Shown here piece after piece: positions 1-64,000 of a stretch of DNA of 64,000 nt. The stretch's first letter is position 1, and each line of letters opens with the position of its first letter. The translations under genes were made by a program, and so were the position numbers. Under the pieces are notes generated by a model. It worked only from the letters and a program-made list of their open reading frames with translations, did not search any database and was not told the DNA's origin. Source of the DNA: Candidatus Saccharibacteria bacterium UBA1944 (GTDB lineage: Bacteria > Patescibacteriota > Saccharimonadia > Saccharimonadales > Saccharimonadaceae); contig DDEW01000002.1 of NCBI GenBank assembly GCA_002336935.1, positions 8,910 through 72,909 of the forward strand, in the 5' to 3' direction.

Positions 1-514
1 CTGCCAGCGAGGCACGGGGTGGCGCGGTTTAGCAGTATTTGATACGCCAGGGATTGAACGTCCACTGCTGGGCATGACAAAATCGTTTTTGTATGAATAC
101 GCAGCGCGCCATCGCCTAGAGTGGGTGGAAGACGTCACTAATAGTACCGACGCGTACCAGCGCAACCGCGTGCGTCGCCAGCTGCACCGAAAGCTGTTGC
201 CGCGCGAGCAAAACGATATTGTGATGCGGCGCACCGAGCAGCTACAACTGAAGCACGATATTGTGCGGGAAACGACGCGACTTTTGGCTCGTCATGCCGG
301 CTCGCGTCATTTTTACACGCAAATCGATACGGTTGCTGCAGGTGAACTGCTTGGTGCGCAAATTGAGAAGGAGGGTGTACAGCGCCCAACCCGCCCGCAG
401 CTCATGCGTGCGGTACAGGCTATCAAAACGGCATTACCGGGCAGTATATACCAAGTTGGTAGTGGCGTAGAGCTGCATTTTACCTCTCGTAAGTTCACTG
501 TTTCCGTAGTATAA
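1..514 (+). CDS. tilS: tRNA(Ile)-lysidine synthase, C-terminal part (5' end outside window)
   Basis: Frame is open from base 2: RGTGWRGL...RPLL..K..L..YA....WVEDVTN....YQRNRVR, typical TilS motifs. Sits directly upstream of ftsH, a common synteny. Confidence 0.8.
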   Translation, partial: CQRGTGWRGLAVFDTPGIERPLLGMTKSFLYEYAARHRLEWVEDVTNSTDAYQRNRVRRQLHRKLLPREQNDIVMRRTEQLQLKHDIVRETTRLLARHAGSRHFYTQIDTVAAGELLGAQIEKEGVQRPTRPQLMRAVQAIKTALPGSIYQVGSGVELHFTSRKFTVSVV

Positions 515-572
515 TTACTAGAGTAATTTTTGCTTACGATATAGATGATAGAGACAGAAAGGATTTTGATTC

Positions 573-2420
573 ATGGTGAAACGACCAAAAGGAACTATCG
601 GCAATACGCTTCGCCTCAGTTTATTCTGGGCGATTTTGGTACTCTCGACGCTCGCAGTTCTGGCGATTATGATGCCACACACACCGCTAAAAGAAGTACC
701 AATTAGCGAGGTAATTAAACGCGCTAATGACGGACAAATCGCCAAGCTTGAAATTGAGGGCAATAACGTTAAGGTAACGCCAAAGGGCCAAAAAGATCCA
801 ACCGAAAAGACGGTTAAAGAGAACGGAACGATTTACGATCAAGGGCTCGAAAAAGGAAAGACCAACGTGAGCGTACAGCAGCCGAGCGAAACAAACGCTG
901 CGCTGTGGAACCTTGCGTCGATTCTTATTCCCGTATTGCTGATTGCTGCGTTCTTTATGTTTATGATGCGTCAAGCGCAGGGGCAAAATAACCAAGCTAT
1001 GGGCTTTGGCAAGAGTAAAGCCAAGCTATACGGGCTCGACAAGGAGCGCATTACGTTTCAAGACATTGCGGGTAATGACAATGCCAAGCAGGACCTTGAA
1101 GAAGTCGTCGACTTTTTGAAACACCCCAAGAAGTACGAAACACTCGGCGCAAAAATTCCCAAAGGCGTGCTGCTCGTGGGCAACCCAGGTACTGGTAAAA
1201 CCATGCTGGCGCGTGCCGTAGCAGGGGAAGCTAATGTACCGTTCTTCAGTATTTCTGGTTCTGAGTTTGTTGAAATGTTCGTTGGCGTTGGCGCGAGTCG
1301 TGTGCGCGACTTGTTTGCGAAGGCCAAAAAGAATGCGCCCGCAATCATTTTTATTGATGAGATTGACGCCGTAGGCCGTAAACGTGGGAGTGGTATGGGC
1401 GGTGGCCATGATGAGCGCGAGCAAACATTGAACCAAATTTTGGTAGAAATGGACGGCTTTGAAACCGGGACAAACGTGATTGTGCTTGCGGCGACGAACC
1501 GCGCAGATGTGCTTGACCCAGCCTTGCTGCGCCCGGGTCGTTTTGACCGCCATACAACCATTAGTTTGCCCGAGCGCAAAGACCGTGAAGCAATTTTGCA
1601 AGTCCACTTCAAGAACAAGCCAACTGATGATTCAGTTAACCTTGATAAATTAGCAGCAAAAACAGCGGGGAGTAGTGGTGCAGATTTGGCCAATATTGCC
1701 AACGAAGCGGCAATCATTGCTGCCCGACGAAACGCCAAGCGTATTACGGGCAAAGATCTTACGGAAGCATTCGAAAAAGTAGCCATTGGCCCAGAACGCA
1801 AAGCCAAGGTGATGAGCGAGCGCGAAAAGGAAATGACGGCGTACCACGAGGCAGGTCATGCCATTGTGGGACACGTATTGCCCGATAGCGATCCTGTACA
1901 TAAAGTGACTATCATTCCGCGTGGTGGCACTGGTGGTGTTACCTGGTTCCTGCCGCCCGAAGACAAGAGTTACACCAATGTCTATGAGTTCAAGGATATT
2001 CTGGCTCGCGCCATGGGTGGTCGCATTGCCGAAAAAATCATTTACGGCGCTGATGGTATTACTACTGGTGCTGGTAGCGATCTTCGCAAAGCCACCGAAA
2101 TCGCCCGTGATATGGTGATTGAGCAGGGAATGGGCACGAAGCTGCGCGATCAAGTATTCCACGAAGATAGCGGCGGCATGGTATTCGACAAGATTACTCA
2201 TGAACGTCCTTACAGCGACGCTACTGCACAAGAAATTGACAAAGAAGTCGAAGCGCTCATTAAGGAAGCGGGCCGTCGCGCCGAAGCAGTCATTACCAAG
2301 AACCGAGCTGTACTAGAAAAATTGAAGGATGCACTTTTGAAAGAAGAAACGCTTGAAGAAGAGCAGGCGGTAGCGGTAATGCAAGGTACTGTTCTTCCTG
2401 CGGAGGCAAAACTCCACTAG
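573..2420 (+). CDS. ftsH: ATP-dependent zinc metalloprotease FtsH
   Basis: Two N-terminal TM segments, Walker A GNPGTGKT, Walker [37 protein letters not shown] zinc motif. Confidence 0.97.
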
Positions 2421-2435
2421 GAGTAAGGAATAGCC

Positions 2436-4064
2436 ATGGCGACACAGGGAAGGGTCCGATCGGCAGTTGCACGCGCCAATAGCAAGTTAAGTGTCCAGTG
2501 GGCCGCTATCTTGTTGGCAAGTTCAACGCTGATTGCTTCTTTGTTGGGTATTTACCGAGATAGGCTCCTCAACAGCTTGTACCTTGATAGCTATCCTGTA
2601 GGGATTGACGCGTATACAGTCGCCTTTACCATTCCTGACTTCATGTTCTTCATATTGGTGTCGGGCGCGCTCAGTGTTACATTTATTCCTGTTTTTAACC
2701 AGCGGCTTGCAGCTGGTAATCGTAAATCTGCTTGGGTGCTGAGTTCGAGCATGGTTAACTTCATGGCGCTAGTGACATTGGTGGCGAGCGTGTTGATTAT
2801 CATTTTTGCTGATCCGCTCGTTCGCTATATTGTTGGACCGGGGCTCGATGAGAGTGGCCGTGCACTGGCAATTAGCATGATGCGTATTATCGCGGTTAAC
2901 CCGTTCTTGTTTGCTGTGGCCACGGTAATCGCAAGCATGCAACAAGCGGTAGGCCGGTTTACGTTCTATGCACTTGCGCCGACAATTTATAACATCGGCA
3001 TCATTATTGGTGCGAAGTTCTTCACTAACGGTATCGATATTTTTGGCTGGCATGTGTTTGATGGGGGAATCATGGGCGTGGCGCTCGGCGTGGTACTGGG
3101 GTCTATGATGCAGCTGGTGGTCAGTTCTATTGGACTACTGGGCCTTGGTTTTGATTATCAAATGAAGATCACGTGGCGTAACAAGGGTTTCCGCCAAGTA
3201 TTACACCTACTGCCAGCTCGCTCGCTTGACCAGGGTATTGATTATTTCAATGGACTCGTCGAAACTAACCTTGCCTCGCACATGGCTGACGGTACCATTC
3301 GTGCTTACCAGCAAGCATCTGCATTGAGCTTGATGCCCGTTAATCTCATTGGTGTGGCCATTAGTAATGCCGCGTTTCCGCGTATGACCGAGCGGTTGAG
3401 CGAGGGCAAGGACGAATTATTCCGTAGCGAGTTGCGCACAGTGCTGCGCTGGATTGTGTGGCTTGCGCTGCCGATTGCTACCATTACCTACTTTACGCGG
3501 GGCTTTGTGGTGGCGTTCATTAAAAACGGCGGAAACGTACTGATTGCTGGTTTGCTTGGTGCATTAGTTGTGGCAATTTTGTTCCGCACGATTTATCACA
3601 TTGCTGCACGAATATTCTATGCCCAACAGGACACAAAAACACCCCTCTATATATCGATTTTTTCCATTGCGCTCAACATTTTCCTCGCCGTGACATTTAC
3701 CAATTCGTTTGGCTGGGGTGTGTATGGGCTGGCATGGGCACAGTCAATTGTCGCCTTTGTTGAGGTTGTCATTTTGTTCGTCATACTGCGCCTTCGCATC
3801 CCGCAATTGTTTACGGCAAGTTTTTGGCACGCGATTTTGCGCATGGTAGCAGCGAGCGCTCTCATGGCATTGGTGACCTATGCTACTGTGCAGCTTTTCC
3901 AGCTGCAAAGTAATGACATGAGTTTCCTGGCGACGTTTCCAAAGTTTGGCATTATCGTCGCAGTGAGCTTTGTGACGTATGTATGGTTGAGTCATATTCT
4001 TCGGCTAAGAGAAGCGACGCCTGTGATTACAAAGGCTCGTTCAATCCTGTTCGGGAGGAAATAG
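2436..4064 (+). CDS. murJ: Lipid II flippase MurJ/MviN
   Basis: Multi-TM protein with DAYTVAFTIPD, GALSVTFIPVF, LMPVNLIGVAISNAAFP and FYAQQDTKTP motifs. Confidence 0.9.
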   Translation: MATQGRVRSAVARANSKLSVQWAAILLASSTLIASLLGIYRDRLLNSLYLDSYPVGIDAYTVAFTIPDFMFFILVSGALSVTFIPVFNQRLAAGNRKSAWVLSSSMVNFMALVTLVASVLIIIFADPLVRYIVGPGLDESGRALAISMMRIIAVNPFLFAVATVIASMQQAVGRFTFYALAPTIYNIGIIIGAKFFTNGIDIFGWHVFDGGIMGVALGVVLGSMMQLVVSSIGLLGLGFDYQMKITWRNKGFRQVLHLLPARSLDQGIDYFNGLVETNLASHMADGTIRAYQQASALSLMPVNLIGVAISNAAFPRMTERLSEGKDELFRSELRTVLRWIVWLALPIATITYFTRGFVVAFIKNGGNVLIAGLLGALVVAILFRTIYHIAARIFYAQQDTKTPLYISIFSIALNIFLAVTFTNSFGWGVYGLAWAQSIVAFVEVVILFVILRLRIPQLFTASFWHAILRMVAASALMALVTYATVQLFQLQSNDMSFLATFPKFGIIVAVSFVTYVWLSHILRLREATPVITKARSILFGRK

Positions 4065-4066
4065 CC

Positions 4067-5845
4067 GTGAGTCAGTCGAACATCCGTAATTTCTGCATTA
4101 TTGCTCATATCGATCATGGCAAGAGTACGTTGGCTGATCGTATGATGGAAATTACCCATACGGTTGAAAAGCGCGATATGAAGTCGCAGCTACTTGATAG
4201 CATGGACTTGGAGCGTGAAAAGGGCATTACGATTAAGCTGGCACCAGTAAGAATGCACCATAAGGGTGTTGACCTTAACCTCATTGATACGCCTGGCCAT
4301 GTGGATTTTAGTTATGAAGTCAGTCGTAGCCTTGAAGCATGTGAGGGGGCGGTACTCGTTGTTGATGCCAGCCAAGGTATCCAGGCGCAAACACTCGCCA
4401 ATGTGTATCTAGCACTGGCAGCAGACCTAACGATTATTCCCGTGCTTAACAAAATTGATTTACCAGCAGCCGATGTGCCACGAGTGAGTGCAGAAATTAT
4501 TAACCTACTGGGTTGTGCTGAGCAAGATATTTTGAAAATTAGCGCAAAGACTGGCGAAGGTGTGGAGACAGTCCTCGATACAATTGTCGAACGTGTCGTG
4601 CCGCCAATGGGTGACGCCAATAGCCCAACTCGGGCGCTTATTTTTGATAGTTACTACGACGATTATCGCGGTGTGATTTTGTACACGCGAGTGGTTGACG
4701 GTGCAATTAAAAAAGGCGATACCATTGCAATGCTTGCGACTGGCGCGCATGGCTTGGCGCTCGAAGTGGGTGCACTCAGCCCTGCCATGAAGGAAGAGCC
4801 AGATATTGGTACGGGAGAAATCGGCTATATTGTGACAAACCTCAAAACCACGCGCGATGCCAAAGTGGGTGACACGGTAACGGTACGCCGTAGCCATAGT
4901 GATCAAGCGCTGCCAGGGTATCAAAACGTAAAGCCATTTGTGTATGCAGGGTTTTTCCCGGTGAGCAATGAAGATTACCAGGATCTCAAAGATGCAGTTG
5001 AAAAACTGAGCCTCAGTGACTCTGCCCTGCAGTTTGAGCCAGAGAACTCGCCGGTGCTGGGTTTTGGGGTGCGGATTGGCTTTTTGGGGTTGCTGCACAT
5101 GGATATCATTCGCGAACGGCTTGAGCGTGAATACGACTTAGATCTTGTGGTAACTAACCCGAGCACAGATTACCAGGTGTCACTGACAAGTGGCGAGGAA
5201 CTTGATATAAAAAGTGCGAGTGATTTACCAAATGTCGCAACGGTCAAAGAAATACGCGAGCCGTGGATTAAGGGCGAGATTGTGGTGCCGCAGGAATATA
5301 TTGGTGCAGTGATTCAACTCATTGTTGCTAAACGCGGTCGCCAGAGTAACTTGAGCTACATTGACGAGCGTGCGTTGATTAGTTTTGAGGCGCCGCTTGC
5401 AAACTTGTTAACGGATTTTTATGATCAACTCAAAAGCGTCACCAGCGGCTACGGCAGTTTCAACTACGAGCTTTCTGCCTATAGGGCAGAGGACTTGGTG
5501 CGCGTTGATTTTTATGTTGGCGGTGAGATGGTAGATGCGCTGAGTGTCATGTGCCATCGAAGTGAAAGTATGGCGCTGGGCCGTGACGTAACGAAGAAGC
5601 TTAAAGAAGTCGTGCCACGGCAAAGCTTCGAAGTAAGCTTACAGGCTGCAATTGGCGGTAAGTTTATTGCACGCGAAAACATTGGGGCATATCGCAAAGA
5701 CGTTACCGGCTATTTGTACGGCGGGGATGTTAGTCGCAAGAAAAAGTTGCTGGCAAAACAGGCGAAAGGCAAAAAGCGTATGAAGCGTTTTGGCAAAGTG
5801 GACATTCCCAGTGAGGCGTTTACTGTGATGCTCAAGCGTGATTAG
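4067..5845 (+). CDS. lepA: Elongation factor 4 (LepA)
   Basis: NIRNFCIIAHIDHGKSTLADR, LIDTPGHVDF, GFLGLLHM, C-terminal KKKLL.KQ..GKKRMK. Likely start is GTG 4067; the ORF-track extension overlaps murJ. Confidence 0.97.
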   Translation: MSQSNIRNFCIIAHIDHGKSTLADRMMEITHTVEKRDMKSQLLDSMDLEREKGITIKLAPVRMHHKGVDLNLIDTPGHVDFSYEVSRSLEACEGAVLVVDASQGIQAQTLANVYLALAADLTIIPVLNKIDLPAADVPRVSAEIINLLGCAEQDILKISAKTGEGVETVLDTIVERVVPPMGDANSPTRALIFDSYYDDYRGVILYTRVVDGAIKKGDTIAMLATGAHGLALEVGALSPAMKEEPDIGTGEIGYIVTNLKTTRDAKVGDTVTVRRSHSDQALPGYQNVKPFVYAGFFPVSNEDYQDLKDAVEKLSLSDSALQFEPENSPVLGFGVRIGFLGLLHMDIIRERLEREYDLDLVVTNPSTDYQVSLTSGEELDIKSASDLPNVATVKEIREPWIKGEIVVPQEYIGAVIQLIVAKRGRQSNLSYIDERALISFEAPLANLLTDFYDQLKSVTSGYGSFNYELSAYRAEDLVRVDFYVGGEMVDALSVMCHRSESMALGRDVTKKLKEVVPRQSFEVSLQAAIGGKFIARENIGAYRKDVTGYLYGGDVSRKKKLLAKQAKGKKRMKRFGKVDIPSEAFTVMLKRD

Positions 5846-5859
5846 CGTATAATCAATCT

Positions 5860-6597
5860 ATGGAAGTATCACTTACACATAAACAGGAATTTATCGATGC
5901 CCTTACTGGGTATCAACCTTCGGCCGAAGCGGTAGCGACGCTTGCACAAATGCCTCTTGTGATTTTGCTCAGCGTTACTGGTGGTGGACGCAACACGATT
6001 ATCAATGAACTCGTTGCAACGGGTCGCTATCATTTTATTGTGTCGGACACTACGCGCCCACCCAAGGTCCGCAATGGTGAACTTGAGCAGGATGGAGTTG
6101 TATACCACTTTAGGAGTGAGGAAGATGTCCTGCATGATATTCGTGAAGGAACCTACTTAGAAGCTGAACTGATTCACAATCAGCAGGTAAGCGGCACCAG
6201 TGTACGTGAGCTTGTGAAGGCGCATGACAGTGGCAAAATTCCTATTAATGAAGTCGACTTAGGCGGCACCGATGCAATTGCTGCAGTCAAGCCCGATACG
6301 GTGTTTTTGTTCGTTGTTCCACCCTCATTCGATGAATGGATGCGCAGGCTTCGCACCCGTGAGAACATGAGCGAAGACGAGTTGCGTAACCGCTTGCAAA
6401 CCGCGGTGCATATGCTTCGTAGGGTACTCGCCAGTGAGAGGTTCGTGTTTGTTATCAACGACGACTTAGCTGAAGTTGTCAGCACAGTTGACGATTATGT
6501 GCGGGGTGAGCATCACCATACGCACAACGACCAAGCACGCCAAGTGGCGCAAGTACTTCTTGACGATACGCTGCGCCATTATCCGGAACTTAGCTAA
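5860..6597 (+). CDS. gmk: Guanylate kinase-like protein (degenerate P-loop)
   Basis: VSDTTRPP...E.DGVVYHF, YLEAE..H...SGT and FVVPPSF.EWMRRL..R motifs. P-loop reads SVTGGGRNT. TATAAT lies 6 nt upstream of the ATG. Confidence 0.7.
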   Translation: MEVSLTHKQEFIDALTGYQPSAEAVATLAQMPLVILLSVTGGGRNTIINELVATGRYHFIVSDTTRPPKVRNGELEQDGVVYHFRSEEDVLHDIREGTYLEAELIHNQQVSGTSVRELVKAHDSGKIPINEVDLGGTDAIAAVKPDTVFLFVVPPSFDEWMRRLRTRENMSEDELRNRLQTAVHMLRRVLASERFVFVINDDLAEVVSTVDDYVRGEHHHTHNDQARQVAQVLLDDTLRHYPELS

Positions 6598-6842
6598 CGG
6601 CGCTTTGAATGCCGGTTACGGCCCTTGAAAAGAATAATAAGAGCAATAACAATCAGGACAATGCCCACTCCGACGCCAATGATCATATTGGTACCAGTGC
6701 TGGGTAATGCTCCCGAATCTGTAGACGTGCAGGCCTGCTGGGAATTATACGTTCCTGCACCATATGCGCTACAGTCGTAGTCTGCAGTGGCTCCAAACGT
6801 TGTTGAAACGCGCACAATAGGGGAGCTTGCATTTATAACCAT
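6594..6842 (-). CDS. Small LPXTG-type cell-wall sorting protein (82 aa)
   Basis: LPSTG (6693-6707), then a hydrophobic helix and a KGRNRHSKRR tail. Two Cys flank YGAGTY. A -10-like element lies immediately upstream. Confidence 0.6.
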   Translation of the reverse strand: MVINASSPIVRVSTTFGATADYDCSAYGAGTYNSQQACTSTDSGALPSTGTNMIIGVGVGIVLIVIALIILFKGRNRHSKRR

Positions 6843-6875
6843 TGCCAGTATAATAACCTTTAGAACTATAACGTA

Positions 6876-6899
6876 CAGGATACCCCGAAGTAGGACACT
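6876..6899. repeat. IS terminal inverted repeat (transposase 3' side)
   Basis: CAGGATACCCCGAAGTAGGACACT versus the reverse complement of 7927-7950, CAGGTCCCTTTGAAGTAGGACACT: 18/24 identical, inner 13 bp perfect. Confidence 0.85.
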
Positions 6900-7848
6900 A
6901 AGCCTGTATTGTTAAGTACTCTAAGTATACCTCATTTGCTGTTTTGTAGCCCAAGACTTGTCTTGGGCGTTCGTTTAGGTACGTTAGTACCGTAACGATC
7001 GTTTCTTTTGTGACCGTGCTAAGATCTGTCTTCTTCGGGATAAAGTGACGGATCCATTTGTTCGTGTTCTCAACCAGCCCCTTCTCCCAGCTATGGTAGG
7101 GATGGGTGAAATAGAACGGCGCACCCAGTAGTTGTTCGAAATACGTCCAGTACGTAAAGGCAATGTCGTTGTCAGTGAGGATAGTTTTGACGGCAACGCC
7201 GTCAAACATCTTCCGTAGAGCTCGCGAGAGCTCTTGTTTGGTTCGGTTGGGGAGTAGTTCTATGAGGGCTCGTTTGCTGAGTGTATCGACGGCCACGAGC
7301 AGCACAGTCTTGCTCCCATTCGTCCCGTCACGGTTCTTTGTCGGGCTGACGATGAAGTCGAGCTCCCAGTGGCCAATCTCATCACATAGGATACGCTCTT
7401 CAATCCACTTCCGTTCACCGATGAGCCCACGGCGATACATCGCTTTGCGTCGCTTTGGTTTGCCTCGAAAGTACAGCTTGTGCTGTAGTGCATAGATCGT
7501 GACGTAGCGATAGATAGTCCGTTTTGAAACAGGACAGTCACGGCTACCCGCAATCTCGCCCGGAGACCAACTCTTGTCGAGGCTGTCGTCGACATATTGG
7601 CGCAACGCTTTGTCGCGAGCAACTTTGTTACTAGACGTTCTCGCATAGTAGCGCTTCTGGTAAGCCTTGATGCTCGCTTTGCGAGCGACGTATTCGCCAG
7701 AAACCGCCAGGTGCTTCAGTTCATAGCTGATGGTATTGGGGCTGCGCCCCAACTCACCAGCTATGTAACGAATGCTTTTACCGTTCTTATGCCAATGCTC
7801 TATCTTAACTCGATCTTCATAGCTTAAGTGATCGTACTTCTGACCCAT
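6898..7848 (-). CDS. IS30-family DDE transposase
   Basis: N-terminal HTH HLSYEDR..IE......SIR.IA..LGRSPNTISYEL; catalytic region GHWELD, ILTDND..F, HPYHSWEKGLVENTN..IR.F.PK.TDL. Start may be 7848 or 7905. Confidence 0.92.
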   Translation of the reverse strand: MGQKYDHLSYEDRVKIEHWHKNGKSIRYIAGELGRSPNTISYELKHLAVSGEYVARKASIKAYQKRYYARTSSNKVARDKALRQYVDDSLDKSWSPGEIAGSRDCPVSKRTIYRYVTIYALQHKLYFRGKPKRRKAMYRRGLIGERKWIEERILCDEIGHWELDFIVSPTKNRDGTNGSKTVLLVAVDTLSKRALIELLPNRTKQELSRALRKMFDGVAVKTILTDNDIAFTYWTYFEQLLGAPFYFTHPYHSWEKGLVENTNKWIRHFIPKKTDLSTVTKETIVTVLTYLNERPRQVLGYKTANEVYLEYLTIQA

Positions 7849-7926
7849 AGCTACTATTGTAGATTTTGATCTGCTTGTTTTTCTAACTTTTCTATACCGT
7901 TTCATACATCCTCGCCTTTCTTGGCG

Positions 7927-7950
7927 AGTGTCCTACTTCAAAGGGACCTG
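7927..7950. repeat. IS terminal inverted repeat (transposase 5' side)
   Basis: AGTGTCCTACTTCAAAGGGACCTG, partner of 6876-6899. Confidence 0.85.
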
Positions 7951-7979
7951 GAGGTAAAAATCAAGGGAGAGCTACCGCT

Positions 7980-8159
7980 ATGCCGAACATCGGAGTACCA
8001 GAACTAATCGTTATTCTTGTCATTCTCCTCCTTCTTTTTGGAGCCAGGAAATTACCAGAACTTGCACGCAGCATTGGTTCTTCAGCCAAAGAGCTGAAAG
8101 GTGCAATGAAAGACGACGAGCCCGCAAGTGGCAAAAAGAGCGACAAAGACAAAGACTAG
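7980..8159 (+). CDS. tatA: Twin-arginine translocase subunit TatA (59 aa, below the ORF-track cutoff)
   Basis: Manual translation [59 protein letters not shown]: TM helix, FG hinge, KLPEL.RS.G amphipathic helix. SD-like AAGGGAG upstream. Confidence 0.92.
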
Positions 8160-9168
8160 TTTTAAGCATCGTGACGAGTCGGTTCTGCCAACTTTCTTGG
8201 ACCACGTCCACGAGTTGCAGGGCCGACTCTTTGCCATTTTGCTTGCCTTTCTTGTAGTAGGTGGTGCAGCCTATCCATTTTTTGATAAGATAGTAACCCT
8301 GATTGTCGCGCCGCTTGGTAACAGCCAGCAACTTGTGTACCTGACACCCGGTGGCGCCTTTAGCTTCATTATTAAGGTTTGTCTTTATGTAGGGGTCATC
8401 GGTGCATTACCGGTTATTATTTATCATTTATATCGGTTTTTAATGCCCGCAGTGAAAAAAGTACACTTGAGGACCGTATTGGCTTATATGCTTGCATCAT
8501 TTGTATTTGCCATTGCGGGCGTCGCATTTGCCTATGTTGTGAGCCTGCCAGCAGCGCTGCACTTTTTGACGAGCTTTGAGTTGTATCACATCAGCCCCAT
8601 GCTTACTATTGACTCCTATTTTTCTTTCGTTATGACGTATTTGCTAGCGGGGGCACTTCTGTTTCAGCTTCCCATTGTCATGCTTATTATTAACTCTGCA
8701 ACACCGTTGACGCCGAGTAAACTCATGGGTGCTCAAAAAGGAATCATTGTTGGATCATTCGTAGCTGCAGCTATTATTTCTCCTACACCAGACGCGCTCA
8801 ACCAGACACTTCTTGCTTCGCCGATTATCATTATGTATCAGCTGGGTATTGTGATTGTGTGGCTACGAAACCGTCGCTTGCAGCCAGAGAGGCAACGCGA
8901 GGCTGTCCCGCGGCACCAAGAATCAACTCACGACATGGTTTCTAGCCAGGTGGCGTTACTACCGGAGCGATCTGCAGCGGTACTGCTGGATCATAGGGTG
9001 CGTACGCTTGATGGGTTTACAGTACGGCAGCGCCAACATGGTGAGCCAGGGCATCCTAGAATGTCGCTTAGCGTACCTACTCGGCAAACAGCCCAGCCTT
9101 CCCTCGCTTCTGTGTCACATCGTCCGCGGCAGACCATCGATGGTTTTTTTGCCCCCGCTCGCTCGTAA
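8128..9168 (+). CDS. tatC: Twin-arginine translocase subunit TatC with long C-terminal tail
   Basis: [31 protein letters not shown] and [15 protein letters not shown] motifs; six TM segments; directly downstream of tatA. The GTG start overlaps tatA. Confidence 0.88.
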
Positions 9169-9172
9169 ATGC

Positions 9173-9201
9173 TTGTGCTTTTATATAGCTGAGTGTATAA
9201 T
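9173..9201 (+). promoter_or_regulatory. sigma70-type promoter for the 73-aa ORF
   Basis: TTGTGC-17 nt-TATAAT. Confidence 0.55.
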
Positions 9202-9234
9202 TGCTGGCATAAACCATATAAAAATCAAAAAAAT

Positions 9235-9456
9235 ATGAAAACACCACAGCATCTAACAGAGTTAATGAACAAGCGTATGGATCGCCAGGAGTTTTTGAAG
9301 CACCTTGCGGTTGGTACACTATTGGTATTCGGTGGCGGTGCTATTGCTAACGCACTTGGACTATCGCAGCGGTTAGGCATCGATGCGCCGGGTAATGGCG
9401 GCTCTGCACAATATGGTTATGGCGCCAGTGTCTACGGTGGCATAAAACGTTCATAG
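9235..9456 (+). CDS. Small protein (73 aa) consisting of a Tat-like signal/anchor and a Gly/Tyr tail
   Basis: MDRQEFLK followed by the hydrophobic HLAVGTLLVFGGGAIANAL and a C-terminal YGYGASVYGG; has its own promoter. Confidence 0.65.
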   Translation: MKTPQHLTELMNKRMDRQEFLKHLAVGTLLVFGGGAIANALGLSQRLGIDAPGNGGSAQYGYGASVYGGIKRS

Positions 9457-9475
9457 AATCCTACCATCGTAACAA

Positions 9476-9504
9476 TAGACACTACTACCCAAATAGGTTA
9501 TGCT
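9476..9504 (+). promoter_or_regulatory. sigma70-type promoter for the tail-fibre-like gene pair
   Basis: TAGACA-17 nt-TATGCT. Confidence 0.5.
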
Positions 9505-9538
9505 ATAGGTATATAGTTTAGTGGTATAGGGGATAATT

Positions 9539-10653
9539 ATGGCACGATTACCGCAACCGGGTGGTGACGCAGGAAACTGGGGCGAGATACTAAATGAGTA
9601 TTTGTCGCAAGTTCACAATACAGATGGTACCCTTAGCCGTCTATTATTCAGTCATCAAACCTAGCCACCGATGCAGTAAGCACCAATGCTCTTGCAAATA
9701 ACTCTGTGACAACGAGCGTACTTGCAGTAAGTGGGGGTACGGACGGCCAAGTTCTCACAAAAGACAGCCTGCAACCTGGGGGGCTGGCGTGGCAGTCGGT
9801 AAGCGTTACTGGGGGCGTATCGAGCGTTAATACCCGCACCGGTGTGGTGACGCTAACGGCATCAGATGTTGGCTTAGCAAATGTTAATAACACCGCAGAC
9901 ACCGATAAACCGGTGTCCTCCGCCGTTCAAACTGAGCTCAACAAAAAAATTGATACGACGGATAAGGGTGTCGCAAATGGTGTTGCTACCCTTGACTCGT
10001 CGGGCAAGGTGACCTCATCGCAGATGCCCGTGACGAGTCAGGTGAATAGCGATTGGGATGCAACAAGTGGTGTGGCGCAGATACTGAATAAGCCCACGAT
10101 TCCTGCACAGCTCAATGCAGCTGCAGGCGCCAACATGACAATCACTGGCACATATCCAAACCTTACGTTTGTCGCTGCTTCAAGCGCGACAGATCTTTCT
10201 TTCACGTCGACTGCTACGAACGCGACGATTGCTAGTAGTACTGGCGTTGATGCAACGATGACGGGTGCTTCTGCAACCAACGCGGGTGTAATGGTTGCGG
10301 CTGACAAAACAAAGCTAGATGGTGTTGCAGCCGGAGCTACTGCCAATGCGACCGACGCGCAGCTTCGTGATCGCGCTACGCATACTGGTACGCAGGCTAT
10401 CGCAACGGTTACTGGATTGCAAACCGCCCTTGACCTTAAGCTTGACTCCGCAAATGTAGACATTGACACTGGATTAGTTGCAAATAGTGATACCAAAGTT
10501 GCATCACAGAAGGCAACAAAAACATATGTAGATACGCATCTTGCTACAAAAGCCGATGCCACAATGGTAGGTGCTAAAGTTTTATTAATTGATAACGCCG
10601 CAGCACTTCCCGCGGGCACTCCGGCAGGCGTAGTCGTTGTTGTAAAGGTCTAG
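9539..10653 (+). pseudogene. MARLP-type phage-tail-fibre-like surface protein with an apparent 1-bp deletion near 9635
   Basis: ATG 9539 gives MARLPQPGGDAGNWGEILNEYLSQVHNTDGTL and stops at 9664. The -1 frame from 9637 continues PSIIQSSNLATDAVSTNALANNSVTTS into ORF 9706-10653. Tail-fibre-like motifs: SVNTRTGVVTL...DVGL.NVNNT.D.DKPVS, KGVANGVATLD, QVNSDW.A.SGVAQILNKP, DKTKLDG. Confidence 0.7.
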
Positions 10654-10657
10654 CCCT

Positions 10658-13000
10658 ATGGCCCAATTGCTATTTGGACCGGGAAACAGCGTTACGTTCG
10701 GGTCACTCAATGGGAGCGGCCTCGGCTCTTCAAAGAGTTTTGCCAAGACTTCTCTATCGAATATGGCAGTAGGCGACTTGCTCGTGATGTGGTTCGGCTC
10801 GCAAGATAACTCCACTACCAGTGTTATCACACCTCCGGCTGGCTGGACAAGATACGGCGCTCCTGAGGGTTCACCAAGCTATTCCACATCTCGTCGCTCG
10901 GGAATCTTCTATTACCCGCTTCGCACACAAGCTGACGTGGATAACTTTCCAGCCACATCAACCTGGACATTTGACGCCACGGCCGCAAATGCCCGCGGGG
11001 GATTTGTCGTTGCTCGAGCTGTAGGCATCGATCTCAATAATATTGAGGATAGTGCGGCAACGGCATTTAGTGGTGGTTCGAATGCAACCAGCTTGAGCGT
11101 TACGGGCATTACGACCCAGAATACCTACACGCTTCTGGTTGGTGGCGTTTATCAACACAACTCGGTGGGTATCACCGTACCAACCGCAACAAGTTTTATG
11201 ACCGGCTTTGACCAATATAACTCGACGGCAGTGGGGAGTACTGCCTATGCAAACACTGCCGCAATTATGGGGTATAAAGACCTCAGTGCGAGCGGTGCGA
11301 CAGGCAACCAAACGGCAACGTTCAACTCATTATGTACCGCGCTAGGTGGGGAGTTGGTAGCCTTTAAGGCACTCCCGCCCTCATCATATGTTCGTCCTAC
11401 AGTCATTGCAGGCAGCGTGCTCACGGCAACGGCATCAAGCGGCACGACATTTACTATAAATAAACCAACCGGTGCTGAAGATGGTGATCTATTAGTTGTG
11501 GCTATTTCTGCACAGTCTGCGACTTCTACGACGGACTTTACGTCAAGCGGATGGATGCGGGTTAGTGCCGATTACGTACCAACTAGCGCTACGTATCGCA
11601 TTACTGGTTTTTATGCTCTGCCTGTTCCGATTGCAGCTAACCTTACGTCAACGTCATTCACTTTTACTTCAACAGACCCAGCGGGTGGGCGTATTGCGGC
11701 ATCCATCTTTATTGTTCGACACGCCGATCTTACTCACATTACCGCTGGCAAGCCATCTATGGCGGGCACTGCTAGCTCGGCGACCATTACTCAAACCATG
11801 GGGACTCCAATGGCAAATATGTCGCTGCTCCTTAGTGTTTATAATGGCCAGTTCACAGTCGGTAACAGCTATGCTGTGTCTACGTCGCCTTCGGGCATGG
11901 CACTGGTTTCATCTACACATGTCGCAAGTGCAAATAGTACAGAAACGCCCAATGTGGTTTACTGCCAAGATGTTGAAGCAGTGAGCCAAGGAACACGGTC
12001 ATTAACGTGGGCGAGTGTTCCGGCTCAGACCAGCGTAGCATCGGTGTATATTCGCAACCTGAGCCAACCGGACGCGGTCACTGAGCCAACGGGTGCAATA
12101 ATCAAGTACACCTCGGCACCTGATACACTATCTGACGCAGTGGTCCGCTACACTTCCGCCGTCGATACACTGGCAATACCAAAAGAAGTCCGACCCTTTC
12201 CAACAGGGTACGCTTCGGTAACTGACATGCTTTCAAAAACCATGTTTTACTGTGCGCACCGTGGTGGTTCGCGAGAATGGCCAGAAATGAGCCTATATGC
12301 GTATACGCAAGCCGGCTTTTGGGGGGTTGGCGCGCTTGAGGTTTCTTTGGCGCGTACATCTGACGGCGTATGGTTTGGGCTGCACGACGCAGACATTAAT
12401 CGCACCTCCGGGACAACCGGTTTGCCCAATGCATCGGCAATGACATGGGCGCAGGTTCAGTCATATCAAATACTTGGCTCAACTGCTTTTAACAACCCAG
12501 CTCAGGCAAATCAGCCTTACATGCGCTGGGAAGAGATTGTTGCAACGTATTATTCCACCCACGTGCTGTTTGTGGACATTAAATACGCAGGTAGCTATAT
12601 CGCTGAGTTTATGACCATGATTAATGCCCTTCCCGGTAACCCCAAAGAGCGGATTGTTGGTAAATCCTACGGAGTTGGATCATCCTTCTCGGACACCATG
12701 CGTGCTGCAGGGTATAAAACTTGGGGCTATTACTATGAAACAGACTTCACGCCAACTAACAATATGGCAACCTACCAATCTCACTATGACATTTTAGGAA
12801 TGGACTACAACGCATCTCAGGCGACCTGGGATGCTGTACTAGCATTTGGTAAGCCGGTGATGGCTCACATTCTTCCGACAAGCGCCTCGTACACAACGGT
12901 GCAAACAAAGGTCAACGCAACCTCTCCCGGGGCAAATGCTGCCAACTGGAAAGGTTGCATGGTGTCTGGGGTAATGAGTGTGATACCACGAACACCGTAG
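10658..13000 (+). CDS. Ser/Thr-rich repeat-domain protein with C-terminal glycerophosphodiester phosphodiesterase (GDPD)-like domain
   Basis: Two homologous domains beginning GDLLV(M/V)...GW. C-terminal AHRGGS.EWPEMS..AY...ALEVSLARTSDGVWFGLHD..INRT. No obvious signal peptide. Confidence 0.7.
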   Translation: MAQLLFGPGNSVTFGSLNGSGLGSSKSFAKTSLSNMAVGDLLVMWFGSQDNSTTSVITPPAGWTRYGAPEGSPSYSTSRRSGIFYYPLRTQADVDNFPATSTWTFDATAANARGGFVVARAVGIDLNNIEDSAATAFSGGSNATSLSVTGITTQNTYTLLVGGVYQHNSVGITVPTATSFMTGFDQYNSTAVGSTAYANTAAIMGYKDLSASGATGNQTATFNSLCTALGGELVAFKALPPSSYVRPTVIAGSVLTATASSGTTFTINKPTGAEDGDLLVVAISAQSATSTTDFTSSGWMRVSADYVPTSATYRITGFYALPVPIAANLTSTSFTFTSTDPAGGRIAASIFIVRHADLTHITAGKPSMAGTASSATITQTMGTPMANMSLLLSVYNGQFTVGNSYAVSTSPSGMALVSSTHVASANSTETPNVVYCQDVEAVSQGTRSLTWASVPAQTSVASVYIRNLSQPDAVTEPTGAIIKYTSAPDTLSDAVVRYTSAVDTLAIPKEVRPFPTGYASVTDMLSKTMFYCAHRGGSREWPEMSLYAYTQAGFWGVGALEVSLARTSDGVWFGLHDADINRTSGTTGLPNASAMTWAQVQSYQILGSTAFNNPAQANQPYMRWEEIVATYYSTHVLFVDIKYAGSYIAEFMTMINALPGNPKERIVGKSYGVGSSFSDTMRAAGYKTWGYYYETDFTPTNNMATYQSHYDILGMDYNASQATWDAVLAFGKPVMAHILPTSASYTTVQTKVNATSPGANAANWKGCMVSGVMSVIPRTP

Positions 13001-13027
13001 TTGGCACTCATATTGCATGAGTGCCAA
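13001..13027 (+). promoter_or_regulatory. CIRCE operator overlapping the hrcA promoter
   Basis: TTGGCACTC-N9-GAGTGCCAA, with TTGCAT (13013-13018)-17 nt-TATAAT (13036-13041). Confidence 0.9.
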
Positions 13028-13047
13028 CCTTGGCGTATAATGAAGCT

Positions 13048-13764
13048 ATGAATATTACGGATAGGCAACGGGCAATCCTCGGCGCCATAGTGGAACAGCA
13101 TGCAGAGATAGCCGCACCAGTAGGAAGTGTCACGCTTGCAAAGCTTTTTGGTGTTAGTAGCGCCACCATTCGTAGTGAGATGGCGAAACTTGAGGAGATG
13201 GGACTGATTGCTGCGCCGCATACCAGTGCGGGACGGATACCAACCGACAAAGGGTACCGTTCTTATGTAAATGGTATTACTGATGCGCAAATGTCAGAGT
13301 TGCCAAGTGGCGTTGATCGTAGCGCTCGAGCAATTGAAGCACACGTCAATTCCTATAAAGATAAAGGCGATCGAGCAATTCGTAGTGCAGTTGATAGCCT
13401 TGTTGAGCTCACGGGTAACTTAGGGTTTGCAACCATCGGTACGCAGCTGTATATGAACGGTATCGGTAACCTATTTAGCCAGCCTGAGTTTATGGAGGGC
13501 CATCATGTGCAGGCCATAGCTCGTCTTCTCGATAATATAGAACCATGGCTTCGTGAAGCGGCGCCAAACCAGCCGCTCAACGTCTATATCGGTAGTGAGA
13601 ATCCCATAGGTAAAAGTAGCGGCGCAACACTCATTATTAGCAAGTTCCGTTCACCCTTTAGCGATAAAAGCTATATAGGTGTGATTGGTCCAACAAGGCA
13701 GAACTATGCACGAACGATGCAACTGGTGCGCCGCACTGGTGCGATGTTGGAGGATGTGCTATAG
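13048..13764 (+). CDS. hrcA: Heat-inducible transcription repressor HrcA (short form)
   Basis: RQ..IL.AIVE.H...A.PVGS, SSATIRSEM.KLE.MGLI..PHTSAGRIPTDKGYR, IGVIGPTRQNY. ATG 13048 is 6 nt after the -10. Confidence 0.92.
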   Translation: MNITDRQRAILGAIVEQHAEIAAPVGSVTLAKLFGVSSATIRSEMAKLEEMGLIAAPHTSAGRIPTDKGYRSYVNGITDAQMSELPSGVDRSARAIEAHVNSYKDKGDRAIRSAVDSLVELTGNLGFATIGTQLYMNGIGNLFSQPEFMEGHHVQAIARLLDNIEPWLREAAPNQPLNVYIGSENPIGKSSGATLIISKFRSPFSDKSYIGVIGPTRQNYARTMQLVRRTGAMLEDVL

Positions 13765-14039
13765 AAAGTCGCCGTAATCGCGCCTATGTCTCTTTAGGCC
13801 TCGCGACTCTTGCAGGCCTTACCGTCCTGCACTTCGCTGGTAGGGCATCGAGCGGCGATACGACAATTTTCCCTAGCCTACTAACAGCTACGGGCGTATT
13901 TGGAGTAGCGGCGCCCTATGCAGTGTATGCTATGCACCGCTATTGCCACGGTACGCACGAAACACCTGATGAGTTATTGAGGCGGGAACAAATGATGCAA
14001 AAGATGAAGGAGGTACATGATGACGAAAAAAAAGCTTGA
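13761..14039 (+). CDS. Possible two-TM small protein with non-canonical ATA start
   Basis: 92-codon open frame filling the hrcA-grpE gap, GGAGGA 6 nt upstream of the ATA, two hydrophobic stretches. Confidence 0.3.
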   Translation: MESRRNRAYVSLGLATLAGLTVLHFAGRASSGDTTIFPSLLTATGVFGVAAPYAVYAMHRYCHGTHETPDELLRREQMMQKMKEVHDDEKKA

Positions 14040-14481
14040 TGAACGTGAACAGCACATTGTTGACTTAACTGCTGATTTGCAGCGGACACGCGCAGACTTT
14101 GAAAACTTTCGTAAGCGTGTTGATGGTGAAAAACAACAGGCAATGGAGCGTGGCGAAGCCAAGACTGCTCTCAAATTGTTGCCAGTTATTGACACGATAG
14201 AGCGGGCTATACTTCATACTCCTCATGATATTGCCGAGCATTCGTGGGTACAGGGTGTAGCGGGCTTGATTAAGCAGCTCGATAAATCGCTTGCAGACAT
14301 GGGAGTCGCTCGTATTGATGCTAAACCGGGCACATTATTTGACCCTGAACTACACCAGGCGGTACACATGGATGAGGCAGCTGAGGGCCCGGAAGAAGTT
14401 ATCGCCGAAGAGCTACAGAGCGGCTATACACTTGCGGGTGTACCTATTCGCCACGCGATGGTAAAAGTTACCCGGAGGTAA
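14017..14481 (+). CDS. grpE: Nucleotide exchange factor GrpE
   Basis: LQRTRADFENFRKR, LLPVIDTIERA, FDPELHQAV, LQSGY.L.G..IRHAMVKV. AGGAGG SD upstream. Confidence 0.95.
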   Translation: MMTKKKLDEREQHIVDLTADLQRTRADFENFRKRVDGEKQQAMERGEAKTALKLLPVIDTIERAILHTPHDIAEHSWVQGVAGLIKQLDKSLADMGVARIDAKPGTLFDPELHQAVHMDEAAEGPEEVIAEELQSGYTLAGVPIRHAMVKVTRR

Positions 14482-15223
14482 TTACTGGGGGTAGGCAATG
14501 ACGCGCCCTTCATTGTGACGCCAGGCGTAGAGCGGTGCGCCATGATGGACCTTTGATCCAATGCGTACGCGCTGCTTGCTGATTCGAGTTTCAGCCGAAG
14601 CATCTACATGATCGTGGCCAGTAATAAATAATCTATGGTCAACGTGAAGTGGAATCTCTCGCATTCTGGCAAGTTCTATTGAAAAAAACTTGTGACGGTT
14701 CGGCAGCGAGCCTGTTTTCGTCGCTCGCGTTGTATTCGTCGAGTTGGGCAGCTTGCGTATTCCAGTCTTGCTTGAGGTGCGGGCCAGCATGAACAACAAT
14801 AAACTCATCGTTGCTGTAATACGGAGGCAAATGGTTAAGCCATGCAAGGTGTTCGTTATCTTCAAGTGATTCACGCAGCAGAGTGGCATTGTCACGCCAC
14901 TCTCTTGTCGGCTCAATGCCATACGATTGCATAGTTTTATAGTGGTAGCGTGCCCATACCTCATCTCGCCATGCACCAGCAAATGCGTGCCTACTGAGTG
15001 CATTTCGTAGAACCCATTCATGGTTACCGGCGATACAAATTACCTTATCTCCGAGTGAGCGGAGGTAGTTAATTACTCGTTTTGTATCGGGCCCGTCAAC
15101 AATATCACCAGCAATTATCACGGCGTCGCTATGCGCTAACTCTGATTCAACAGCTCGCATTGAGACATCGTAGTAACTGTGTATATCGGAAAGAATAGAG
15201 AAACTACCATGTTCTGTTGACAT
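14482..15223 (-). pseudogene. Calcineurin-like metallophosphoesterase with a frameshift in a T7 run (14682-14688)
   Basis: SDIH, GDIVD, GNHE and VHAG motifs in one frame; the final GHDH motif is in another frame after the homopolymer. TATAAT lies 6 nt upstream of ATG 15223. Confidence 0.75.
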
Positions 15224-15261
15224 GTTTTTATTATACTTAAAAAAATGTGACAAAATCTTTG

Positions 15262-15299
15262 TTAGCACTCTTGACATGCGAGTGCCAACTATATATTAT
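15262..15299 (+). promoter_or_regulatory. CIRCE operator 1 and promoter of dnaK
   Basis: TTAGCACTC-TTGACATGC-GAGTGCCAA (15262-15288); TTGACA-17 nt-TATTAT. Confidence 0.9.
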
Positions 15300-15309
15300 G
15301 GATACAGAA

Positions 15310-15336
15310 TTAGCACTATCCTGCGAGGAGTGCTAA
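15310..15336 (+). promoter_or_regulatory. CIRCE operator 2 of dnaK
   Basis: TTAGCACTA-N9-GAGTGCTAA. Confidence 0.85.
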
Positions 15337-15383
15337 TCCCGGATCAAGATAATCAATAGAGAATGAAACAAAGGAGAATAGAT

Positions 15384-17276
15384 ATGGGTAAAATTATCGG
15401 TATTGACCTCGGAACAACGAACTCAGCGTTTGCTTACCTTGTGGCAGGCAAGCCCGAAGTGATTGCAAATGCAGAAGGTAACCGCACGACGCCAAGTGTC
15501 GTAGCCGTCAACAAGAGTGGTGAGCGCTTGGTGGGGCAGGTTGCACAACGCCAACGTGTCACTAATGCTAAAAACACTATATATGGCATTAAGCGTTTGA
15601 TTGGCCGTAAATTTAGCGACAAAGAAGTGCAAAAAGACATCGATATTATGCCATTTGAAATTGTGAAGCACCAAAGCGGTGTTGGTGTGAAAATGGGTGA
15701 TAAAGAGTATACGCCAGAAGAAGTCTCGGCCATGATCTTGAGCAAAATTAAGGCAGATGCCGAAGCGTTCTTGGGTGAAAAAGTTACCGAAGCAGTCATT
15801 ACTGTCCCTGCGTATTTTGATGACAGTCAGCGCCAGGCAACCAAAGATGCTGGTAAAATTGCTGGCCTAGAAGTGAAGCGTATCATTAATGAGCCAACCG
15901 CGGCTGCGCTTGCCTATGGTCTCGAAAAAGGTAAAGAAGAGAAAATCGTTGTCTTTGACCTTGGGGGTGGTACCTTCGACGTATCAATCCTTGAGCTTGG
16001 CGACGGTGTATTTGAAGTAAAAAGTACGAACGGTGACACGCATCTTGGTGGTGAGGACTTTGACAACGCAATCGTTAATTACTTCATTGATGAATTTAAA
16101 AAGACTGATGGCATTGATCTACGTAAAGACAACGCGGCGATGCAACGACTAAAGGATGAAGCCGAAAAAGCTAAAAAGGAACTTTCTACCACGACTGAGT
16201 ACGAAGTGAATATTCCTTTCATCACAGCCGACGCTGATGGTCCAAAACACTTCGAATTGAAACTTTCTCGTGCAAAACTGGAAGAACTTGTAGCCGAGTT
16301 ATTGAATCGGCTCGATGGTCCAGTTGAAAAGGCACTAAAAGATGCAAAACTTGCCAAGACGGACATTGATAATGTTGTATTAGTAGGTGGTATGACGCGT
16401 ATGCCAGCCGTGGTTGAGCGTGTCAAGAAGCTGTTTGGTAAAGATCCAATGCAAGGGGTGAACCCTGACGAAGTTGTGGCAATTGGTGCAGCGATTCAAG
16501 GTGGTGTGCTGTCGGGTGATGTCAAAGACGTGCTACTCCTCGATGTCACGCCATTAAGCCTTGGTATTGAAACGATGGGTGGCGTAAGTACAAAACTCAT
16601 TGAGCGCAACACCACAGTTCCAACAAGCAAGTCCGAAACGTTTAGTACCGCCAGTGATAACCAGCCACAAGTCGAGATTCATGTGCTGCAGGGTGAGCGT
16701 GAGTTTGCCACTGACAACAAGAGTTTAGGCCGATTTGTGCTCGATGGTATTGCCCCTGCCCCTCGTGGTGTACCGCAAATTGAAGTCACTTTTAACATTG
16801 ACGCCAATGGTATTTTGAATGTGACCGCTAAAGACAAGGGGACTGGCAAAGAGCAGTCAATTACTATCCAAAACTCTGGAAACATGAGCAAGGACGATAT
16901 TGAAAAGGCACAAAAAGAGGCTGAGATGCACGCTGATGAAGACAAGAAAAAGCGTGAAGCAGTCGATGCTAAGAACCAGCTAGAAAATGCTATTTACCAA
17001 GCCAAGAAAATGCCTGATGAATTCAAGGATAAGATTTCTGACGAAGACAAGAAGGCAATTGAGGCGGCTGTTGAAGAAGCAGAAAAGCACAAGGATGCAA
17101 CCGATAAAGATGAACTTGAAGCTGCAGTAAAGGCACTCAATGACGCAATTATGCCGATTGGTGCCAAGATGTATCAGCAAGCAAGCGAAGAGGCTGCAGC
17201 GAACGAATCAGCTGATGATAAAAAGAAGTCGGACAAAGACGAACCCGTTGAGGGCGAAGTAGTCGACGAAAAGTAG
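15384..17276 (+). CDS. dnaK: Chaperone DnaK
   Basis: [59 protein letters not shown] before ATG 15384. Confidence 0.98.
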
Positions 17277-17290
17277 TGGAAGACGTGACA

Positions 17291-17330
17291 CTACAAATAA
17301 CACCTCCTCATTTAGGGGTGTTATTTGTAG
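17291..17330. terminator. Bidirectional hairpin terminator between convergent genes
   Basis: 14-bp perfect stem CTACAAATAACACC / GGTGTTATTTGTAG. Confidence 0.8.
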
Positions 17331-18449
17331 TTAATCAGGCATAGGTAGTTCAAGAAACAGTGCCACCCACACCATGCCAGGGTCGCTTTTATACACCAGC
17401 GAGTGAAACCATGTGCCATCCACATCCAGCATTTCGGGGAAGTTCCCATGGCGCTCAATCATGCGGCTAAAGCTCTTATACTGCTCTTTGTATTCGCGTC
17501 GCTTATATCGTTTAAGTAAGTGTAGGTAATACTCGCCATGCCAACTCCAAATTGCTTCACCTTGATAATTACTCATGAAGATACCGCTCATCCACCAACG
17601 GTACTTAAAGCGCTTTGGCGTATCGGTGTACTTTAGCGGGTAGGGGTAATTCAGCCGGTGTTCATCAATGTACTTGAATGTCGCATCCATTTTCTTTTCG
17701 TCGTGAATGCCACCCAGCCAAAATGGAAATAGCGCGCATTCGGCGCTAAAGGCACCATTCCAATAATCGGCGTTAAAGTAGTTGCCGTTCCAGTAGTGGT
17801 TGAGTAGCTCTTCACGGTATAGTTGTGGACGGCGTGGAAACGCATGCTGCATGCCAAGGTATTCCACACACTCTGCCATTCGGGCGACAAGGGAGTATGA
17901 ATAGGCACTACGATCATAAATAACGGCGTCGCGCATCTCGGCGTACACCATGTCTTTAATTAGCCCGGTTTTTTTGTCGAGAAACACTTTGCTATATTTA
18001 CGCAGCTGCCGCTCTATAAAGTAACGCTCACCTTCTTTGAGCGGATAGTCGCTTGCAACAATACTATGGAGCAGCCAAGGGAGCGCATCGATACTTCGGG
18101 CAGGTGCATTAAAAGTATTACCCGATTTATCGATGCAAAGTGTGACCGTACCCGCACGGCGATAGTAGCGAAGTGCCCAGTGAAGCGTGTGGTGCACGCG
18201 GTCTTTGTGGCCAAGCCGCACAAGAGATTGGGCAACAGTACCAAAATCACGCATCCAAAAAAAGTCGAAGTGGCCAAGGCTTGTTCGGTAGAAGTCGCCC
18301 TCCCATAATCGGTCCAAGATTTGCTGGCAGATCGCACGGGCATCACCGTCAAAACGTTCAACTTTACCAAAATAGCGGTTGGCAATTTGGCGGTACTCTG
18401 CACGTAATGTTCCAAGAATATTGCCAACGTGGCGAAAGAAATGTTCCAT
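17331..18449 (-). CDS. Six-hairpin glycosidase-like protein (GH15/GH63/amylo-1,6-glucosidase-like)
   Basis: FDFFWMRDF motif, Trp/Tyr-rich, late IWSWHG and FPE motifs typical of (alpha/alpha)6 glycosidases. Family uncertain. Confidence 0.5.
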   Translation of the reverse strand: MEHFFRHVGNILGTLRAEYRQIANRYFGKVERFDGDARAICQQILDRLWEGDFYRTSLGHFDFFWMRDFGTVAQSLVRLGHKDRVHHTLHWALRYYRRAGTVTLCIDKSGNTFNAPARSIDALPWLLHSIVASDYPLKEGERYFIERQLRKYSKVFLDKKTGLIKDMVYAEMRDAVIYDRSAYSYSLVARMAECVEYLGMQHAFPRRPQLYREELLNHYWNGNYFNADYWNGAFSAECALFPFWLGGIHDEKKMDATFKYIDEHRLNYPYPLKYTDTPKRFKYRWWMSGIFMSNYQGEAIWSWHGEYYLHLLKRYKRREYKEQYKSFSRMIERHGNFPEMLDVDGTWFHSLVYKSDPGMVWVALFLELPMPD

Positions 18450-18534
18450 TGCCACCTAGTATACTCCCAAACTGCTTACGCTGCTATGGGCATGCTACAA
18501 TAAGTACACTTGGCGTGGGGAAGGAGATAGGTGC

Positions 18535-19140
18535 ATGAGTAAACATGAGCAAAATACCTCGCGAGAATCTTTTACGACACAACGCTTTGAAACATGGCTT
18601 GATTCTTTAGATGATGCAAACGGCTCTGCTGTACAGCGATTTTTGGCCGTGCCAGCACATCAAGCTGCAATTAACAATGCACCCGGTTCGCGCGACGCTC
18701 ACCACGGTTGGCAAGGTGGCTATAGGGAACATTTGCGCCAGACGTTTGTGCATGTTCACGCACTCTATGAACTATGGGAGCAAATGGGTGTGCAGCAACA
18801 GTTGCCGCCAGATGAGCACTTCACTGAGAGTGACGCGCTTACCGTCATGTTCCTGCATGACATAGAGAAGCCATTTATTTATGATATAGATGAGACAGGT
18901 AACGTGCGGCGCTTGATGACAATGACAAAGCAAGAACGAAAAGCCTTTCGTGCAGAGGTGATAGGCAAGTACGGATTTGTGATAACTCCTAGTATGCAAA
19001 ACGCCCTCCAGTTCGTAGAGGGCGTTCGCGACGAAGATTATGTACCGGGTAAGCGCGCCGATTGGCCGCTCGCAGCGCTTTGCCATGCGGCAGATAACTT
19101 GAGTGCGCGCGGACTCTACGCGTATCGTGGCGAAATCTAG
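18535..19140 (+). CDS. HD-domain phosphohydrolase
   Basis: AHHGWQGGYREHL, FLHDIEK, LCHAADNLSA (H...HD...D). Confidence 0.7.
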   Translation: MSKHEQNTSRESFTTQRFETWLDSLDDANGSAVQRFLAVPAHQAAINNAPGSRDAHHGWQGGYREHLRQTFVHVHALYELWEQMGVQQQLPPDEHFTESDALTVMFLHDIEKPFIYDIDETGNVRRLMTMTKQERKAFRAEVIGKYGFVITPSMQNALQFVEGVRDEDYVPGKRADWPLAALCHAADNLSARGLYAYRGEI

Positions 19141-19341
19141 CTACTTTCGCTTCTTACGCACGGCGCGAACTGGTGTTTCTGTGTCGAGCAGCGACATTCC
19201 AATACAGCTCATACCAATACCGAGCAGAATAATGCCCGTGTTGGCATCAAGCGCTTTAAGAATAGACAGCACAACAACTGCGACGCCCATAGCGAGTGCT
19301 ACGGCACACAGTATGAAATCAACCATTTTACCTACATTCAT
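19141..19341 (-). CDS. Small two-TM membrane protein (66 aa)
   Basis: TAAGGAG SD before ATG 19341; AVALAMGVAVVVLSIL and ILLGIGMSCIGMSLL helices. Confidence 0.65.
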   Translation of the reverse strand: MNVGKMVDFILCAVALAMGVAVVVLSILKALDANTGIILLGIGMSCIGMSLLDTETPVRAVRKKRK

Positions 19342-19360
19342 TTTTTGCTCCTTACTTTTA

Positions 19361-19735
19361 TTAACGAATAGCAACCAACTCAATATCAAATACAAGGTCA
19401 CTGTTGGGTGGAATATTGCTCGCAGCTCGCGCGGATCCATACGCCATTTCACTAGGGATAATCAATCGGCGCATGCCACCAACTTTCATGCCAGGCACTC
19501 CCTCGGTCCAGCCGCGAATGACTTGGTCAAGGCCAAAGGTAATGGCTTTTCCAAAGTCGTGGCTGCTTTGGAAAATGATACCGTTTTTGCACAGTGCACC
19601 CGTGTAGTGAGCGGTGATGGTTGCTCCAGGCTGCACCTCGTCACCTGTTCCCAGGCTGATATCAATGATCTGTAATGACTCGACCTTTTCAATAGGTGTG
19701 AAGTCTGCTAATTTGGTTCCTTCATATTTCATCAT
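19361..19735 (-). CDS. FKBP-type peptidyl-prolyl cis-trans isomerase
   Basis: HYTG.L...G.IFQSS, FGLDQVIRGWTEG..GMKVGG.RRLIIP.EMAYG, IPPNSDLVFDIEL. Confidence 0.92.
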   Translation of the reverse strand: MMKYEGTKLADFTPIEKVESLQIIDISLGTGDEVQPGATITAHYTGALCKNGIIFQSSHDFGKAITFGLDQVIRGWTEGVPGMKVGGMRRLIIPSEMAYGSARAASNIPPNSDLVFDIELVAIR

Positions 19736-19807
19736 ACTCCCAGTATATACGATACGAATGGTGGTTATGATTGGGAACAGGGGCGCACCTCAGTATACTA
19801 GAGTGAG

Positions 19808-20650
19808 ATGAAGGAGCGTCTATCACCACAGCGCGAACAAAAACCTGGGCGTATTGGTCGTGCCACCCTAAGCTTGCTCAGAAAGCTTGAATGGGTAGGG
19901 GAAGAAGATTCTGTATTGGATCATGAGAGAGGAATTGAATTTTTAAAAACATTCATGCTACTACTGGCTATTAATGGATCGGCGGTTTCAATTAATGCAG
20001 TGAACCAAATGGCCAATGGTAACAGAGAATTGCTTGATTCCCAGAAGTGGATGGACGGCTGGGATGTTTTCTTCCCTGCTTTTTTTGTTGCATCGCGTAC
20101 TGCCGATGCAAAAGGTGATCATTACAAAGCTTCAGCGCTGCGTATCATCGCGTATACCGGGCATGCGGCCGTTGCATACTTGGGTGGTACGCAAACCTAC
20201 GGTGCCATGATTGCAGGAGTTGGTGAGACAGATAGCAGTCTTTTGCTATCTGGCGCAACTGGCGTGGCAAATGCTGCTCTGTTTGTGAGGGAACTTAAAC
20301 ACGAAGATGATCATGCCGCTGATGAGCATGATATTCGTAATCGCGTTGGGCTTGGTGTGTCGGTGGCCTCTAACTTAGCTGAGAGTGCCGGAGGCATTGG
20401 CGGCGCAATTGCTGAGTTTGTCGCGCCGCCAGGAGTTCATGCAAGTGCGATTGCCGGCATGGGGATGAGCGCTGTGGTAGGAACGGGAATGCTTGCAGCA
20501 ACGGGTGTCGAGATTGCACACCTGCGTCGATTACACAAAGCAAAAAAGACAAAGCGGAATCTACCTGTGCAGATTCCGCTCGATCGTGATGGCGTACCTA
20601 TTTTGAAACGAGACCTAATGCCTGACTATAGTGAGTATCTAGACTATTAG
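19808..20650 (+). CDS. Hypothetical membrane protein
   Basis: 280-aa ORF with several Ala/Gly-rich hydrophobic segments; TATACT 8 nt upstream. Confidence 0.55.
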   Translation: MKERLSPQREQKPGRIGRATLSLLRKLEWVGEEDSVLDHERGIEFLKTFMLLLAINGSAVSINAVNQMANGNRELLDSQKWMDGWDVFFPAFFVASRTADAKGDHYKASALRIIAYTGHAAVAYLGGTQTYGAMIAGVGETDSSLLLSGATGVANAALFVRELKHEDDHAADEHDIRNRVGLGVSVASNLAESAGGIGGAIAEFVAPPGVHASAIAGMGMSAVVGTGMLAATGVEIAHLRRLHKAKKTKRNLPVQIPLDRDGVPILKRDLMPDYSEYLDY

Positions 20651-21966
20651 GTGCGCTTTTTCTTTTTGACGCTAGCCTTCTTTTTTGCGGGTGGCTTTTC
20701 CTCGTATAACTCTACTTTGGCCCGCTTGTTAATCGCGTGCATTAGGTGGTAGCTAGCAATTGCAGCGATGGTGCCGAGTGCGATTCCTTCAAAGGTAAAA
20801 TCCTTACTCGCAACCCAAGTATAGTTGCCGGCTCCCACAATCAGGGCAATCGCTGCAGGCATCAGGTTTTCGCTCCGATGAAAGTCGACTTTGCTTTCAA
20901 CCCATATGCGCGCGCCGAGTACAGCAATAAGCCCATAAAGTACCGTTGTCACACCTCCAAGCACACTCACCGGCATTGTCAAAATGAGCGCACCAAACTT
21001 TGGTGATAAACCAAGCAGAATCGCAAACCCGCCCGCTACCGCATATGCAGCAGTCGAGTAAACGCGCGTTGCTGCCATCACACCAATATTTTCAGCATAG
21101 GTTGTGGTGCCTGAACCGCCAAAGAATCCAGCTAGCATGGTTGCTGCACCATCGCCCATATATCCCTTGCCCAATGATTTATCGAGGTTCTGGCCGGTCA
21201 TTTCGGCAACCGCTTTAATGTGCCCAGTGTTTTCGGCAATCAACACGAGCACAACTGGCAGCATAAGCAGCACAACGCTCCAGCTAAACTGGGGACTCGT
21301 GAATACCGGCAGTCCAAACCATGCTGCGTCATTGAACGCGGCTACTGCTTTGGCATCAAGCCCACCGGTCACAGCGGCGATTGCCCAGCCGACGATGACG
21401 CCGAGGAATATTGAGATGCGTCCCGCAAAGCCCTTAAAGAGCACAGAGATGAGCAGAATGCTCACAACGGTGACGAGTGCATATGCTGGTTGCGTGAAAA
21501 AGTTTTTGCCCGCCACACCGGCAAGGTTGAGCCCAATGAGCGCTACAATGGCACCCGTAAGAACGGGTGGCATGAGCCGGTTAATCCAGTCATGCCCAAC
21601 TTTGTTGACGAGCAGCCCAATGGCGAATAATAGTGCACCCACCGCTACAATACCGCCTAGCGCCAGGCCAATGTTTTTACCTGCACCCATCGCTGCAATG
21701 ACTGGGCTGATGAATGCAAAGCTCGAACCTAAATAGCTCGGAATTTTATTTTTTGTGACGATTAAAAAAACGAGCGTTCCGACGCCCGAGAAGAAAATCG
21801 TTGTTGTTGGGGGGAACCCCGTAAGTAAGGGCACTAAAAAAGTCGCCCCAAACATGGCGACCACGTGCTGCATTCCTACTCCGATTGTTTGCAACCACGG
21901 CAATCTTTCACCTGGTGCAACGACTCCCCCTGCAGGTATTTGCTCCCGCAAGGTCCATATCCTCAT
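20647..21966 (-). CDS. NCS2-family uracil/xanthine permease
   Basis: QHVVAMFGAT, PSYLGSSFAF, NCS2 signature TTYAENIGVMAATRVYS. GGGAGG SD before ATG 21966. Confidence 0.92.
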   Translation of the reverse strand: MRIWTLREQIPAGGVVAPGERLPWLQTIGVGMQHVVAMFGATFLVPLLTGFPPTTTIFFSGVGTLVFLIVTKNKIPSYLGSSFAFISPVIAAMGAGKNIGLALGGIVAVGALLFAIGLLVNKVGHDWINRLMPPVLTGAIVALIGLNLAGVAGKNFFTQPAYALVTVVSILLISVLFKGFAGRISIFLGVIVGWAIAAVTGGLDAKAVAAFNDAAWFGLPVFTSPQFSWSVVLLMLPVVLVLIAENTGHIKAVAEMTGQNLDKSLGKGYMGDGAATMLAGFFGGSGTTTYAENIGVMAATRVYSTAAYAVAGGFAILLGLSPKFGALILTMPVSVLGGVTTVLYGLIAVLGARIWVESKVDFHRSENLMPAAIALIVGAGNYTWVASKDFTFEGIALGTIAAIASYHLMHAINKRAKVELYEEKPPAKKKASVKKKKRT

Positions 21967-22082
21967 ACTACCCTCCCTTGTATGAATTAGTGATATCTCA
22001 CGTAGTCTATCACGTCTATCCCAGCTACGGCAAGTGCCATTTTGCTTGTGCTTTTTTGCAATAATGAGTACCATAGAATCAT

Positions 22083-23729
22083 ATGGATCTGCAGGGTGAG
22101 CTTAGTGCAATTATTGAAGGTGACGTTGATACAAGTGACGCCACGCGGGAGTTCTATAGCCACGATGCGAGCCTGTTTGAAATGAAGCCTCAGGCCGTTG
22201 CGTTTCCGAAGAGTAGCCAAGACATCCAAGCGCTTGTGCGCTTTGTGAACGAACATAAGAAGGACATTCCAAACCTCAGTTTGACCGCTCGCTCGCGTGG
22301 TACCGATATGTCAGGCGCTGCCATTAATGACTCGATTATTATGGATACCAGTAAGTATATGACGGCAATTCGTGATGTATCAGCAACGTCGGCGACAGCC
22401 CAGCCTGGCATGATGTACAAGGACTTTGAGAAAGAAACCCTGGTGCATGGCAGTATTTTGCCGAGTTACCCAGCGAGCCGCGAACTATGCGGTATCGGCG
22501 GTATCGTAGCCAACAATAGTGGCGGTGAAAAATCGCTTCAGTTTGGCAAGACCGATAAGTATGTCACCAATCTCAAAATGGTACTGAGTGACGGCAATGA
22601 GTACGAAGTGAAGCCACTTACGCGTGATGAAGTGAATGCAAAGATGGGGCAGGATACATTCGAAGGAAATCTTTATCGACGCACCTTTGAGTTGCTGGAT
22701 CAAAATTATGACGAAATTAAAAAAGCCGCACCAAATGTCACCAAAGATTCAACCGGCTACCATTTGTGGAACGTGTGGAACCGCGAAACGGGTATATTTG
22801 ACTTGACCAAGTTGTTTGTTGGCGCCCAAGGCACATTAGGTATTAACACCGAAGCTACCTTGGCGCTCGTGCCAAAACCAAAGTACAGTGGTACATTGGT
22901 GTGCTATATGCGCAGCATCGATAACCTTGGTGAAGTGATTCCATCGGTACTTGCTGAAAAGCCGGCAACTTTTGAGTGCTTTGATGACAATACGCTGTGG
23001 CTTAGCTTCAAATTTATTTTTGCCTTTATTAAGCGGCTCGGATTTATTACTTGGCTGATGATGTGCCTACAGCTTATTCCAGATGGTTTGGCACTGCTGC
23101 GTGGGGTACCTAAGCTCATTTTACTTATTGAGTTTACCGGTGAAAGTGTCGAAGAAGTGCAAACGAAGATTCATACCGCCAAGCAAAACTTAAGTAAGTA
23201 TAACTTTAGCTATATGGAAGAGGACGAAACAGAGGCAAAAAGTCGGAAATTCTGGTTAATGCGCCGTGAGAGCTTCAACTTGCTCCGCAGTAAGGTAAAG
23301 GAAAAGCATACAGCGCCATTCATTGATGATTTAGTGGTTCCGCCAGCGCGTCTGAGTGAGTTTTTGCCACAGTTGCGTGAAATCATTAAGAAATATAAGC
23401 TGCTCGCGACCATTGCAGGACACCTAGGCGACGGCAACTTCCATGTAATTCCTCTTATGAAAATTGAAGACCCAGCTGAGCGCGCAAAGTTTGAACCTGC
23501 CATGAAAGAAGTGAATACCTTGGTTATCAAGTATGGCGGTAGCGTATCAGGCGAGCACAACGACGGGATGATTCGCGGGCCTTGGCTTAAAGAGATGTAT
23601 AGTCCATCTGTGCTTGGCTATATGAAAGAAATCAAAGAACTGTATGATCCGCTCAATATCTTTAACCCACATAAGAAAACCGATGCTACTTGGGAGTACA
23701 GTTTCAGGCATATTCGGGAGCATTTCTAG
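22083..23729 (+). CDS. FAD-binding oxidoreductase (GlcD/D-lactate dehydrogenase-like)
   Basis: RSRGTDMSG, PAS...C.IGG.VANNSGG, GAQGTLGI, GHLGDGNFH, GEHNDG, DP.NIFNP.K. Confidence 0.85.
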   Translation: MDLQGELSAIIEGDVDTSDATREFYSHDASLFEMKPQAVAFPKSSQDIQALVRFVNEHKKDIPNLSLTARSRGTDMSGAAINDSIIMDTSKYMTAIRDVSATSATAQPGMMYKDFEKETLVHGSILPSYPASRELCGIGGIVANNSGGEKSLQFGKTDKYVTNLKMVLSDGNEYEVKPLTRDEVNAKMGQDTFEGNLYRRTFELLDQNYDEIKKAAPNVTKDSTGYHLWNVWNRETGIFDLTKLFVGAQGTLGINTEATLALVPKPKYSGTLVCYMRSIDNLGEVIPSVLAEKPATFECFDDNTLWLSFKFIFAFIKRLGFITWLMMCLQLIPDGLALLRGVPKLILLIEFTGESVEEVQTKIHTAKQNLSKYNFSYMEEDETEAKSRKFWLMRRESFNLLRSKVKEKHTAPFIDDLVVPPARLSEFLPQLREIIKKYKLLATIAGHLGDGNFHVIPLMKIEDPAERAKFEPAMKEVNTLVIKYGGSVSGEHNDGMIRGPWLKEMYSPSVLGYMKEIKELYDPLNIFNPHKKTDATWEYSFRHIREHF

Positions 23730-23732
23730 AGT

Positions 23733-23993
23733 ATGTTCATAGTGAAGAAGAAAAGAATAGTCATTGGAGCGCTGCTTGTAACAACTATTCTTGCTGGCGT
23801 AGTAGTGGCGGTATGGTCGCTTAGTCGCGTAAGTGGTGACGCTGAAAAATACCAGACACTTAAGCGGCAATGTATCGAAAAATATAATCAAGATGTTGAA
23901 AAGGGTGTTCGTTTTATACAGTATCCCTGTTCTGACGACATAATCAAGTCGGAATTTCAGACACGTTACGGCCATCCATACCGCGAAGGATAG
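23733..23993 (+). CDS. Small membrane-anchored hypothetical protein
   Basis: KKKR followed by a hydrophobic helix, then a soluble part with two Cys. Confidence 0.5.
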   Translation: MFIVKKKRIVIGALLVTTILAGVVVAVWSLSRVSGDAEKYQTLKRQCIEKYNQDVEKGVRFIQYPCSDDIIKSEFQTRYGHPYREG

Positions 23994-24012
23994 TGGGTTA
24001 CAAACGCTGCCA

Positions 24013-24050
24013 CTAGCACTCTTGCATATTGAGTGCTAGTTGTCTATACT
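24013..24050 (+). promoter_or_regulatory. CIRCE operator and promoter of dnaJ
   Basis: CTAGCACTC-N9-GAGTGCTAG (24013-24039); TTGCAT-17 nt-TATACT. Confidence 0.88.
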
Positions 24051-24060
24051 GGTAACAGAT

Positions 24061-25167
24061 ATGACCAAACGCGATTACTATGAAATCCTTGGCGTTACCA
24101 AAACTGCCAGCGATGATGAAATAAAGAAGGCCTTTCGTAAGCTTGCCGTCAAATACCATCCAGATAAAGAGGGGGGTGATGAGACGAAGTTCAAAGAAGC
24201 GAATGAGGCGTATGAAGTGCTCAAAGACAAGCAAAAACGCCAGCGCTATGACCAGTTTGGTCATGCTGGAGTTGGTGGGGCTAGTGGCGCTGGCGCTGGA
24301 GGTAATCCGTTTGAAGGCTTCAACTTTAACGGCCAAGATATTCATTTTGATTTTGGTGGTGGCGGTGGTTTCGGTGATATATTTAGCCAGTTCTTTGGGG
24401 GTGGCCCTCAGCAGACGTACGGTCCAACTCGTGGGCGAGATGTTGAAACGAGTATAACACTGAGCTTTGAGGATGCAGTATTTGGTAGAGAAGTGGACTT
24501 GTCGCTTAATCTTGACGACGAGTGCACACACTGTAAGGGCACGACAGTTGAACCCGGCTACAGTACAAAGACTTGTGAAACATGTAAGGGTGCTGGTCAG
24601 CAAGTTCGATTGATGAACACGATGTTTGGGCAAATTCAGCAAGCGGTGACCTGTGAAACATGCCGGGGCAAAGGAAAGATTCCTGAGAAGCTTTGTACGC
24701 GATGCAACGGTAAGGGCACGGAGCGACGCCAACAAACGATAACAGTGAAAATTCCTGCCGGCATCGATGATGGCGCGACGATTCGCTTGCGCGAGCGCGG
24801 TGAGGCAATTGGGGGTGGCGCGAAGGGCGATTTGTATGTGCATATCAAAGTCAAAGCGCACAAAAAGTTTACCCGTGAAGGCGATTTATTGCTGAGCGAG
24901 GAGCATATCGACATGGTGCAGGCGGCTCTTGGCACGGAGATCGATGTCGAAACAGTAGACGGCATCATTACCATGAAGATTCCAGCTGGCACGCAGAGCG
25001 GTACCGATTTTAAGCTGAGCGGGCACGGAGTGCCGCATCTACGCAGCGAAACGCGCGGTGCGCACATTGTAAGTGTGGTTGTCGATACTCCAACGAAGCT
25101 TAGCAAAAAGCAACGCGAATTACTTGAGCAGTTCAGCAGCAGCAAAAAGCACGGTTTATTCTCGTAG
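24061..25167 (+). CDS. dnaJ: Chaperone DnaJ
   Basis: J-domain with HPD, G/F-rich region, four CxxCxGxG repeats. Confidence 0.97.
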
Positions 25168-25231
25168 CGATTACTGCACGGGGTGGTATACTAAAACCAT
25201 AATGGTTTTAGCTAAGGGGTAGCAAACAAAC

Positions 25232-28200
25232 ATGACGTTCTTATTGTTTATCGCAGTAGTCGTGCTCGCCATAGTGCTTGGCACTCAGAGCAGCAATGCA
25301 AAGAAAAAAGTAGACTATTATAGTATGTCGTATCGGCAAGGCTACTGGGATGGGGTGCGCGCAAGTGAGCAAAAACAAGTATCGTCGAACGACGCATTGC
25401 AGCAGCCAGCACCTGAGCAGGCGGTAGTAACAGATGAACTTCCTCAAACCGCTAATACAGTAGAGTATACCGATGTCCCACTTGTGCAAGATGCTGATGG
25501 CTATATGACGGCACTTGAACAGACGACCCCTGCAGCGAGCTACGCTGCGCAGCCAGTTCTTTCACATGAATCAGCAGAAGAGCGTCACGAGCGTAACCGT
25601 AGTCATACAGTGAATATCGCACTGTATGTTGCCAGCCTTTTGCTGGTTTCGGGTATTATACTACTAGCTCAAACGATTGGACTTCCGAGTGAAGTCAAAT
25701 TTGCTATTGTGTGGCTGCTCGTACTTACCTTTTATATTGCTGGGTTTGTGATTCACGCACATGTGCCAATCCTTAAGCCTGCTGCCGTTGCCTTCATTGG
25801 TACCGCACTCGCAGCAGTGCCAGTGGCAGGCATCACTATGTATTACCTCATCACGCGTGACGCTGCACTATGTTGGCTTGTGACCTCACTCATTGCTACG
25901 GGCATGTACGTGTACGCCACGGTAACAATGAAAAGCCAGCTACTCGCGTACGTTTCCATTCTCTCCCTCTTCATTTTTTCGTGTACACTCCCCGCCGTCG
26001 CTCATGCGCAAATTATGTGGTACTACGTCGTCATGATTCTCTTCGGATCGCTCCTAACGATGTTGGCCCACTATAGGTATGCATGGATCCCTGCCACCTT
26101 TGCCGCGCCGGTGACCCAGGCGAGCCCTGTTGCAGTGCCACTAGCACTCATTGGTTCGGTATTTTCCTTTGCATTTATGACACCCTGGGAATACGCTGCG
26201 GTGTTTGGCGCAGCAATGGTGTACTATGCGGCCCAGGCGATGGTGTCGGTAATCTCATCGTTGCGAGCGACCTACTGGATCGTGGCGCGTTGCTTGTTCA
26301 TGGTAGTGGTTGTTATGGTGGCGGCAGCGCTTACCGACAAGTCGTGGGTTATGATGAGCTATGCCTTAGCCGCTGCAGGTGCGGTGAATATGGCTGTTTC
26401 GACCAGCCTGCTTCAACCACATCAACGTATGGGTGGTGTGCAGCACGAGGTCATGTTTTGGGTAGGCTACGCAGCCGCACTTGTTGCTTCGGTTATGGTG
26501 GCCAATGTTAGTGAACCAGGTAATGCCTTTATTATGGCGGTAGAGCACGTCGCGATTGTCGTGGCTGCGCTGTATGCATTATTGCGACTTCGTCGAGCAG
26601 AGTTTGGTTGGCCGGTTTTGCTGAGCATGACGGTACTGCCGCTTGTTGCTGGGTATCACCTCGCCAGCCCACCAGTCGAGACAAAATGGATGTTTGTATT
26701 GTTCATGGCGTATAGCCTAGCGGCGCTCGGACTACGCTGGGTAAGGCCGGGCAGGGCGCTTGAAGCATCCCTGCTCTACACATTTGTGGGACTGTGGTTC
26801 ATGATTACGGGCACGATGACCTTTACGCTTGGTACCATTTGGGCGATTGCGTGGTGGCTTGCAGTGGCGATTGTTAGCTACTTTGTCGTATGGCGTGAGC
26901 GCGTGGACGGCATGATGATACTTGGGAATAATGCGCTGCTGGTAGCGCTTGCGGTGGCCGGTAGCTATTATAAATGGACTGATGATACAACCGTTACAGT
27001 TATCGCTTGGGTGAACGCTGCTGGTTCCTTGACACTGACTGAGTATTTGCGAACGAAAGGCGAGCGGGGCATGCTACTGGCGACTATTGTGCAAATGAGC
27101 ACTGTTGCAGCTGCGGGTGTACTTGGCGCATTGACGCTCCTGTTGATTGGTGATGAGGCGATGCGAGCGGCTACATGGATGACGCTTGTGGGCGCACTGT
27201 ATTATACGGCATGGCGACAGCGCAGCACTACTGCATTGGTATTTGCAAATATCGCCGTCGTCGTCGAACTGCTTCTCATTGCCGCAATGCTCCACCTATC
27301 ATGGCTTGCAACCATGGCGTTGGTTGTTTGGCTTCCATTAGTTGGATTTGTTGGTGTGGCTGAGTTTATGCGATCTTCAAACTACCGTTCTTCACTGATC
27401 CAGACTATGTGGTCCTCTGGGGTTGCAAGCGCCTTGCTTTTTGGACTGCTCGCACTACTCGCAGGTATTGGCTCTCATGAGCATGATGCAATGTGGCGTA
27501 CGGTTGCGTGGTTCGGTGCGGTGAGCGCCCTGTATTATTCGGCGTATCGTGCGGTGAGTGTATCGCTGCTCTACGCGGCGAACGTGAGCATTGTGATACT
27601 AGTTGGTTTACTTGGCAATTGGGCCGGTCTTTCGGCCTACCAGATTAGCGCGTGTATGGCGTGGTTTGGGCTCGTTGGTTTTTATGGTGCCGCGTGGTTC
27701 TACAAGCAGAACCGAGGCGGGGGAAGAGTATGGTCTGCTTTCTATCTTTCGGCTATTGCAACAACCGTGATTACTGGATTGTTTGCCTTGCTATCGGACA
27801 GCACTACCGATGTGCTTGCCGCTGGGACCGCACTGCTCGGTATTGGGGCAATACTCGCCAAGGATGGCTTTGAAAGTCAGCGACTATGGATGGTCGATAG
27901 CGGTGCCATTATTGCAATGATTGGCTTCCAGCGAATGATTGGCAGCTATTTTCCCGATGCTCACAGCTTGCTCTATACACACCTTTGGGCATTTTTGGCC
28001 TTTGCAATCGCATATCTTTACCGCACGCGTGGACAGCGTGGACAAGCACGCGGCAGGTTAGTTGTCGGTTTAGCCGCCTTAAGTTTTCCGACACTCGGTA
28101 CGGCGCTTTCCGAAGGTGGCGGGGCGCAGGTACTCTTCTTAGTTGAGCATGTTTTGCTAGTTATTGCTGGACTGGTATACGCTTACCGGGTGGCTACTTG

Positions 28201-28357
28201 GTGGGGCGCAGCGGGGGTAACGATGGCAGTTCTGTATATGCTCAAAGGCTACACCTCGCTCCTCACCATTGCGATTGGTCTTGTCGTGATTGGGGCAGTT
28301 GTCTACGTGATTATTCACGCCGACAAGAAGAACCGCCCACAGCCGCCTACTGTATAA
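25232..28357 (+). CDS. Very large polytopic membrane protein (DUF2157/DUF2339-like)
   Basis: 1041 aa; after a polar N-terminal linker it is almost entirely hydrophobic helices with internal repeats. Confidence 0.6.
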   Translation: MTFLLFIAVVVLAIVLGTQSSNAKKKVDYYSMSYRQGYWDGVRASEQKQVSSNDALQQPAPEQAVVTDELPQTANTVEYTDVPLVQDADGYMTALEQTTPAASYAAQPVLSHESAEERHERNRSHTVNIALYVASLLLVSGIILLAQTIGLPSEVKFAIVWLLVLTFYIAGFVIHAHVPILKPAAVAFIGTALAAVPVAGITMYYLITRDAALCWLVTSLIATGMYVYATVTMKSQLLAYVSILSLFIFSCTLPAVAHAQIMWYYVVMILFGSLLTMLAHYRYAWIPATFAAPVTQASPVAVPLALIGSVFSFAFMTPWEYAAVFGAAMVYYAAQAMVSVISSLRATYWIVARCLFMVVVVMVAAALTDKSWVMMSYALAAAGAVNMAVSTSLLQPHQRMGGVQHEVMFWVGYAAALVASVMVANVSEPGNAFIMAVEHVAIVVAALYALLRLRRAEFGWPVLLSMTVLPLVAGYHLASPPVETKWMFVLFMAYSLAALGLRWVRPGRALEASLLYTFVGLWFMITGTMTFTLGTIWAIAWWLAVAIVSYFVVWRERVDGMMILGNNALLVALAVAGSYYKWTDDTTVTVIAWVNAAGSLTLTEYLRTKGERGMLLATIVQMSTVAAAGVLGALTLLLIGDEAMRAATWMTLVGALYYTAWRQRSTTALVFANIAVVVELLLIAAMLHLSWLATMALVVWLPLVGFVGVAEFMRSSNYRSSLIQTMWSSGVASALLFGLLALLAGIGSHEHDAMWRTVAWFGAVSALYYSAYRAVSVSLLYAANVSIVILVGLLGNWAGLSAYQISACMAWFGLVGFYGAAWFYKQNRGGGRVWSAFYLSAIATTVITGLFALLSDSTTDVLAAGTALLGIGAILAKDGFESQRLWMVDSGAIIAMIGFQRMIGSYFPDAHSLLYTHLWAFLAFAIAYLYRTRGQRGQARGRLVVGLAALSFPTLGTALSEGGGAQVLFLVEHVLLVIAGLVYAYRVATWWGAAGVTMAVLYMLKGYTSLLTIAIGLVVIGAVVYVIIHADKKNRPQPPTV

Positions 28358-28400
28358 CTATATTGACTTTCTATCCAGTTTATGCTAATATTAAGCTGGT

Positions 28401-29720
28401 ATGACTGCCAAAATAAACACTGCTTCTGAATCGCTCATCACCTTGCGTCCTGATATTATTGGCGCGATGGTGCCGCGTAATGCTAAAGAGCAACGCGAAT
28501 TATTCTTGGCAGGTGCGGTCCGTAACCCACGTCACAGCTACGACAAACTTGCATACGACTACGCCGCACCGATGAAAACAATCCTCGAGACGGGCGAGCA
28601 GGTCACCGAGGAAATCGGTCCCGAGTCGAAGCACCGTGCTATTTATGATGAAACTGTCGAAACCTACATCGACACGAACGAGCTAATGTACTTTATGAAT
28701 GAGTACAATCAGACAGCCGACTCTGCAAAGAAGCAGCAATACCGTGACGAGATTATGAAGTTGAACGTCGAGTTGCACGGCGCGCCTGTAGAGCGCGAGT
28801 ACCATCATGTACTGGCGAGTTTTTTGGACAAGATTGACACCAAAAGTCTTACGGGTAGAGCACTTGCTATTTATCAAGAGCTGCTCGGTGCAATGCCAAT
28901 TGCCGATACGCTTGAAGACCCGGGCGGCTACGAGCCTAAGCCTGAAACGATGGCGTGGATGCAGCAGATGGTAGAATCGCTCTATGGCGGTATGTTGGCA
29001 CACGTTGAGGATGGTCGCATTTATACTGCCGAGCAGCTTCGCCATGTATTCGAACAGGTAATTCGCAGTGAGTTCGAGGAGGTTGCCGTCGATTGGCAGG
29101 TGGTGATTGAACCTGCAAAGTCAATCGTAGTGAAAGCTCGGGATAAAAAAATCGTGATTCCTGAAGACCGAGCCGACGTAACGAGCGAACAAGCAAAAGA
29201 CTTGGTAGTGCATGAAATTGGAGTACATATGCTTCGTGCTATATATGGCTACGATTCCGATGTTGCGCCGCTGGCTGTTGGGCTGACCGGTGCGGGCGAC
29301 TCCGAAGAAGGTTTGGCGATGGCAACTCAGCAAGCACGGACGGGTGCCTATGTGGAGGCTGGCCACGGTCTTTACTTGGTAGCGAGTCTGGCCTACTTTG
29401 AGCAAACTGATTTCCGCGATACCTTTGAACTCGTGTGGCGCATCGGTGCCTTAGCCGGTAGCAAAGACGGCACGCTTTCCGAGGAACAAATTGAGAAGGC
29501 GCGTAGCACTGCTTACAATCAGTGTATGCGCATATTTCGTGGTACTGATGACATTCCGTGGTTCAAGGACTTGCAGTACTACAACGGCACCGCGAATGTA
29601 TGGAAGCAGCTAGATGCCATCTGTGGTGATGACTTTCAATACCAGCTGATGTTGATGGGAAAAATCGACGTGACGAACCCTGTACATCGGCGTACCGTTC
29701 TTGAGTCGCATTCTTCATAA
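28401..29720 (+). CDS. DUF1704/MATCAP-like zinc metallocarboxypeptidase
   Basis: HEIGVH (HExxxH) followed by SEEGLA, and late R.FRG and KDL.YYNG motifs. TTGACT-17 nt-TAATAT promoter. Confidence 0.75.
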   Translation: MTAKINTASESLITLRPDIIGAMVPRNAKEQRELFLAGAVRNPRHSYDKLAYDYAAPMKTILETGEQVTEEIGPESKHRAIYDETVETYIDTNELMYFMNEYNQTADSAKKQQYRDEIMKLNVELHGAPVEREYHHVLASFLDKIDTKSLTGRALAIYQELLGAMPIADTLEDPGGYEPKPETMAWMQQMVESLYGGMLAHVEDGRIYTAEQLRHVFEQVIRSEFEEVAVDWQVVIEPAKSIVVKARDKKIVIPEDRADVTSEQAKDLVVHEIGVHMLRAIYGYDSDVAPLAVGLTGAGDSEEGLAMATQQARTGAYVEAGHGLYLVASLAYFEQTDFRDTFELVWRIGALAGSKDGTLSEEQIEKARSTAYNQCMRIFRGTDDIPWFKDLQYYNGTANVWKQLDAICGDDFQYQLMLMGKIDVTNPVHRRTVLESHSS

Positions 29721-29738
29721 ACCGTGTATACTATGGGC

Positions 29739-30245
29739 ATGAAACTGCGCTTTGCCACACCCAACGATATACCAACATTGTTTGCGATGTCCTGCCGGAT
29801 TCATCGTTTGGAGCCCTATACGTCATTGATACCCGCCCATGAACGTGAGCGGTTTTTGCGTGCCTACGCGCCTGGCTCAAAACTCGAAAAAAAGTTCACC
29901 GATAAACTAGCAAGGTTCATCGCAACACCCGAGCATTGGGTGTATATTGCGGAAGTCGACGGCGAGATTGCCGGCTATCGACTGGCCGAGCGACAAGGCA
30001 CCGATATTTATATGCACGGCCTGTTCGTAGACCCTGATTACCAGGGCAGAGGAATCGGCCGAGCGCTCTTTACCGAGCCACTATTGGCAGCAAAAGTGGG
30101 CGACACCATTCACTTGACGGTACTGAAAGGTAACGATCGGGCTCGTCAATTGTACGAGAGTGAAGGCTTTGTTGTAGTGAACGAAAACCCCAAAACATTC
30201 TACGGTGCCATGCAGGAAGACATGGTAAAAACCATTCCGGTTTAG
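29739..30245 (+). CDS. GNAT-family N-acetyltransferase
   Basis: LFVDPDYQGRGIGRAL acetyl-CoA motif and V..GNDRARQLYESEGF. TATACT lies 6 nt upstream of ATG 29739. Confidence 0.88.
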   Translation: MKLRFATPNDIPTLFAMSCRIHRLEPYTSLIPAHERERFLRAYAPGSKLEKKFTDKLARFIATPEHWVYIAEVDGEIAGYRLAERQGTDIYMHGLFVDPDYQGRGIGRALFTEPLLAAKVGDTIHLTVLKGNDRARQLYESEGFVVVNENPKTFYGAMQEDMVKTIPV

Positions 30246-30246
30246 A

Positions 30247-30275
30247 TTGACAAAAATATATAAAACTGATAAAAT
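30247..30275 (+). promoter_or_regulatory. sigma70 promoter of the ATP-grasp/protease/rimK operon
   Basis: TTGACA-17 nt-TAAAAT. Confidence 0.7.
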
Positions 30276-30312
30276 ATGGACTAATAACACGTAGCCCAGA
30301 AAAACACACGCA

Positions 30313-31287
30313 ATGGCAGGATTTATGGTAACAGCACGTATGATCATGAGCGAGCTTGAAGCTCGTGATATTGTCGTTGATGCCGCTATGCCCGAGCGAG
30401 TGTCGGTATTGTCCTTTGAATACAACGGGAAACCTCGACTGATTATCGGCTGCACACCGGATTTTTCATCGGCACTTACTATCCCTGTCTGTCGGAGCAA
30501 AATGATGACCCAGTGGCTCCTGTCGCGAACTACCAGTGTGCCACTCCCCGCGACGCTGGTTTATACTACCGACGCTGAGGCAGAGGCCTTTTTGCACCGG
30601 TATGGTGTGTTGGTAGTAAAACCGCAAGACGGTGCTCATGGCAACGGAGTGACGGTGGGCGTAGACACTATGGACAAGCTGTTACCGGCTGTTGCGCTTG
30701 CACGGCAATACAGTGCTACGGGTAGGGTGCTGTTGCAGCAAATGGTGAGTGGCCGTGATGTTCGGGTACTAGTGGTTGACGGTGCGGTTGTAGCGGCGAC
30801 ATACCGGATACCTGCCTCAGTGGTGGGGGACGGCACCAGCACGATTCGCCAATTGATTGATACAGAGAACCAAACCAATCCCGATAGGGGCGAAAAGCCG
30901 TACGACAAGCGTATGAATCGTATTGATGTTGCAGCGGCCACTCGCTTTTTGGGCGAGGCAATGGAGGTCGTTCCGGCAGGTGGCGAGAAAGTCACGGTGG
31001 TTGGTACAGCCAACATTGGTACGGGTGGCGAATCGCACGAATGCCTAGACGAATTGCCCGAGGTGCTGACGCGTCACGCCCTTGACGCCGCTACGGCTGC
31101 TCGAAGCTTTATTTGCGGGGTCGACTTCGTGTATGATTCGACCACAGGAGCATACTATTTGATTGAGCTTAATAGCTCGCCAAGTTTTGGGCTCCACGCT
31201 TTTCCGTCTGTAGGCAAGCCAACTGATATTGCGCCGCTTTATGTGACGGCGCTGTTGAAGCGGTATGATAGTGAGGGGGATAAATAA
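30313..31287 (+). CDS. Stand-alone ATP-grasp ligase of the cyanophycin-synthetase/GshAB type
   Basis: VVKP.DG.HGNGV, QQMV.GRDVRVLVV, PA.VVGDG.STI..LI...N insertion, ANIGTGG, GVDF, IELNSSP. Confidence 0.8.
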   Translation: MAGFMVTARMIMSELEARDIVVDAAMPERVSVLSFEYNGKPRLIIGCTPDFSSALTIPVCRSKMMTQWLLSRTTSVPLPATLVYTTDAEAEAFLHRYGVLVVKPQDGAHGNGVTVGVDTMDKLLPAVALARQYSATGRVLLQQMVSGRDVRVLVVDGAVVAATYRIPASVVGDGTSTIRQLIDTENQTNPDRGEKPYDKRMNRIDVAAATRFLGEAMEVVPAGGEKVTVVGTANIGTGGESHECLDELPEVLTRHALDAATAARSFICGVDFVYDSTTGAYYLIELNSSPSFGLHAFPSVGKPTDIAPLYVTALLKRYDSEGDK

Positions 31288-31718
31288 TGAGCGCATCTGT
31301 GATTGGTTGTATTGAAACGGTAAGTTTTCCTGAGCTGAACGTGTTTGATGTGCAGGCGAAAGTTGATACCGGTGCCTATTCAGGTGCCCTGCACTGCACC
31401 GATATTAAGGTGGTGAGACGAGGGGTATTGCGCACGCGCGTGCTGAAGTTTTCGCCACTCGGTGGCACGCCCCAAGATACTACCGAGTTTATGAGCACTT
31501 ACATTCGCTCGGCAACTGGTCATAGGGCCCGTCGGCACGTTGTGGATACACAAATAATCGTGAATGGTAAAAGTTACCCTATACGCATTGGGTTATCGGA
31601 TCGGTCCGATATGAAACGCCCGGTATTGCTCGGAAGACGCTTCCTAAGAGAAAACGACATACTGGTCGATGTGCGAATTAACGAAGAACTTGATGATGAA
31701 GGAGAAAACACGAGATGA
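31287..31718 (+). CDS. RimK-associated retropepsin-like protease (RimB/PF05618-like)
   Basis: AKVDTGAYSGALH, IRSATG...R, LSDRSDMKRPVLLGRRFL. Translationally coupled on both sides (TAATG and ATGA overlaps). Confidence 0.82.
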   Translation: MSASVIGCIETVSFPELNVFDVQAKVDTGAYSGALHCTDIKVVRRGVLRTRVLKFSPLGGTPQDTTEFMSTYIRSATGHRARRHVVDTQIIVNGKSYPIRIGLSDRSDMKRPVLLGRRFLRENDILVDVRINEELDDEGENTR

Positions 31719-32626
31719 AAATAGCGATTCTCAGTAACGGAAATGGTAATTATTCTACCAAGCGGCTCAAAGAGGTTGCGATTGCTCGTGGGCACGAAGT
31801 AAAGGTCATCAAATATCGTGAGTGTTATGCGAGTATTGAACGCAATAACCCAACGGTGAGCTACCGCGGGGAAGATCTTGCAACGTTTGACGCGGTGATT
31901 CCGCGTATTGCGAGCTATATGACGAAGTATGGTACAGCAATTGTCCGTCAGTTGGAAATGCAGGGTGTATACACAATTTCGAGTTCTATTGCGATCACGC
32001 GTAGCCGCGACAAGCTGCGCAGTATGCAGCTGCTTGCTAAGGCTGGGGTGGGTATTCCAAAAACCGTGTTTAGCCGTAATTCAACCGACATTGATGATTT
32101 GATTGAAAAGTTAGGCGGTACCCCGGTGATTATCAAGCTTGCGCGTGGTACGCATGGCAATGGCGTCGTGTTGGCTGAGAGCAAAAAGGCCGCCAAAAGC
32201 GTACTACAGGCATTTTATTTGACTAATGACGATGGCACTAACGTGCTGTTGCAGGAATTTGTGAAAGAAAGTGCCGGTACGGACATTCGTGCGTTTGTCG
32301 TTGGCGGTCGTGTTGTAGCCAGTATGAAACGTCAAAGTCTCGACGACGACTTTAGAAGCAACCTCCACAAAGGCGGCGAAGGGGTCACAATTAAGCTAAC
32401 AGAAGAAGAACGAAAAATGGCCATTAAAGCCGCTCGCGCAATGGGGCTTAATATCGCCGGTGTTGATATGATGCGTAGTGACCGTGGCCCACTTATTTTG
32501 GAAGTAAACGCCAGCCCTGGGTTTGGCATTGAAAAGGTGACTGGCCGTGATGTTGCAACGCCAATTATTGAGTATCTTGAGCAAAATGCAAAACGCGGTC
32601 ACAAAAAAGACAAAGTTGGCGCATAG
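31715..32626 (+). CDS. rimK: RimK alpha-L-glutamate ligase
   Basis: MKIAILS...YST.RL, DAVIPRI, RSRDKLRSMQLLA..G, DIRAFVVG, DDFRSNLHKGG, GVDMMRS, EVNASPG. Confidence 0.93.
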   Translation: MKIAILSNGNGNYSTKRLKEVAIARGHEVKVIKYRECYASIERNNPTVSYRGEDLATFDAVIPRIASYMTKYGTAIVRQLEMQGVYTISSSIAITRSRDKLRSMQLLAKAGVGIPKTVFSRNSTDIDDLIEKLGGTPVIIKLARGTHGNGVVLAESKKAAKSVLQAFYLTNDDGTNVLLQEFVKESAGTDIRAFVVGGRVVASMKRQSLDDDFRSNLHKGGEGVTIKLTEEERKMAIKAARAMGLNIAGVDMMRSDRGPLILEVNASPGFGIEKVTGRDVATPIIEYLEQNAKRGHKKDKVGA

Positions 32627-32658
32627 CTCCATTATTTCGCTAGTGCTATACTAGAGCC

Positions 32659-33141
32659 ATGACCTTCTTGATTGTTCTCGCGCTCTATGTGGGTATACTT
32701 TTCGTCATTGGCTATGCAAGTCGACGGAGTATGGGAGTACCATCGCTTGCGCTCGCGGCGGGGGCAATTCTTGCTAAGCTATGGACCGATAGCTTGACAC
32801 CGCTCGTAGCGAGCACCGGTGTCATTATTGTGCGGCCACCACTAAGCAGTTTGGTGGCGGTAGCACTGACACTTATTCCGGCACTAATTGTGATGATTCG
32901 TGCCAATAAAGTAGCAGCGCATCACCACAGTATATTTGGGAGCATTATATTTGCGGTACTTGCTGCCATGTTGACTTACGGCGCATTTGCTAATGCAGTG
33001 GTACTCGATGAGTCAAGCAAGCAATATGTTATGCAACTTCTTGCCTACGACAAAATTATTATAACCGCGGCAATTACATTAGCGATTGGTGACGTGTTGT
33101 TCTACAAAAAACCCTATCAACACGACAAACATAGAAAATAG
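32659..33141 (+). CDS. Hypothetical membrane protein
   Basis: 160 aa with about five TM helices; TATACT 6 nt upstream. Confidence 0.6.
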   Translation: MTFLIVLALYVGILFVIGYASRRSMGVPSLALAAGAILAKLWTDSLTPLVASTGVIIVRPPLSSLVAVALTLIPALIVMIRANKVAAHHHSIFGSIIFAVLAAMLTYGAFANAVVLDESSKQYVMQLLAYDKIIITAAITLAIGDVLFYKKPYQHDKHRK

Positions 33142-33175
33142 AAAAACACTCACTTCTACAGTGAGTGTTTTTCTA
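33139..33175. terminator. Bidirectional hairpin terminator
   Basis: 16-bp perfect stem TAGAAAAACACTCACT / AGTGAGTGTTTTTCTA. Confidence 0.8.
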
Positions 33176-33196
33176 TGGAGGGCCCAGTGAGGCTTG
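33176..33196 (-). repeat. 21-bp direct repeat of the tRNA-Lys 3' end (att-like)
   Basis: TGGAGGGCCCAGTGAGGCTTG is identical to 33369-33389. Confidence 0.9.
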
Positions 33197-33328
33197 GTTA
33201 CGTTCCGCAACCCCGAAAGTCATGCAAATGAGCATAGCTCATTTGTGACATTTCCTTGCGGACTGCCGCCACGGCAGCCCTCACTCACTCCACCCCACGG
33301 GTGTCTTGAATTCAAGCTCGCTTCATCT

Positions 33329-33372
33329 TCCAAAGAATATGCCCCGTCAGAAGACGAGGCATATTCTTTGGA
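33329..33372 (-). terminator. Hairpin directly after tRNA-Lys whose stem includes the tRNA UCCA end
   Basis: 15-bp stem TCCAAAGAATATGCC / GGCATATTCTTTGGA. Confidence 0.65.
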
Positions 33373-33445
33373 GGGCCCAGTGAGGCTTGAACTCACGACA
33401 CCCTGCTTAAAAGGCAGGTGCTCTAACCGGCTGAGCTATGGGCCC
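33369..33445 (-). tRNA. tRNA-Lys (UUU)
   Basis: GGGCCCA acceptor stem, anticodon arm CCTGC-CTTTTAA-GCAGG, T arm GTGAG-TTCAAGC-CTCAC, encoded CCA; 77 nt. Confidence 0.96.
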
Positions 33446-33504
33446 GAACGACTACCGTAATATAGCACTTGTAAGGTGTTTCTGTCAATGTTACAGTACG
33501 GCGT

Positions 33505-34947
33505 ATGTATTGGCTTATGGCGCGGGTTCATCCTACGTGGCATTTTACCGCTGTGTGTATGGGAATAGTAGTGGGTGTTGCCGCCGCGCAGTGGCTTACT
33601 GTGAGCTACTACGGCGTACTCTTTATTGCCGGGCTTGCCCTACTGCTTAGTTTTGCGCAGCCACGAAGAATGATGCTTGTTGCAGCCATAGTTGCTGGCG
33701 CACTCTTGGGGGTGTATCGCGGTAGTGTCATTCACGGTCAGGGCGATACCATGGCGCCCTACATAGGTGGAGTCGTCACAGTGCAGGGCATGGTAGCGGG
33801 GGACGTGAGTGAGGCGGCACGGGGAGTATCACTAAAATTAAAAGATGTTCAGGTAGACAAACAGCATGTGTCGGGAGAAATTTGGATTAGCGGCGGCGAA
33901 CAGCTTGCCGTGCTTAAGCGCAGCGACACGACCACCGTAAAAGGTCGTTTGTCCCCAGGATTTGGAACATTTATTGCTACGATGCCGCGGGCACAGCTTG
34001 TGCGGGTGGAGCGTGAGGCGAGTCGTGATCCTGCTTTGCTCGTTCGCGATACAGCAAGTGAAGCGGTACGAACATCTATTGCTGAGCCAGCAGCAAGCCT
34101 AGGTATTGGGTATTTGCTTGGGCAAAAAAGTGCACTACCTATGGATTTAAACAACGATCTTGTGGTGGTTGGATTAACGCACATAGTTGTGGCAAGTGGT
34201 TACAACCTGATGGTTTTAGTTCGTTTTGCGCGCCGGTTATTTGCGCCCATATCCAAATACTTGGCCGTTATGAGCAGCGGATTGATGGTGGCTGGATTCA
34301 TTATGGTTGCTGGAGCAAGTCCAAGCATGGTGCGTGCGGGAATTGTGGCGGCATTGGGGCTATGGGCGTGGTACCATGGGCGCAAGTTTCACCCGGTTAC
34401 ATTAATCATGTTTGTTGCTGCGATAACTGTGCTCATCAACCCGTATTATGCATGGGGTGATTTAGGATGGCAGCTGAGTTTTGCCGCCTTTATTGGCGTA
34501 ATGATTGTCGCGCCGTTGTTGTATGCGTATTTCTTGAGTGATCGCCCAAAAAGCACCGTATCGCAGCTTCTTATTGAAGCGGTGGCAGCCCAAGCTATGA
34601 CGGCGCCTATCATCATGATGGCATTTGGACAGTTTAGTGCTATTGCTATCGTGGGCAACCTTATCGTTCTCCCTTTCGTGCCGCTGGCTATGGTGCTTGT
34701 TGCCGTAGCGGGTGTTGGCGGATGGCTTGTGCCTGCCATGGGGCACGTGGTGGGGTGGCCAGCAGAAACACTGCTTAACACCATGATCGCTGTCATTCAT
34801 CGACTGGCTGAAGTTGAATGGGCGCAGGTTCCTGTAACATTGAACGGCTGGGGAGTCATAGCGTGGTATGCGCTTATTGCGACAGCTTGCTGGTATATAA
34901 AATACAAAACGAAGTACCAGCTTTATCAGGCCTCCATAGTGGAATAA
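33505..34947 (+). CDS. comEC: ComEC/Rec2 competence channel (no beta-lactamase domain)
   Basis: GLTHIVVASGYNL, GASPSMVRAG, NPYYAWGDLGWQLSFAA, TAPII...FG.FS...IVGNLIVLP. Confidence 0.9.
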   Translation: MYWLMARVHPTWHFTAVCMGIVVGVAAAQWLTVSYYGVLFIAGLALLLSFAQPRRMMLVAAIVAGALLGVYRGSVIHGQGDTMAPYIGGVVTVQGMVAGDVSEAARGVSLKLKDVQVDKQHVSGEIWISGGEQLAVLKRSDTTTVKGRLSPGFGTFIATMPRAQLVRVEREASRDPALLVRDTASEAVRTSIAEPAASLGIGYLLGQKSALPMDLNNDLVVVGLTHIVVASGYNLMVLVRFARRLFAPISKYLAVMSSGLMVAGFIMVAGASPSMVRAGIVAALGLWAWYHGRKFHPVTLIMFVAAITVLINPYYAWGDLGWQLSFAAFIGVMIVAPLLYAYFLSDRPKSTVSQLLIEAVAAQAMTAPIIMMAFGQFSAIAIVGNLIVLPFVPLAMVLVAVAGVGGWLVPAMGHVVGWPAETLLNTMIAVIHRLAEVEWAQVPVTLNGWGVIAWYALIATACWYIKYKTKYQLYQASIVE

Positions 34948-35006
34948 CAGATAAGAATCTGCTATACTAGACGTAAATCGATAGTGACATAACAAGCGGA
35001 GAACAT

Positions 35007-35729
35007 ATGGCAGGACATAATAAATGGTCAAAAATTAAACGTGATAAGGGCGTTAATGATGCAAAGCGTGGCGCGATATTCACCAAAATTGGGAACCAAA
35101 TTGCTATTGCTGCGCGGCAAGGAGCTGATCCTGCCATGAATTCGGCGCTTGCGCTCGCCATCGAGAAAGCCAAGGCCGCCAATATGCCAGTGGCAAATAT
35201 CCAGCGCGCCATTGATAGGGTGGCCGACAAGAATGCTGCGGCTCTTGAGGAGGCTACATATGAGGGTTATGGGCCTGGCGGAGTGGGGATAATCGTTGAA
35301 ACTGCCACCGATAATCGTAATCGCACCTATCCGGAAGTCCGCACTGCGTTGACGAAGAACGGTGGCACCATGGCAGACGCGGGGAGTGTGATGTTCCAAT
35401 TTACGCGCAAGGGAGTGATTCGGGTTGCTGCAACGGGTGAAGAGGCACTGCTTGCGGTGCTTGATGCTGGTGCTGAAGATGCGCTGGAAGAAGATGGTGA
35501 GATCGTGGTGTACACCGATATGAAAGATTTAGCTAAGGTGCGCACAGTGATTTCCGACAGCGGCCTCAAGATTGAAGAAGCAGAATTGCAATATGTTGCG
35601 AACAATCTTGTGCCAGTAGATGACGAGGAAACTGCTCGTAAGATTATGAAAGTAATGGATGCACTGGATGATTTGGATGATGTCGTGGCAGTGCACACCA
35701 ATGCTGATATCATGATCGATGTTGAATAA
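35007..35729 (+). CDS. yebC: YebC/PmpR-family protein
   Basis: MAGHNKWSKIKR.KG, YEGYGPGG, TDNRNRT, LDDLDDV.AVHTN. Confidence 0.95.
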   Translation: MAGHNKWSKIKRDKGVNDAKRGAIFTKIGNQIAIAARQGADPAMNSALALAIEKAKAANMPVANIQRAIDRVADKNAAALEEATYEGYGPGGVGIIVETATDNRNRTYPEVRTALTKNGGTMADAGSVMFQFTRKGVIRVAATGEEALLAVLDAGAEDALEEDGEIVVYTDMKDLAKVRTVISDSGLKIEEAELQYVANNLVPVDDEETARKIMKVMDALDDLDDVVAVHTNADIMIDVE

Positions 35730-35830
35730 ATCACATGACAAACGTTGTTAAATTTTATGTACCGTATTGACACGGTAGGGTCCCCGCGCTATACCTGAGG
35801 GTAATACAAATTACCTAGAGGAGCGAGGGA

Positions 35831-37318
35831 ATGCGGCCAAGACTTTTGGTTTGTTTTGCATGGATAATTCTAGGGTGGGGAATGGTGATACAGATAAATA
35901 CGGCGTACGCGCTGCCAGTTGAGCAAACTGTCATGAAGCCTACATCACCTCTTATTATCACCGCCTATAGCACGTGGCGTGGTGGCAAGGATATTGACTT
36001 TGTCGAAGTGTACAACGACAGTTCTCGGCCGCTGCTGCTAGAAGATTGGACGATTCATGATGCTACGAACAGCCGCGACTTGACTATACGTCGTCATAGT
36101 AGCGGGAGTTATATTGAGCCAAAGCGGCATGCGCTCGTTGCATACTCAGATCTCTTTGATGCATACGCATATGAGATAGAAGGCTGGAGTCGTTCGGTAG
36201 AAACTGAGCAAAGAATCACCAAGATTTCGCTACTTCACAACAACTATCGACCCCATGAAGTAATGGTCGACCCTGCGAAATACTTAGACCAACCGATGAT
36301 ACGGAGTATGGGTGTAGATGGATATGTGAGTAGCTTTAAAAATGAAATCTACCGTAGTTTTTTCAATGACCCGCTCTACTCGGCACCCGCTTGGCCAGAT
36401 TACCTTGAAATAACAGAAGTATTTGCTTCGGCAAAAGGTGAGTGTAGTCCACTTGAAAACCAAGTAACGTGCGGTGATTATGTGAAGCTTCACAACAAAG
36501 GGCAAACCGAAATTGTTCTCGACAACCTCGTGCTTCGGAGTGATAGCTATTCATCGACGCGAACTGATTCCAACACCATTCTTCTTGGTGGTGTCTTGGC
36601 GGTAGGAGGGTATAAAGCAGTTTATTTAACAGATAGCGACAGGCGGCTCTCATTGAATAATGGTGGGTATGTGTGGCTGGAGGACAAGTGGGAAACGGGC
36701 CCAGTTTATTCACCATCACTTACATACTATGCTAGCGCCGACACACTACGTTTGGGATTGGCGTATTCGCACGACATGGGTGAGTGGGGATGGGCGGAGC
36801 CAAATCCATTTGGTACGAGCAAGCTAGTGCCACTGGAGATGACTATTGAGGAGTGTCCGGTGGGTAAGTATCGCAACCCTGAAACCGGTCGGTGCCGTGC
36901 TATTGAGGAGGCGGTAAATTCACTCGCACTCTGTGCTGAAGGTGAGGAACGCAACCCTGCCACGAATCGGTGTCGCAAAGTTGTAGCAAAGACATCCACA
37001 CTACTCCCTTGTGGTGAGGGCCAGGAACGTAACCCCACCACCAACCGTTGTCGAAGCATTGCAAGTGCAATTGCGGAGTTGCTACCTTGTGACGAAGGCT
37101 ACGAGCGTAATCCAACAACGAATCGATGTCGGAAAATGCAAACGTTAACCATCCCCAAGGCGGACTTTCCCATCGAAGGACTGCCTACTTCTAAGGGCAC
37201 GGCAGCGGTATGGGGAGCTGCAGGTGTCGTGACGAGTTTACTATTGGTGTATGCTGGGTGGGAGTGGCGGTACGAACTGGCAAGCTTTGCAAAGCGTCTT
37301 CTGCATAAAGGTGCGTAG
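35831..37318 (+). CDS. Lamin-tail-domain-like surface protein with four Cys-paired RNPxTxRC repeats and C-terminal TM anchor
   Basis: Signal-like N-terminus, two LTD-like segments (DFVEVYN...EDWTI; DYVKLHN...NLVL), four C..G.ERNP.T.RCR repeats, TM segment then GWEWRYE. TTGACA-17 nt-TATACC promoter. Confidence 0.65.
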   Translation: MRPRLLVCFAWIILGWGMVIQINTAYALPVEQTVMKPTSPLIITAYSTWRGGKDIDFVEVYNDSSRPLLLEDWTIHDATNSRDLTIRRHSSGSYIEPKRHALVAYSDLFDAYAYEIEGWSRSVETEQRITKISLLHNNYRPHEVMVDPAKYLDQPMIRSMGVDGYVSSFKNEIYRSFFNDPLYSAPAWPDYLEITEVFASAKGECSPLENQVTCGDYVKLHNKGQTEIVLDNLVLRSDSYSSTRTDSNTILLGGVLAVGGYKAVYLTDSDRRLSLNNGGYVWLEDKWETGPVYSPSLTYYASADTLRLGLAYSHDMGEWGWAEPNPFGTSKLVPLEMTIEECPVGKYRNPETGRCRAIEEAVNSLALCAEGEERNPATNRCRKVVAKTSTLLPCGEGQERNPTTNRCRSIASAIAELLPCDEGYERNPTTNRCRKMQTLTIPKADFPIEGLPTSKGTAAVWGAAGVVTSLLLVYAGWEWRYELASFAKRLLHKGA

Positions 37319-37337
37319 CGTATCGTATACTAGAAGC

Positions 37338-37970
37338 ATGAGTGAACTCGCTGCATCACAGGTTGCTACCTACTGTTCGCGCGCGCAGGCCTTTTATACT
37401 CAGCAGGGTGAGCAAGGGGCACTGCCTTACCATCATTGGGGGCATGCACTTGATGTGTGTAAAAACGCCAAAGAATTGGCAGAAAAAGCTATTGAAGGAA
37501 CCGTCGATGCATCGCTACTGGAAGTGGCGGCTGCATGGCATGACGCGGCGTATCATGAACCGTTGGCAGGCTATTCCAGCAAAGAGGAGCGCTCAGCGGC
37601 ATTAGTGGAGCAGTATCTTGTGGAGTTAACGTCTGCGCAGTTGCAGCGAGTTCAACGCGCAATTATTGATACCACCGTCAGCCTCCATCCAAAATCTGGC
37701 CCCGAGGGCATTGCACTTCACTTTGCTGATATAGGGTATCTTGCATCCCTCGAATATTCCTCCTTTTATGAGCGACTTGCTGCAATGCGCGCAGAGTGGG
37801 GAGGCCCTTCGTGGCAAGAGACAGTGAAGCGCACTGAGACATTTGCGCAGCAAGTGATGGCTGAGGCGGCAATCGATCTTGTGCAAGTTTTGCCTGCATC
37901 GGAGGCACACGCATGGATAGAGCGGGTTAAGCGTAATGTGCAAAATTTAGCAGCGGGGAAGGGCAAGTAA
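37338..37970 (+). CDS. HD-superfamily phosphohydrolase
   Basis: PYHHWGHALDV, AAAWHDA, E.RSA, LHFADI. TATACT lies 6 nt upstream of ATG 37338; TAATG overlap with ruvC. Confidence 0.72.
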   Translation: MSELAASQVATYCSRAQAFYTQQGEQGALPYHHWGHALDVCKNAKELAEKAIEGTVDASLLEVAAAWHDAAYHEPLAGYSSKEERSAALVEQYLVELTSAQLQRVQRAIIDTTVSLHPKSGPEGIALHFADIGYLASLEYSSFYERLAAMRAEWGGPSWQETVKRTETFAQQVMAEAAIDLVQVLPASEAHAWIERVKRNVQNLAAGKGK

Positions 37971-38446
37971 TGCGAATTATTGGCATTGATCCTGGAACGG
38001 GCATCTTGGGGTTTGGCGTGATTGATGCGACAAAAGGGAAGACAAAACTAGTGACAGCAGGGGTGATCACTACCCCACCCCATACTCCCCTTCCCGATCG
38101 ACTGGAAGAAATTTATGATGGATTAACGCAGATTATTGCCGAAACGAACCCTGAAGTTATGGCGATTGAGAAACTCTTCTTTAATCAAAATATTACTACT
38201 GCTATGAGCGTTTCGCATGCACGCGGCGTGGCAATGTTAACAGGACAGCAGGCGAAATTGCGAATCGAGGAGTACACCCCGCTACAAATTAAGCAGACCA
38301 TGACGGGGTATGGACGCGCCGATAAGAAGCAAATGCAGGAAATGGTACGTATGCAGCTTGGGCTTTCAGAGGCACCGAAGCCCGATGACTGTGCCGATGC
38401 ACTAGCTGCTGCTATTATGGCTGCGTTTACGCTGCGAGGCCAATAG
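37970..38446 (+). CDS. ruvC: Holliday junction resolvase RuvC
   Basis: IIGIDPG...GFGVI, AIEKLFF.QN, EYTPLQIK...TGYG.ADK.Q, DDCADALA. Confidence 0.96.
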   Translation: MRIIGIDPGTGILGFGVIDATKGKTKLVTAGVITTPPHTPLPDRLEEIYDGLTQIIAETNPEVMAIEKLFFNQNITTAMSVSHARGVAMLTGQQAKLRIEEYTPLQIKQTMTGYGRADKKQMQEMVRMQLGLSEAPKPDDCADALAAAIMAAFTLRGQ

Positions 38447-38462
38447 GGGTATAATGATACGT

Positions 38463-40850
38463 ATGAAACGTATCAAACAGCCAGCACGCTTGAACCGCTA
38501 TACTAACTTGGCGGGTAGCAAGCCAGCTGCCCGAAAACGGCCCGTTCGTAAGAGACGACTAGCTTGGTTTAAGAAGTTAAGCCGTAAAAAGAAGATAATG
38601 GTGATAGCGGCACCACTCCTGGCCTTTTTGATCCTGACACCGATTGTGACGTACTTGGTATACGCTCGCGATATTTCTGATCAAGAACGACTGATGAACC
38701 GCAATAACACAGGAATTGTCCTTAAAGACAAAGACGGTAAGGCGTTTTATACCATTGGGCGAGCCGAACATCGGACGATGGTTCCATTGACAGATATTTC
38801 ACCAAGCGTCAAAGAAGCGCTGATTGCCACCGAAGACAAAGACTTTTACAAGCATGGCGGGTTTAGCATCTTCAGTATTTTCCGAGCGCTCTTCACTCGA
38901 GTTGGTGGCGGTTCAACCATTACTCAGCAGTTGGCAAAAAATACCGTGCTCAGTGATGAGCGCAGTGTGCTTCGCAAGTATCAAGAACTCGCAGTGGCAA
39001 TTGCTATTGAGCAAAACTATTCAAAGGATGAGATACTAGCGATGTATCTAAACTCTGTGTACTATGGCGAGAATGCTTTTGGAATTGATGAGGCTGCCAG
39101 AGTATATTTCAAAAAATCACCAAAAGATCTGACACTGGGTGAAAGTTCGATGCTGATAGGAATTTTGCCAGCACCAAGCGCCTACTCACCAATCAGCGGC
39201 AATGTTGAGTATGCCAAACAGCGCCAAAATACGGTTTTAACGCGCATGGTTAATAATGGTTACATTACTGAAGAACAAAAGAAAGCCGCACAAGCAGAAG
39301 AATTGGTCTATGGTGAAGGCGCAAAAACTGAAAAATCAATTGCCCCGCACTTTGTCGAAATGGTCATCAATGAATTGAGTGAAAAGTACGGCTACGAGAA
39401 AGTAATGCGCTCAGGGTTTCAGGTAACAACCACACTGGATAGTAGTGCCCAAACAATCCTAAACGATAATGTTGCCAATCAGGTTGCCTACGTGAATGCT
39501 AATGGTGGTTCAAACATCAGTGCGGTAGTAGTTGACCCAAAGAGTGGCGAGGTTCGTGCACTCGTAGGAAGTGCTGATTACCAGAACGAAAAGTGGGGCA
39601 AGGTCAACATGGTGACGACACCACGCCAGCCAGGCAGTAGTTTTAAACCAATTTATTATTCACAGGCACTCGCGGATGGGGTGATTACACCAGCAACGGT
39701 ATTTATGGATGAAGAGACCGATTTTGGCGGGGGGTATAAGCCAAAGAACGCAAGCCGCCAGTGGTATGGTAATGTATCCGTGCGCAAGGCGCTCAACTGG
39801 TCCCTGAATATTCCAAGTATAAAAGTAATGCAGAAATATAGTATTGATAAGTCGGTGGCGGGCGCTAAGAAGCTTGGCATTGTGCTTGATGAAAAACGTG
39901 ATCATAACTTGACGCTTGCACTCGGCTCAGAAGAAGTTCCTTTAATGACAATGACAAATGCCTATGCCGCCTTTGCAAACGAGGGCCAGCAATACACCAA
40001 CACAGTGATTAAACAAGTGAATGATAAGTTTAATAAAACTGTTATGAAAGCAAATGCAGTTGCTAAGCAAGCTATTAACAAAGAGGGTGCTTACCTCATA
40101 TCCAACATTCTGTCTGATAACCAAGCTCGTTCAGGGGTATTTGGTGCTTCGCTGACGGTGTACGGACATACGGCTGCTGTCAAGACTGGAACGACCGATG
40201 ATTCACGTGACGCGTGGACAATCGGCTATAACCCTGATTACGCGATTGGAGTGTGGGTGGGCAACAATGACAACACTGCAATGAACAATGGTGGTGCAGG
40301 CATGGCAGGTCCAGTATGGCGCAAGACGATGCAGCAGCTTCTGCAGGGGCAATCGGACAAGAAATTTACGATGCCAGGTAGCATTGTGCAGCGCAGCGTG
40401 TGCATAAAGAACGGTGGGCTCGCGACCAAAAGCGGCTCTGGAACATACAATGAATATTTTATGGCGGGCGCCTTGCCGACTGAGAGTTGCACACCTGAGC
40501 CAGTTATGATTACTGTGTGTAATTTGTCAACTAAAAAGACTGAGTCAATTGATGAGGCAGACTACAATGACACGGCGTACTCAAAGAATCTCGACGAGTG
40601 TAAGCCAAAAGAAATATCTGTCTGTGATTTGACAACAGGCAAGGTAGTGAGCATCGATGAATCGGCGTATGATGCAACAAAATATTCGCGGGACACGGCT
40701 AATTGCAAAAAGTCTACGACAACCAACAAAGTTGAGGCATGCGATACCACAACGGGTAACGTTGTGATGGTTGATCCGTCACAAATTGATGGTGAACGTT
40801 ACACAAACAACGTGAACAATTGTCAAAAGGCAACATCCACAACACCGTAA
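38463..40850 (+). CDS. Class A penicillin-binding protein with C-terminal Cys repeats
   Basis: Transglycosylase ATEDKDFYKH, GGSTITQQLAKN, YLNSVYYG; transpeptidase SSFK, SLN, KTGT. Three ~33-aa VC.L.T...V.ID repeats at the C-terminus. Confidence 0.92.
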   Translation: MKRIKQPARLNRYTNLAGSKPAARKRPVRKRRLAWFKKLSRKKKIMVIAAPLLAFLILTPIVTYLVYARDISDQERLMNRNNTGIVLKDKDGKAFYTIGRAEHRTMVPLTDISPSVKEALIATEDKDFYKHGGFSIFSIFRALFTRVGGGSTITQQLAKNTVLSDERSVLRKYQELAVAIAIEQNYSKDEILAMYLNSVYYGENAFGIDEAARVYFKKSPKDLTLGESSMLIGILPAPSAYSPISGNVEYAKQRQNTVLTRMVNNGYITEEQKKAAQAEELVYGEGAKTEKSIAPHFVEMVINELSEKYGYEKVMRSGFQVTTTLDSSAQTILNDNVANQVAYVNANGGSNISAVVVDPKSGEVRALVGSADYQNEKWGKVNMVTTPRQPGSSFKPIYYSQALADGVITPATVFMDEETDFGGGYKPKNASRQWYGNVSVRKALNWSLNIPSIKVMQKYSIDKSVAGAKKLGIVLDEKRDHNLTLALGSEEVPLMTMTNAYAAFANEGQQYTNTVIKQVNDKFNKTVMKANAVAKQAINKEGAYLISNILSDNQARSGVFGASLTVYGHTAAVKTGTTDDSRDAWTIGYNPDYAIGVWVGNNDNTAMNNGGAGMAGPVWRKTMQQLLQGQSDKKFTMPGSIVQRSVCIKNGGLATKSGSGTYNEYFMAGALPTESCTPEPVMITVCNLSTKKTESIDEADYNDTAYSKNLDECKPKEISVCDLTTGKVVSIDESAYDATKYSRDTANCKKSTTTNKVEACDTTTGNVVMVDPSQIDGERYTNNVNNCQKATSTTP

Positions 40851-40877
40851 AGCAACGCAGTATGCGATAATAGGATT

Positions 40878-41450
40878 ATGATTGCGCATATATTCGGAAA
40901 TGTGGCTGAAAAGTTTGGTAGCACAATAATTGTTGATGTGGGTGGTGTAGGCTACGAAGTGAATGTAGCGGCCAATGACTATGATGCGGTAAAGTACGGT
41001 GATGCAGCGAAGTTCTACACCTATCATCATATACGCGAACAGAGTCAAGAGCTGTTTGGATTCAGCTCGCTTGCTGCAAAAAAACTTTTTGAGCTACTTA
41101 TTACAGTGCAGGGTGTCGGCCCAAAAGTTGCCCTCGCAATACTGAGCCTTGACCAAGCGGAACATGTGCGTAACGCCATTGCAAATGCCGACAGTGCGTT
41201 TATTGGCAAGGCAAGTGGTGTTGGCAAAAAAACTGCGGAACGAGTGGTAGTAGATTTGAGTGATAAAGTTGGCATGCCAGTGATATACAAAAAATCAGGT
41301 CCAGTACAAACGGGGCTCGACACGACCGACGAAGCACTAGAGGCACTGATTGCTCTTGGCTACAGTTTGACGGATGCCTCAAAAGCGCTTGAGGGAGTTG
41401 ATGCTACCCTCACGACGAGTGAGCGCGTAAGACAGGCACTCAAGGGGTAG
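40878..41450 (+). CDS. ruvA: Holliday junction branch migration protein RuvA
   Basis: MIAHI.G, DVGGVGYEV, LITVQGVGPKVAL, GVGKKTAERVVVDL, EALEALIALGY. Confidence 0.96.
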   Translation: MIAHIFGNVAEKFGSTIIVDVGGVGYEVNVAANDYDAVKYGDAAKFYTYHHIREQSQELFGFSSLAAKKLFELLITVQGVGPKVALAILSLDQAEHVRNAIANADSAFIGKASGVGKKTAERVVVDLSDKVGMPVIYKKSGPVQTGLDTTDEALEALIALGYSLTDASKALEGVDATLTTSERVRQALKG

Positions 41451-41453
41451 TAT

Positions 41454-42467
41454 ATGGCTATTGAACGGATCGTCGACACAAGCAATCATGATGACGGTGA
41501 AGAACAGCAAATTGAGGTGACGCTGCGGCCCCAAACATTTGCTGAATATGTAGGCCAAGAGCGATTAAAGAAAAATTTGAAGCTCAGCATTGATGCCGCT
41601 AAAAAGCGCGGCGAGCCAATTGACCATGTGCTGCTGTATGGACCTCCTGGTTTGGGCAAAACTACAATGGCAACCGTTATTGCAAATGAAATGGGCAAGG
41701 CAGTGCGCGTAACGGCAGGCCCTGCTATTGAACGTGCCGGAGATTTGGCAAGCATTCTCACTAACCTGGGCGACGGTGATATATTGTTTATCGACGAAAT
41801 TCACCGGTTGAGTCGTGCCGTAGAAGAAGTCTTATATAGTGCGATGGAGGATTTCAAGCTCGATATTGTCATTGGCAAAGGACCGGCTGCTCGGAGCGTG
41901 CGGCTTGATTTACCAAAGTTTACCGTGATTGGCGCAACGACACGCACAGGCGCACTTGCCGCGCCGCTTCGTGATAGATTTGGACATATTTATCGGCTGG
42001 AGTTTTATACTCCTGAGGAAATTGCGCGCATTATCACTCGAAGTGCCGCTATCCTTGAGAGCAAAATTGATGCGAGTAGCGCAAGACTTCTCTCAACACG
42101 AGCACGGTTGACTCCCCGTATCGCCAATCGTCTTCTCAAGCGCGTTCGCGACTACGCTGACGTTAATGGTGATGGTATTATTGATACGCAAACAACGGTA
42201 AAAGCGCTGGATATGCTTGAAATTGACTCGCTAGGGCTTGATCCGGCTGATCGACTGCTCTTAACGAGCATGATTGATAACTATGGTATGAACCCGATTG
42301 GGCTTACGACGCTCGCAGCGCTCACGGGTGATGAGACGACGACAATTGAAGATTTTTACGAACCTTACCTACTACAGATTGGGTTTATTGAGCGTACGCC
42401 TCGGGGTCGCCGGGCAACACCAAAAGCCTACAAACACCTTGGTAAGGCCTATACAGATGAAGAATAG
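41454..42467 (+). CDS. ruvB: Holliday junction helicase RuvB
   Basis: [49 protein letters not shown]. Confidence 0.97.
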
Positions 42468-42481
42468 AGTATAATAAAGGC

Positions 42482-43336
42482 ATGGTATCGCCATTAGTAA
42501 AGAAGTGGGAGCATAGAGAACGATCCATGAGTGAGCGAGAGCACGAAAATATTCGACAAAAACGAGAAGAACTAGCTGAGCGTGAGGCCGAACAGGCTGC
42601 TCAACGTCCAGTTGCATATGATGCAGATGGCCAGCCGTTGTATGCAGCCCCAACTGATCAAGTGCCACCTGCTACAAGCATGCCGCATCAGGTAGTGCAT
42701 GTCGCGCGCGCCACTGAACCTGTTCCTGTGGAAGTATCAGAAGAAACGCGTAAACGTCATGAGGATTCGAAAAAACACTTCCCGTGGCTCAACCTGAGTG
42801 AGCACGAATATATCATTAGTGCAATTCGACGTCATCCCATTGGTATGTGGGGGCCATTGCTAGCAACGGGCTTGTCGGTTTCAATGATGTTCATTCTCAT
42901 TCTTAATTACCCATACTTTAGCGATACGATAGGTTTGCCTGCTGAATCATTTGGCTTAATTCTGCTTATTGGTGTATTGCTTGCTATTTTATTCTTGATT
43001 GGCGGTTATTTAGCTATTTGGGTATATATGAATAATCGTTTTTTCCTTACGAATGAGAGTGTGATTCAGGAGATACAGGCGAGCGTATTTTCTCGCCGTG
43101 AACAAACGGTGAGCCTGATGAATGTCGAAGATGCGAGCTTTAGCCAGCGCGGACCGCTGCAGACAATTCTCAACTACGGCTCCATTCGTTTGAGTACAGA
43201 AGGCGAGGAAACTACCTATCGCTTTGATTACGTTGCCGATCCAAAGGAGCAAATTGCTATTTTGAACAACGCCGTTGAAGCATTCAAAAACGGCCGACCC
43301 GTAGAGGGTCCGGCCGCCGAGAATGACAAGAATTAA
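42482..43336 (+). CDS. Membrane protein with bacterial PH (bPH_2) domain
   Basis: Two TM helices, then FFLTNE.VIQ..Q.S.F.R....VSL.NVED.S..Q.GPLQ.ILNYGSI.LST.G. Confidence 0.7.
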   Translation: MVSPLVKKWEHRERSMSEREHENIRQKREELAEREAEQAAQRPVAYDADGQPLYAAPTDQVPPATSMPHQVVHVARATEPVPVEVSEETRKRHEDSKKHFPWLNLSEHEYIISAIRRHPIGMWGPLLATGLSVSMMFILILNYPYFSDTIGLPAESFGLILLIGVLLAILFLIGGYLAIWVYMNNRFFLTNESVIQEIQASVFSRREQTVSLMNVEDASFSQRGPLQTILNYGSIRLSTEGEETTYRFDYVADPKEQIAILNNAVEAFKNGRPVEGPAAENDKN

Positions 43337-43729
43337 TTATTTATTTCGATTGGTTTTGACAAAGTCGCCTTCACGTTCCATGGTGCTGCGTAGTTCATAC
43401 GCCTTACACTGTCCTTCGGTGCCACAATCTTTCCCTATATAGCGGTAATCGCTCTCACTTTCACCGAGCTTGGTGCCGTAGGGGTCGCTGAAGAGTGATG
43501 CATCCATGGCACGAAGTGTTTTGCTGTCAATACTGGCAGGGTAAAATTTGTTCTTTTCATAGTAAACTTCTTCGAGATTGTAATACATGGCGTTGATGGC
43601 AATCTTGCGTGCGGCGTCGCGCTGGACCGCATCCACGCGCTCTTTCTCGCTAAAAAATAGCCATGTCCCTACGCCTAACAGAACAATCACAACAACGAGT
43701 TCTATAACAGTAAAACCTTTACGCTTCAT
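43337..43729 (-). CDS. Type IV pilin-like protein
   Basis: Class III signal KRKG/FTVIELVVVIV; RDAARK.AI...LE.YY..N.FYP; C-terminal Cys pair. TATAAT 7 nt upstream. Confidence 0.85.
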   Translation of the reverse strand: MKRKGFTVIELVVVIVLLGVGTWLFFSEKERVDAVQRDAARKIAINAMYYNLEEVYYEKNKFYPASIDSKTLRAMDASLFSDPYGTKLGESESDYRYIGKDCGTEGQCKAYELRSTMEREGDFVKTNRNK

Positions 43730-43821
43730 TAGCAGTATTATAGCACGATGCATGAGCAATCAGCTAGCCGCGGAGCAAGAAAATGCGGTATACTAAGGCA
43801 TAGTAAGTAAAGGGGAAAATA

Positions 43822-44859
43822 ATGGCAAAAAAGACTGAAAGTAAGACACTAGCCGAAAAACCGACTGCCGATGAAGGAAAGCTCAAAGCCCTAGGCCTTG
43901 CGATGGATCAAATCACTAAGCAGTTTGGCGATGGATCAATCATGAAGTTGGGCGAGGCAAAAAAAGTAGATGTAGAACTACTGCCTAGCGGCAGCCTCAG
44001 CCTTGATATTGCATTGGGTGGTGGATACCCTAAGGGACGAATTATTGAAATTTATGGACCAGAGAGTTCCGGCAAAACAACACTCACTCTCCACGCGATT
44101 GCAGAGATGCAGAAACAGGGCGGTACGGCAGCATTTATCGATGCTGAGCATGCGCTGGACCCAGCTTACGCCAAGCGCCTTGGTGTTGACACCGATAACC
44201 TACTTGTAAGCCAACCAGATAACGGTGAGCAAGCACTGGAAATTGTAGAAACGCTCGTGCGTAGCAACGCGGTTGACCTGATTGTTGTCGACTCTGTGGC
44301 GGCGCTTGTACCCCAGGCAGAGATTGATGGCGATATGGGTGACAGCCATATGGGCTTGCAGGCTCGGCTTATGAGCCAAGCGTTACGTAAGCTTACTGGT
44401 ATCATCAATAAATCACATGCAACCGTTATTTTCATTAATCAGATTCGCATGAAAATTGGCGTGATGTTTGGTAATCCAGAGACGACCACGGGCGGTAATG
44501 CACTGAAGTTCTACGCCAGCGTGCGAGCGGACATTCGTCGCACCGGTCAGATTAAAGAAGGCGAAGAGATTATCGGTAATCGTACTAAAGTGAAAATTGT
44601 GAAGAACAAAATTGCGCCGCCATTCCGCGTCGCTGAGTTTGACATTATGTATAACGAAGGTATTAGTAAAACGGGCGACGTGCTTGATTTGGCTGTACAA
44701 CATGGTGTTGTGGGCAAAAGTGGCGCATGGTTCGACTATAACGAGGCCAAGATTGGTCAGGGTAGGGAGTCAACCAAGAAGTACTTGAAGGATACCCCAG
44801 ATGTTCTTGCAGAAATTGAAGCGAAAGTTCGCGAAAAAGTTGCTGCCGAAGCAGAGTAA
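43822..44859 (+). CDS. recA: Recombinase RecA
   Basis: [49 protein letters not shown]. Confidence 0.98.
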
Positions 44860-44867
44860 CGACTGCT

Positions 44868-45509
44868 GTGATGAAAATCACCGACATCTCCATTCAGGCT
44901 AAAAATAATGATCGGGTGAACATCAGTGTTGATGGCGTATACCGGTTTAGTCTTGATGTCTTCCAACTGGGTGAATTGGGAATTAAACGGGGGAATGAGT
45001 ATACGGAGGAGGAGCTTGAGGCTCTTGAAACCGAAAGCCTATTTGGTAAGCTCTATGCACGTGCAGTGGAATATACAATGCTACGCCCGCATAGCAGCAA
45101 AGAACTCCGTGATTACTTGTGGAAAAAAACTTTAGACAAAAGAGGGAAGGAGGGGAGAATAAAAAAGGGATACTCCCCTGCCCTCACACAACGCGTCTAT
45201 AAGAGGATTTTAGCTAAAGGATATGTAAATGACGAGGCGTTTACTCGGTTTTGGGTGCAAAATCGTCACCAGGCTAAAGGTGCTTCCAGGCGTAAGCTGA
45301 TTTCTGAACTACGTGTCAAAGGTATCGAGAGTAATGTCATAGAGACAGTGTTGGCCGACGTGGGCAGGAATGATCAAGATGAGTTGGCTAAAATGATGGG
45401 CAAAAAACGGGCAAAATACCCCGAAGATGTAAAACTCATGCAGTATCTTGTCCGCCAAGGATTTTCGTATGATGATGTGAAGCGCGCGATAACCAAAGCG
45501 GAGGACTAA
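44868..45509 (+). CDS. recX: Regulatory protein RecX
   Basis: Downstream of recA; RPHS.KEL..YL, GYVNDEAF...WV..R, S.RKL..EL..KGI, YL.RQGF.YD. Start is GTG 44868 or ATG 44871. Confidence 0.88.
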   Translation: MMKITDISIQAKNNDRVNISVDGVYRFSLDVFQLGELGIKRGNEYTEEELEALETESLFGKLYARAVEYTMLRPHSSKELRDYLWKKTLDKRGKEGRIKKGYSPALTQRVYKRILAKGYVNDEAFTRFWVQNRHQAKGASRRKLISELRVKGIESNVIETVLADVGRNDQDELAKMMGKKRAKYPEDVKLMQYLVRQGFSYDDVKRAITKAED

Positions 45510-46090
45510 TGATGATCAGACTGAATCTGCTCATGGGCTGGTTCCGACTTGCGAAACGGATTGACGTAGCTACCAACAACTTCGTGCAACTCTGGTTCGG
45601 GCGTTTCTGCCTGGCTGTGAACAACAATGGCGGTGTCATTGATTTCAATAATTTGTGAACGATGGATTAAGAGTTCGGTGTCGTTAAGACTTTTAAAAAG
45701 TGGGCGCTTTACCGTCAATTGCTGAACAACAAAGCCACCCGTATCAATGGTGTAGTCGATGACCTTTCCTAGTTTCTGCTTCCTTTCGTCGGCAACGTTC
45801 ATGCCAACGAGATGAAAGTTGAGTTTATAAATATCGTTGAGCTTAATAATATCATCCGGTAAGACAAACTCATCAGCCGAATCAACGATCATTCCTACGT
45901 CGCTGAGTTCACGAACGTCAGCTAGCCGGAGGAGCGACGGATGCTCAGAGAGGAGTGGCCCTTCGAGCTCATAGGCAATAATGAATAGATTTGCTGGGTC
46001 AATAATTGCTTGTTTTGTTCGCGCCAGCTCGGCACCGGTTTGCAAACCCATGACAGGGGTGTTGAGGAGTGAGGAGCCAAGAAGCATCAT
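45506..46090 (-). CDS. Tandem PRC-barrel domain protein
   Basis: PVMGLQTG.EL......IIDP..L.I.AY and KLGKV.DY.ID...F.VQQL.VK. TATACT lies 6 nt upstream of ATG 46090. Confidence 0.7.
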   Translation of the reverse strand: MMLLGSSLLNTPVMGLQTGAELARTKQAIIDPANLFIIAYELEGPLLSEHPSLLRLADVRELSDVGMIVDSADEFVLPDDIIKLNDIYKLNFHLVGMNVADERKQKLGKVIDYTIDTGGFVVQQLTVKRPLFKSLNDTELLIHRSQIIEINDTAIVVHSQAETPEPELHEVVGSYVNPFRKSEPAHEQIQSDHH

Positions 46091-46103
46091 ATGACTAGTA
46101 TAC

Positions 46104-46382
46104 CTACATAAATGGGTTAGTTCTACCTGCTGGCAATACGAATGGGGTTGTCTCGGTAGAAGAACGATTAAGTTTGTTAATCTTTTCGATGGTTGCGGTG
46201 TCGAATTTATCGATGCCCGCTGTCGGCTGCTCAACGGCACGTTCGTTGATAGATTGGTTGATCATGAAAGTAGCAAGAGCGAGACCACCAATGACAGACA
46301 AGACAAAAAGAATGATGTGATAACGATGGAGAAAATGCGAAAGAGCTTTGCTAAGCTGTTGGGTGCTGATATCTGTTTTCAT
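46104..46382 (-). CDS. Small pilus-associated membrane protein
   Basis: Last gene of the pil operon; one TM helix; ends GRTNPF, a motif typical of PilP-position proteins. Confidence 0.5.
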   Translation of the reverse strand: MKTDISTQQLSKALSHFLHRYHIILFVLSVIGGLALATFMINQSINERAVEQPTAGIDKFDTATIEKINKLNRSSTETTPFVLPAGRTNPFM

Positions 46383-47029
46383 TATCGTACGTATACCTCA
46401 ATTGTTAGAACATCACTGGTAACTTCATTGCCCTTTGCATCGGCAGGACGAGAAAGAGTAACTTGGGAGATACGCATTTTGAATAAGCTTCCTTCTATTG
46501 AATGAATAAAACGTAGCATAGCATTGTAGTCAACCGGGTTTTTGAGTGTCACGGTGGCGGTCATTGACTTAACCCCACTGGGAACCGCACTGGTGTTCCC
46601 AGTGGCAGCGGCAGATGAGTTATTTGCGGTTGTCGGTGAGCTAGAGGTTGTTGCGCTAGGTGTGGTAGGCGTAACTTTGGCATCAGCGAAGGTAATATTA
46701 GTGACGCTCAGTCCAGCGTTGTTTGCAAAGTTATTGATGTCACGAATAATCTGGTCCTGATAAACGTAACTTTTACTTGCCGCGACTATTTGAGAGGCTC
46801 GCTCTACGGTATCTTGCTTCTCCGCTAATTCGCGCTTAACGACAATAAGGTTCTGTAGACTCGAGTTACTTGCCTGCGCCTCCGCAGCGGTGGTGCGCGC
46901 TTTTGCTGAATAATCGGCCAGCACATTATAGCCAACCATGAATACGCCTCCCCCAGCGCCGACAAGCAACACAAGGCAGGCAATTAAGATGAGGCGAAGC
47001 TTTGCTGGGTTAAGACGAGAATGGTTCAT
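46382..47029 (-). CDS. pilO: Type IV pilus assembly protein, PilO-like
   Basis: N-terminal TM, coiled coil, DINNFA..AGL.V..I, Y.AMLRFIHSIEGS; follows the pilN-like gene. Confidence 0.65.
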   Translation of the reverse strand: MNHSRLNPAKLRLILIACLVLLVGAGGGVFMVGYNVLADYSAKARTTAAEAQASNSSLQNLIVVKRELAEKQDTVERASQIVAASKSYVYQDQIIRDINNFANNAGLSVTNITFADAKVTPTTPSATTSSSPTTANNSSAAATGNTSAVPSGVKSMTATVTLKNPVDYNAMLRFIHSIEGSLFKMRISQVTLSRPADAKGNEVTSDVLTIEVYVR

Positions 47030-47586
47030 TGCTTGAGCGCCTCCCGTGAGAAAGTGACATTGTACACAGCGGTATATTGATAGTCAGATGCTGGTTTTTC
47101 TTCCTTCGTAACTGATTGAAAGCTCACGTCTGAAAACAAAGGAGATTTTTGGAGGCTTGCTTTGATATCAATGGCAAGACCGTATGACTTGGTATGAATA
47201 GTGAGCACGGTAGGCGTACCGAAGCTTTCTGGGTTTAGTGCAAGTGTATCGAGGCGGGCATCTTGTGGCAATGCAGCGGCAACGCCAGTAATGAGCTTTG
47301 TATATGGCACCTGTTTGTCTAGGATTACTTTTGCTGTAGCAAGATCGGATTTAAACTGTGTGGCAAGCTGCTTCGTTTCGGCATAGCCATTGGTTTTTTG
47401 TTCATTCTCTTGGATAACGGCCTCATTGCGAGCCTTATCGTTACCAATGATAAGGTATACACCCACCATCTCGACAATAAGAACGGCGATAACGAGGGCC
47501 ATAAGAAACACATAGCGACGAAGCAAGGTATTGGTTCGTGCTGCGGCAAGCTGGCGTCGGTCGTCGGGTGCGAGAAGGTTTATCAT
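47026..47586 (-). CDS. pilN: Type IV pilus assembly protein, PilN-like
   Basis: MINLL.P start, TM helix, coiled coil, LP.D..L..L, L..SPLFSDV. Confidence 0.75.
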   Translation of the reverse strand: MINLLAPDDRRQLAAARTNTLLRRYVFLMALVIAVLIVEMVGVYLIIGNDKARNEAVIQENEQKTNGYAETKQLATQFKSDLATAKVILDKQVPYTKLITGVAAALPQDARLDTLALNPESFGTPTVLTIHTKSYGLAIDIKASLQKSPLFSDVSFQSVTKEEKPASDYQYTAVYNVTFSREALKQ

Positions 47587-48641
47587 TTCCAGATTGCCTC
47601 ATTTTGGACACTGGCAAGACCGGCCACTGTAATATAACGGGGACGAAACTGCTTGTTTGGTTCTTGAAGGTGACCGAAGTCAAGTTTTTGCCATGGGCTT
47701 GCAACGCGCGCAGGCATCACAAGTTCATTAGTGAAAAATTCCCCGATTCCTGGCACGTTAGCGCCGCCACCGACAATCAGTACTTGTTCAATTTTGCGGT
47801 CATCATTGAGCCGCTCATTGTAGTAGCGAATAACCTTTCGTACCTCGGTGACAATGCGCTGCAGGCTCGGCTTTAACGCTGCTGAAATTTTTGCTTGGCG
47901 TGGTCCTGCGCTCAGCCCGTTGAGAACCTTGAGCTGATGAGCGTTTTCAAGGGCAATGTTGAGCTTTTTGGCAATATCGATGGTGAATGTATTGCCACCC
48001 AGACCCACTCCTCCAGTAACGCGGATAGCCCCCTTGTCAAGAACTGCGATGTCGGTGCTTGCTGGACCAATGTCAACAATAAGGGTAGAAAGATGGCCCT
48101 CCTCGGTTGCTTCAAGCACTCTGGCGACTGCATTGATACTCGGTTCGGCAATAACGGGTAACAGGTCGGCGCCACGAACGGCGTTGATGCAGCTATCGAC
48201 AAGGGTTGACGGTACTGCCGACATGACGACAGTTAACTTATCTTTAGTCCGTTCAATAACCTCGTGATCAACATAGAGTGAATTGAGCGGAATCGGAATA
48301 TACTGATCAACCTCAACCTCAACAGCATTCTGAATGCGTTTTTCTTCGGTGACCGGGAGGCTGAAGGTGCGCGAGAAAGTGCGACCTGTCGGTAGCCCCA
48401 CAACGACATGATCGGAACCTAGTGTGCCAATCACGTTGTCGTGAAGAAGTGAGCGGATACTTTCTGCTAAGTAGGGATCCTCTGGGTTATCTAGAGAGGC
48501 TTGAACTTTAGCAGGATCGAGATCAAGTGAACCATAGCCGAGTACAAGCCACTTTTTAGGGTCAACTGACATCACTTTAATACCAGTCTGGCTGATATCA
48601 AGACCAATCAGGGGTTTATCTTTATAGAATAGTTTTGTCAT
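47583..48641 (-). CDS. pilM: Type IV pilus assembly protein PilM
   Basis: IGLDISQTGIK, EVDQYIP.P, IVDIG..STD, LVGGGA..PGI.E, NPW-like SPW. Confidence 0.9.
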   Translation of the reverse strand: MTKLFYKDKPLIGLDISQTGIKVMSVDPKKWLVLGYGSLDLDPAKVQASLDNPEDPYLAESIRSLLHDNVIGTLGSDHVVVGLPTGRTFSRTFSLPVTEEKRIQNAVEVEVDQYIPIPLNSLYVDHEVIERTKDKLTVVMSAVPSTLVDSCINAVRGADLLPVIAEPSINAVARVLEATEEGHLSTLIVDIGPASTDIAVLDKGAIRVTGGVGLGGNTFTIDIAKKLNIALENAHQLKVLNGLSAGPRQAKISAALKPSLQRIVTEVRKVIRYYNERLNDDRKIEQVLIVGGGANVPGIGEFFTNELVMPARVASPWQKLDFGHLQEPNKQFRPRYITVAGLASVQNEAIWK

Positions 48642-48700
48642 TGGTGCCCACTAATAGAATTTCTCTCTATATAGTATAGCATGAGCGCTTTGAAAATAGA

Positions 48701-49930
48701 CTAGCTTTTTATGTTTTGCGCAAGGCCTGCAATCGGGCCCATAACACTTGCGGCAATCAATCCCACCATGGAGCCCATGATAAGGATCATCACTGGCTCA
48801 ATAATCGAGCTAATTCCATCAATTGCTACGTCTACCTCTTCTTCGTAGAAGTCGGCAACCTTTACAAGCACCGTATCGGTTTGGCCGGTTTCCTCACCTA
48901 CCGCGAGCATTTGTGCCACAATTGGCGGGAAGAGATCGTCTTTCTCGAGAACACTTGAAAGCGTTTTTCCGTTTTTAACTTGCTCGGCTGCATCGACGAG
49001 CGCTTTCTCGTATACAACGTTGCCAACCGCTCGAGCAGTAACATTGAGCGCTTCGAGGACTGCCACACCCGCGCCCATCAGTGCTGAAAATGTGCGAGCA
49101 AAGCGCGCAACGGCCACTTTACGGATGATTGGGTTAATCATGGGAACGCGCAGAACGAACTGGTGAAAGATAGCTTTTCCACGAGGAGTTTTAAGGAAAC
49201 GCAGGAACATCACAACCCCACCAATAACAAGTGGCAGAAGGAACAGGCCATATTTAACCAAAAAATCACTGATAGTCAACATGGCTTGGGTGAGGGCAGG
49301 AAGTTTAGCATCGGGCCCACCAAGATCTTTGAGGATTTTACCAATTTGTGGAATGACGAATAGCATAAGGCCGAAGAAAGCGAGGATAGTAATCACCATG
49401 AGTACTGATGGGTAAGTCATGGCACTCTTGATTTTTTTACGCATGCTGGCATTTTTTTCTTGTTGCATGGCAAGGCGTTTTAGAATGTCGTCAAGGATAC
49501 CTGCTGATTCACCAGCGCGAACCATGTTAACGTAGACATCGTTAAATGTATTAGGGTATTTTACCAGTGCGTCGGCAAGTGTTGCGCCTGCTTCAACGTC
49601 TTTGACAATGCCAGCACTTACCTTCTTGAGCGCGGCGCTATCGGTGTGGTCATGCAGCGATGTAAGCGCTCTGAGGATTGGCACCCCAGCGCTCACCATG
49701 GCGCTTAATTGTCGAGTGAACATGACAAGATCATCACTTTTGACTTTATTGCCACCCAGGAAGTTGAGGAATCCAAATGAGGTCTTTTTTTCACTACCTT
49801 CTTTGAGGCTGATGGGGCTTAGGCCCTGTTTTGAAAGGGTAGAAATGGCAGCAGCTCGGTCATTTGCATCAAAGCCGCCGTTGACGACTTTTCCTTGGGA
49901 GTTGGTTGCAACATAAAGATAGCTCGGCAT
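48701..49930 (-). CDS. pilC: Type IV pilus platform protein PilC (GspF family)
   Basis: FTRQLSAMVSAGVPI, YVNMV.AGE..G.LD, SAMTYP, MLAVGEETG...VL.KVADFYEEEV. Confidence 0.93.
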   Translation of the reverse strand: MPSYLYVATNSQGKVVNGGFDANDRAAAISTLSKQGLSPISLKEGSEKKTSFGFLNFLGGNKVKSDDLVMFTRQLSAMVSAGVPILRALTSLHDHTDSAALKKVSAGIVKDVEAGATLADALVKYPNTFNDVYVNMVRAGESAGILDDILKRLAMQQEKNASMRKKIKSAMTYPSVLMVITILAFFGLMLFVIPQIGKILKDLGGPDAKLPALTQAMLTISDFLVKYGLFLLPLVIGGVVMFLRFLKTPRGKAIFHQFVLRVPMINPIIRKVAVARFARTFSALMGAGVAVLEALNVTARAVGNVVYEKALVDAAEQVKNGKTLSSVLEKDDLFPPIVAQMLAVGEETGQTDTVLVKVADFYEEEVDVAIDGISSIIEPVMILIMGSMVGLIAASVMGPIAGLAQNIKS

Positions 49931-49933
49931 ATA

Positions 49934-51715
49934 TTATTCCCTTGTGACGCGCAGCACTTCCTCAAGGGTCGTATTTCCGCGGAGTGATTTAATAAGGCCA
50001 TCAGTTTGCATCGTTGTCATACCTTCGCTCACTGCCTGGTCTTGAATTTGATTACTGGTAGCATTGGCGACAATCATTTTTTGAACAGGGACACTTACAC
50101 CAAGGACTTCATAGATACCGATTCGTCCTTTGTATCCGGTGTGATTACATTCGTCGCAGCCGTCAGGATGGGCCTTCCATAGGCCCGTCACAGTGCGTTC
50201 GTTTGTGCCGAGAGGAGTCTCGCCACCGACCCCTTGATCGGCAGCTTGTTTTTCTAGACGACGAATATCGGCAAAGTTTTGGCCCTCCCTGAGGTTGAAT
50301 AGCTTGACCATTTCGTCGACTTCAGGTTGGCTGGGAGTATATTGTTCTCGACATGTCATGCAAAGCCGGCGAACCAGGCGCTGGCCCACTACTGCCTTCA
50401 CGGTGCTCGCAATGAGGAACGGCTCGATGCCCATGTCAAGTAAACGGGGGAGACACGTCGCGGCGTTGTTGGTGTGGAGGGTGCTAAACACCAAGTGCCC
50501 CGTTAGGGCAGCCTGTACACCAAGGTTGGCTGTCTCGCTGTCACGAATTTCTCCTACCATGATGATGTTAGGATCCTGGCGTAGCAAAGCGCGTAGCCCA
50601 TTGGCGAATGTCATACCTGCCTTGACGTTGGTTTGTGTCTGGTTGACGCCAGGAATCTTGTATTCGACTGGGTCTTCAATGGTAGAGATGTTCACATCAG
50701 GACGATTGAGGAGGGTGAGGACACTAAAGAGAGAGGTCGACTTACCGCTACCTGTTGGTCCGGTAATCAGTACCATGCCATTAGGCTCTGCGATGGCCTC
50801 GGTGATAATGGCGAGCGAATGCCCCCAGTAGCCGAGATCGGTAAGTGACACGGCCTGGTTGGACTCATCGAGAATACGCATAACGACTTTTTCGCCATCG
50901 GCAATTGGCAATGTTGAAACGCGTAGTGCGTATTGTTTGCCGGCAACCTTTATTTTAAACCGGCCATCTTGCGGCACGCGGCGTTCATCAATCTTAAGAT
51001 TGGATAGAATTTTAATGCGGCTAACAAGTGCCCCAAGCACGTTCCGCGGCAACTGATTGACCTCGCGCAGTACACCATCAATACGGTAGCGAATTTGCAC
51101 GTATTCTTCACGTGGTTCGATGTGGATGTCGGAGGCCTGCGAACGAATAGCGTATTCAAGTAAAAGGTTAACAGTCTGTGCAATAGGAGAATCTTCTGCT
51201 ACCTCCGCTTCGGTTACTTGCTGTGCAGTGCCGTCGTCTTCGCGCTGGATGTCGATGACCTCGTTAAGCTCCTCATTGACGTCGCCACGGTAGTTCTCAA
51301 GGCATTGAAGGATGTTCTCGTGCGGTGCAATGTAAACTTTGGTATTTTCGCCAACTTCTTTCTCGATAAAGCTGACCGCTTGCACGTCATCAGGGTCATC
51401 CATGGCAAGATGGACAAGACCATCTTCATCTACCTGAAAGATAACTGCATTATATTGGCGCGCAATGCGTTCAGGAATTTTGTTGAGCACATCTTGGGGT
51501 ATATCTCGAGGGTCAATCTCTATGTATGGAATCTCTGCGTAATCAGCAAATAACTTCTTGAGTGAAGGCTCGTCAATCACTTGCTTCTCGATGATGATAT
51601 CTTGCAATGGGCGATTCAAACGTGCGCTCTCTTCTTTGAGAACGTCGAGTTGTTCCGCCGTTTGGATGCCACCCTTTACGAGCAGTTTAATAAGTGTATC
51701 ATCTGAAATACGCAT
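49934..51715 (-). CDS. pilB: Type IV pilus extension ATPase PilB (GspE family)
   Basis: ASDIHIEP, LKIDERRVPQDGR, TGPTGSGKST, TIEDPVEY, LRQDP..IMVGEIRD, TGHLVFSTLHTN, GYKGRIGIYE. Confidence 0.95.
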   Translation of the reverse strand: MRISDDTLIKLLVKGGIQTAEQLDVLKEESARLNRPLQDIIIEKQVIDEPSLKKLFADYAEIPYIEIDPRDIPQDVLNKIPERIARQYNAVIFQVDEDGLVHLAMDDPDDVQAVSFIEKEVGENTKVYIAPHENILQCLENYRGDVNEELNEVIDIQREDDGTAQQVTEAEVAEDSPIAQTVNLLLEYAIRSQASDIHIEPREEYVQIRYRIDGVLREVNQLPRNVLGALVSRIKILSNLKIDERRVPQDGRFKIKVAGKQYALRVSTLPIADGEKVVMRILDESNQAVSLTDLGYWGHSLAIITEAIAEPNGMVLITGPTGSGKSTSLFSVLTLLNRPDVNISTIEDPVEYKIPGVNQTQTNVKAGMTFANGLRALLRQDPNIIMVGEIRDSETANLGVQAALTGHLVFSTLHTNNAATCLPRLLDMGIEPFLIASTVKAVVGQRLVRRLCMTCREQYTPSQPEVDEMVKLFNLREGQNFADIRRLEKQAADQGVGGETPLGTNERTVTGLWKAHPDGCDECNHTGYKGRIGIYEVLGVSVPVQKMIVANATSNQIQDQAVSEGMTTMQTDGLIKSLRGNTTLEEVLRVTRE

Positions 51716-51784
51716 ACCGCTTATAGCTATTGTATCTGATTGCAAGCCCCAGCGCTAGTCTAAATATGCTATACTAACACCGAT

Positions 51785-52240
51785 ATGGAACGAGCGGCGA
51801 CCTCTAGTGATGCAATGATGGCACTTGGCGAGAAGCTAGGCCAACTTATGCGTGGTGGCGAGGTGGTTGAGCTGATTGGTGATGTAGGTGCAGGTAAAAC
51901 CACATTTACCAAAGGCGTTGCCAAGGGTCTAGGGGTGGATGAAGACGTGCAGAGCCCGACATTTACGATTAGCCGGGTGTACAATGGGCGTGACGATTTG
52001 CAACTGGCGCACTATGATTTTTATCGTCTTGTTGATGCCGGGATTTTAAGCGCTGAGTTACATGAATCCACGCAGAGCACCGATGTGGTGACTGTAGTAG
52101 AGTGGGGTCAGATTGTTGCGGGGGTTCTGCCCAAGGACACGCTTCATGTTGCGATTACATCGCCTTCAGAAACGGAGCGCCGAGTAGTATTTACGGCTGG
52201 AGGTATTCGAGCAGAAGAATTAATGAGGGCGATACCATGA
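51785..52240 (+). CDS. tsaE: t6A biosynthesis ATPase TsaE
   Basis: GDVGAGKTTF.KG, SPTFTI...Y, HYDFYRL, VVEWG. Confidence 0.93.
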   Translation: MERAATSSDAMMALGEKLGQLMRGGEVVELIGDVGAGKTTFTKGVAKGLGVDEDVQSPTFTISRVYNGRDDLQLAHYDFYRLVDAGILSAELHESTQSTDVVTVVEWGQIVAGVLPKDTLHVAITSPSETERRVVFTAGGIRAEELMRAIP

Positions 52241-52623
52241 TTGTGCTGTGGGATAGCGCAGATATGAATGTATCGCTCACGCTTGTGGCTGGCACCGTAC
52301 GCTACGACTACCAATGGCAAGCAAATCGCTCACTGGCTCGGGACATGCTGGCGTATCTTCGTGATAGACTTGCGGAACACCAGGCAACACTTGATGACGT
52401 GACGGGTATCGGCGTGTATCGTGGTCCCGGTAGTTTTACAGGACTTCGCATTGGCCTCACGGTTCTTAATACACTCGCAGAAACAAACCATGTACCTATT
52501 GTTGGTGCGCTTGGCGACGGTTGGGCGAGTGAATGCGAAGCACGGCTTTCACGGGGAGAAAGCGATCAAGTTGTGCTGCCTGAGTATGGCGGTGAAGCAA
52601 CAATTACAAAACCAAGAAAATAG
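52237..52623 (+). CDS. tsaB: t6A biosynthesis protein TsaB (short form)
   Basis: ATGA overlap with tsaE; GIGV..GPGSFTGLRIG...N.LA; ends P.YG.E..IT. Confidence 0.85.
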   Translation: MIVLWDSADMNVSLTLVAGTVRYDYQWQANRSLARDMLAYLRDRLAEHQATLDDVTGIGVYRGPGSFTGLRIGLTVLNTLAETNHVPIVGALGDGWASECEARLSRGESDQVVLPEYGGEATITKPRK

Positions 52624-52800
52624 CTTGCTCATCTACCCTACCTGGCGCTACAATAAAATCAGCTAGTTTATACTGGCTATCTCGAAAACTTTTATTACTT
52701 AGCTATTTCCAGTTCGCCATTTTGCGATTTCTCAAGCTTTATGAAAACATCTACCGGTCCGAAGATTGCGTCCCCGGTGAACTAGAAGAAAGGACACATT

Positions 52801-54288
52801 ATGATAGAGGTAATTGCCGCTATAATTGGCATTGCTGTTGGTATTGGCGGAAAGTTTGCCTATGACAAGCAACAGGCTACGAGTAGCAAGCATAAGGCAG
52901 AAAAGGAAGTTGCGCGCGCTGAGCGCAAGGCAAGCGATATCATCTTGAAAGCAAAAGACGACGCCCTGCGGCTTGAGCAGGAACGTCGACGCGAAATGCA
53001 GAAAGTCGAAAACCGACTGGTGGATCGCGAGTCGGCTCTTGACCGCAAGCTTGACGAACTTGATAGGCGTAGCGAAAAGCTCCGCGCTGCTGAGGATGAG
53101 GTTGAATCACTAAAAGGTGAGATACGCGACATTCGTAGCAAGCAACAGGAAAAGCTGGAAAAGATTGCTGGCCTGAAAAAGAAGGATGCTGCGGACAAAC
53201 TGATGCAAATGACCGAGCGTGACATCAAAGATGATTTGATGGGCCTGGTTGCTAAACTACAAAAAGATGCGACTGATGATGCAGAAGAGCGCGCCCAAGT
53301 AGTGATACTGAGTGCGATGGAACGCATGGCGAGTGAGGTTACGGCGGAACGTACCGTGACGGCAATTAAACTGGCCGATGAAGAAATGAAGGGCCGAATT
53401 ATTGGTAAAGAAGGCCGCAATATTCAGGCATTGCAGCGCGCAACAGGCGTCGACATCCTTGTTGATGATACTCCTGGTATGATTGTGCTCTCAAGCTTCG
53501 ATCCTGTGCGTCGTCAGGTTGCACGTATGGCACTCGAACTACTTATGAAGGACGGTCGTATCCACCCTGGACGCATTGAAGAAGTAGTCGCTAAGGCCGA
53601 GAAGCAGATCGAAAAAGAAGTAGTAAGAGCAGGCGAAGATGCCGCTCGTGAAGTTGGCGTGACGGGTATTCCTAAAGAGCTACTTCGGTTGGTTGGTGAA
53701 CTGAAGTTTCGTACCAGCTATGGCCAAAATGTGTTGATGCATAGTACCGAAATGGCACATATGGCTGGGCTGATTGCGGAAGAAATTGGTGCCAACGTAC
53801 GCGTCACAAAGATTGCTACGCTCTTGCACGATATGGGTAAGGCAGTCACCCATAAAGTTGAAGGTAAACACCATCATATTGGTGCTGAGTTGGCGCGAAA
53901 GGCAGGACTGAGTGAAGAGATATGCCATGCTATCGAGGCGCACCATGACGATATTGAAGCAACCACGCCTGAGGCATTGGTTGTTCGGGTGTGTGATGCC
54001 GTTAGTGCGGCTCGCCCTGGTGCGCGTAATATTAGTGCTGAAAACTTTGCCGAACGCATGCGCGACCTTGAAAATATTGCAACAAGCTTTAAGGGTATTG
54101 ATAAGGCATATGCCATCAGTGCTGGCCGCGAAGTGCGCGTGATTGTGCGTCCAGAATCTATCGATGATTTGTCGGCGATTAAACTTTCCCGCGATATTGC
54201 CAACAAAATTGAAAGTACCATGCAGTACCCCGGCACCATCAAGGTGAACGTTATTCGTGAAACGCGAGCAATTGAATTTGCTAAATAA
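52801..54288 (+). CDS. rny: Ribonuclease Y
   Basis: N-terminal TM, coiled coil, KH domain KGRIIGKEGRNI, HD domain RTSYGQNVL.HS...LHDMGK, DAVSAARPGAR. Confidence 0.96.
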   Translation: MIEVIAAIIGIAVGIGGKFAYDKQQATSSKHKAEKEVARAERKASDIILKAKDDALRLEQERRREMQKVENRLVDRESALDRKLDELDRRSEKLRAAEDEVESLKGEIRDIRSKQQEKLEKIAGLKKKDAADKLMQMTERDIKDDLMGLVAKLQKDATDDAEERAQVVILSAMERMASEVTAERTVTAIKLADEEMKGRIIGKEGRNIQALQRATGVDILVDDTPGMIVLSSFDPVRRQVARMALELLMKDGRIHPGRIEEVVAKAEKQIEKEVVRAGEDAAREVGVTGIPKELLRLVGELKFRTSYGQNVLMHSTEMAHMAGLIAEEIGANVRVTKIATLLHDMGKAVTHKVEGKHHHIGAELARKAGLSEEICHAIEAHHDDIEATTPEALVVRVCDAVSAARPGARNISAENFAERMRDLENIATSFKGIDKAYAISAGREVRVIVRPESIDDLSAIKLSRDIANKIESTMQYPGTIKVNVIRETRAIEFAK

Positions 54289-54291
54289 TGC

Positions 54292-54786
54292 ATGAAAGAA
54301 TTTAGCCTAGAACAAACAAACGCATGGATGGCCAATCTTGAGAAGCGAATGAGCAGTGGTGCTGTGGCGCTTCGAACGGATGACGATAAAGTGGTTGTCG
54401 TAAAAGCAAACTACAAACGCTACTGGTCCTTCCCCGGTGGTGTTGTTGATCATGGCGAGACACCTCGACAGGCTGCGGCAAGGGAAGCCGAAGAAGAGGT
54501 TGGAATTGCCGTAGATGTCAATAGCCTTACCTTCAAACTAGTAGTTGATAGGGTAAGTGAGATTGCCCAGACCTATCAATTTGTTTTTGAGGCCTCGGTT
54601 CGCCAAGAGGATCTGGAAAACCTATGTGCTGACGAAGCTGAAATAGAAGAAATTGCGGTGGTTTCGCGCCAGCAGATTATCGACCGGGACCGTTACTACT
54701 CGCAATCCACAATACGGTGGGCCGAAGGCCACACTGGGTATGAAGAGCAAATTTTTGGTGCCGGTGCAAAAGCAGCAGATATTTAG
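54292..54786 (+). CDS. NUDIX hydrolase
   Basis: Nudix box GGVVDHGETPRQAAAREAEEEVG. Confidence 0.9.
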   Translation: MKEFSLEQTNAWMANLEKRMSSGAVALRTDDDKVVVVKANYKRYWSFPGGVVDHGETPRQAAAREAEEEVGIAVDVNSLTFKLVVDRVSEIAQTYQFVFEASVRQEDLENLCADEAEIEEIAVVSRQQIIDRDRYYSQSTIRWAEGHTGYEEQIFGAGAKAADI

Positions 54787-55388
54787 TTCTTAACCAGCTG
54801 GACCCTACCAAGTGGCTTGGCTGTAATAACAACGCGTCCTGCATCTGAGCCGCCGAGTTCGCAGCTGTAGAGTGTTAGTTTGCTTTCCTCGGAAGGTGCC
54901 TCGATTTCAACTTGCGTTGGTTTTACATCGAATTTTTTGGTGATTTCATAACCATAGCGGATACCGCTATAGTCGACAACAATTTTGTCACCTGCAATCA
55001 GCTTGTCAATGTTATAGAAGGGTGATTTGGCCACGGTTTCGCCTGGGGTAGGGGCGATGGTAAAGCGGTGGGCTGCAATAATAAAGTTCCCACCGGTTGC
55101 TGGGTTGCCACGATCTGGAAAGCGCCACTGTGCGCCACGGTTGAGCGCTGCCTCGCCTTCGCCATACACAATATTCACACCGATTTTGGGAATGACAATG
55201 CGATTATCTGTTGCAGTAGGCGCAGGAAGGTTGTTGACGTTGATTGGCTTCATAGCTACCATTGGTGCGATGGTTGGCGCTGCCACCAGACTCAGTACGT
55301 AGGCGCCGCTACTAAGAAGAACAATAGCCACAAAAGTGAGGCCACCTGAACGGAGTCGGGAAGTGTGTTTCGTCTTTATTTTTAACAT
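54783..55388 (-). CDS. Sortase
   Basis: N-terminal TM, R.VIPKIGV, GNFIIAAH, LTLYSC, downstream R (H/C/R triad). Confidence 0.88.
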   Translation of the reverse strand: MLKIKTKHTSRLRSGGLTFVAIVLLSSGAYVLSLVAAPTIAPMVAMKPINVNNLPAPTATDNRIVIPKIGVNIVYGEGEAALNRGAQWRFPDRGNPATGGNFIIAAHRFTIAPTPGETVAKSPFYNIDKLIAGDKIVVDYSGIRYGYEITKKFDVKPTQVEIEAPSEESKLTLYSCELGGSDAGRVVITAKPLGRVQLVKN

Positions 55389-55440
55389 ATAACCCCTATG
55401 GTTATAGCCTAGTATAGCTCAAAATAGGTGATGATGCTAG

Positions 55441-57294
55441 CTATTTAAAGAATAGATTGTACACGCCCGACTGATTACTACCTTGAACTGCGCGGACGTC
55501 CCACTCACCTTTTACTAGTACGTTGCCGGGCCATTGCCAGCCAATGCTTCCGGAGGAGCCGGTTAACGTGTACGGAAGATAACGATCATACCCATAAGTA
55601 ACATTATGCATTCGAACAGTGCAGTAGGTAGTAACGGCCGTATTGCAGGCGCTGCTCATAAGGGCAGTATCTGATACGCTATGTTCGGAACGGTGGTCGC
55701 CTGTTTGCGCCAAACTAGGCGTAGGAGATGAGGATTTGAGCGCCATTGTAATGCGGGTGGCTGTATCTGCATTAATCACACCATGTCCATACTGTGGCAC
55801 GTAGACACTCCCATTCATAGCCGAAACCTTAGTCGCTGAAGCATCAAGCAGCGCGGTAATGTCGTCTGGGGTGGCGGTAGGGCGTTCGGAGAGAATCAGT
55901 GAAGCCAAGCTAGTAACGATTGGTGTTGCAAAGGACGTGCCGTAGAGTGATCCCGAGTAGGCAGAACTATAGTTAAAGGTAAGCTGGTCATTTGGTGTCA
56001 TGCCTCGGTCAATGAGTGGTGAAACAATTGCACCAGACCCTGGGGCAAGCACATCGATCGCTGGTCCATAGCTGCTAAAGTCTGCTCGCTTGCCCATAGC
56101 ATCACTTGCGCCAACGGCTATAACGTGATTATAAAGGGCAGGGTAACCCATGGCACCCGGCTTCGTGGGATCACAACCGTATTCTGTACCAGTACCGCAG
56201 TTGCCGGCAGCGGCAACTACAACCACCCCGTGGGCATAGGCGTAGTCAATGGCTGCTTTTAGTGCTGTATCAGGCGAATCACCACCAAGACTGAGACTCA
56301 CAATTTTTGCACCGTTGTCGACTGCATAGTAAATAGCAGCAACAATACGACTCGTCCATCCGCTGCCATCATCACCGAGTGCTTGGAGTGGCATCACTTT
56401 AATATTCCAGTTATAGGTTGCAATCCCTTTGCCATTATTGGTGGCTGCTCCTGCAAGGCCTGCGGTAGAGGTGCCGTGCGAAATCGCAACATACGGATCA
56501 CCCGCATCAGTACCAAAACAATCTTTTGATTCTTGATATAAGATATCATCGCCTGATTGGCCAGCCTGGGGGTTATTGTTGGCTATAAAGGTGCCGAGGC
56601 CATCTGGTGCACATGGGTTGGCGGTGGGAGTGTATCGCCCGTAAAAGTTCCAGCCGCGCCAATCATCAACATAATTGTTACTGTCGTCATCGCATTTATT
56701 TGATACCTTGTTATCAGGTGTACCCGTCCAGCATTTATCACCCGCTGCGGTCATGCCGCTTTCACCAGGGTTAATGTACCATTGACTCGCCAGGTCTTCG
56801 TGTTGCAGTGCAAATCCGGTGTCGATGACGGCTACAACAATGGGCGCCCCTGTAGATTGGTCCCATGCAGCGGGTGCTCCAGTACTGGTAAGTGCCCACG
56901 CAGGGTAGCTTGTGTTGGTGTAATAGGGATCATTGGGGTTCGCAAGCGCACGGTAATGGTGCTCTACTGTGATAGCCGATTCAACAGCCGCCTGCCCAGG
57001 TGCACTAGAGGTATCAGTAGGAACTAAAGTGCCGCTATTGCTCGTACGGGCAGTAGCACCTTGTCCCGAAGGAAGTGTAGGGGTAAGCTGAGGCTTGTCG
57101 GCTTGCAGCTCGGCTACGCCACCGATACCATGTGATGTATCGATGAGCTTAGTAACGATAGGGTCTGGACGGGTAGAAGTAGGTACGAGCCGTTTTTGGT
57201 AATACACAACCAGCCCCGTCATAACAGAGAGTGATAGTATAAGCAGTGCAAAAAGTGATGGAAAACTATTTTTTTGTTTCATGGCAGTAGCCAC
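55441..57294 (-). CDS. Membrane-anchored subtilisin-like (S8) serine protease
   Basis: VAVIDTG, HGTSTAG, AAAGN, GTSFATP catalytic motifs; N-terminal TM segment. Confidence 0.92.
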   Translation of the reverse strand: MATAMKQKNSFPSLFALLILSLSVMTGLVVYYQKRLVPTSTRPDPIVTKLIDTSHGIGGVAELQADKPQLTPTLPSGQGATARTSNSGTLVPTDTSSAPGQAAVESAITVEHHYRALANPNDPYYTNTSYPAWALTSTGAPAAWDQSTGAPIVVAVIDTGFALQHEDLASQWYINPGESGMTAAGDKCWTGTPDNKVSNKCDDDSNNYVDDWRGWNFYGRYTPTANPCAPDGLGTFIANNNPQAGQSGDDILYQESKDCFGTDAGDPYVAISHGTSTAGLAGAATNNGKGIATYNWNIKVMPLQALGDDGSGWTSRIVAAIYYAVDNGAKIVSLSLGGDSPDTALKAAIDYAYAHGVVVVAAAGNCGTGTEYGCDPTKPGAMGYPALYNHVIAVGASDAMGKRADFSSYGPAIDVLAPGSGAIVSPLIDRGMTPNDQLTFNYSSAYSGSLYGTSFATPIVTSLASLILSERPTATPDDITALLDASATKVSAMNGSVYVPQYGHGVINADTATRITMALKSSSPTPSLAQTGDHRSEHSVSDTALMSSACNTAVTTYCTVRMHNVTYGYDRYLPYTLTGSSGSIGWQWPGNVLVKGEWDVRAVQGSNQSGVYNLFFK

Positions 57295-57336
57295 TAGTAG
57301 TATACATCTGCAAACCTTAGTTCGTAAATAGCGGTA

Positions 57337-57918
57337 TCACAGTACGTCTTTCTTGGCTATGCGGCCGAAAAATACGACGGTATATTGTAGCGTAAAGTAG
57401 AGCGCAGAGCCAACAGCGCACAGGCAGCCAAATGCCAGGCTCGCTTGTTGAGGGAGTTGTTCGATAGGTCTGGCAACCAGTAGCAGTAGCAATGGCAGAA
57501 TAACAAGTGCGGCTTTTGTGATGATGACAAATCGGAATGACAGCTGAAGGCGCTGTTTTTTTGTTGCAGGTTTGTGATGAGTAGCAATTGGAATGGCTGC
57601 ATTTGCGGCTGTTTTGGTAATGCGCGCCCCTGCTGAAGCAATTGTTTTTGGTAGTCGAGCAATGACGGTCGCGGTAAATACCAGCACAAGTAGCGTGATG
57701 ACGGCAGCAATAACGAAGACTACGGGGGTGAACACACCTGCATCAATAGGGGTTGGAGCGACTTCTTGGCGCTTGGGAAATAAAAACATATCAAGTTCGC
57801 CACTAATGACGGGGTACGAAAAAATTACGAGCGACCACATCCATTGCAAAACGAGCGATAAATACCCGAGCGTTCCTGCGACGTTGGCTAGTGCTGTTCG
57901 TTTTGTTTTCGTGCTCAT
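57337..57918 (-). CDS. Hypothetical four-TM membrane protein
   Basis: 193 aa with four hydrophobic helices; TATAAT 6 nt upstream. Confidence 0.6.
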   Translation of the reverse strand: MSTKTKRTALANVAGTLGYLSLVLQWMWSLVIFSYPVISGELDMFLFPKRQEVAPTPIDAGVFTPVVFVIAAVITLLVLVFTATVIARLPKTIASAGARITKTAANAAIPIATHHKPATKKQRLQLSFRFVIITKAALVILPLLLLLVARPIEQLPQQASLAFGCLCAVGSALYFTLQYTVVFFGRIAKKDVL

Positions 57919-57987
57919 GGTTTTATTATAGAAAAAACTGCCTCGATATACAAAAAGAGCCTCCCTATGCGAGAGCCTCTGATTGTA

Positions 57988-58063
57988 TGGTCGGGGTGAA
58001 AGGACTCAAACCTTCGACCTCTCGGTCCCAAACCGAGCGCGCTATCAACTGCGCCACACCCCG
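57988..58063 (-). tRNA. tRNA-Pro (UGG)
   Basis: C1:G72 acceptor CGGGGTG/CACCCCG, A73, anticodon arm CTCGG-TTTGGGA-CCGAG, encoded CCA; 76 nt. D-loop GA and T-loop TTTGA are variant. Confidence 0.93.
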
Positions 58064-58156
58064 ATAGGTGTACAACGTGGTATTATAAGGTATTTTAACA
58101 GGGATTACCAGAGTATTTTGCTTGCACGGCAGTGGTGAGCAATCTACAATGAAAAC

Positions 58157-59722
58157 ATGTTAGATAAAATAAAGCGAATATTTTCCCAACGAGAAGCATG
58201 GTCACACAAAGACTGGGCGATTCTCGCTGTGGGGCTTGGTGTATTTGGCGTATTGTCATTAGGAAACATGGCTCGCTGGTCGATATGGTTTGACGAAGCG
58301 TATGGAGTTTACTTAATTCGCCATAGTTTTGCGGAAGTGGCGGCATTTACTGCTGCCGATGTTCACCCGCCGCTCTACTATTGGTTATTGAAAGTGTGGC
58401 AGATGCTATTTGGCAGCAGCGAAATCGCATTACGTTCGCTCAGTATGGTCATGGTAGCGGTTGCAATCGTCTTTATGTATCTTCTTGTTCGTAAATCGTT
58501 CGGCAGGCGAGTGGGTGCGTGGACAATGCTCCTCATGGCGCTCTCGCCCATGCTTATTCGTTACTCAGAAGAAGCGCGTATGTATGGTATGGCAATGGCA
58601 ATTGTCGCAGCTGCTACCTATGTACTTGTGAGCGCCACAGAAAGGCCAAGCCGCCGCAAGTGGATTCTTTATGGCATACTCGTATCGCTTGGCATGTGGA
58701 CGCACTACTATACGGCGATCATGTGGTTGGCGCACTGGGTATGGCGCTATATGACTGTTCGTACAACGACAGCTAAAAAGACCGCCAGGGCCTTTTGGAC
58801 AAAAGAGTGGGTATGGACACACATTCTTGCAGTGGCGTTATTTCTGCCTTGGCTACCGCACATGGTTAAACAAATGGCCAATGTTCAGGGAGGCGGTTTC
58901 TGGATTCATCCCATTACTGCGACGACACCCTTTAACTTTTTGACTAATATCATACTGTATCGAGAAAATCACGAAGTGAGTAGTTGGCTGGCAATTTTGA
59001 TGCTCGCGATTATGACTGGTATAGTGGTAGCGATTGTTTTGGCGTACAAAAAGTTGCGCGCCGGGCAAAAAGAAACTCTGCGATTGTTTATGGTGATGGC
59101 ATTTGTCCCAATGCTTTTGTTGCTTGCGCTGTCACTTCCTCCACTTCGCCCTTCATTTGTTGATCGCTACTTATTGCCGAGTATTCCCTTCTGGTTTGGT
59201 TTATTGGGCATTAGTGTTGCTACGGTGCTAGCAAAACAGAAAGCCCGAGTGGCGCTTCCTGCCACTGTACTTTTGCTTGTAGGACTGAGCCTAGGGGTTG
59301 CGCATGTGTATACCGTAGGCAACTACAACAAGAACGCTAACGACCCTTTGCCTATTCGTCAAACCGTGCGGCAGATGCAGCAGCTTGGTGCTGTGGGCCA
59401 ACCCATCCTTTCCTCATCGTCGTGGCGCTTTTATGAAATGCATTACTACGATACAGAGCGTAACCCGGTGTATTTTGAGGCAACCGATAACTTGACGTGG
59501 GGGTCATACGACATGCTTCGGTATAACCCTTACCGCAAAGTATATGGGGCACCTGATTTTGCAAAGGAGCATGGCGGTACTATATGGTATGTAGGCGACT
59601 GGAAGGCAGGCAGCCCTATACTACCAAGGCAAGGAAGTTGGGAAGTTCTCCGCGAAGTCAAAGTGGACGGTATTCCCGACAATCAATCAACCATTCACGC
59701 TGTTGAAATTCGCCTGAAGTAA
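58157..59722 (+). CDS. GT-C fold glycosyltransferase (PMT/ArnT, GT39/83-like)
   Basis: SIWFDEAY, DVHPPLYY.LLK.W...FG.SE.ALRSLS, SP.LI.YS.EARMY, LGMWTHYY, LFLPWLP. Confidence 0.85.
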   Translation: MLDKIKRIFSQREAWSHKDWAILAVGLGVFGVLSLGNMARWSIWFDEAYGVYLIRHSFAEVAAFTAADVHPPLYYWLLKVWQMLFGSSEIALRSLSMVMVAVAIVFMYLLVRKSFGRRVGAWTMLLMALSPMLIRYSEEARMYGMAMAIVAAATYVLVSATERPSRRKWILYGILVSLGMWTHYYTAIMWLAHWVWRYMTVRTTTAKKTARAFWTKEWVWTHILAVALFLPWLPHMVKQMANVQGGGFWIHPITATTPFNFLTNIILYRENHEVSSWLAILMLAIMTGIVVAIVLAYKKLRAGQKETLRLFMVMAFVPMLLLLALSLPPLRPSFVDRYLLPSIPFWFGLLGISVATVLAKQKARVALPATVLLLVGLSLGVAHVYTVGNYNKNANDPLPIRQTVRQMQQLGAVGQPILSSSSWRFYEMHYYDTERNPVYFEATDNLTWGSYDMLRYNPYRKVYGAPDFAKEHGGTIWYVGDWKAGSPILPRQGSWEVLREVKVDGIPDNQSTIHAVEIRLK

Positions 59723-59723
59723 G

Positions 59724-60818
59724 CTATTTGGGAATAACACGCCGAATGCCAGGCAGTCGTATAAAGAAGTACGTTGCCATAATGGTGGTGAAGCCGAGCA
59801 AAGTGTTGTAGGGAATGGCCAGTGCTTCTGGTACCGCAAAGGTAAAGATATAGTTAACCAAACAGATCATGAAGCCATGCGCGATGTACGCGGTGAGCGA
59901 GTGAGTGCCGAAGTATTCTAATACGCCATAGGTATACTTTTGCAACCACGGCGCAATGCGCTCGAACAAGAACGCAAGTGACACAAACCACAGCCCGGCA
60001 ACGATAACGCGCAGTGGCGAAAAACCTTCTATCGCAAAGGCTGCATTTGTCCAATCAACAAAAGCCGTTGGGAGCGACCAGGGGGCAAAGGCGGCCATGA
60101 CCGACAGAAACAGCAAAACACCAGAAACCCCCCACAGCCCTGAGCGAAGCTGGGCTTGCATGGTTTGCGCCCGCGCTGACCACCAAGTACGCACTTGGTC
60201 AAAGTAAAACCCGACAATACTTGGTAGGAAGAAAATAATTTGCCATTTCATCCACTCTTCGTCAAAAATGAGCCCAAGAAGGTAGGTGAGTAGCGTGGTA
60301 ATGACCAACAACCATGGCTGGCGCCTACGGAGCATGAAGACGGCGCCAATTGCAAGTAATAAGAAGATTGCGTACAGGTACAAGAAATGAATCCACATAT
60401 GGGGTTGGCCGCCAAGAGCGAATTGCGTAAATGCATCAAGGTGGCTCGTGTAATTGCCAGTTGAAATAGGAGTAAACGGCATGTTGGGAACCAGCTTACT
60501 CCACTCCAGCATGATATAGCCCATACTCACAATGACCATCCAGAAGTAAAGCATGGCGGCTCGCCACAACAATTTGCGAGCGATGTCGCTAAACGGCAGC
60601 TTTAGGCCCTTGAAACCACGAATGTAGCCAATCAGGAAGCCACTAATCATCACAAAGCCTTCCGCAGCAGTCACCCATAGCTTAGCCTCGCCAGAAACGA
60701 GTGCCCAGAGACTGGGGTACTTCCATAGGTGGTCTACAATGATGATGATGACAAAGTAGCCGCGAAGATAGTCGAGTGACAGGAGCCGGCCTGCGGGCGT
60801 TGGTTGAATTTTCGACAT
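59724..60818 (-). CDS. OpgC-domain (acyltransferase-3-like) membrane protein
   Basis: R.LSLDYLRG, AAEGFV.ISG.L.G, L.LY, FG.HSL.AY..H. TATAAT 7 nt upstream of ATG 60818. Confidence 0.75.
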   Translation of the reverse strand: MSKIQPTPAGRLLSLDYLRGYFVIIIIVDHLWKYPSLWALVSGEAKLWVTAAEGFVMISGFLIGYIRGFKGLKLPFSDIARKLLWRAAMLYFWMVIVSMGYIMLEWSKLVPNMPFTPISTGNYTSHLDAFTQFALGGQPHMWIHFLYLYAIFLLLAIGAVFMLRRRQPWLLVITTLLTYLLGLIFDEEWMKWQIIFFLPSIVGFYFDQVRTWWSARAQTMQAQLRSGLWGVSGVLLFLSVMAAFAPWSLPTAFVDWTNAAFAIEGFSPLRVIVAGLWFVSLAFLFERIAPWLQKYTYGVLEYFGTHSLTAYIAHGFMICLVNYIFTFAVPEALAIPYNTLLGFTTIMATYFFIRLPGIRRVIPK

Positions 60819-60872
60819 TGCTATAATTATAACAGAACACCGCATAAGGTTCACGTAACAAAGGAGAAGAAC

Positions 60873-61337
60873 ATGATGACACAGCAAGTACCCTACCCGG
60901 CACCAGAGTTTTCTTTGCAAGACAGTAGCGGAAACACGCATACCCTTGCAAGCTACAAAGGAAAGTGGCTCATACTGTATTTCTACCCCAAAGATGATAC
61001 CCCTGGATGCACACTTGAGGCCTGCAGTTTTAGGGATAGCAACGAACTCCTGTTAGCAAAGAAGGCGGTTGTCGTAGGAATATCACGTGACAATGCAAAG
61101 AGCCATGGTGAATTTGCTAGTTCGTATTCACTACCCTTCACGCTGCTAAGCGATACCGATCACGCCGTGATGGATGCTTATGGTGCGTGGGGCAAAAAAA
61201 TGTTTGGCAAAGAAGGTGTGTTGCGAAAAACCTTTATCATCAATCCTGAGGGGCAAGTAGTAAAAGTATACGGTAGAGTCATTCCTACCGGGCATGCACG
61301 CCAAGTGCTCGCCGACCTTGAGGCGCTTCAGGGATAA
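60873..61337 (+). CDS. bcp: Peroxiredoxin, Bcp/PrxQ type
   Basis: APEFSL, LYFYPKDDTPGCTLEACSFRD, GIS.D....H..F, FTLLSD, RKTFII. AAGGAG SD upstream. Confidence 0.92.
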   Translation: MMTQQVPYPAPEFSLQDSSGNTHTLASYKGKWLILYFYPKDDTPGCTLEACSFRDSNELLLAKKAVVVGISRDNAKSHGEFASSYSLPFTLLSDTDHAVMDAYGAWGKKMFGKEGVLRKTFIINPEGQVVKVYGRVIPTGHARQVLADLEALQG

Positions 61338-62060
61338 TTAGCGCGGACGCTTGATAGCGACTTCACGTGCTTTATGAGCGAAGGTATCGTCAATAACTTG
61401 AGGGTGGTATTCGCCATACTTGCGGACCACAGCAGTTTCAATTAAGAAGTCGGCAATGGCTGGATTTTTAGGGAGAAGAGAGCCGTGAAGGTAGGTGCCA
61501 ATTACATTCTTATAGCGGGCGCCTTCTGTGGTATCCTTGCCATTGTTGCCCGCGCCACGCACAACAGAACCGAGTGGTATTGCTTTGGCTCCAAGCGTCG
61601 TTTGCCCGCTATGGTTTTCATATCCGACAATCTGGCCAAAATCTTCACTTGTTGTCACGATGTTACCTATCATTCGCTCGTCCCCACCATAGGTTTCAAT
61701 GTCAAGTAACCCAATTCCTTGAATCACCTCACCGCTTTTGGTTTTAAAAAAGTGACCAAACTGTTGGTAGAGTCCGCATATCATGAGCATTGGTACATTA
61801 TCTTCAGCGAGTTCAATCAGTTTTGGCCCAATTCGTAGTAAGTCTTCGCCAATGCGCGATTGCCCGCTATCCTGACCACCGCCGCCGATAATAATATCGA
61901 CGTCCGATGGGAATGTATCACCTGGATTATATGAGAGTAAATTGACAGAGTAGCCATGCCACTCAAGGCGCCGTTTCAACACCAGCGTATTGCCCCAGTC
62001 GCCGTATATATTCATGTCGCGCGGGTATAATTGCAAAATACTAATAGTTTTTTGGCTCAT
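61338..62060 (-). CDS. gatD: Lipid II isoglutaminyl synthase, glutaminase subunit GatD
   Basis: LYP..MNIYGD.GN..VL, GGGQD..Q, ICG.YQ..G, GYENHSG.T, GTYLHGSLLPKNP. Confidence 0.92.
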   Translation of the reverse strand: MSQKTISILQLYPRDMNIYGDWGNTLVLKRRLEWHGYSVNLLSYNPGDTFPSDVDIIIGGGGQDSGQSRIGEDLLRIGPKLIELAEDNVPMLMICGLYQQFGHFFKTKSGEVIQGIGLLDIETYGGDERMIGNIVTTSEDFGQIVGYENHSGQTTLGAKAIPLGSVVRGAGNNGKDTTEGARYKNVIGTYLHGSLLPKNPAIADFLIETAVVRKYGEYHPQVIDDTFAHKAREVAIKRPR

Positions 62061-63340
62061 CGGACCGTCTCCACTTTTGTACGTTTTGCAAGCTTTTTAC
62101 GGAGTGTGAGCATGGCAGTATAGCTACAGTAAATACGTTTTGGTGTACCGCTTGTTGACGAGAGGAACTCATTCAGTGCGACGGCAAGGTTGGTGTTGAC
62201 GTACTTCATCGCAACTTCATCGTATTGTAAGCGCAGCGCCATGTCATAGGCGCGGATGCCAGACACAACGGCAACGCCAGTACCCTGCAAGCTGTCAAAA
62301 TCGACATCCCACAGCCAGCTCATATCACGACCATCAGCGTAGGCATCGTTAATGGCGATCATGGTTTCATATCCGCTGGGCGAGAAAGAGGCGAGACTGA
62401 GTCGAAAGCCAGCAGGGTTTTTGACAAGCACTAGTTCGCAGGTGTCGCCATTAACTATGATTGATTCACCGCGGCCAAATGCTGGTGTTACGCGCTGTAG
62501 CGAGCTAAGCATTTTAGCTTCGTTTAATTCGGCGCCCATAACCATACGCACAAGGGCGACTGCACCAACGGCGTTCTGCACATTGTAAATGCCTTTGAGT
62601 TGCAGTGTAACGGCATGTGTTTTTTCGTCGTAGCGTATATGAGCGTGTTGACCGTCAATGGATTCGAGTGAAACGTCATCTGAACGAAAGGCGGATGTTT
62701 GGCCCGTTTCTTTCGTTGTAGTACGCATGGCGTCGTCGCTAGGAAACAGTGAAAGAAGAGACGGGGCAACCCCGTAGGATGTAACGGGCTTGGTGAGCGA
62801 AGAAAGAAATGCTTCTGAGCTTAGGCGAGGATCGTCACGATTAATAACGATTCCATCGGTTGTGTGTTCAGCGATGATGTGGAGCAGATCGGCGGTTTTA
62901 TCAATTTCACCAAAGCGGTCAAGCTGGTCGCGCATGACATTGAGAAGCAGGCAGTAGCGCGGCTGAATGGCACGTACAAAGTGCACCGCATGCGCTTCGT
63001 CAAGTTCAAGCACGGCAACATCTGCCTGTAGGCGCCCACGTGAATCGACATCTCCGAGGAGCGCCGCAGCAACACCGCGAGTAAAGTTACTCCCCGTTCG
63101 GTTTGTAAATACTGATAGCCCCTGTCCTTCTAGCAATTCAACTACCATTTTTGTCGTTGTTGTTTTGCCGTTTGTGCCGCTAATTAGTACGACACCACGC
63201 GGCAGTTGCGCCAGGGTGCGCGAAACAAACAGAGGATCAATGCGTTCAACAAACAGTCCGGGAAGCGCAGAGCCTCCACCCCTAAGTTGGGCAATGTGCT
63301 TTACGCCTTTTCCAAGCATTGTAATAAAACGCTGTTGCAT
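62057..63340 (-). CDS. murT: Lipid II isoglutaminyl synthase, ligase subunit MurT
   Basis: GSALPG, SGTNGKTTT, NRTGSN..RG, ELDEA, LLNV.RDQLDRFGE, FGRGE, LVKNPAG, ADGRD.SWLWDVDF. Confidence 0.92.
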   Translation of the reverse strand: MQQRFITMLGKGVKHIAQLRGGGSALPGLFVERIDPLFVSRTLAQLPRGVVLISGTNGKTTTTKMVVELLEGQGLSVFTNRTGSNFTRGVAAALLGDVDSRGRLQADVAVLELDEAHAVHFVRAIQPRYCLLLNVMRDQLDRFGEIDKTADLLHIIAEHTTDGIVINRDDPRLSSEAFLSSLTKPVTSYGVAPSLLSLFPSDDAMRTTTKETGQTSAFRSDDVSLESIDGQHAHIRYDEKTHAVTLQLKGIYNVQNAVGAVALVRMVMGAELNEAKMLSSLQRVTPAFGRGESIIVNGDTCELVLVKNPAGFRLSLASFSPSGYETMIAINDAYADGRDMSWLWDVDFDSLQGTGVAVVSGIRAYDMALRLQYDEVAMKYVNTNLAVALNEFLSSTSGTPKRIYCSYTAMLTLRKKLAKRTKVETVR

Positions 63341-63423
63341 AGTCTTATTATACAGGCATATGACCTGTGAGTAATTGTGACATGCGACTAGTGAATTGGA
63401 CCTACCTGAGGTACAATAGGGTT

Positions 63424-63807
63424 ATGTTTATTGTGGGCTTGTTCACGTGGTGGTATGGTGCCGGCTGGAAGCAGCGTCTTTTGGAAGCCCGTGAGCATAT
63501 GGCGAGTACCTACGACTACTTCTCGATTGATCTGTTGGCACGCACGCTCTTTTCACCCTATCGTCAGATATCTGCAGGTACAGTACGCGGCCCGATTGGG
63601 GTACAAATGCGTGCGTGGTTTGACAGACTTATATCGCGCACAATTGGTGCAATTGTGCGTTCGCTCGTGATTGTTATAGGGGTGGTTACACTCCTAGTGA
63701 CACTAATGGTGAACACTATCGTCATCATAGTCTGGGGGCTTGTGCCTGTTGCGCCGATTATTGGTATGGTATTGATGAGTACGGGGTGGGTACCATGGCA
63801 CATTTAG
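63424..63807 (+). CDS. Hypothetical membrane protein
   Basis: WWYG.GW, YFSI.LL.RTLFSP.RQ, ISR.IGAIVR; TACAAT 6 nt upstream of ATG 63424. Confidence 0.65.
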   Translation: MFIVGLFTWWYGAGWKQRLLEAREHMASTYDYFSIDLLARTLFSPYRQISAGTVRGPIGVQMRAWFDRLISRTIGAIVRSLVIVIGVVTLLVTLMVNTIVIIVWGLVPVAPIIGMVLMSTGWVPWHI

Positions 63808-64000
63808 AGTACAATTATCACTCCATGCGCTCGCAAAAGGCGCGCGTAGGTGCTCGATTGACTGGGGTACCGATTACTGCGATTGCGTGGTTGCTAGGCG
63901 TGATATTGCTGGGCGGAGTGGCGCTCCTTATTGGTGCGGGCACTGCTGTTGGCTGGCTACTGATTGGTCTTGCGGCTGTTCCTTATATGGTGGTTATGTG
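63795..64000 (+). CDS. 5' end of a membrane protein (runs off the window)
   Basis: MAHLEYNYHSMRSQKARVGARL followed by two hydrophobic helices; open to the window end; overlaps the upstream stop. Confidence 0.5.
   Translation, partial: MAHLEYNYHSMRSQKARVGARLTGVPITAIAWLLGVILLGGVALLIGAGTAVGWLLIGLAAVPYMVVM

What the first reader, a model, noticed from the sequence alone, without database searches (positions are those of the whole stretch)
10658..13000. Repeat-domain protein ending in a GDPD domain: possible host teichoic-acid-targeting enzyme
Two homologous Ser/Thr-rich domains, a duplicated linker (KYTSAPDTL/RYTSAVDTL) and a GDPD-like domain. Known: some phage baseplate or tail proteins carry GDPD domains that act on glycerophosphodiester cell-wall polymers, and Saccharibacteria are epibionts of Actinobacteria. 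The metal motif is altered (EVSL where ExD is usual), so it may bind rather than cleave. The style resembles actinobacteriophage minor tail proteins, hinting at acquisition from host phages.
Basis: partly seen in the sequence, partly recalled or inferred. Interest (0 to 1): 0.65.

Follow-up and report, generated by a model that had tools for sequence, protein, structure and literature searches.

The report
Phage-type wall phosphodiesterase in a Saccharibacterium
A tiny parasitic bacterium from wastewater keeps, in its own chromosome and without any virus around it, a fibre gene plus a phosphodiester-cutting enzyme of the kind that phages of its actinobacterial hosts use to open the host cell wall. 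It probably uses the pair on that same wall.

Summary
ORF 10658-13000 (+) encodes 780 aa: two homologous Ser/Thr-rich beta-sandwich domains, a duplicated (K/R)YTSAxDTL neck and a complete GDPD TIM barrel, in which E561-V-S563 replaces the usual E-x-D.

E-x-S, together with D640-x-K642 in place of E-x-K, is the invariant signature of a whole subfamily. Both catalytic His, the Arg and the Lys are conserved. The subfamily includes Actinomyces phage Xhp1 gp28 (ALEVSV), which a 2026 preprint reports as active on glycerophosphocholine and on host wall polysaccharide.

The subfamily turned up only in Saccharibacteria, Actinomycetota and actinophages. It always travels with an upstream phage-type fibre gene; a 71% GC phage contig carries the same pair.

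In this genome the pair is an orphan. No capsid, terminase, portal or tape-measure genes were found. It lies in a 6.4-kb accessory island with tatA and tatC between gmk and hrcA. Ten of 401 Saccharimonadia species carry it, and all ten have TatC.

Most likely it is a domesticated, catalytically competent depolymerase for glycerol-phosphate polymers of the host wall. Export route, substrate and activity are untested.

The scan has noted the same kind of pair before on other DNA (e1-2043756, e1-3017222). I rate it a new variant of a known kind.

The parts
10658..13000 (+). 780-aa phage-type GDPD protein (P0001); end coordinate includes the stop codon
   Evidence: ORF list and translation. PHROG 17803 'phosphodiesterase' E 6.4e-63. 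About 57 full-length homologues at 47-83% identity in Saccharibacteria. AF2 mean pLDDT 90.5.
10658..11395 (+). Beta-sandwich domain D1 (aa 1-246), Ser/Thr-rich, no signal peptide
   Evidence: AF2 models. Homologous to D2 (hhalign 98.3%, E 1.2e-14). No convincing PDB fold match. Weak match to the N-domain of the Clavibacter phage CN1A GDPD protein (80%).
11396..12091 (+). Beta-sandwich domain D2 (aa 247-478)
   Evidence: Matches the N-domain of Microbacterium phage RubyRalph gp32 (hhalign 96.5%, E 8e-10) and the N-terminal part of PHROG 13624 'hydrolase' (E 1.5e-6). Short forms of about 530 aa in other genomes carry only one such domain.
12092..12217 (+). Neck with the tandem (K/R)YTSAxDTL repeat (aa 483-491 and 497-505); short beta strands in the model
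   Evidence: Read directly from the sequence. Nearly invariant in the family. Lower model confidence here, pLDDT 51-64.
12218..12997 (+). GDPD TIM-barrel domain (aa 521-780). Conserved positions: H534, R535, E543, E561, S563 (in place of Asp), H576, D577, D640 (in place of Glu), K642
   Evidence: Pfam and NCBIfam hits. Foldseek to GlpQ 5T9B, phi812 central spike 9EUL and phage K gp155 9F5M. Profile alignment to GlpQ-type structures places each residue. Invariant columns.
9539..10653 (+). Partner gene: phage-type fibre. It has a MARLPxPGxDxGxWGxILNxYL N-terminus, a tail-fibre repeat body and a conserved C-terminus ...VLLIDNAAALPAGTPAGVVVVVKV. In this strain a 1-nt deletion (AA to A at 9634-9635) splits it into a 41-aa ORF plus a 315-aa ORF (9706-10653)
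   Evidence: PHROG minor tail and tail fibre hits. An intact 371-aa allele exists in JGI 3300027924; the deletion is present in two other independent assemblies. A fibre+GDPD pair is present in every Saccharibacterial locus read.
7980..9456 (+). Context: tatA (7980-8159), tatC (8128-9168) and a 73-87-aa TatB_1-like mini-protein (9193/9235-9456), immediately upstream in the same accessory island
   Evidence: Pfam TatC E 1.5e-49, NF038009 E 2e-15; TatA_B_E called on L046. Same order tatC / mini-protein / fibres / GDPD / hrcA in genome G277 of another genus.
6594..13000 (.). Accessory island inserted between the gmk-like gene (5860-6597) and hrcA (13021-). It contains an LPSTG micro-ORF, an IS30-type transposase (6898-7905, minus strand), tatA, tatC, the mini-protein, the fibre and the GDPD gene
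   Evidence: Same-genus genome G364 has gmk-like and hrcA adjacent. ORFs. The IS30-type gene is missing from the otherwise identical JGI contig L047.

Best explanation
**What it is.** The gene encodes a domesticated phage-type depolymerase. Two tandem beta-sandwich domains, probably for binding a surface polymer or docking to the fibre, carry a catalytically competent glycerophosphodiester phosphodiesterase barrel on a short neck. It is made together with a phage-type fibre from the gene just upstream.

**Where the unit comes from.** Phages of Actinomycetota use the same two-gene unit on the virion. There it cleaves glycerol-phosphate-containing wall polymers and helps adsorption.

**What it does here.** The Saccharibacterium keeps the unit with no other phage genes. 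Most likely it exports or exposes the unit and uses it on the wall of its actinobacterial host. That could uncover binding sites, thin the wall locally at the contact zone, or release glycerol-3-phosphate.

**Shown:** domain anatomy, conserved catalytic residues, homology to the phage pair, orphan status, accessory distribution, purifying selection.

**Inferred:** activity (by analogy with Xhp1 gp28), substrate, extracellular location, and a Tat-linked export route.
For: **Fold and active site.**
- Full TIM barrel, closest to the teichoicase GlpQ and to virion GDPDs of phages phi812 and K.
- H534, R535, E543, E561, H576, D640 and K642 are invariant or nearly so.
- The E-x-S / D-x-K signature is subfamily-wide.
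- Xhp1 gp28 shares it (30% identity, E 3e-22). That protein is reported to hydrolyse GPC and wall polysaccharide, to sit on the baseplate and to be needed for adsorption and plaques.

**Phage origin of the pair.**
- PHROG 17803 and 67-79 actinophage records.
- RubyRalph gp31/gp32 show the same fibre C-terminus pattern.
- The 71% GC phage-like contig L141 carries a fibre ending ...VLLIDDVGSLPAGTPAGTVVVVKA followed by a GDPD protein starting VAQLHFGAGDS.
- The tree interleaves Saccharibacterial, actinobacterial and phage sequences.

**Kept for a cellular function.**
- No capsid, terminase, portal or tape-measure hits in a 97.7%-complete genome.
- More than 50 intact full-length homologues.
- dN 0.12 with saturated synonymous sites against an 83%-identical homologue.
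- Same chromosomal slot in a different genus at 37% identity.
- G+C is like the rest of the genome.

**Extracellular action is plausible.**
- Stand-alone actinobacterial members carry Tat or lipoprotein signals.
- All 10 Saccharimonadia species with the module have TatC, against 110 of 391 without it.
- In four clades the only TatC-positive genome sampled is the GDPD-positive one.
- Here tatA and tatC are in the same island.

**Not aimed at its own wall, not housekeeping.**
- No TagF-type glycerophosphotransferase in the genome.
- A canonical GDPD exists elsewhere in the genome.

**A rationale from the literature.** A preprint shows that host wall polysaccharides block a Saccharibacterial pilus adhesin from reaching peptidoglycan (10.64898/2026.10.06.756255).
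Against: - Neither the GDPD protein nor the fibre has any signal peptide, Tat motif or membrane anchor, so export is unexplained.
- The GDPD gene is next to tatC in only 2 of 10 genomes.
- Tat co-occurrence could simply reflect less reduced genomes.
- The module is rare: 10 of 401 species, and 0 of 13 other species of the genus. It is therefore dispensable for the epibiotic lifestyle.
- In this very strain the fibre partner is frameshifted.
- No enzymatic, expression or localisation data exist for any Saccharibacterial member.
- The activity of the Ser variant rests on one preprint about a 30%-identical protein.
Confidence: 0.5

Rival explanations
1. Inert leftover of a phage that once integrated in, or injected DNA into, the Saccharibacterium. 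The pair is decaying cargo with no role for the cell.
For: The fibre partner is frameshifted in this strain and in two other assemblies. An IS30-type transposase sits in the island. Distribution is patchy. A GDPD-bearing host phage, Xhp1, binds TM7x and infects it to a limited extent, which gives a route for phage DNA to enter (PMC13578794).
Against: The GDPD ORF is intact in more than 50 diverged homologues of constant length. dN is 0.12 with saturated dS. Catalytic residues are invariant. The chromosomal slot is conserved across genera. G+C is ameliorated to genome level. No other phage genes are left.
Confidence: 0.12
2. The enzyme acts on the Saccharibacterium's own envelope. It would remodel or strip a phosphodiester-linked surface polymer, for example to destroy receptors for phages that adsorb to the epibiont, or for wall turnover.
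For: Phage Xhp1 binds TM7x through surface features that are TM7x's own. Receptor-destroying enzymes are a known exclusion strategy (general knowledge). Stand-alone exported homologues in Actinomycetota presumably act on the producer's own wall.
Against: No TagF/TagB-type CDP-glycerol glycerophosphotransferase was found in the genome, so a poly(glycerol-phosphate) polymer of its own is not evident. The fibre partner and the tandem binding domains suit reaching out to another surface.
Confidence: 0.15
3. Nutrient harvesting. The enzyme mainly releases glycerol-3-phosphate or phosphate from host glycerophosphodiesters, lysolipids or teichoic acid to feed a cell that cannot make its own lipids. 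Attachment is secondary.
For: There are weak NCBIfam and PDB similarities to lysophosphatidylglycerol phospholipase D and lysoplasmalogenase. GlpQ is a phosphate-starvation teichoicase (general knowledge; 5T9B is the best fold match). GDPD_Xhp1 alters lipid metabolism in the host.
Against: A canonical small GDPD already covers metabolism. The obligatory fibre partner and the phage-adsorption ancestry point to a surface-contact role. The two roles do not exclude each other.
Confidence: 0.15
4. One reading: the Asp-to-Ser change has inactivated the metal site, and the barrel serves only as a lectin-like binder of phosphodiester polymers.
For: The canonical E-x-D / E-x-K triad is changed at two of three positions. 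One Microbacterium phage homologue, Rasputia, has also lost the second catalytic His (GLGD), so inactive members may exist.
Against: Both His, the Arg, the Glu of PE(M/N) and the Lys are invariant over Saccharibacteria, Actinomycetota and phages. Asp640 can still ligate a metal. Xhp1 gp28, with the same ALEVS and IDHK motifs, is reported to be catalytically active.
Confidence: 0.08

Closest known systems
GDPD_Xhp1 (gp28, 293 aa) of Actinomyces/Schaalia phage Xhp1, with its upstream gene gp27
   Same: Same E-x-S / D-x-K subfamily (ALEVSV, IDHK), 30% identity, E 3e-22. The gene overlaps the end of an upstream repeat-rich, fibre-like gene. It belongs to the same biological triangle of Saccharibacterium, actinobacterial host and host phage. 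It is reported as a baseplate enzyme active on GPC and on wall polysaccharide.
   Different: Xhp1 gp28 is a bare barrel inside a complete temperate phage, placed after the lysis genes and beside the integrase. The window protein has two extra beta-sandwich domains and a neck, and lies in a cellular chromosome without phage genes. Similarity of gp27 to the window's D domains was not detectable.
Actinophage 'phosphoesterase' proteins of PHROG 17803 with their upstream partner, e.g. Microbacterium phage RubyRalph gp31/gp32, vB_MoxS-R1 gp46/gp45, Clavibacter phage CN1A gp51
   Same: Architecture of beta-sandwich, neck and GDPD; 27-32% identity over aa ~260-775. The D2 domain matches. A partner gene lies directly upstream with a similar C-terminal motif. 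Catalytic signature LE(F/I/V)S.
   Different: The phage proteins have one N-terminal domain, not two, and sit among virion or late genes. The window gene is chromosomal, duplicated in its N-domain and Tat-linked.
Stand-alone exported GDPDs of Actinomycetota (Leifsonia, Frigoribacterium, Cellulomonas, Nakamurella, Streptomyces; 275-320 aa)
   Same: Same subfamily at 37-50% identity, with the same invariant residues including Ser.
   Different: They carry twin-arginine or lipoprotein signals and have no N-terminal beta-sandwich domains or fibre partner. Their function is untested.
GlpQ teichoicases of Bacillus subtilis and Staphylococcus aureus (PDB 5T9B, 2OOG)
   Same: Best solved-structure match of the barrel (TM 0.76). 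Conserved His/Arg/His/Lys. They degrade glycerol-phosphate wall polymers (general knowledge).
   Different: About 15% identity. GlpQ has the canonical Ca2+ triad E-x-D / E-x-K and is a Sec-secreted single domain.
Virion GDPD domains of phages of Firmicutes: Lactobacillus phage Ld17 baseplate, Staphylococcus phi812 central spike (9EUL/9EUF), phage K gp155 (9F5M)
   Same: A GDPD barrel mounted on a tail structure to cut teichoic acid at adsorption. Fold matches E 2e-10 to 1.5e-9. Ld17 activity as cited.
   Different: Different subfamily (12-16% identity) and different carrier domains. All are parts of real virions.

Membership tests
GDPD / PLC-like phosphodiesterase superfamily (Pfam PF03009) | Score above Pfam's gathering threshold | tested here: met
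   37.3 bits against 23.6, though only profile positions 1-70 are matched.
GDPD / PLC-like phosphodiesterase superfamily (Pfam PF03009) | (beta/alpha)8 barrel fold over the whole domain | tested here: met
   AF2 pLDDT above 90 for aa 520-780. Foldseek probability 1.00 and TM 0.70-0.78 to more than 40 solved GDPDs.
GDPD / PLC-like phosphodiesterase superfamily (Pfam PF03009) | Catalytic His (HRG), Arg, second His (HD) and Lys | tested here: met
   H534, R535, H576, D577 and K642 are invariant or nearly so, and align with the GlpQ residues.
Canonical GlpQ/UgpQ-type GDPD | Metal triad Glu-x-Asp plus Glu-x-Lys | tested here: not met
   E561-x-S563 and D640-x-K642. The genome's other GDPD has ELD and ELK.
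Canonical GlpQ/UgpQ-type GDPD | Single-domain enzyme, cytoplasmic or Sec-secreted | tested here: not met
   780 aa with two extra domains and no signal peptide.
Actinophage/actinobacterial E-x-S GDPD subfamily (PHROG 17803 and relatives) | Motifs AHRGGSxxxPEMS, ALExS, DGVWFGLHD, VDxK, GYxTWGYFY | tested here: met
   All are present in the window protein. These are the patterns that retrieved 108 relatives. PHROG 17803 E 6.4e-63.
Actinophage/actinobacterial E-x-S GDPD subfamily (PHROG 17803 and relatives) | Phosphodiesterase activity | not testable with these tools
   Reported only for Xhp1 gp28, in a preprint.
Virion-associated (tail/baseplate) GDPD enzymes | Encoded in a phage genome and incorporated into the virion | tested here: not met
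   No capsid, terminase, portal or tape-measure families in the genome. The flanks are tatC and hrcA.
Virion-associated (tail/baseplate) GDPD enzymes | Coupled to a tail-fibre-type partner or carrier | tested here: met
   The upstream fibre gene is 4 nt away and is conserved as a pair in all loci read.
Tat-exported proteins | N-terminal twin-arginine signal peptide on the protein itself | tested here: not met
   The N-termini MAQLLFGPGNSV... and MARLPQPGGD... have no RR motif or hydrophobic core. There is only genomic linkage and co-occurrence with TatC.

The most novel reading that the evidence does not exclude
The tatA / tatC / mini-protein / fibre / GDPD island is a cell-borne version of a phage adsorption device. 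The folded, signal-less fibre-enzyme complex would be carried across the membrane by the Tat system, piggy-backing on the small Tat-signal protein encoded next to tatC. It would then be displayed on the epibiont, where it recognises and opens the phosphodiester-linked wall polymers of the actinobacterial host. Different cargo enzymes, such as the GH5 glycosidase found at the same slot in a sister species, would set host range.
Probability: 0.25. Interest if true: 0.8.

Novelty: new variant of a known kind. Interest (0 to 1): 0.6.

Why it matters
**The open question.** How ultrasmall epibiotic bacteria recognise and breach the thick walls of their hosts is not known. So far only type IV pili and their adhesins have been implicated.

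**What this would add.** An epibiont would have borrowed the wall-opening tool of its host's own phages. That gives a concrete candidate determinant of host range. It also links three recent observations:
- A host prophage GDPD shapes TM7x episymbiosis.
- That phage also binds TM7x.
- Host wall polysaccharides mask adhesin targets.

**A defined enzyme class.** The work also defines a GDPD subfamily (E-x-S / D-x-K) shared by Actinomycetota, their phages and Saccharibacteria. Its metal chemistry and substrates are unstudied.

**Testability.** All of this can be tested with recombinant protein and purified wall polymers.

Tried and rejected
- **Solved-structure match for the N-terminal domains.** A separate AF2 model (pLDDT 84) gave only low-probability hits (reelin repeats, TM 0.1-0.15). 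The fold stays unassigned beyond 'beta-sandwich shared with actinophage minor tail proteins and hydrolases'.
- **Xhp1 gp27 as carrier of the same beta-sandwich.** BLASTP and hhalign were not significant. Dropped.
- **Programmed frameshift in the fibre gene.** Rejected: a -1 slip runs into TAG, and an intact allele with one extra A exists.
- **Whole prophage nearby or elsewhere.** Not found.
- **Further copies of the MARLP fibre or of the GDPD module in the genome.** None.
- **Promoter and terminator scan.** Uninformative; counts equal those in shuffled sequence.
- **Direction of transfer.** The quick tree has many unresolved forks and long branches. I claim several exchanges, not a donor.
- **Same-genus DNA search.** Too insensitive to prove that the GDPD gene is missing. 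Only the protein search (0 of 13) and the four loci read directly are used.
Full report
**1. The observation**

The ORF is real: 10658-13000 on the + strand, 780 aa. It starts 4 nt after the stop of the upstream gene, with an AAGG motif at the right distance.

An AlphaFold2 model built on 67 homologues is confident (mean pLDDT 90.5). It shows four parts:
- two all-beta domains, aa 1-246 and 247-478;
- a short beta neck, aa 479-520;
- a (beta/alpha)8 barrel, aa 521-780.

The two beta domains are homologous. BLASTP alone is marginal (E 2e-4), but profile against profile gives 98.3% probability, E 1.2e-14 over 213 columns. Their Ser+Thr content is 25-30%.

The neck holds the tandem KYTSAPDTL (483-491) and RYTSAVDTL (497-505), which is conserved in the family.

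Pfam recognises only the first third of the GDPD profile. The fold search nevertheless matches the whole barrel to more than 40 solved GDPDs. The best are B. subtilis GlpQ (5T9B, TM 0.76), the staphylococcal phage phi812 central spike and phage K gp155.

EVSL (561-564) does align with the E-L-D of canonical enzymes.

**2. The active site**

I aligned a profile of 33 domain sequences to GlpQ-type structures. This places H534-R535 on the HRG motif, E543 on the Glu of PEN/PEH, E561 on the first metal Glu, H576-D577 on HD, and D640-x-K642 on the E-x-K motif.

Two of the three canonical metal ligands are therefore changed: Asp to Ser563, and Glu to Asp640. All general acid/base and phosphate-binding residues are kept and invariant.

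The change is not a local decay. ALE(V/I/L/M/F)S and VDxK occur in every member I read:
- Saccharibacteria;
- 25 Actinomycetota;
- Microbacterium, Clavibacter, Streptomyces and Actinomyces phages.

One of these is gp28 of Actinomyces phage Xhp1 (ALEVSV, IDHK; 30% identity, E 3e-22). A preprint of October 2026 reports the following about it (10.64898/2026.10.08.757619):
- The recombinant protein releases glycerol-3-phosphate from glycerophosphocholine and from a wall-polysaccharide fraction of Schaalia odontolytica.
- It sits on the baseplate.
- It is needed for normal adsorption and for plaques.

That makes 'binder only' unlikely, although it rests on one unreviewed study of a distant relative. 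The same genome also has an ordinary 242-aa GDPD with ELD and ELK. The 780-aa protein is therefore not the housekeeping enzyme.

**3. Relatives and origin**

The protein matches PHROG 17803 'phosphodiesterase' (E 6.4e-63). It also matches 67-79 phage records, nearly all from phages of Actinomycetota.

A pattern scan of 185,579 species genomes found this subfamily only in Saccharibacteria/Patescibacteria and Actinomycetota. There are two actinobacterial forms:
- phage-type multi-domain proteins, for example in Microbacterium oxydans, almost identical to phage vB_MoxS-R1 gp45;
- stand-alone 275-320-aa enzymes with clear twin-arginine or lipoprotein signals, in Leifsonia, Frigoribacterium, Cellulomonas, Nakamurella and Streptomyces.

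In a quick maximum-likelihood tree of 67 barrels, the Saccharibacterial sequences are not one clade. At least four changes of label are forced by well-supported branches.
- Two Saccharibacterial sequences sit with Microbacterium phages (support 96).
- One sits with Cellulomonas (support 92).
- The deepest branches are Streptomyces and Actinomyces phage proteins.

Many forks are unresolved, so I conclude repeated exchange, not a direction.

A 40-kb, 71% GC contig with a tail protein and an endolysin carries a fibre ending ...GAKVLLIDDVGSLPAGTPAGTVVVVKA, directly followed by a GDPD protein starting VAQLHFGAGDSATFG. These are the same termini as the window's pair (...GAKVLLIDNAAALPAGTPAGVVVVVKV / MAQLLFGPGNSVTFG).

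A physical route for such exchange exists. The GDPD-bearing host phage Xhp1 binds the Saccharibacterium TM7x and infects it to a limited extent (PMC13578794).

**4. A two-gene unit**

In every Saccharibacterial locus I read, a fibre-like gene lies directly upstream of the GDPD gene, 0-6 nt away or overlapping. These fibre genes share three features:
- Many start MARLPxPGxDxGxWGxILNxYL.
- Their bodies carry collagen-like or 'phage tail repeat' units.
- They end in a conserved ~25-residue motif.

The MARLP N-terminus also heads collagen-repeat proteins of Streptomyces phages. RubyRalph gp31/gp32 and Xhp1 gp27/gp28 are arranged the same way.

In this strain the fibre gene carries a 1-nt deletion (AA to A at 9634-9635). 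It splits off the first 32 residues. Two other independent assemblies have the same deletion, and a JGI contig has the intact 371-aa allele in front of an identical GDPD gene. This is a real and recent polymorphism, not a programmed shift.

**5. Genomic setting**

The genome is 0.95 Mb and 97.7% complete. It has one copy of each gene of the pair. It has no hits to phage capsid, terminase, portal or tape-measure families.

The order in the window is: murJ, lepA, gmk-like, [LPSTG micro-ORF, IS30-type transposase, tatA, tatC, TatB_1-like mini-protein, fibre, GDPD], hrcA, grpE, dnaK.

Comparison with relatives:

| Genome | Relation | What lies at the slot |
|---|---|---|
| G364 | same genus | gmk-like directly next to hrcA; the bracketed 6.4 kb is therefore an accessory island |
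| G417 | same genus | tatC, then a 156-aa MARLP protein, then a GH5 glycosidase, in nearly the same place |
| G277 | another genus | tatC, mini-protein, two MPRLP fibres, GDPD (37% identical), hrcA, grpE |

Elsewhere the pair sits in unrelated housekeeping contexts, for example between rpsG and fusA.

**6. Distribution and selection**

Ten of 401 sampled Saccharimonadia species carry the module. None of 13 other species of the same genus does. Metagenomes hold more than 50 intact full-length homologues at about 50% identity.

Against an 83%-identical homologue, dN is 0.12 while synonymous sites are saturated. The barrel is the most conserved part, with 67% mean pairwise identity against 55-56% for the beta domains.

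These figures fit a functional accessory gene.

**7. Export**

Neither protein has a signal, as expected for former virion parts. Three observations point to Tat, none of them decisive:
- The stand-alone actinobacterial members are Tat or lipoprotein substrates.
- TatC occurs in 120 of 401 Saccharimonadia species but in 10 of 10 with the module (Fisher 4.4e-6, not corrected for relatedness).
- In genera g1, g13 and g16 and in family f14, the only TatC-positive genome sampled is the GDPD-positive one. In this genus tatA and tatC arrive in the same island.

The small TatB_1-like protein tracks TatC almost perfectly (108 of 401). I could not test that.

Against a Tat route, the module is adjacent to tatC in only two of ten genomes.

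**8. Target**

The genome has no TagF-type glycerophosphotransferase, so a poly(glycerol-phosphate) polymer of its own is not evident.

Actinomycetota commonly have polyol-phosphate or sugar-phosphate wall polymers (general knowledge; also stated). A preprint shows that host wall polysaccharides block a Saccharibacterial pilus adhesin from peptidoglycan.

I therefore favour the host wall as target (about 0.5). Action on its own envelope, pure nutrient harvesting, and inert remnant are the rivals.

**9. Novelty**

Virion GDPDs and GlpQ teichoicases are known. I found no paper describing a Saccharibacterium-encoded fibre+GDPD pair.

The scan itself has noted the same kind of pair on other DNA (e1-2043756, e1-3017222).

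New in this report:
- the subfamily-wide Ser signature tied to an enzyme reported as active;
- the exported actinobacterial members;
- the island structure;
- the TatC co-occurrence;
- the fibre alleles.

Verdict: a new variant of a known kind, with moderate to high interest.

Noticed in passing
window 9539-9706 (deletion at 9634-9635): The fibre partner gene is split by a 1-nt deletion in the window and in two other assemblies. An intact 371-aa allele exists in a JGI wastewater metagenome, in front of a 100%-identical GDPD gene.
   Followed up: yes
window 6898-7905 (- strand): A 335-aa IS30-type transposase (HTH_38 + rve on the matching contig L046) lies between the LPSTG micro-ORF and tatA. 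It is absent from the otherwise collinear JGI contig L047, so it is a recent insertion.
   Followed up: partly
L036 (G417, same genus) 3532-5128, - strand: At almost the same slot downstream of tatC, a sister species carries a 156-aa MARLP-headed fibre stub followed by a GH5 (cellulase family) enzyme instead of the GDPD protein. This suggests swappable fibre+enzyme cargo.
   Followed up: partly
window 9193-9456 and genomes G298, G198, G379: The TatB_1-like mini-protein (NF038009, below its cut-off) occurs in 108 of 401 Saccharimonadia species and tracks TatC (120 of 401). In a few genomes the same N-terminal signal-like segment heads proteins of 360-860 aa, which are possible true Tat substrates.
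   Followed up: partly
L078-L129 (Actinomycetota genomes): Stand-alone 275-320-aa members of the same E-x-S GDPD subfamily carry Tat or lipoprotein signals. They are widespread in Leifsonia, Frigoribacterium, Frondihabitans and others. This looks like an uncharacterised exported enzyme family.
   Followed up: partly
L136 (Microbacterium phage Rasputia gp61): This phage homologue reads GLGD where all others have GLHD, so it lacks the second catalytic His. It may be an inactive, binding-only member.
   Followed up: no
G000 contig C3:21082-21732 (L142): A second, canonical 242-aa GDPD (HRG, ENT, ELD, HD, ELK) in the same genome, presumably the metabolic enzyme.
   Followed up: partly
L002 (JGI 3300053108) 6458-10277: In one Saccharibacterial genome the fibre+GDPD pair, together with a NUDIX gene and a 191-aa ORF, is inserted between rpsG and fusA of the str operon. 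This is an unusual place for accessory genes.
   Followed up: no
P0069 / P0071 (Saccharibacteria, 1150-1234 aa); G026 and G223: Giant variants with three or four copies of the beta-sandwich domain alternating with PKD domains before a more divergent GDPD barrel (KAIEISA). They also have no signal peptide.
   Followed up: no

Follow-up and report, generated by a model that had tools for sequence, protein, structure and literature searches.

To our knowledge, RimK and RimB make up the only characterized bacterial system that reversibly lengthens a protein C-terminus. Peptidases of the MATCAP/TMCP family have recently been found to erase the tubulin tail code, and we know of no bacterial protein of the DUF1704 type that has been assayed. 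In Pseudomonas, RimABK is a polyglutamylation system acting on ribosomal protein S6 (PMC4741518, PMC7343187, PMC11957791), and the catalytic DTG and the biochemistry of RimB have been described (PMC11957791). TMCP1 and TMCP2, which belong to the MATCAP family, trim Tyr and Glu from C-termini and make polyglutamate chains shorter, alpha-linked glutamate chains included (PMC10499314). In this study, we analyzed a 64,000-nt stretch of DNA (the window) from Candidatus Saccharibacteria bacterium UBA1944, an epibiont with a genome of about 0.95 Mb, in which genes of both kinds lie together. Comparison of their sequences leads us to consider it somewhat probable that a RimBK module for S6 tails has here gained an exo-carboxypeptidase and a second C-terminal ligase, giving a C-terminal add-and-remove system.

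The locus comprises five consecutive open reading frames on the plus strand, at exactly the coordinates given in the initial annotation (Table 1), and profile scores confirmed the families assigned to them. The translational coupling proposed for the ATP-grasp, RimB and RimK genes was borne out by overlaps of TAATG between genes 3 and 4 and ATGA (4 nt) between genes 4 and 5, with a GGAG-like stretch before each; a gap of 3 nt separates the DUF1704 gene from the GNAT gene. The first two genes had also been credited with promoter-like sites of their own, which held for gene 1, whereas the other site precedes gene 3 and not gene 2. Because promoter-like sites stand before genes 1 and 3, the locus looks like two sub-operons, DUF1704 with GNAT and ATP-grasp with RimB and RimK, the number of sigma-70-like sites in the region being not above that in shuffled sequence (8 vs 7.2). 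None of the five proteins has a signal peptide, so that the chemistry would be cytoplasmic; in the RimB-like protein the N-terminus, MSASVIGCIETVSF, carries no hydrophobic signal as judged by reading the sequence. Downstream, no terminator-like site was found between rimK and the gene for a 160-aa membrane protein, which is possibly co-transcribed with rimK. This protein had no Pfam match; its gene, known from a single family only, comes after rimK at most loci of that family and is found in genomes without RimK as well.

Table 1. Genes and candidate promoter sites of the locus, in window coordinates.
Feature	Position	Strand	Details
Sigma-70-like promoter candidate 5' of gene 1	28363..28391	+	TTGACT-17-TAATAT, TG; consensus match only
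MATCAP/DUF1704-family zinc metallopeptidase (gene 1)	28401..29720	+	439 aa, predicted carboxypeptidase; PF08014
GNAT acetyltransferase (gene 2)	29724..30245	+	173 aa; PF00583/PF13508/PF13673
Best sigma-70-like promoter candidate in region, 5' of gene 3	30247..30275	+	TTGACA-17-TAAAAT, TG, 11/12
Stand-alone ATP-grasp ligase (gene 3)	30313..31287	+	324 aa; like cyanophycin synthetase G domain
RimB-like retropepsin-type aspartic peptidase (gene 4)	31287..31718	+	143 aa; PF05618
RimK, ribosomal protein S6--L-glutamate ligase (gene 5)	31715..32626	+	303 aa; NF007764
Multi-pass membrane protein	32659..33141	+	160 aa; 32 nt 3' of rimK

We infer that the product of gene 1 is a zinc carboxypeptidase. 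It scores 61.5 bits against PF08014 (cut-off 27), with only profile positions 110-323 covered, and a profile search matched it to human MATCAP (7z5g, E 4e-8), its HExxxH and EEG motifs aligning to HEIGTH and EEGLA. The HExxxH motif reads HEIGVH (H271-E272-H276) and the EEG motif holds E303; these residues, together with R279, R377 and Y393, are invariant across 41 diverse homologues. An AF2 model of the protein (pLDDT 95.5) had human apo MATCAP (7z5g_A) as its top Foldseek match in the PDB (prob 1.00, E 1.5e-3), at a TM-score of 0.44/0.56, a moderate similarity. The TIGR02421 model for QEGLA-motif proteins, the proteobacterial DUF1704 subfamily, gave 51.4 bits against a cut-off of 338.65, which indicates a different subfamily.

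RimK itself exceeds the NF007764 equivalog cut-off (348.9 vs 331 bits), contains the Rimk_N (PF18030) and RimK (PF08443) domains, and matches the RimK proteins of Pseudomonas (7qyr, 333 bits) and E. coli (306 bits). The RimB-like protein reaches 67.5 bits on PF05618 (cut-off 27) and 58.3 bits on the RimB equivalog NF052261 (cut-off 200), and a VDTGA motif can be read in its translation at residues 26-30. Catalytic motifs are intact in the DUF1704 peptidase, the RimB-like protein and RimK. The host rpsF gene (G000:C13:236-589, minus strand) encodes an S6 with the C-terminus ...ASEETEEDSEE, and its -EE end is, by its sequence, the canonical RimK acceptor; of the approximately 1024 crude ORFs of the genome, 8 have products ending in -EE, and S6 is the only one with a long acidic tail. 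Within the class, an S6 with a terminal -EE was encoded by 14/40 RimK-positive genomes compared to 3/40 RimK-negative genomes (Fisher 0.005, uncorrected for phylogeny). In many RimK-positive Saccharibacteria S6 ends in Lys, and the endings ...EEK, ...DEK and ...KEA are found in many of them, so that S6 is not an obvious acceptor everywhere.

Gene 3 is predicted to encode a C-terminal amino-acid ligase. Its best match was the G domain of cyanophycin synthetase (TIGR02068, 178.8 bits, positions 162-472 of 862), it also aligned to TIGR03103 (Ngg; 157.8 bits, positions 243-527), and its PDB matches were headed by CphA1 (7wac, residues 170-474, E 1e-30), then GshAB. Cyanophycin synthetase as such was rejected, given that the protein lacks both the N and the M (Mur-ligase-like) domains and scores far below the cut-off of 850 bits. 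The combination of gene 3 and GNAT as Ngg was also set aside, as the ATP-grasp part falls short of the 569-bit cut-off and the GNAT had no match to TIGR03103 at E<=0.01. The acetyltransferase, whose start codon is ambiguous (GTG 29724, ATG 29733 or ATG 29739), carries an acetyl-CoA motif, QGRGIG, read directly from the translation, and its nearest named relatives are RimI (50.9 bits, under the 86.4 cut-off) and YpeA.

Linkage of DUF1704 with rimK in relatives, a point that the initial annotation had left to be checked, proved to be strong and to involve several gene orders and several DUF1704 lineages. We surveyed 201 genomes of the class, taking DUF1704 within 6 kb of rimK as linkage; shared ancestry is a confounder in all of the statistics on co-occurrence. 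RimK was present in 131 genomes and DUF1704 in 42, of which 38 also had RimK (odds ratio 6.7) and 26 had the two genes linked, while DUF1704 was scarce among RimK-negative genomes (4/70). A detectable copy was present in 29% of the RimK-positive genomes (38/131) and missing from the other 93; DUF1704 is therefore dispensable for RimBK, and is an optional accessory, not an obligatory partner, of a RimB-RimK core that is widespread. Of the 93 DUF1704 loci that were fetched, 72 included RimB and/or RimK; six or more gene orders were seen, the minimal one being DUF1704>RimB>RimK. Relative to the ligase genes, the peptidase gene comes first, last or in between, and in relatives at 41% identity it directly overlaps the ligase gene. 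Most DUF1704-RimBK loci have neither the GNAT nor the CphG-like ligase. Just 13 of the fetched loci contain the GNAT, 11 of them along with the CphG-like ligase, and the GNAT is, from these gene contents, an occasional extra, rarer than DUF1704; the CphG-like ligase adjoins RimBK without DUF1704 in 12/21 genomes. At 20 loci, mostly from an oral or animal TM7 clade, DUF1704 is distant from rimK and its neighbours are unrelated. Synteny of the flanking genes for DnaJ, ComEC and YebC extends throughout the class, so part of the linkage is inherited. Within one genus, however, DUF1704 copies only 25-52% identical adjoin RimK copies that are 76-95% identical, and the pairing must therefore have been repeatedly re-established or maintained, not merely carried along by synteny. 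Such extreme divergence beside a conserved RimK also suggests that DUF1704 may be matched in specificity to the second, variable ligase and not to RimK polyglutamate.

Predicted fusions in other Patescibacteria are independent support for the pairing of ligase and peptidase: ATPgrasp_ST~MATCAP fusion proteins were found at 11/20 loci, and an ATP-grasp gene was part of the locus at 17/20. The 7TM protein beside the fusion gene ends in -EE at 9/10 fusion loci, and this conserved end on an adjacent membrane protein suggests that fusion-type systems act on protein tails. Together with the linkage, the motifs and the S6 -EE end, these fusions lend partial support to the write/erase tailing interpretation put forward in the initial annotation, although the minority of RimK-positive genomes that have DUF1704 argues against an obligatory partnership.

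In our model, RimK would extend the -EE end of S6 with alpha-linked glutamates, and the RimB-like retropepsin would cut glutamate tails endoproteolytically and bind or stimulate RimK, two steps that are well supported by homology. The MATCAP/DUF1704 enzyme may take C-terminal residues singly off the acidic tail, or off free poly-alpha-glutamate made by RimK, and might serve as a graded eraser alongside the endo-acting RimB. The CphA-G-like ATP-grasp could act as a second C-terminal ligase that adds another residue, elongates the tail or caps it, and candidate targets of the GNAT include a small primer and the N-terminus of a ribosomal protein, for example S18. A bolder and, we believe, unlikely version is an "S6 tail code", in which RimK polyglutamylates, a swappable second ligase caps or diversifies the tail (TTL-like), a co-varying MATCAP-type enzyme removes that same residue (detyrosinase-like) and the tail is reset by RimB; in that case, the ligase~MATCAP fusions would demonstrate a bacterial module of this sort to be the ancestor of the tubulin-code writer/eraser pair.

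A different explanation, possible though less probable than a protein-tail function, is that the locus runs a cycle of free peptides or polymer. RimK and the second ATP-grasp would make poly-alpha-glutamate or acidic peptides, which the GNAT may N-acetylate, much as happens when Ngg makes NAGGN or the RimK-like RIMKLA/B enzymes make NAAG, and which RimB and DUF1704 would degrade; the product could be an osmolyte, or a glutamate/nitrogen store for an amino-acid-auxotrophic epibiont. The mammalian NAAG cycle offers a formal parallel, with its GNAT, RimK-like ligase and metallocarboxypeptidase. The score of gene 3 on the ATP-grasp part of TIGR03103 (158 bits), the near restriction of the GNAT to loci with a CphG-like ligase, and the many RimK-positive genomes whose S6 lacks a terminal Glu are in keeping with such a cycle, but the GNAT does not specifically resemble the GNAT domain of Ngg and most DUF1704-RimBK loci do without both it and the CphG-like ligase. 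In addition, the canonical acceptor end of the host S6 and the -EE end of the membrane protein in fusion-type systems argue for protein tails.

Could two unrelated units simply share the dnaJ-comEC slot, such that DUF1704 (with the GNAT) is a general peptide-salvage carboxypeptidase and the system consists of the ATP-grasp, RimB and RimK only? We regard this as quite improbable. Against it, a single genus has several deeply diverged DUF1704 lineages at one and the same RimB-RimK spot, the order of DUF1704 and ligases varies, RimK-negative genomes seldom have DUF1704, its gene overlaps the ligase gene in relatives, and ATP-grasp~MATCAP fusions exist in other Patescibacteria. In its favor are the syntenic flanks, the strong promoter-like site between genes 2 and 3, the DUF1704 clade located elsewhere in the genome, and the CphG-like ligases beside RimBK that lack DUF1704. 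Very unlikely, finally, is that DUF1704 strips a non-Glu end from S6, such as the Lys of ...EEK, and thereby exposes -EE for RimK, much as detyrosination exposes the -GEE of tubulin. Suitable S6 ends are common in RimK-positive Saccharibacteria and MATCAP-family enzymes do take a single non-acidic residue off an acidic tail (PMC10499314); however, the host S6 already ends in -EE, and among RimK-positive genomes the ratio of E to non-E ends was 10:6 with an adjacent DUF1704 and 12:7 without DUF1704, that is, no association.

The extended RimBK module that we favor bears on whether protein tails in bacteria undergo cycles of graded addition and trimming, on the function of bacterial DUF1704, and on the origin of the eukaryotic ligase/carboxypeptidase pairing. 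A MATCAP-family peptidase appears to have been repeatedly recruited to RimK-superfamily ligases, with which it is fused elsewhere, and up to four such enzymes are kept at one locus despite genomes of less than 1 Mb and almost no biosynthesis.

Among the known systems, RimK-RimB (RimABK) of Pseudomonas shares with this locus a canonical RimK, a DTG retropepsin gene immediately 5' and coupled to it, an S6 ending in -EE, and cytoplasmic proteins; relatives also have RimB~ATP-grasp fusions like the published RimBK hybrids. The locus differs in that it has no RimA, carries three extra genes (the MATCAP-type metallocarboxypeptidase, the CphA-G-like ATP-grasp and the GNAT), encodes a RimB-like protein far under the RimB equivalog cut-off (58 vs 200 bits), and resides in a small-genome epibiont. 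RloA-RloB-RloC of Pseudomonas aeruginosa (PMC11957051) likewise combines a RimK-superfamily ATP-grasp with peptidase(s) accepting polyglutamate, and relatives of it exist in other Patescibacteria, where a MATCAP domain is fused to an RloC-like ligase beside an RloB-like 7TM protein. The cluster described here is built on RimBK and not RloBC, and its peptidases lack the signal peptide that RloA has; the RloB-type 7TM inactive transglutaminase (PF14402) had no match in this genome or in control genomes, with a model that detects the family at other loci, and no RloC-type ATPgrasp_ST ligase was found in this genome, PF14397 giving only cross-hits to RimK. Gene 3 resembles CphA1 over the full length of the ATP-grasp G domain, the part that joins an amino acid onto a C-terminal alpha-carboxylate, and the order GNAT-then-ATP-grasp recalls the domain order of Ngg, whereas the missing N and M domains, scores far under both cut-offs and a GNAT unlike that of Ngg set it apart from either. 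Compared to eukaryotic MATCAP1/TMCP1 and TMCP2 with TTL/TTLL, there is no tubulin here, and S6 or free peptides are the likely target instead, the ligases belong to the RimK/CphA-G and not the TTL/TTLL type, and the DUF1704 protein has about 14% identity to MATCAP (TM-score 0.44-0.56); yet it belongs to the same Pfam family, with the same HExxxH + EEG zinc site and fold (PMC10499314; 7z5g), and, as in the tubulin tail cycle, a MATCAP-family peptidase is paired with ATP-grasp ligases that would act on -EE/polyGlu C-termini.

At positions 28401-32626, the + strand of the host genome (0.95 Mb, completeness 97.7%; the nearest relatives of its proteins are all annotated Candidatus Saccharibacteria) carries five successive ORFs, whose identities were assigned by Pfam, NCBIfam and PDB searches. 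Gene 2 starts 3 nt after gene 1, and overlaps join genes 3 and 4 (TAATG) and genes 4 and 5 (ATGA). Genes 1 and 2 had been credited with promoter-like sites of their own in the initial annotation, a wording that was imprecise since the hexamers precede genes 1 and 3; the site of gene 1 stands, the other, more convincing one lies upstream of gene 3, and the number of such sites in the region does not exceed chance. NCBIfam membership tests failed for gene 3 as a cyanophycin synthetase and for genes 2-3 as Ngg. The cluster also failed the membership test for the RloABC system, and no RloB-like protein was found in the host genome.

Coordinates of the cluster, its neighbours and features of related loci (window coordinates unless prefixed; G000, host genome; G001, genome of a relative; L, fetched locus)
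Feature	Coordinates	Strand	Description
Gene 1, MATCAP/DUF1704 protein	28401-29720	+	PF08014, 61.5 bits
Gene 2, GNAT	29724-30245	+	Top matches RimI/YpeA, under cut-off
Gene 3, 324-aa ATP-grasp (CphG-like)	30313-31287	+	Exactly the cyanophycin synthetase G domain; TIGR02068 positions 162-472; CphA1 7wac residues 170-474, E 1e-30
Gene 4, RimB-like retropepsin	31287-31718	+	PF05618, 67.5 bits; VDTGA motif
Gene 5, canonical RimK	31715-32626	+	NF007764, 348.9 bits (cut-off 331); Pseudomonas RimK 7qyr, 333 bits
Flanking membrane protein, 160 aa	32659-33141		No Pfam match
Flanking membrane protein, 1041 aa	25232-28357		Weak DUF2157 match
RimK-like ATP-grasp	G000:C12:76283-76819		Same contig, about 3.4 kb past the window end; weak (PF08443, 25 bits), 267-aa frame
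Interrupted DUF1704 match	G001:C9:43993-45395		L037, close relative
ATP-grasp-MATCAP fusion	L208:6822-9218	+	MATCAP domain full-length
ATP-grasp-MATCAP fusion	L212:8207-10726	-	MATCAP domain full-length
Short 7TM protein, four ATP-grasp ligases	L221:1708-9270		Convergent with 384-aa DUF1704 by mreB
Short 7TM protein, four ATP-grasp ligases	L224:2432-9383		Convergent with 384-aa DUF1704 by mreB
N-formylglutamate amidohydrolase-like protein, 612 aa	L219:9104-10942	+	PF05013
RimB-like fusion	L034:6140-7648	-	With ATP-grasp
RimB-like fusion	L039:7305-8672	-	With ATP-grasp
RimB-like fusion	L226:9344-10762	-	With ATP-grasp

By homology, the product of gene 1 carries an intact MATCAP-type zinc site. 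When 41 diverse homologues, drawn from 979 matches at E<=0.001 among 1.8 billion representative proteins, were aligned, H271, E272, H276, R279, E303, R377, Y393 and G396 were invariant. This set covers HExxxH and EEG, two motifs known from TMCP1/MATCAP (PMC10499314); according to that study, TMCP enzymes take off Tyr and Glu at the C-terminus and also trim polyglutamate chains. A phmmer search of PDB with the lone sequence gave no relevant match; the 41-sequence profile was needed, and it matched the MATCAP crystal structure 7z5g (E 4e-8) with both motifs and the N-terminal PxN...F...NP..Y aligned. The AlphaFold model (pLDDT 95.5) has human apo MATCAP as its top solved structure (probability 1.0, TM 0.44/0.56); the next match is an M32 metallocarboxypeptidase. 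Assignment to the proteobacterial QEGLA equivalog TIGR02421 was rejected (51 bits vs 339).

The initial annotation had proposed a cycle of C-terminal tail ligation and trimming, or a peptide polymer cycle, and had named linkage of DUF1704 with rimK in relatives as a test; that linkage is present. RimK occurs in 131/201 genomes of the class, PF05618 in 101 (100 of them RimK-positive), the CphG-like ligase in 21 and DUF1704 in at least 42, a lower bound since the PF08014 model scores these proteins weakly. RimK is present in 38 of the 42 genomes that carry DUF1704 (odds ratio 6.7, ignoring phylogeny); the two genes share a contig in 32/42 and lie within 6 kb of each other in 26/42, and RimB and/or RimK accompanies DUF1704 at 72 of the 93 fetched loci. 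Relatedness confounds these figures, as it does every statistic given here. The class loci were fetched with a narrower DUF1704 alignment, which returned Saccharibacteria only, and every locus examined is from Patescibacteria. The same five genes are clustered in two relatives, at 61% and 51% identity, and in one at 41% identity the GNAT is missing and DUF1704 directly overlaps the ligase gene. Flanking genes are also syntenic, so plain inheritance could account for part of the linkage.

Gene content around DUF1704 varies, and Pfam assigns the extra genes to four or more ATP-grasp ligase subfamilies, the labels in fetched loci coming from non-iterated, domain-level HMM searches. The order DnaJ, DUF1704, ATP-grasp_3, ATP-grasp-RimB fusion, RimK was found at 21 loci, and DnaJ, membrane protein, DUF1704, RimB, RimK at about 17, including tight minimal DUF1704-RimB-RimK arrangements such as that of L053. 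Other loci show the window-type order, with the GNAT on either side of DUF1704, orders with an L-amino-acid-ligase-type ATP-grasp, or RimB-RimK-DUF1704. Against inheritance alone, DUF1704 copies within the window's genus that are 25-52% identical sit beside RimK copies that are 76-95% identical, and in the DUF1704 tree these DUF1704 copies are spread over distinct, deeply separated clades. In this genus (L033, L034/L035/L037, L038, L039 and L041), the slot between dnaJ and rimB holds differing DUF1704 genes, 25-52% identical to the window's, with differing partner ligases, and looks like a hot spot for cassette replacement. In L037 the DUF1704 match is in pieces, interrupted by TGA and TAA, and the gene is probably a decaying copy. 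Locus type tracks DUF1704 clade, with 17 label changes vs 48 when labels are shuffled, a test that shows clustering only, since kin share labels. In a single clade comprising some 20 loci, most of them from oral or animal TM7, DUF1704 lies away from rimK among unrelated neighbours. The DUF1704 genes of this clade (L105-L123, e.g. L122, TM7 oral taxon 351; oral and animal-associated Saccharibacteria) are 27-28% identical to the window's, and in L105 a weak R2K-clade ATP-grasp is downstream.

Across Patescibacteria more widely, PF08014 was found in 74/401 genomes, and in about 22 of these 74 it sits in an open frame some 790-860 aa long. These long frames are fusions of ATPgrasp_ST (PF14397) with MATCAP (Pfam; roughly 790-890 aa), encoded directly 3' of a PKD + 7TM_transglut membrane protein gene, a pair resembling the RloB 7TM protein and RloC ligase (PMC11957051). 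At the 20 loci examined, the fusion was present in 11 and at least one ATP-grasp gene in 17; some carry four-ligase arrays, and in some an ATPgrasp_ST-RimB-like fusion adjoins DUF1704. At 9/10 fusion-type loci the adjacent membrane protein has an -EE C-terminus; in the non-fusion types it does not. Taken together, fusion, operon linkage and -EE ends support, as a general rule in Patescibacteria, that MATCAP-family peptidases operate with RimK-superfamily ligases on acidic C-termini. The MATCAP domain is full-length in the fusions of L208, L212 and L209-L218 generally. One Patescibacterial family, the source of loci L221 and L224, has DUF1704 in 18/19 genomes. In L219 a PF05013-like protein has DUF1704 on one side and two more ATP-grasp ligases on the other, and such systems may use it as a further hydrolase.

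In the host, S6 ends in ...ASEETEEDSEE; E. coli S6 ends in -DSEE. Only 8 of about 1024 crude host ORFs end in -EE, a long acidic tail is found in S6 alone, and the C-terminal residue of both cluster-flanking membrane proteins is not Glu. By homology, gene 5 encodes a glutamate ligase for which S6 is a plausible acceptor, and the product of gene 4 belongs with the DTG retropepsins that cut polyglutamate tails and stimulate RimK (PMC11957791). DUF1704 would shorten the tail, or else free poly-alpha-glutamate, starting at the C-terminal end, and the CphA-G-like ligase would join another residue to a C-terminal carboxylate, the type of reaction carried out by CphA G domains, GshAB and Ngg. The strong divergence of DUF1704 beside a conserved RimK, and the clades that track second-ligase type, hint that DUF1704 specificity may follow the second ligase.

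S6 ends in -EE in 14/40 RimK-positive vs 3/40 RimK-negative genomes of the class. Many RimK-positive Saccharibacteria have an S6 that ends in Lys (...EEK, ...DEK, ...KEK; rpsF loci L164-L203); RimK there either needs prior trimming or acts on another substrate. The idea that DUF1704 trims S6 ends to expose Glu is not supported, since Glu and non-Glu ends stand at 10:6 with adjacent DUF1704 vs 12:7 without DUF1704. Tail modification has as its main rival, one that we hold to be less probable, the cycling of free peptides, either acidic or N-acetylated, along the lines of NAGGN or NAAG. The GNAT, nearly confined to loci with the CphG-like ligase (11/13), is the top RimI-like match in the genome, below cut-off, with a second similar match elsewhere in the genome. 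The 160-aa membrane protein follows rimK in most genomes of the host's family; being family-specific and found also in RimK-negative genomes, it was excluded from the system.

The literature searched yielded nothing pertinent on DUF1704 and nothing joining MATCAP with ATP-grasp, nor Saccharibacteria with RimK. Bacterial DUF1704 proteins seem not to have been assayed so far, and the amidoligase study of Iyer et al. 2009 (Mol Biosyst) may already predict such ligase-peptidase systems. Fusions of the RimB-like domain to a second ATP-grasp ligase, in either domain order, are common in the class: about 27/101 PF05618 domains lie in 440-770-aa ORFs just upstream of canonical rimK, also in genomes without DUF1704. 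Such fusions have been published as RimBK hybrids. The known RimBK system forms the core of the window cluster, which adds to it a MATCAP-type carboxypeptidase, a CphA-G-like ligase and a GNAT, additions for which no description was found in that literature; the locus is a Rim-type, five-gene variant of the pairing of MATCAP with ATP-grasp.
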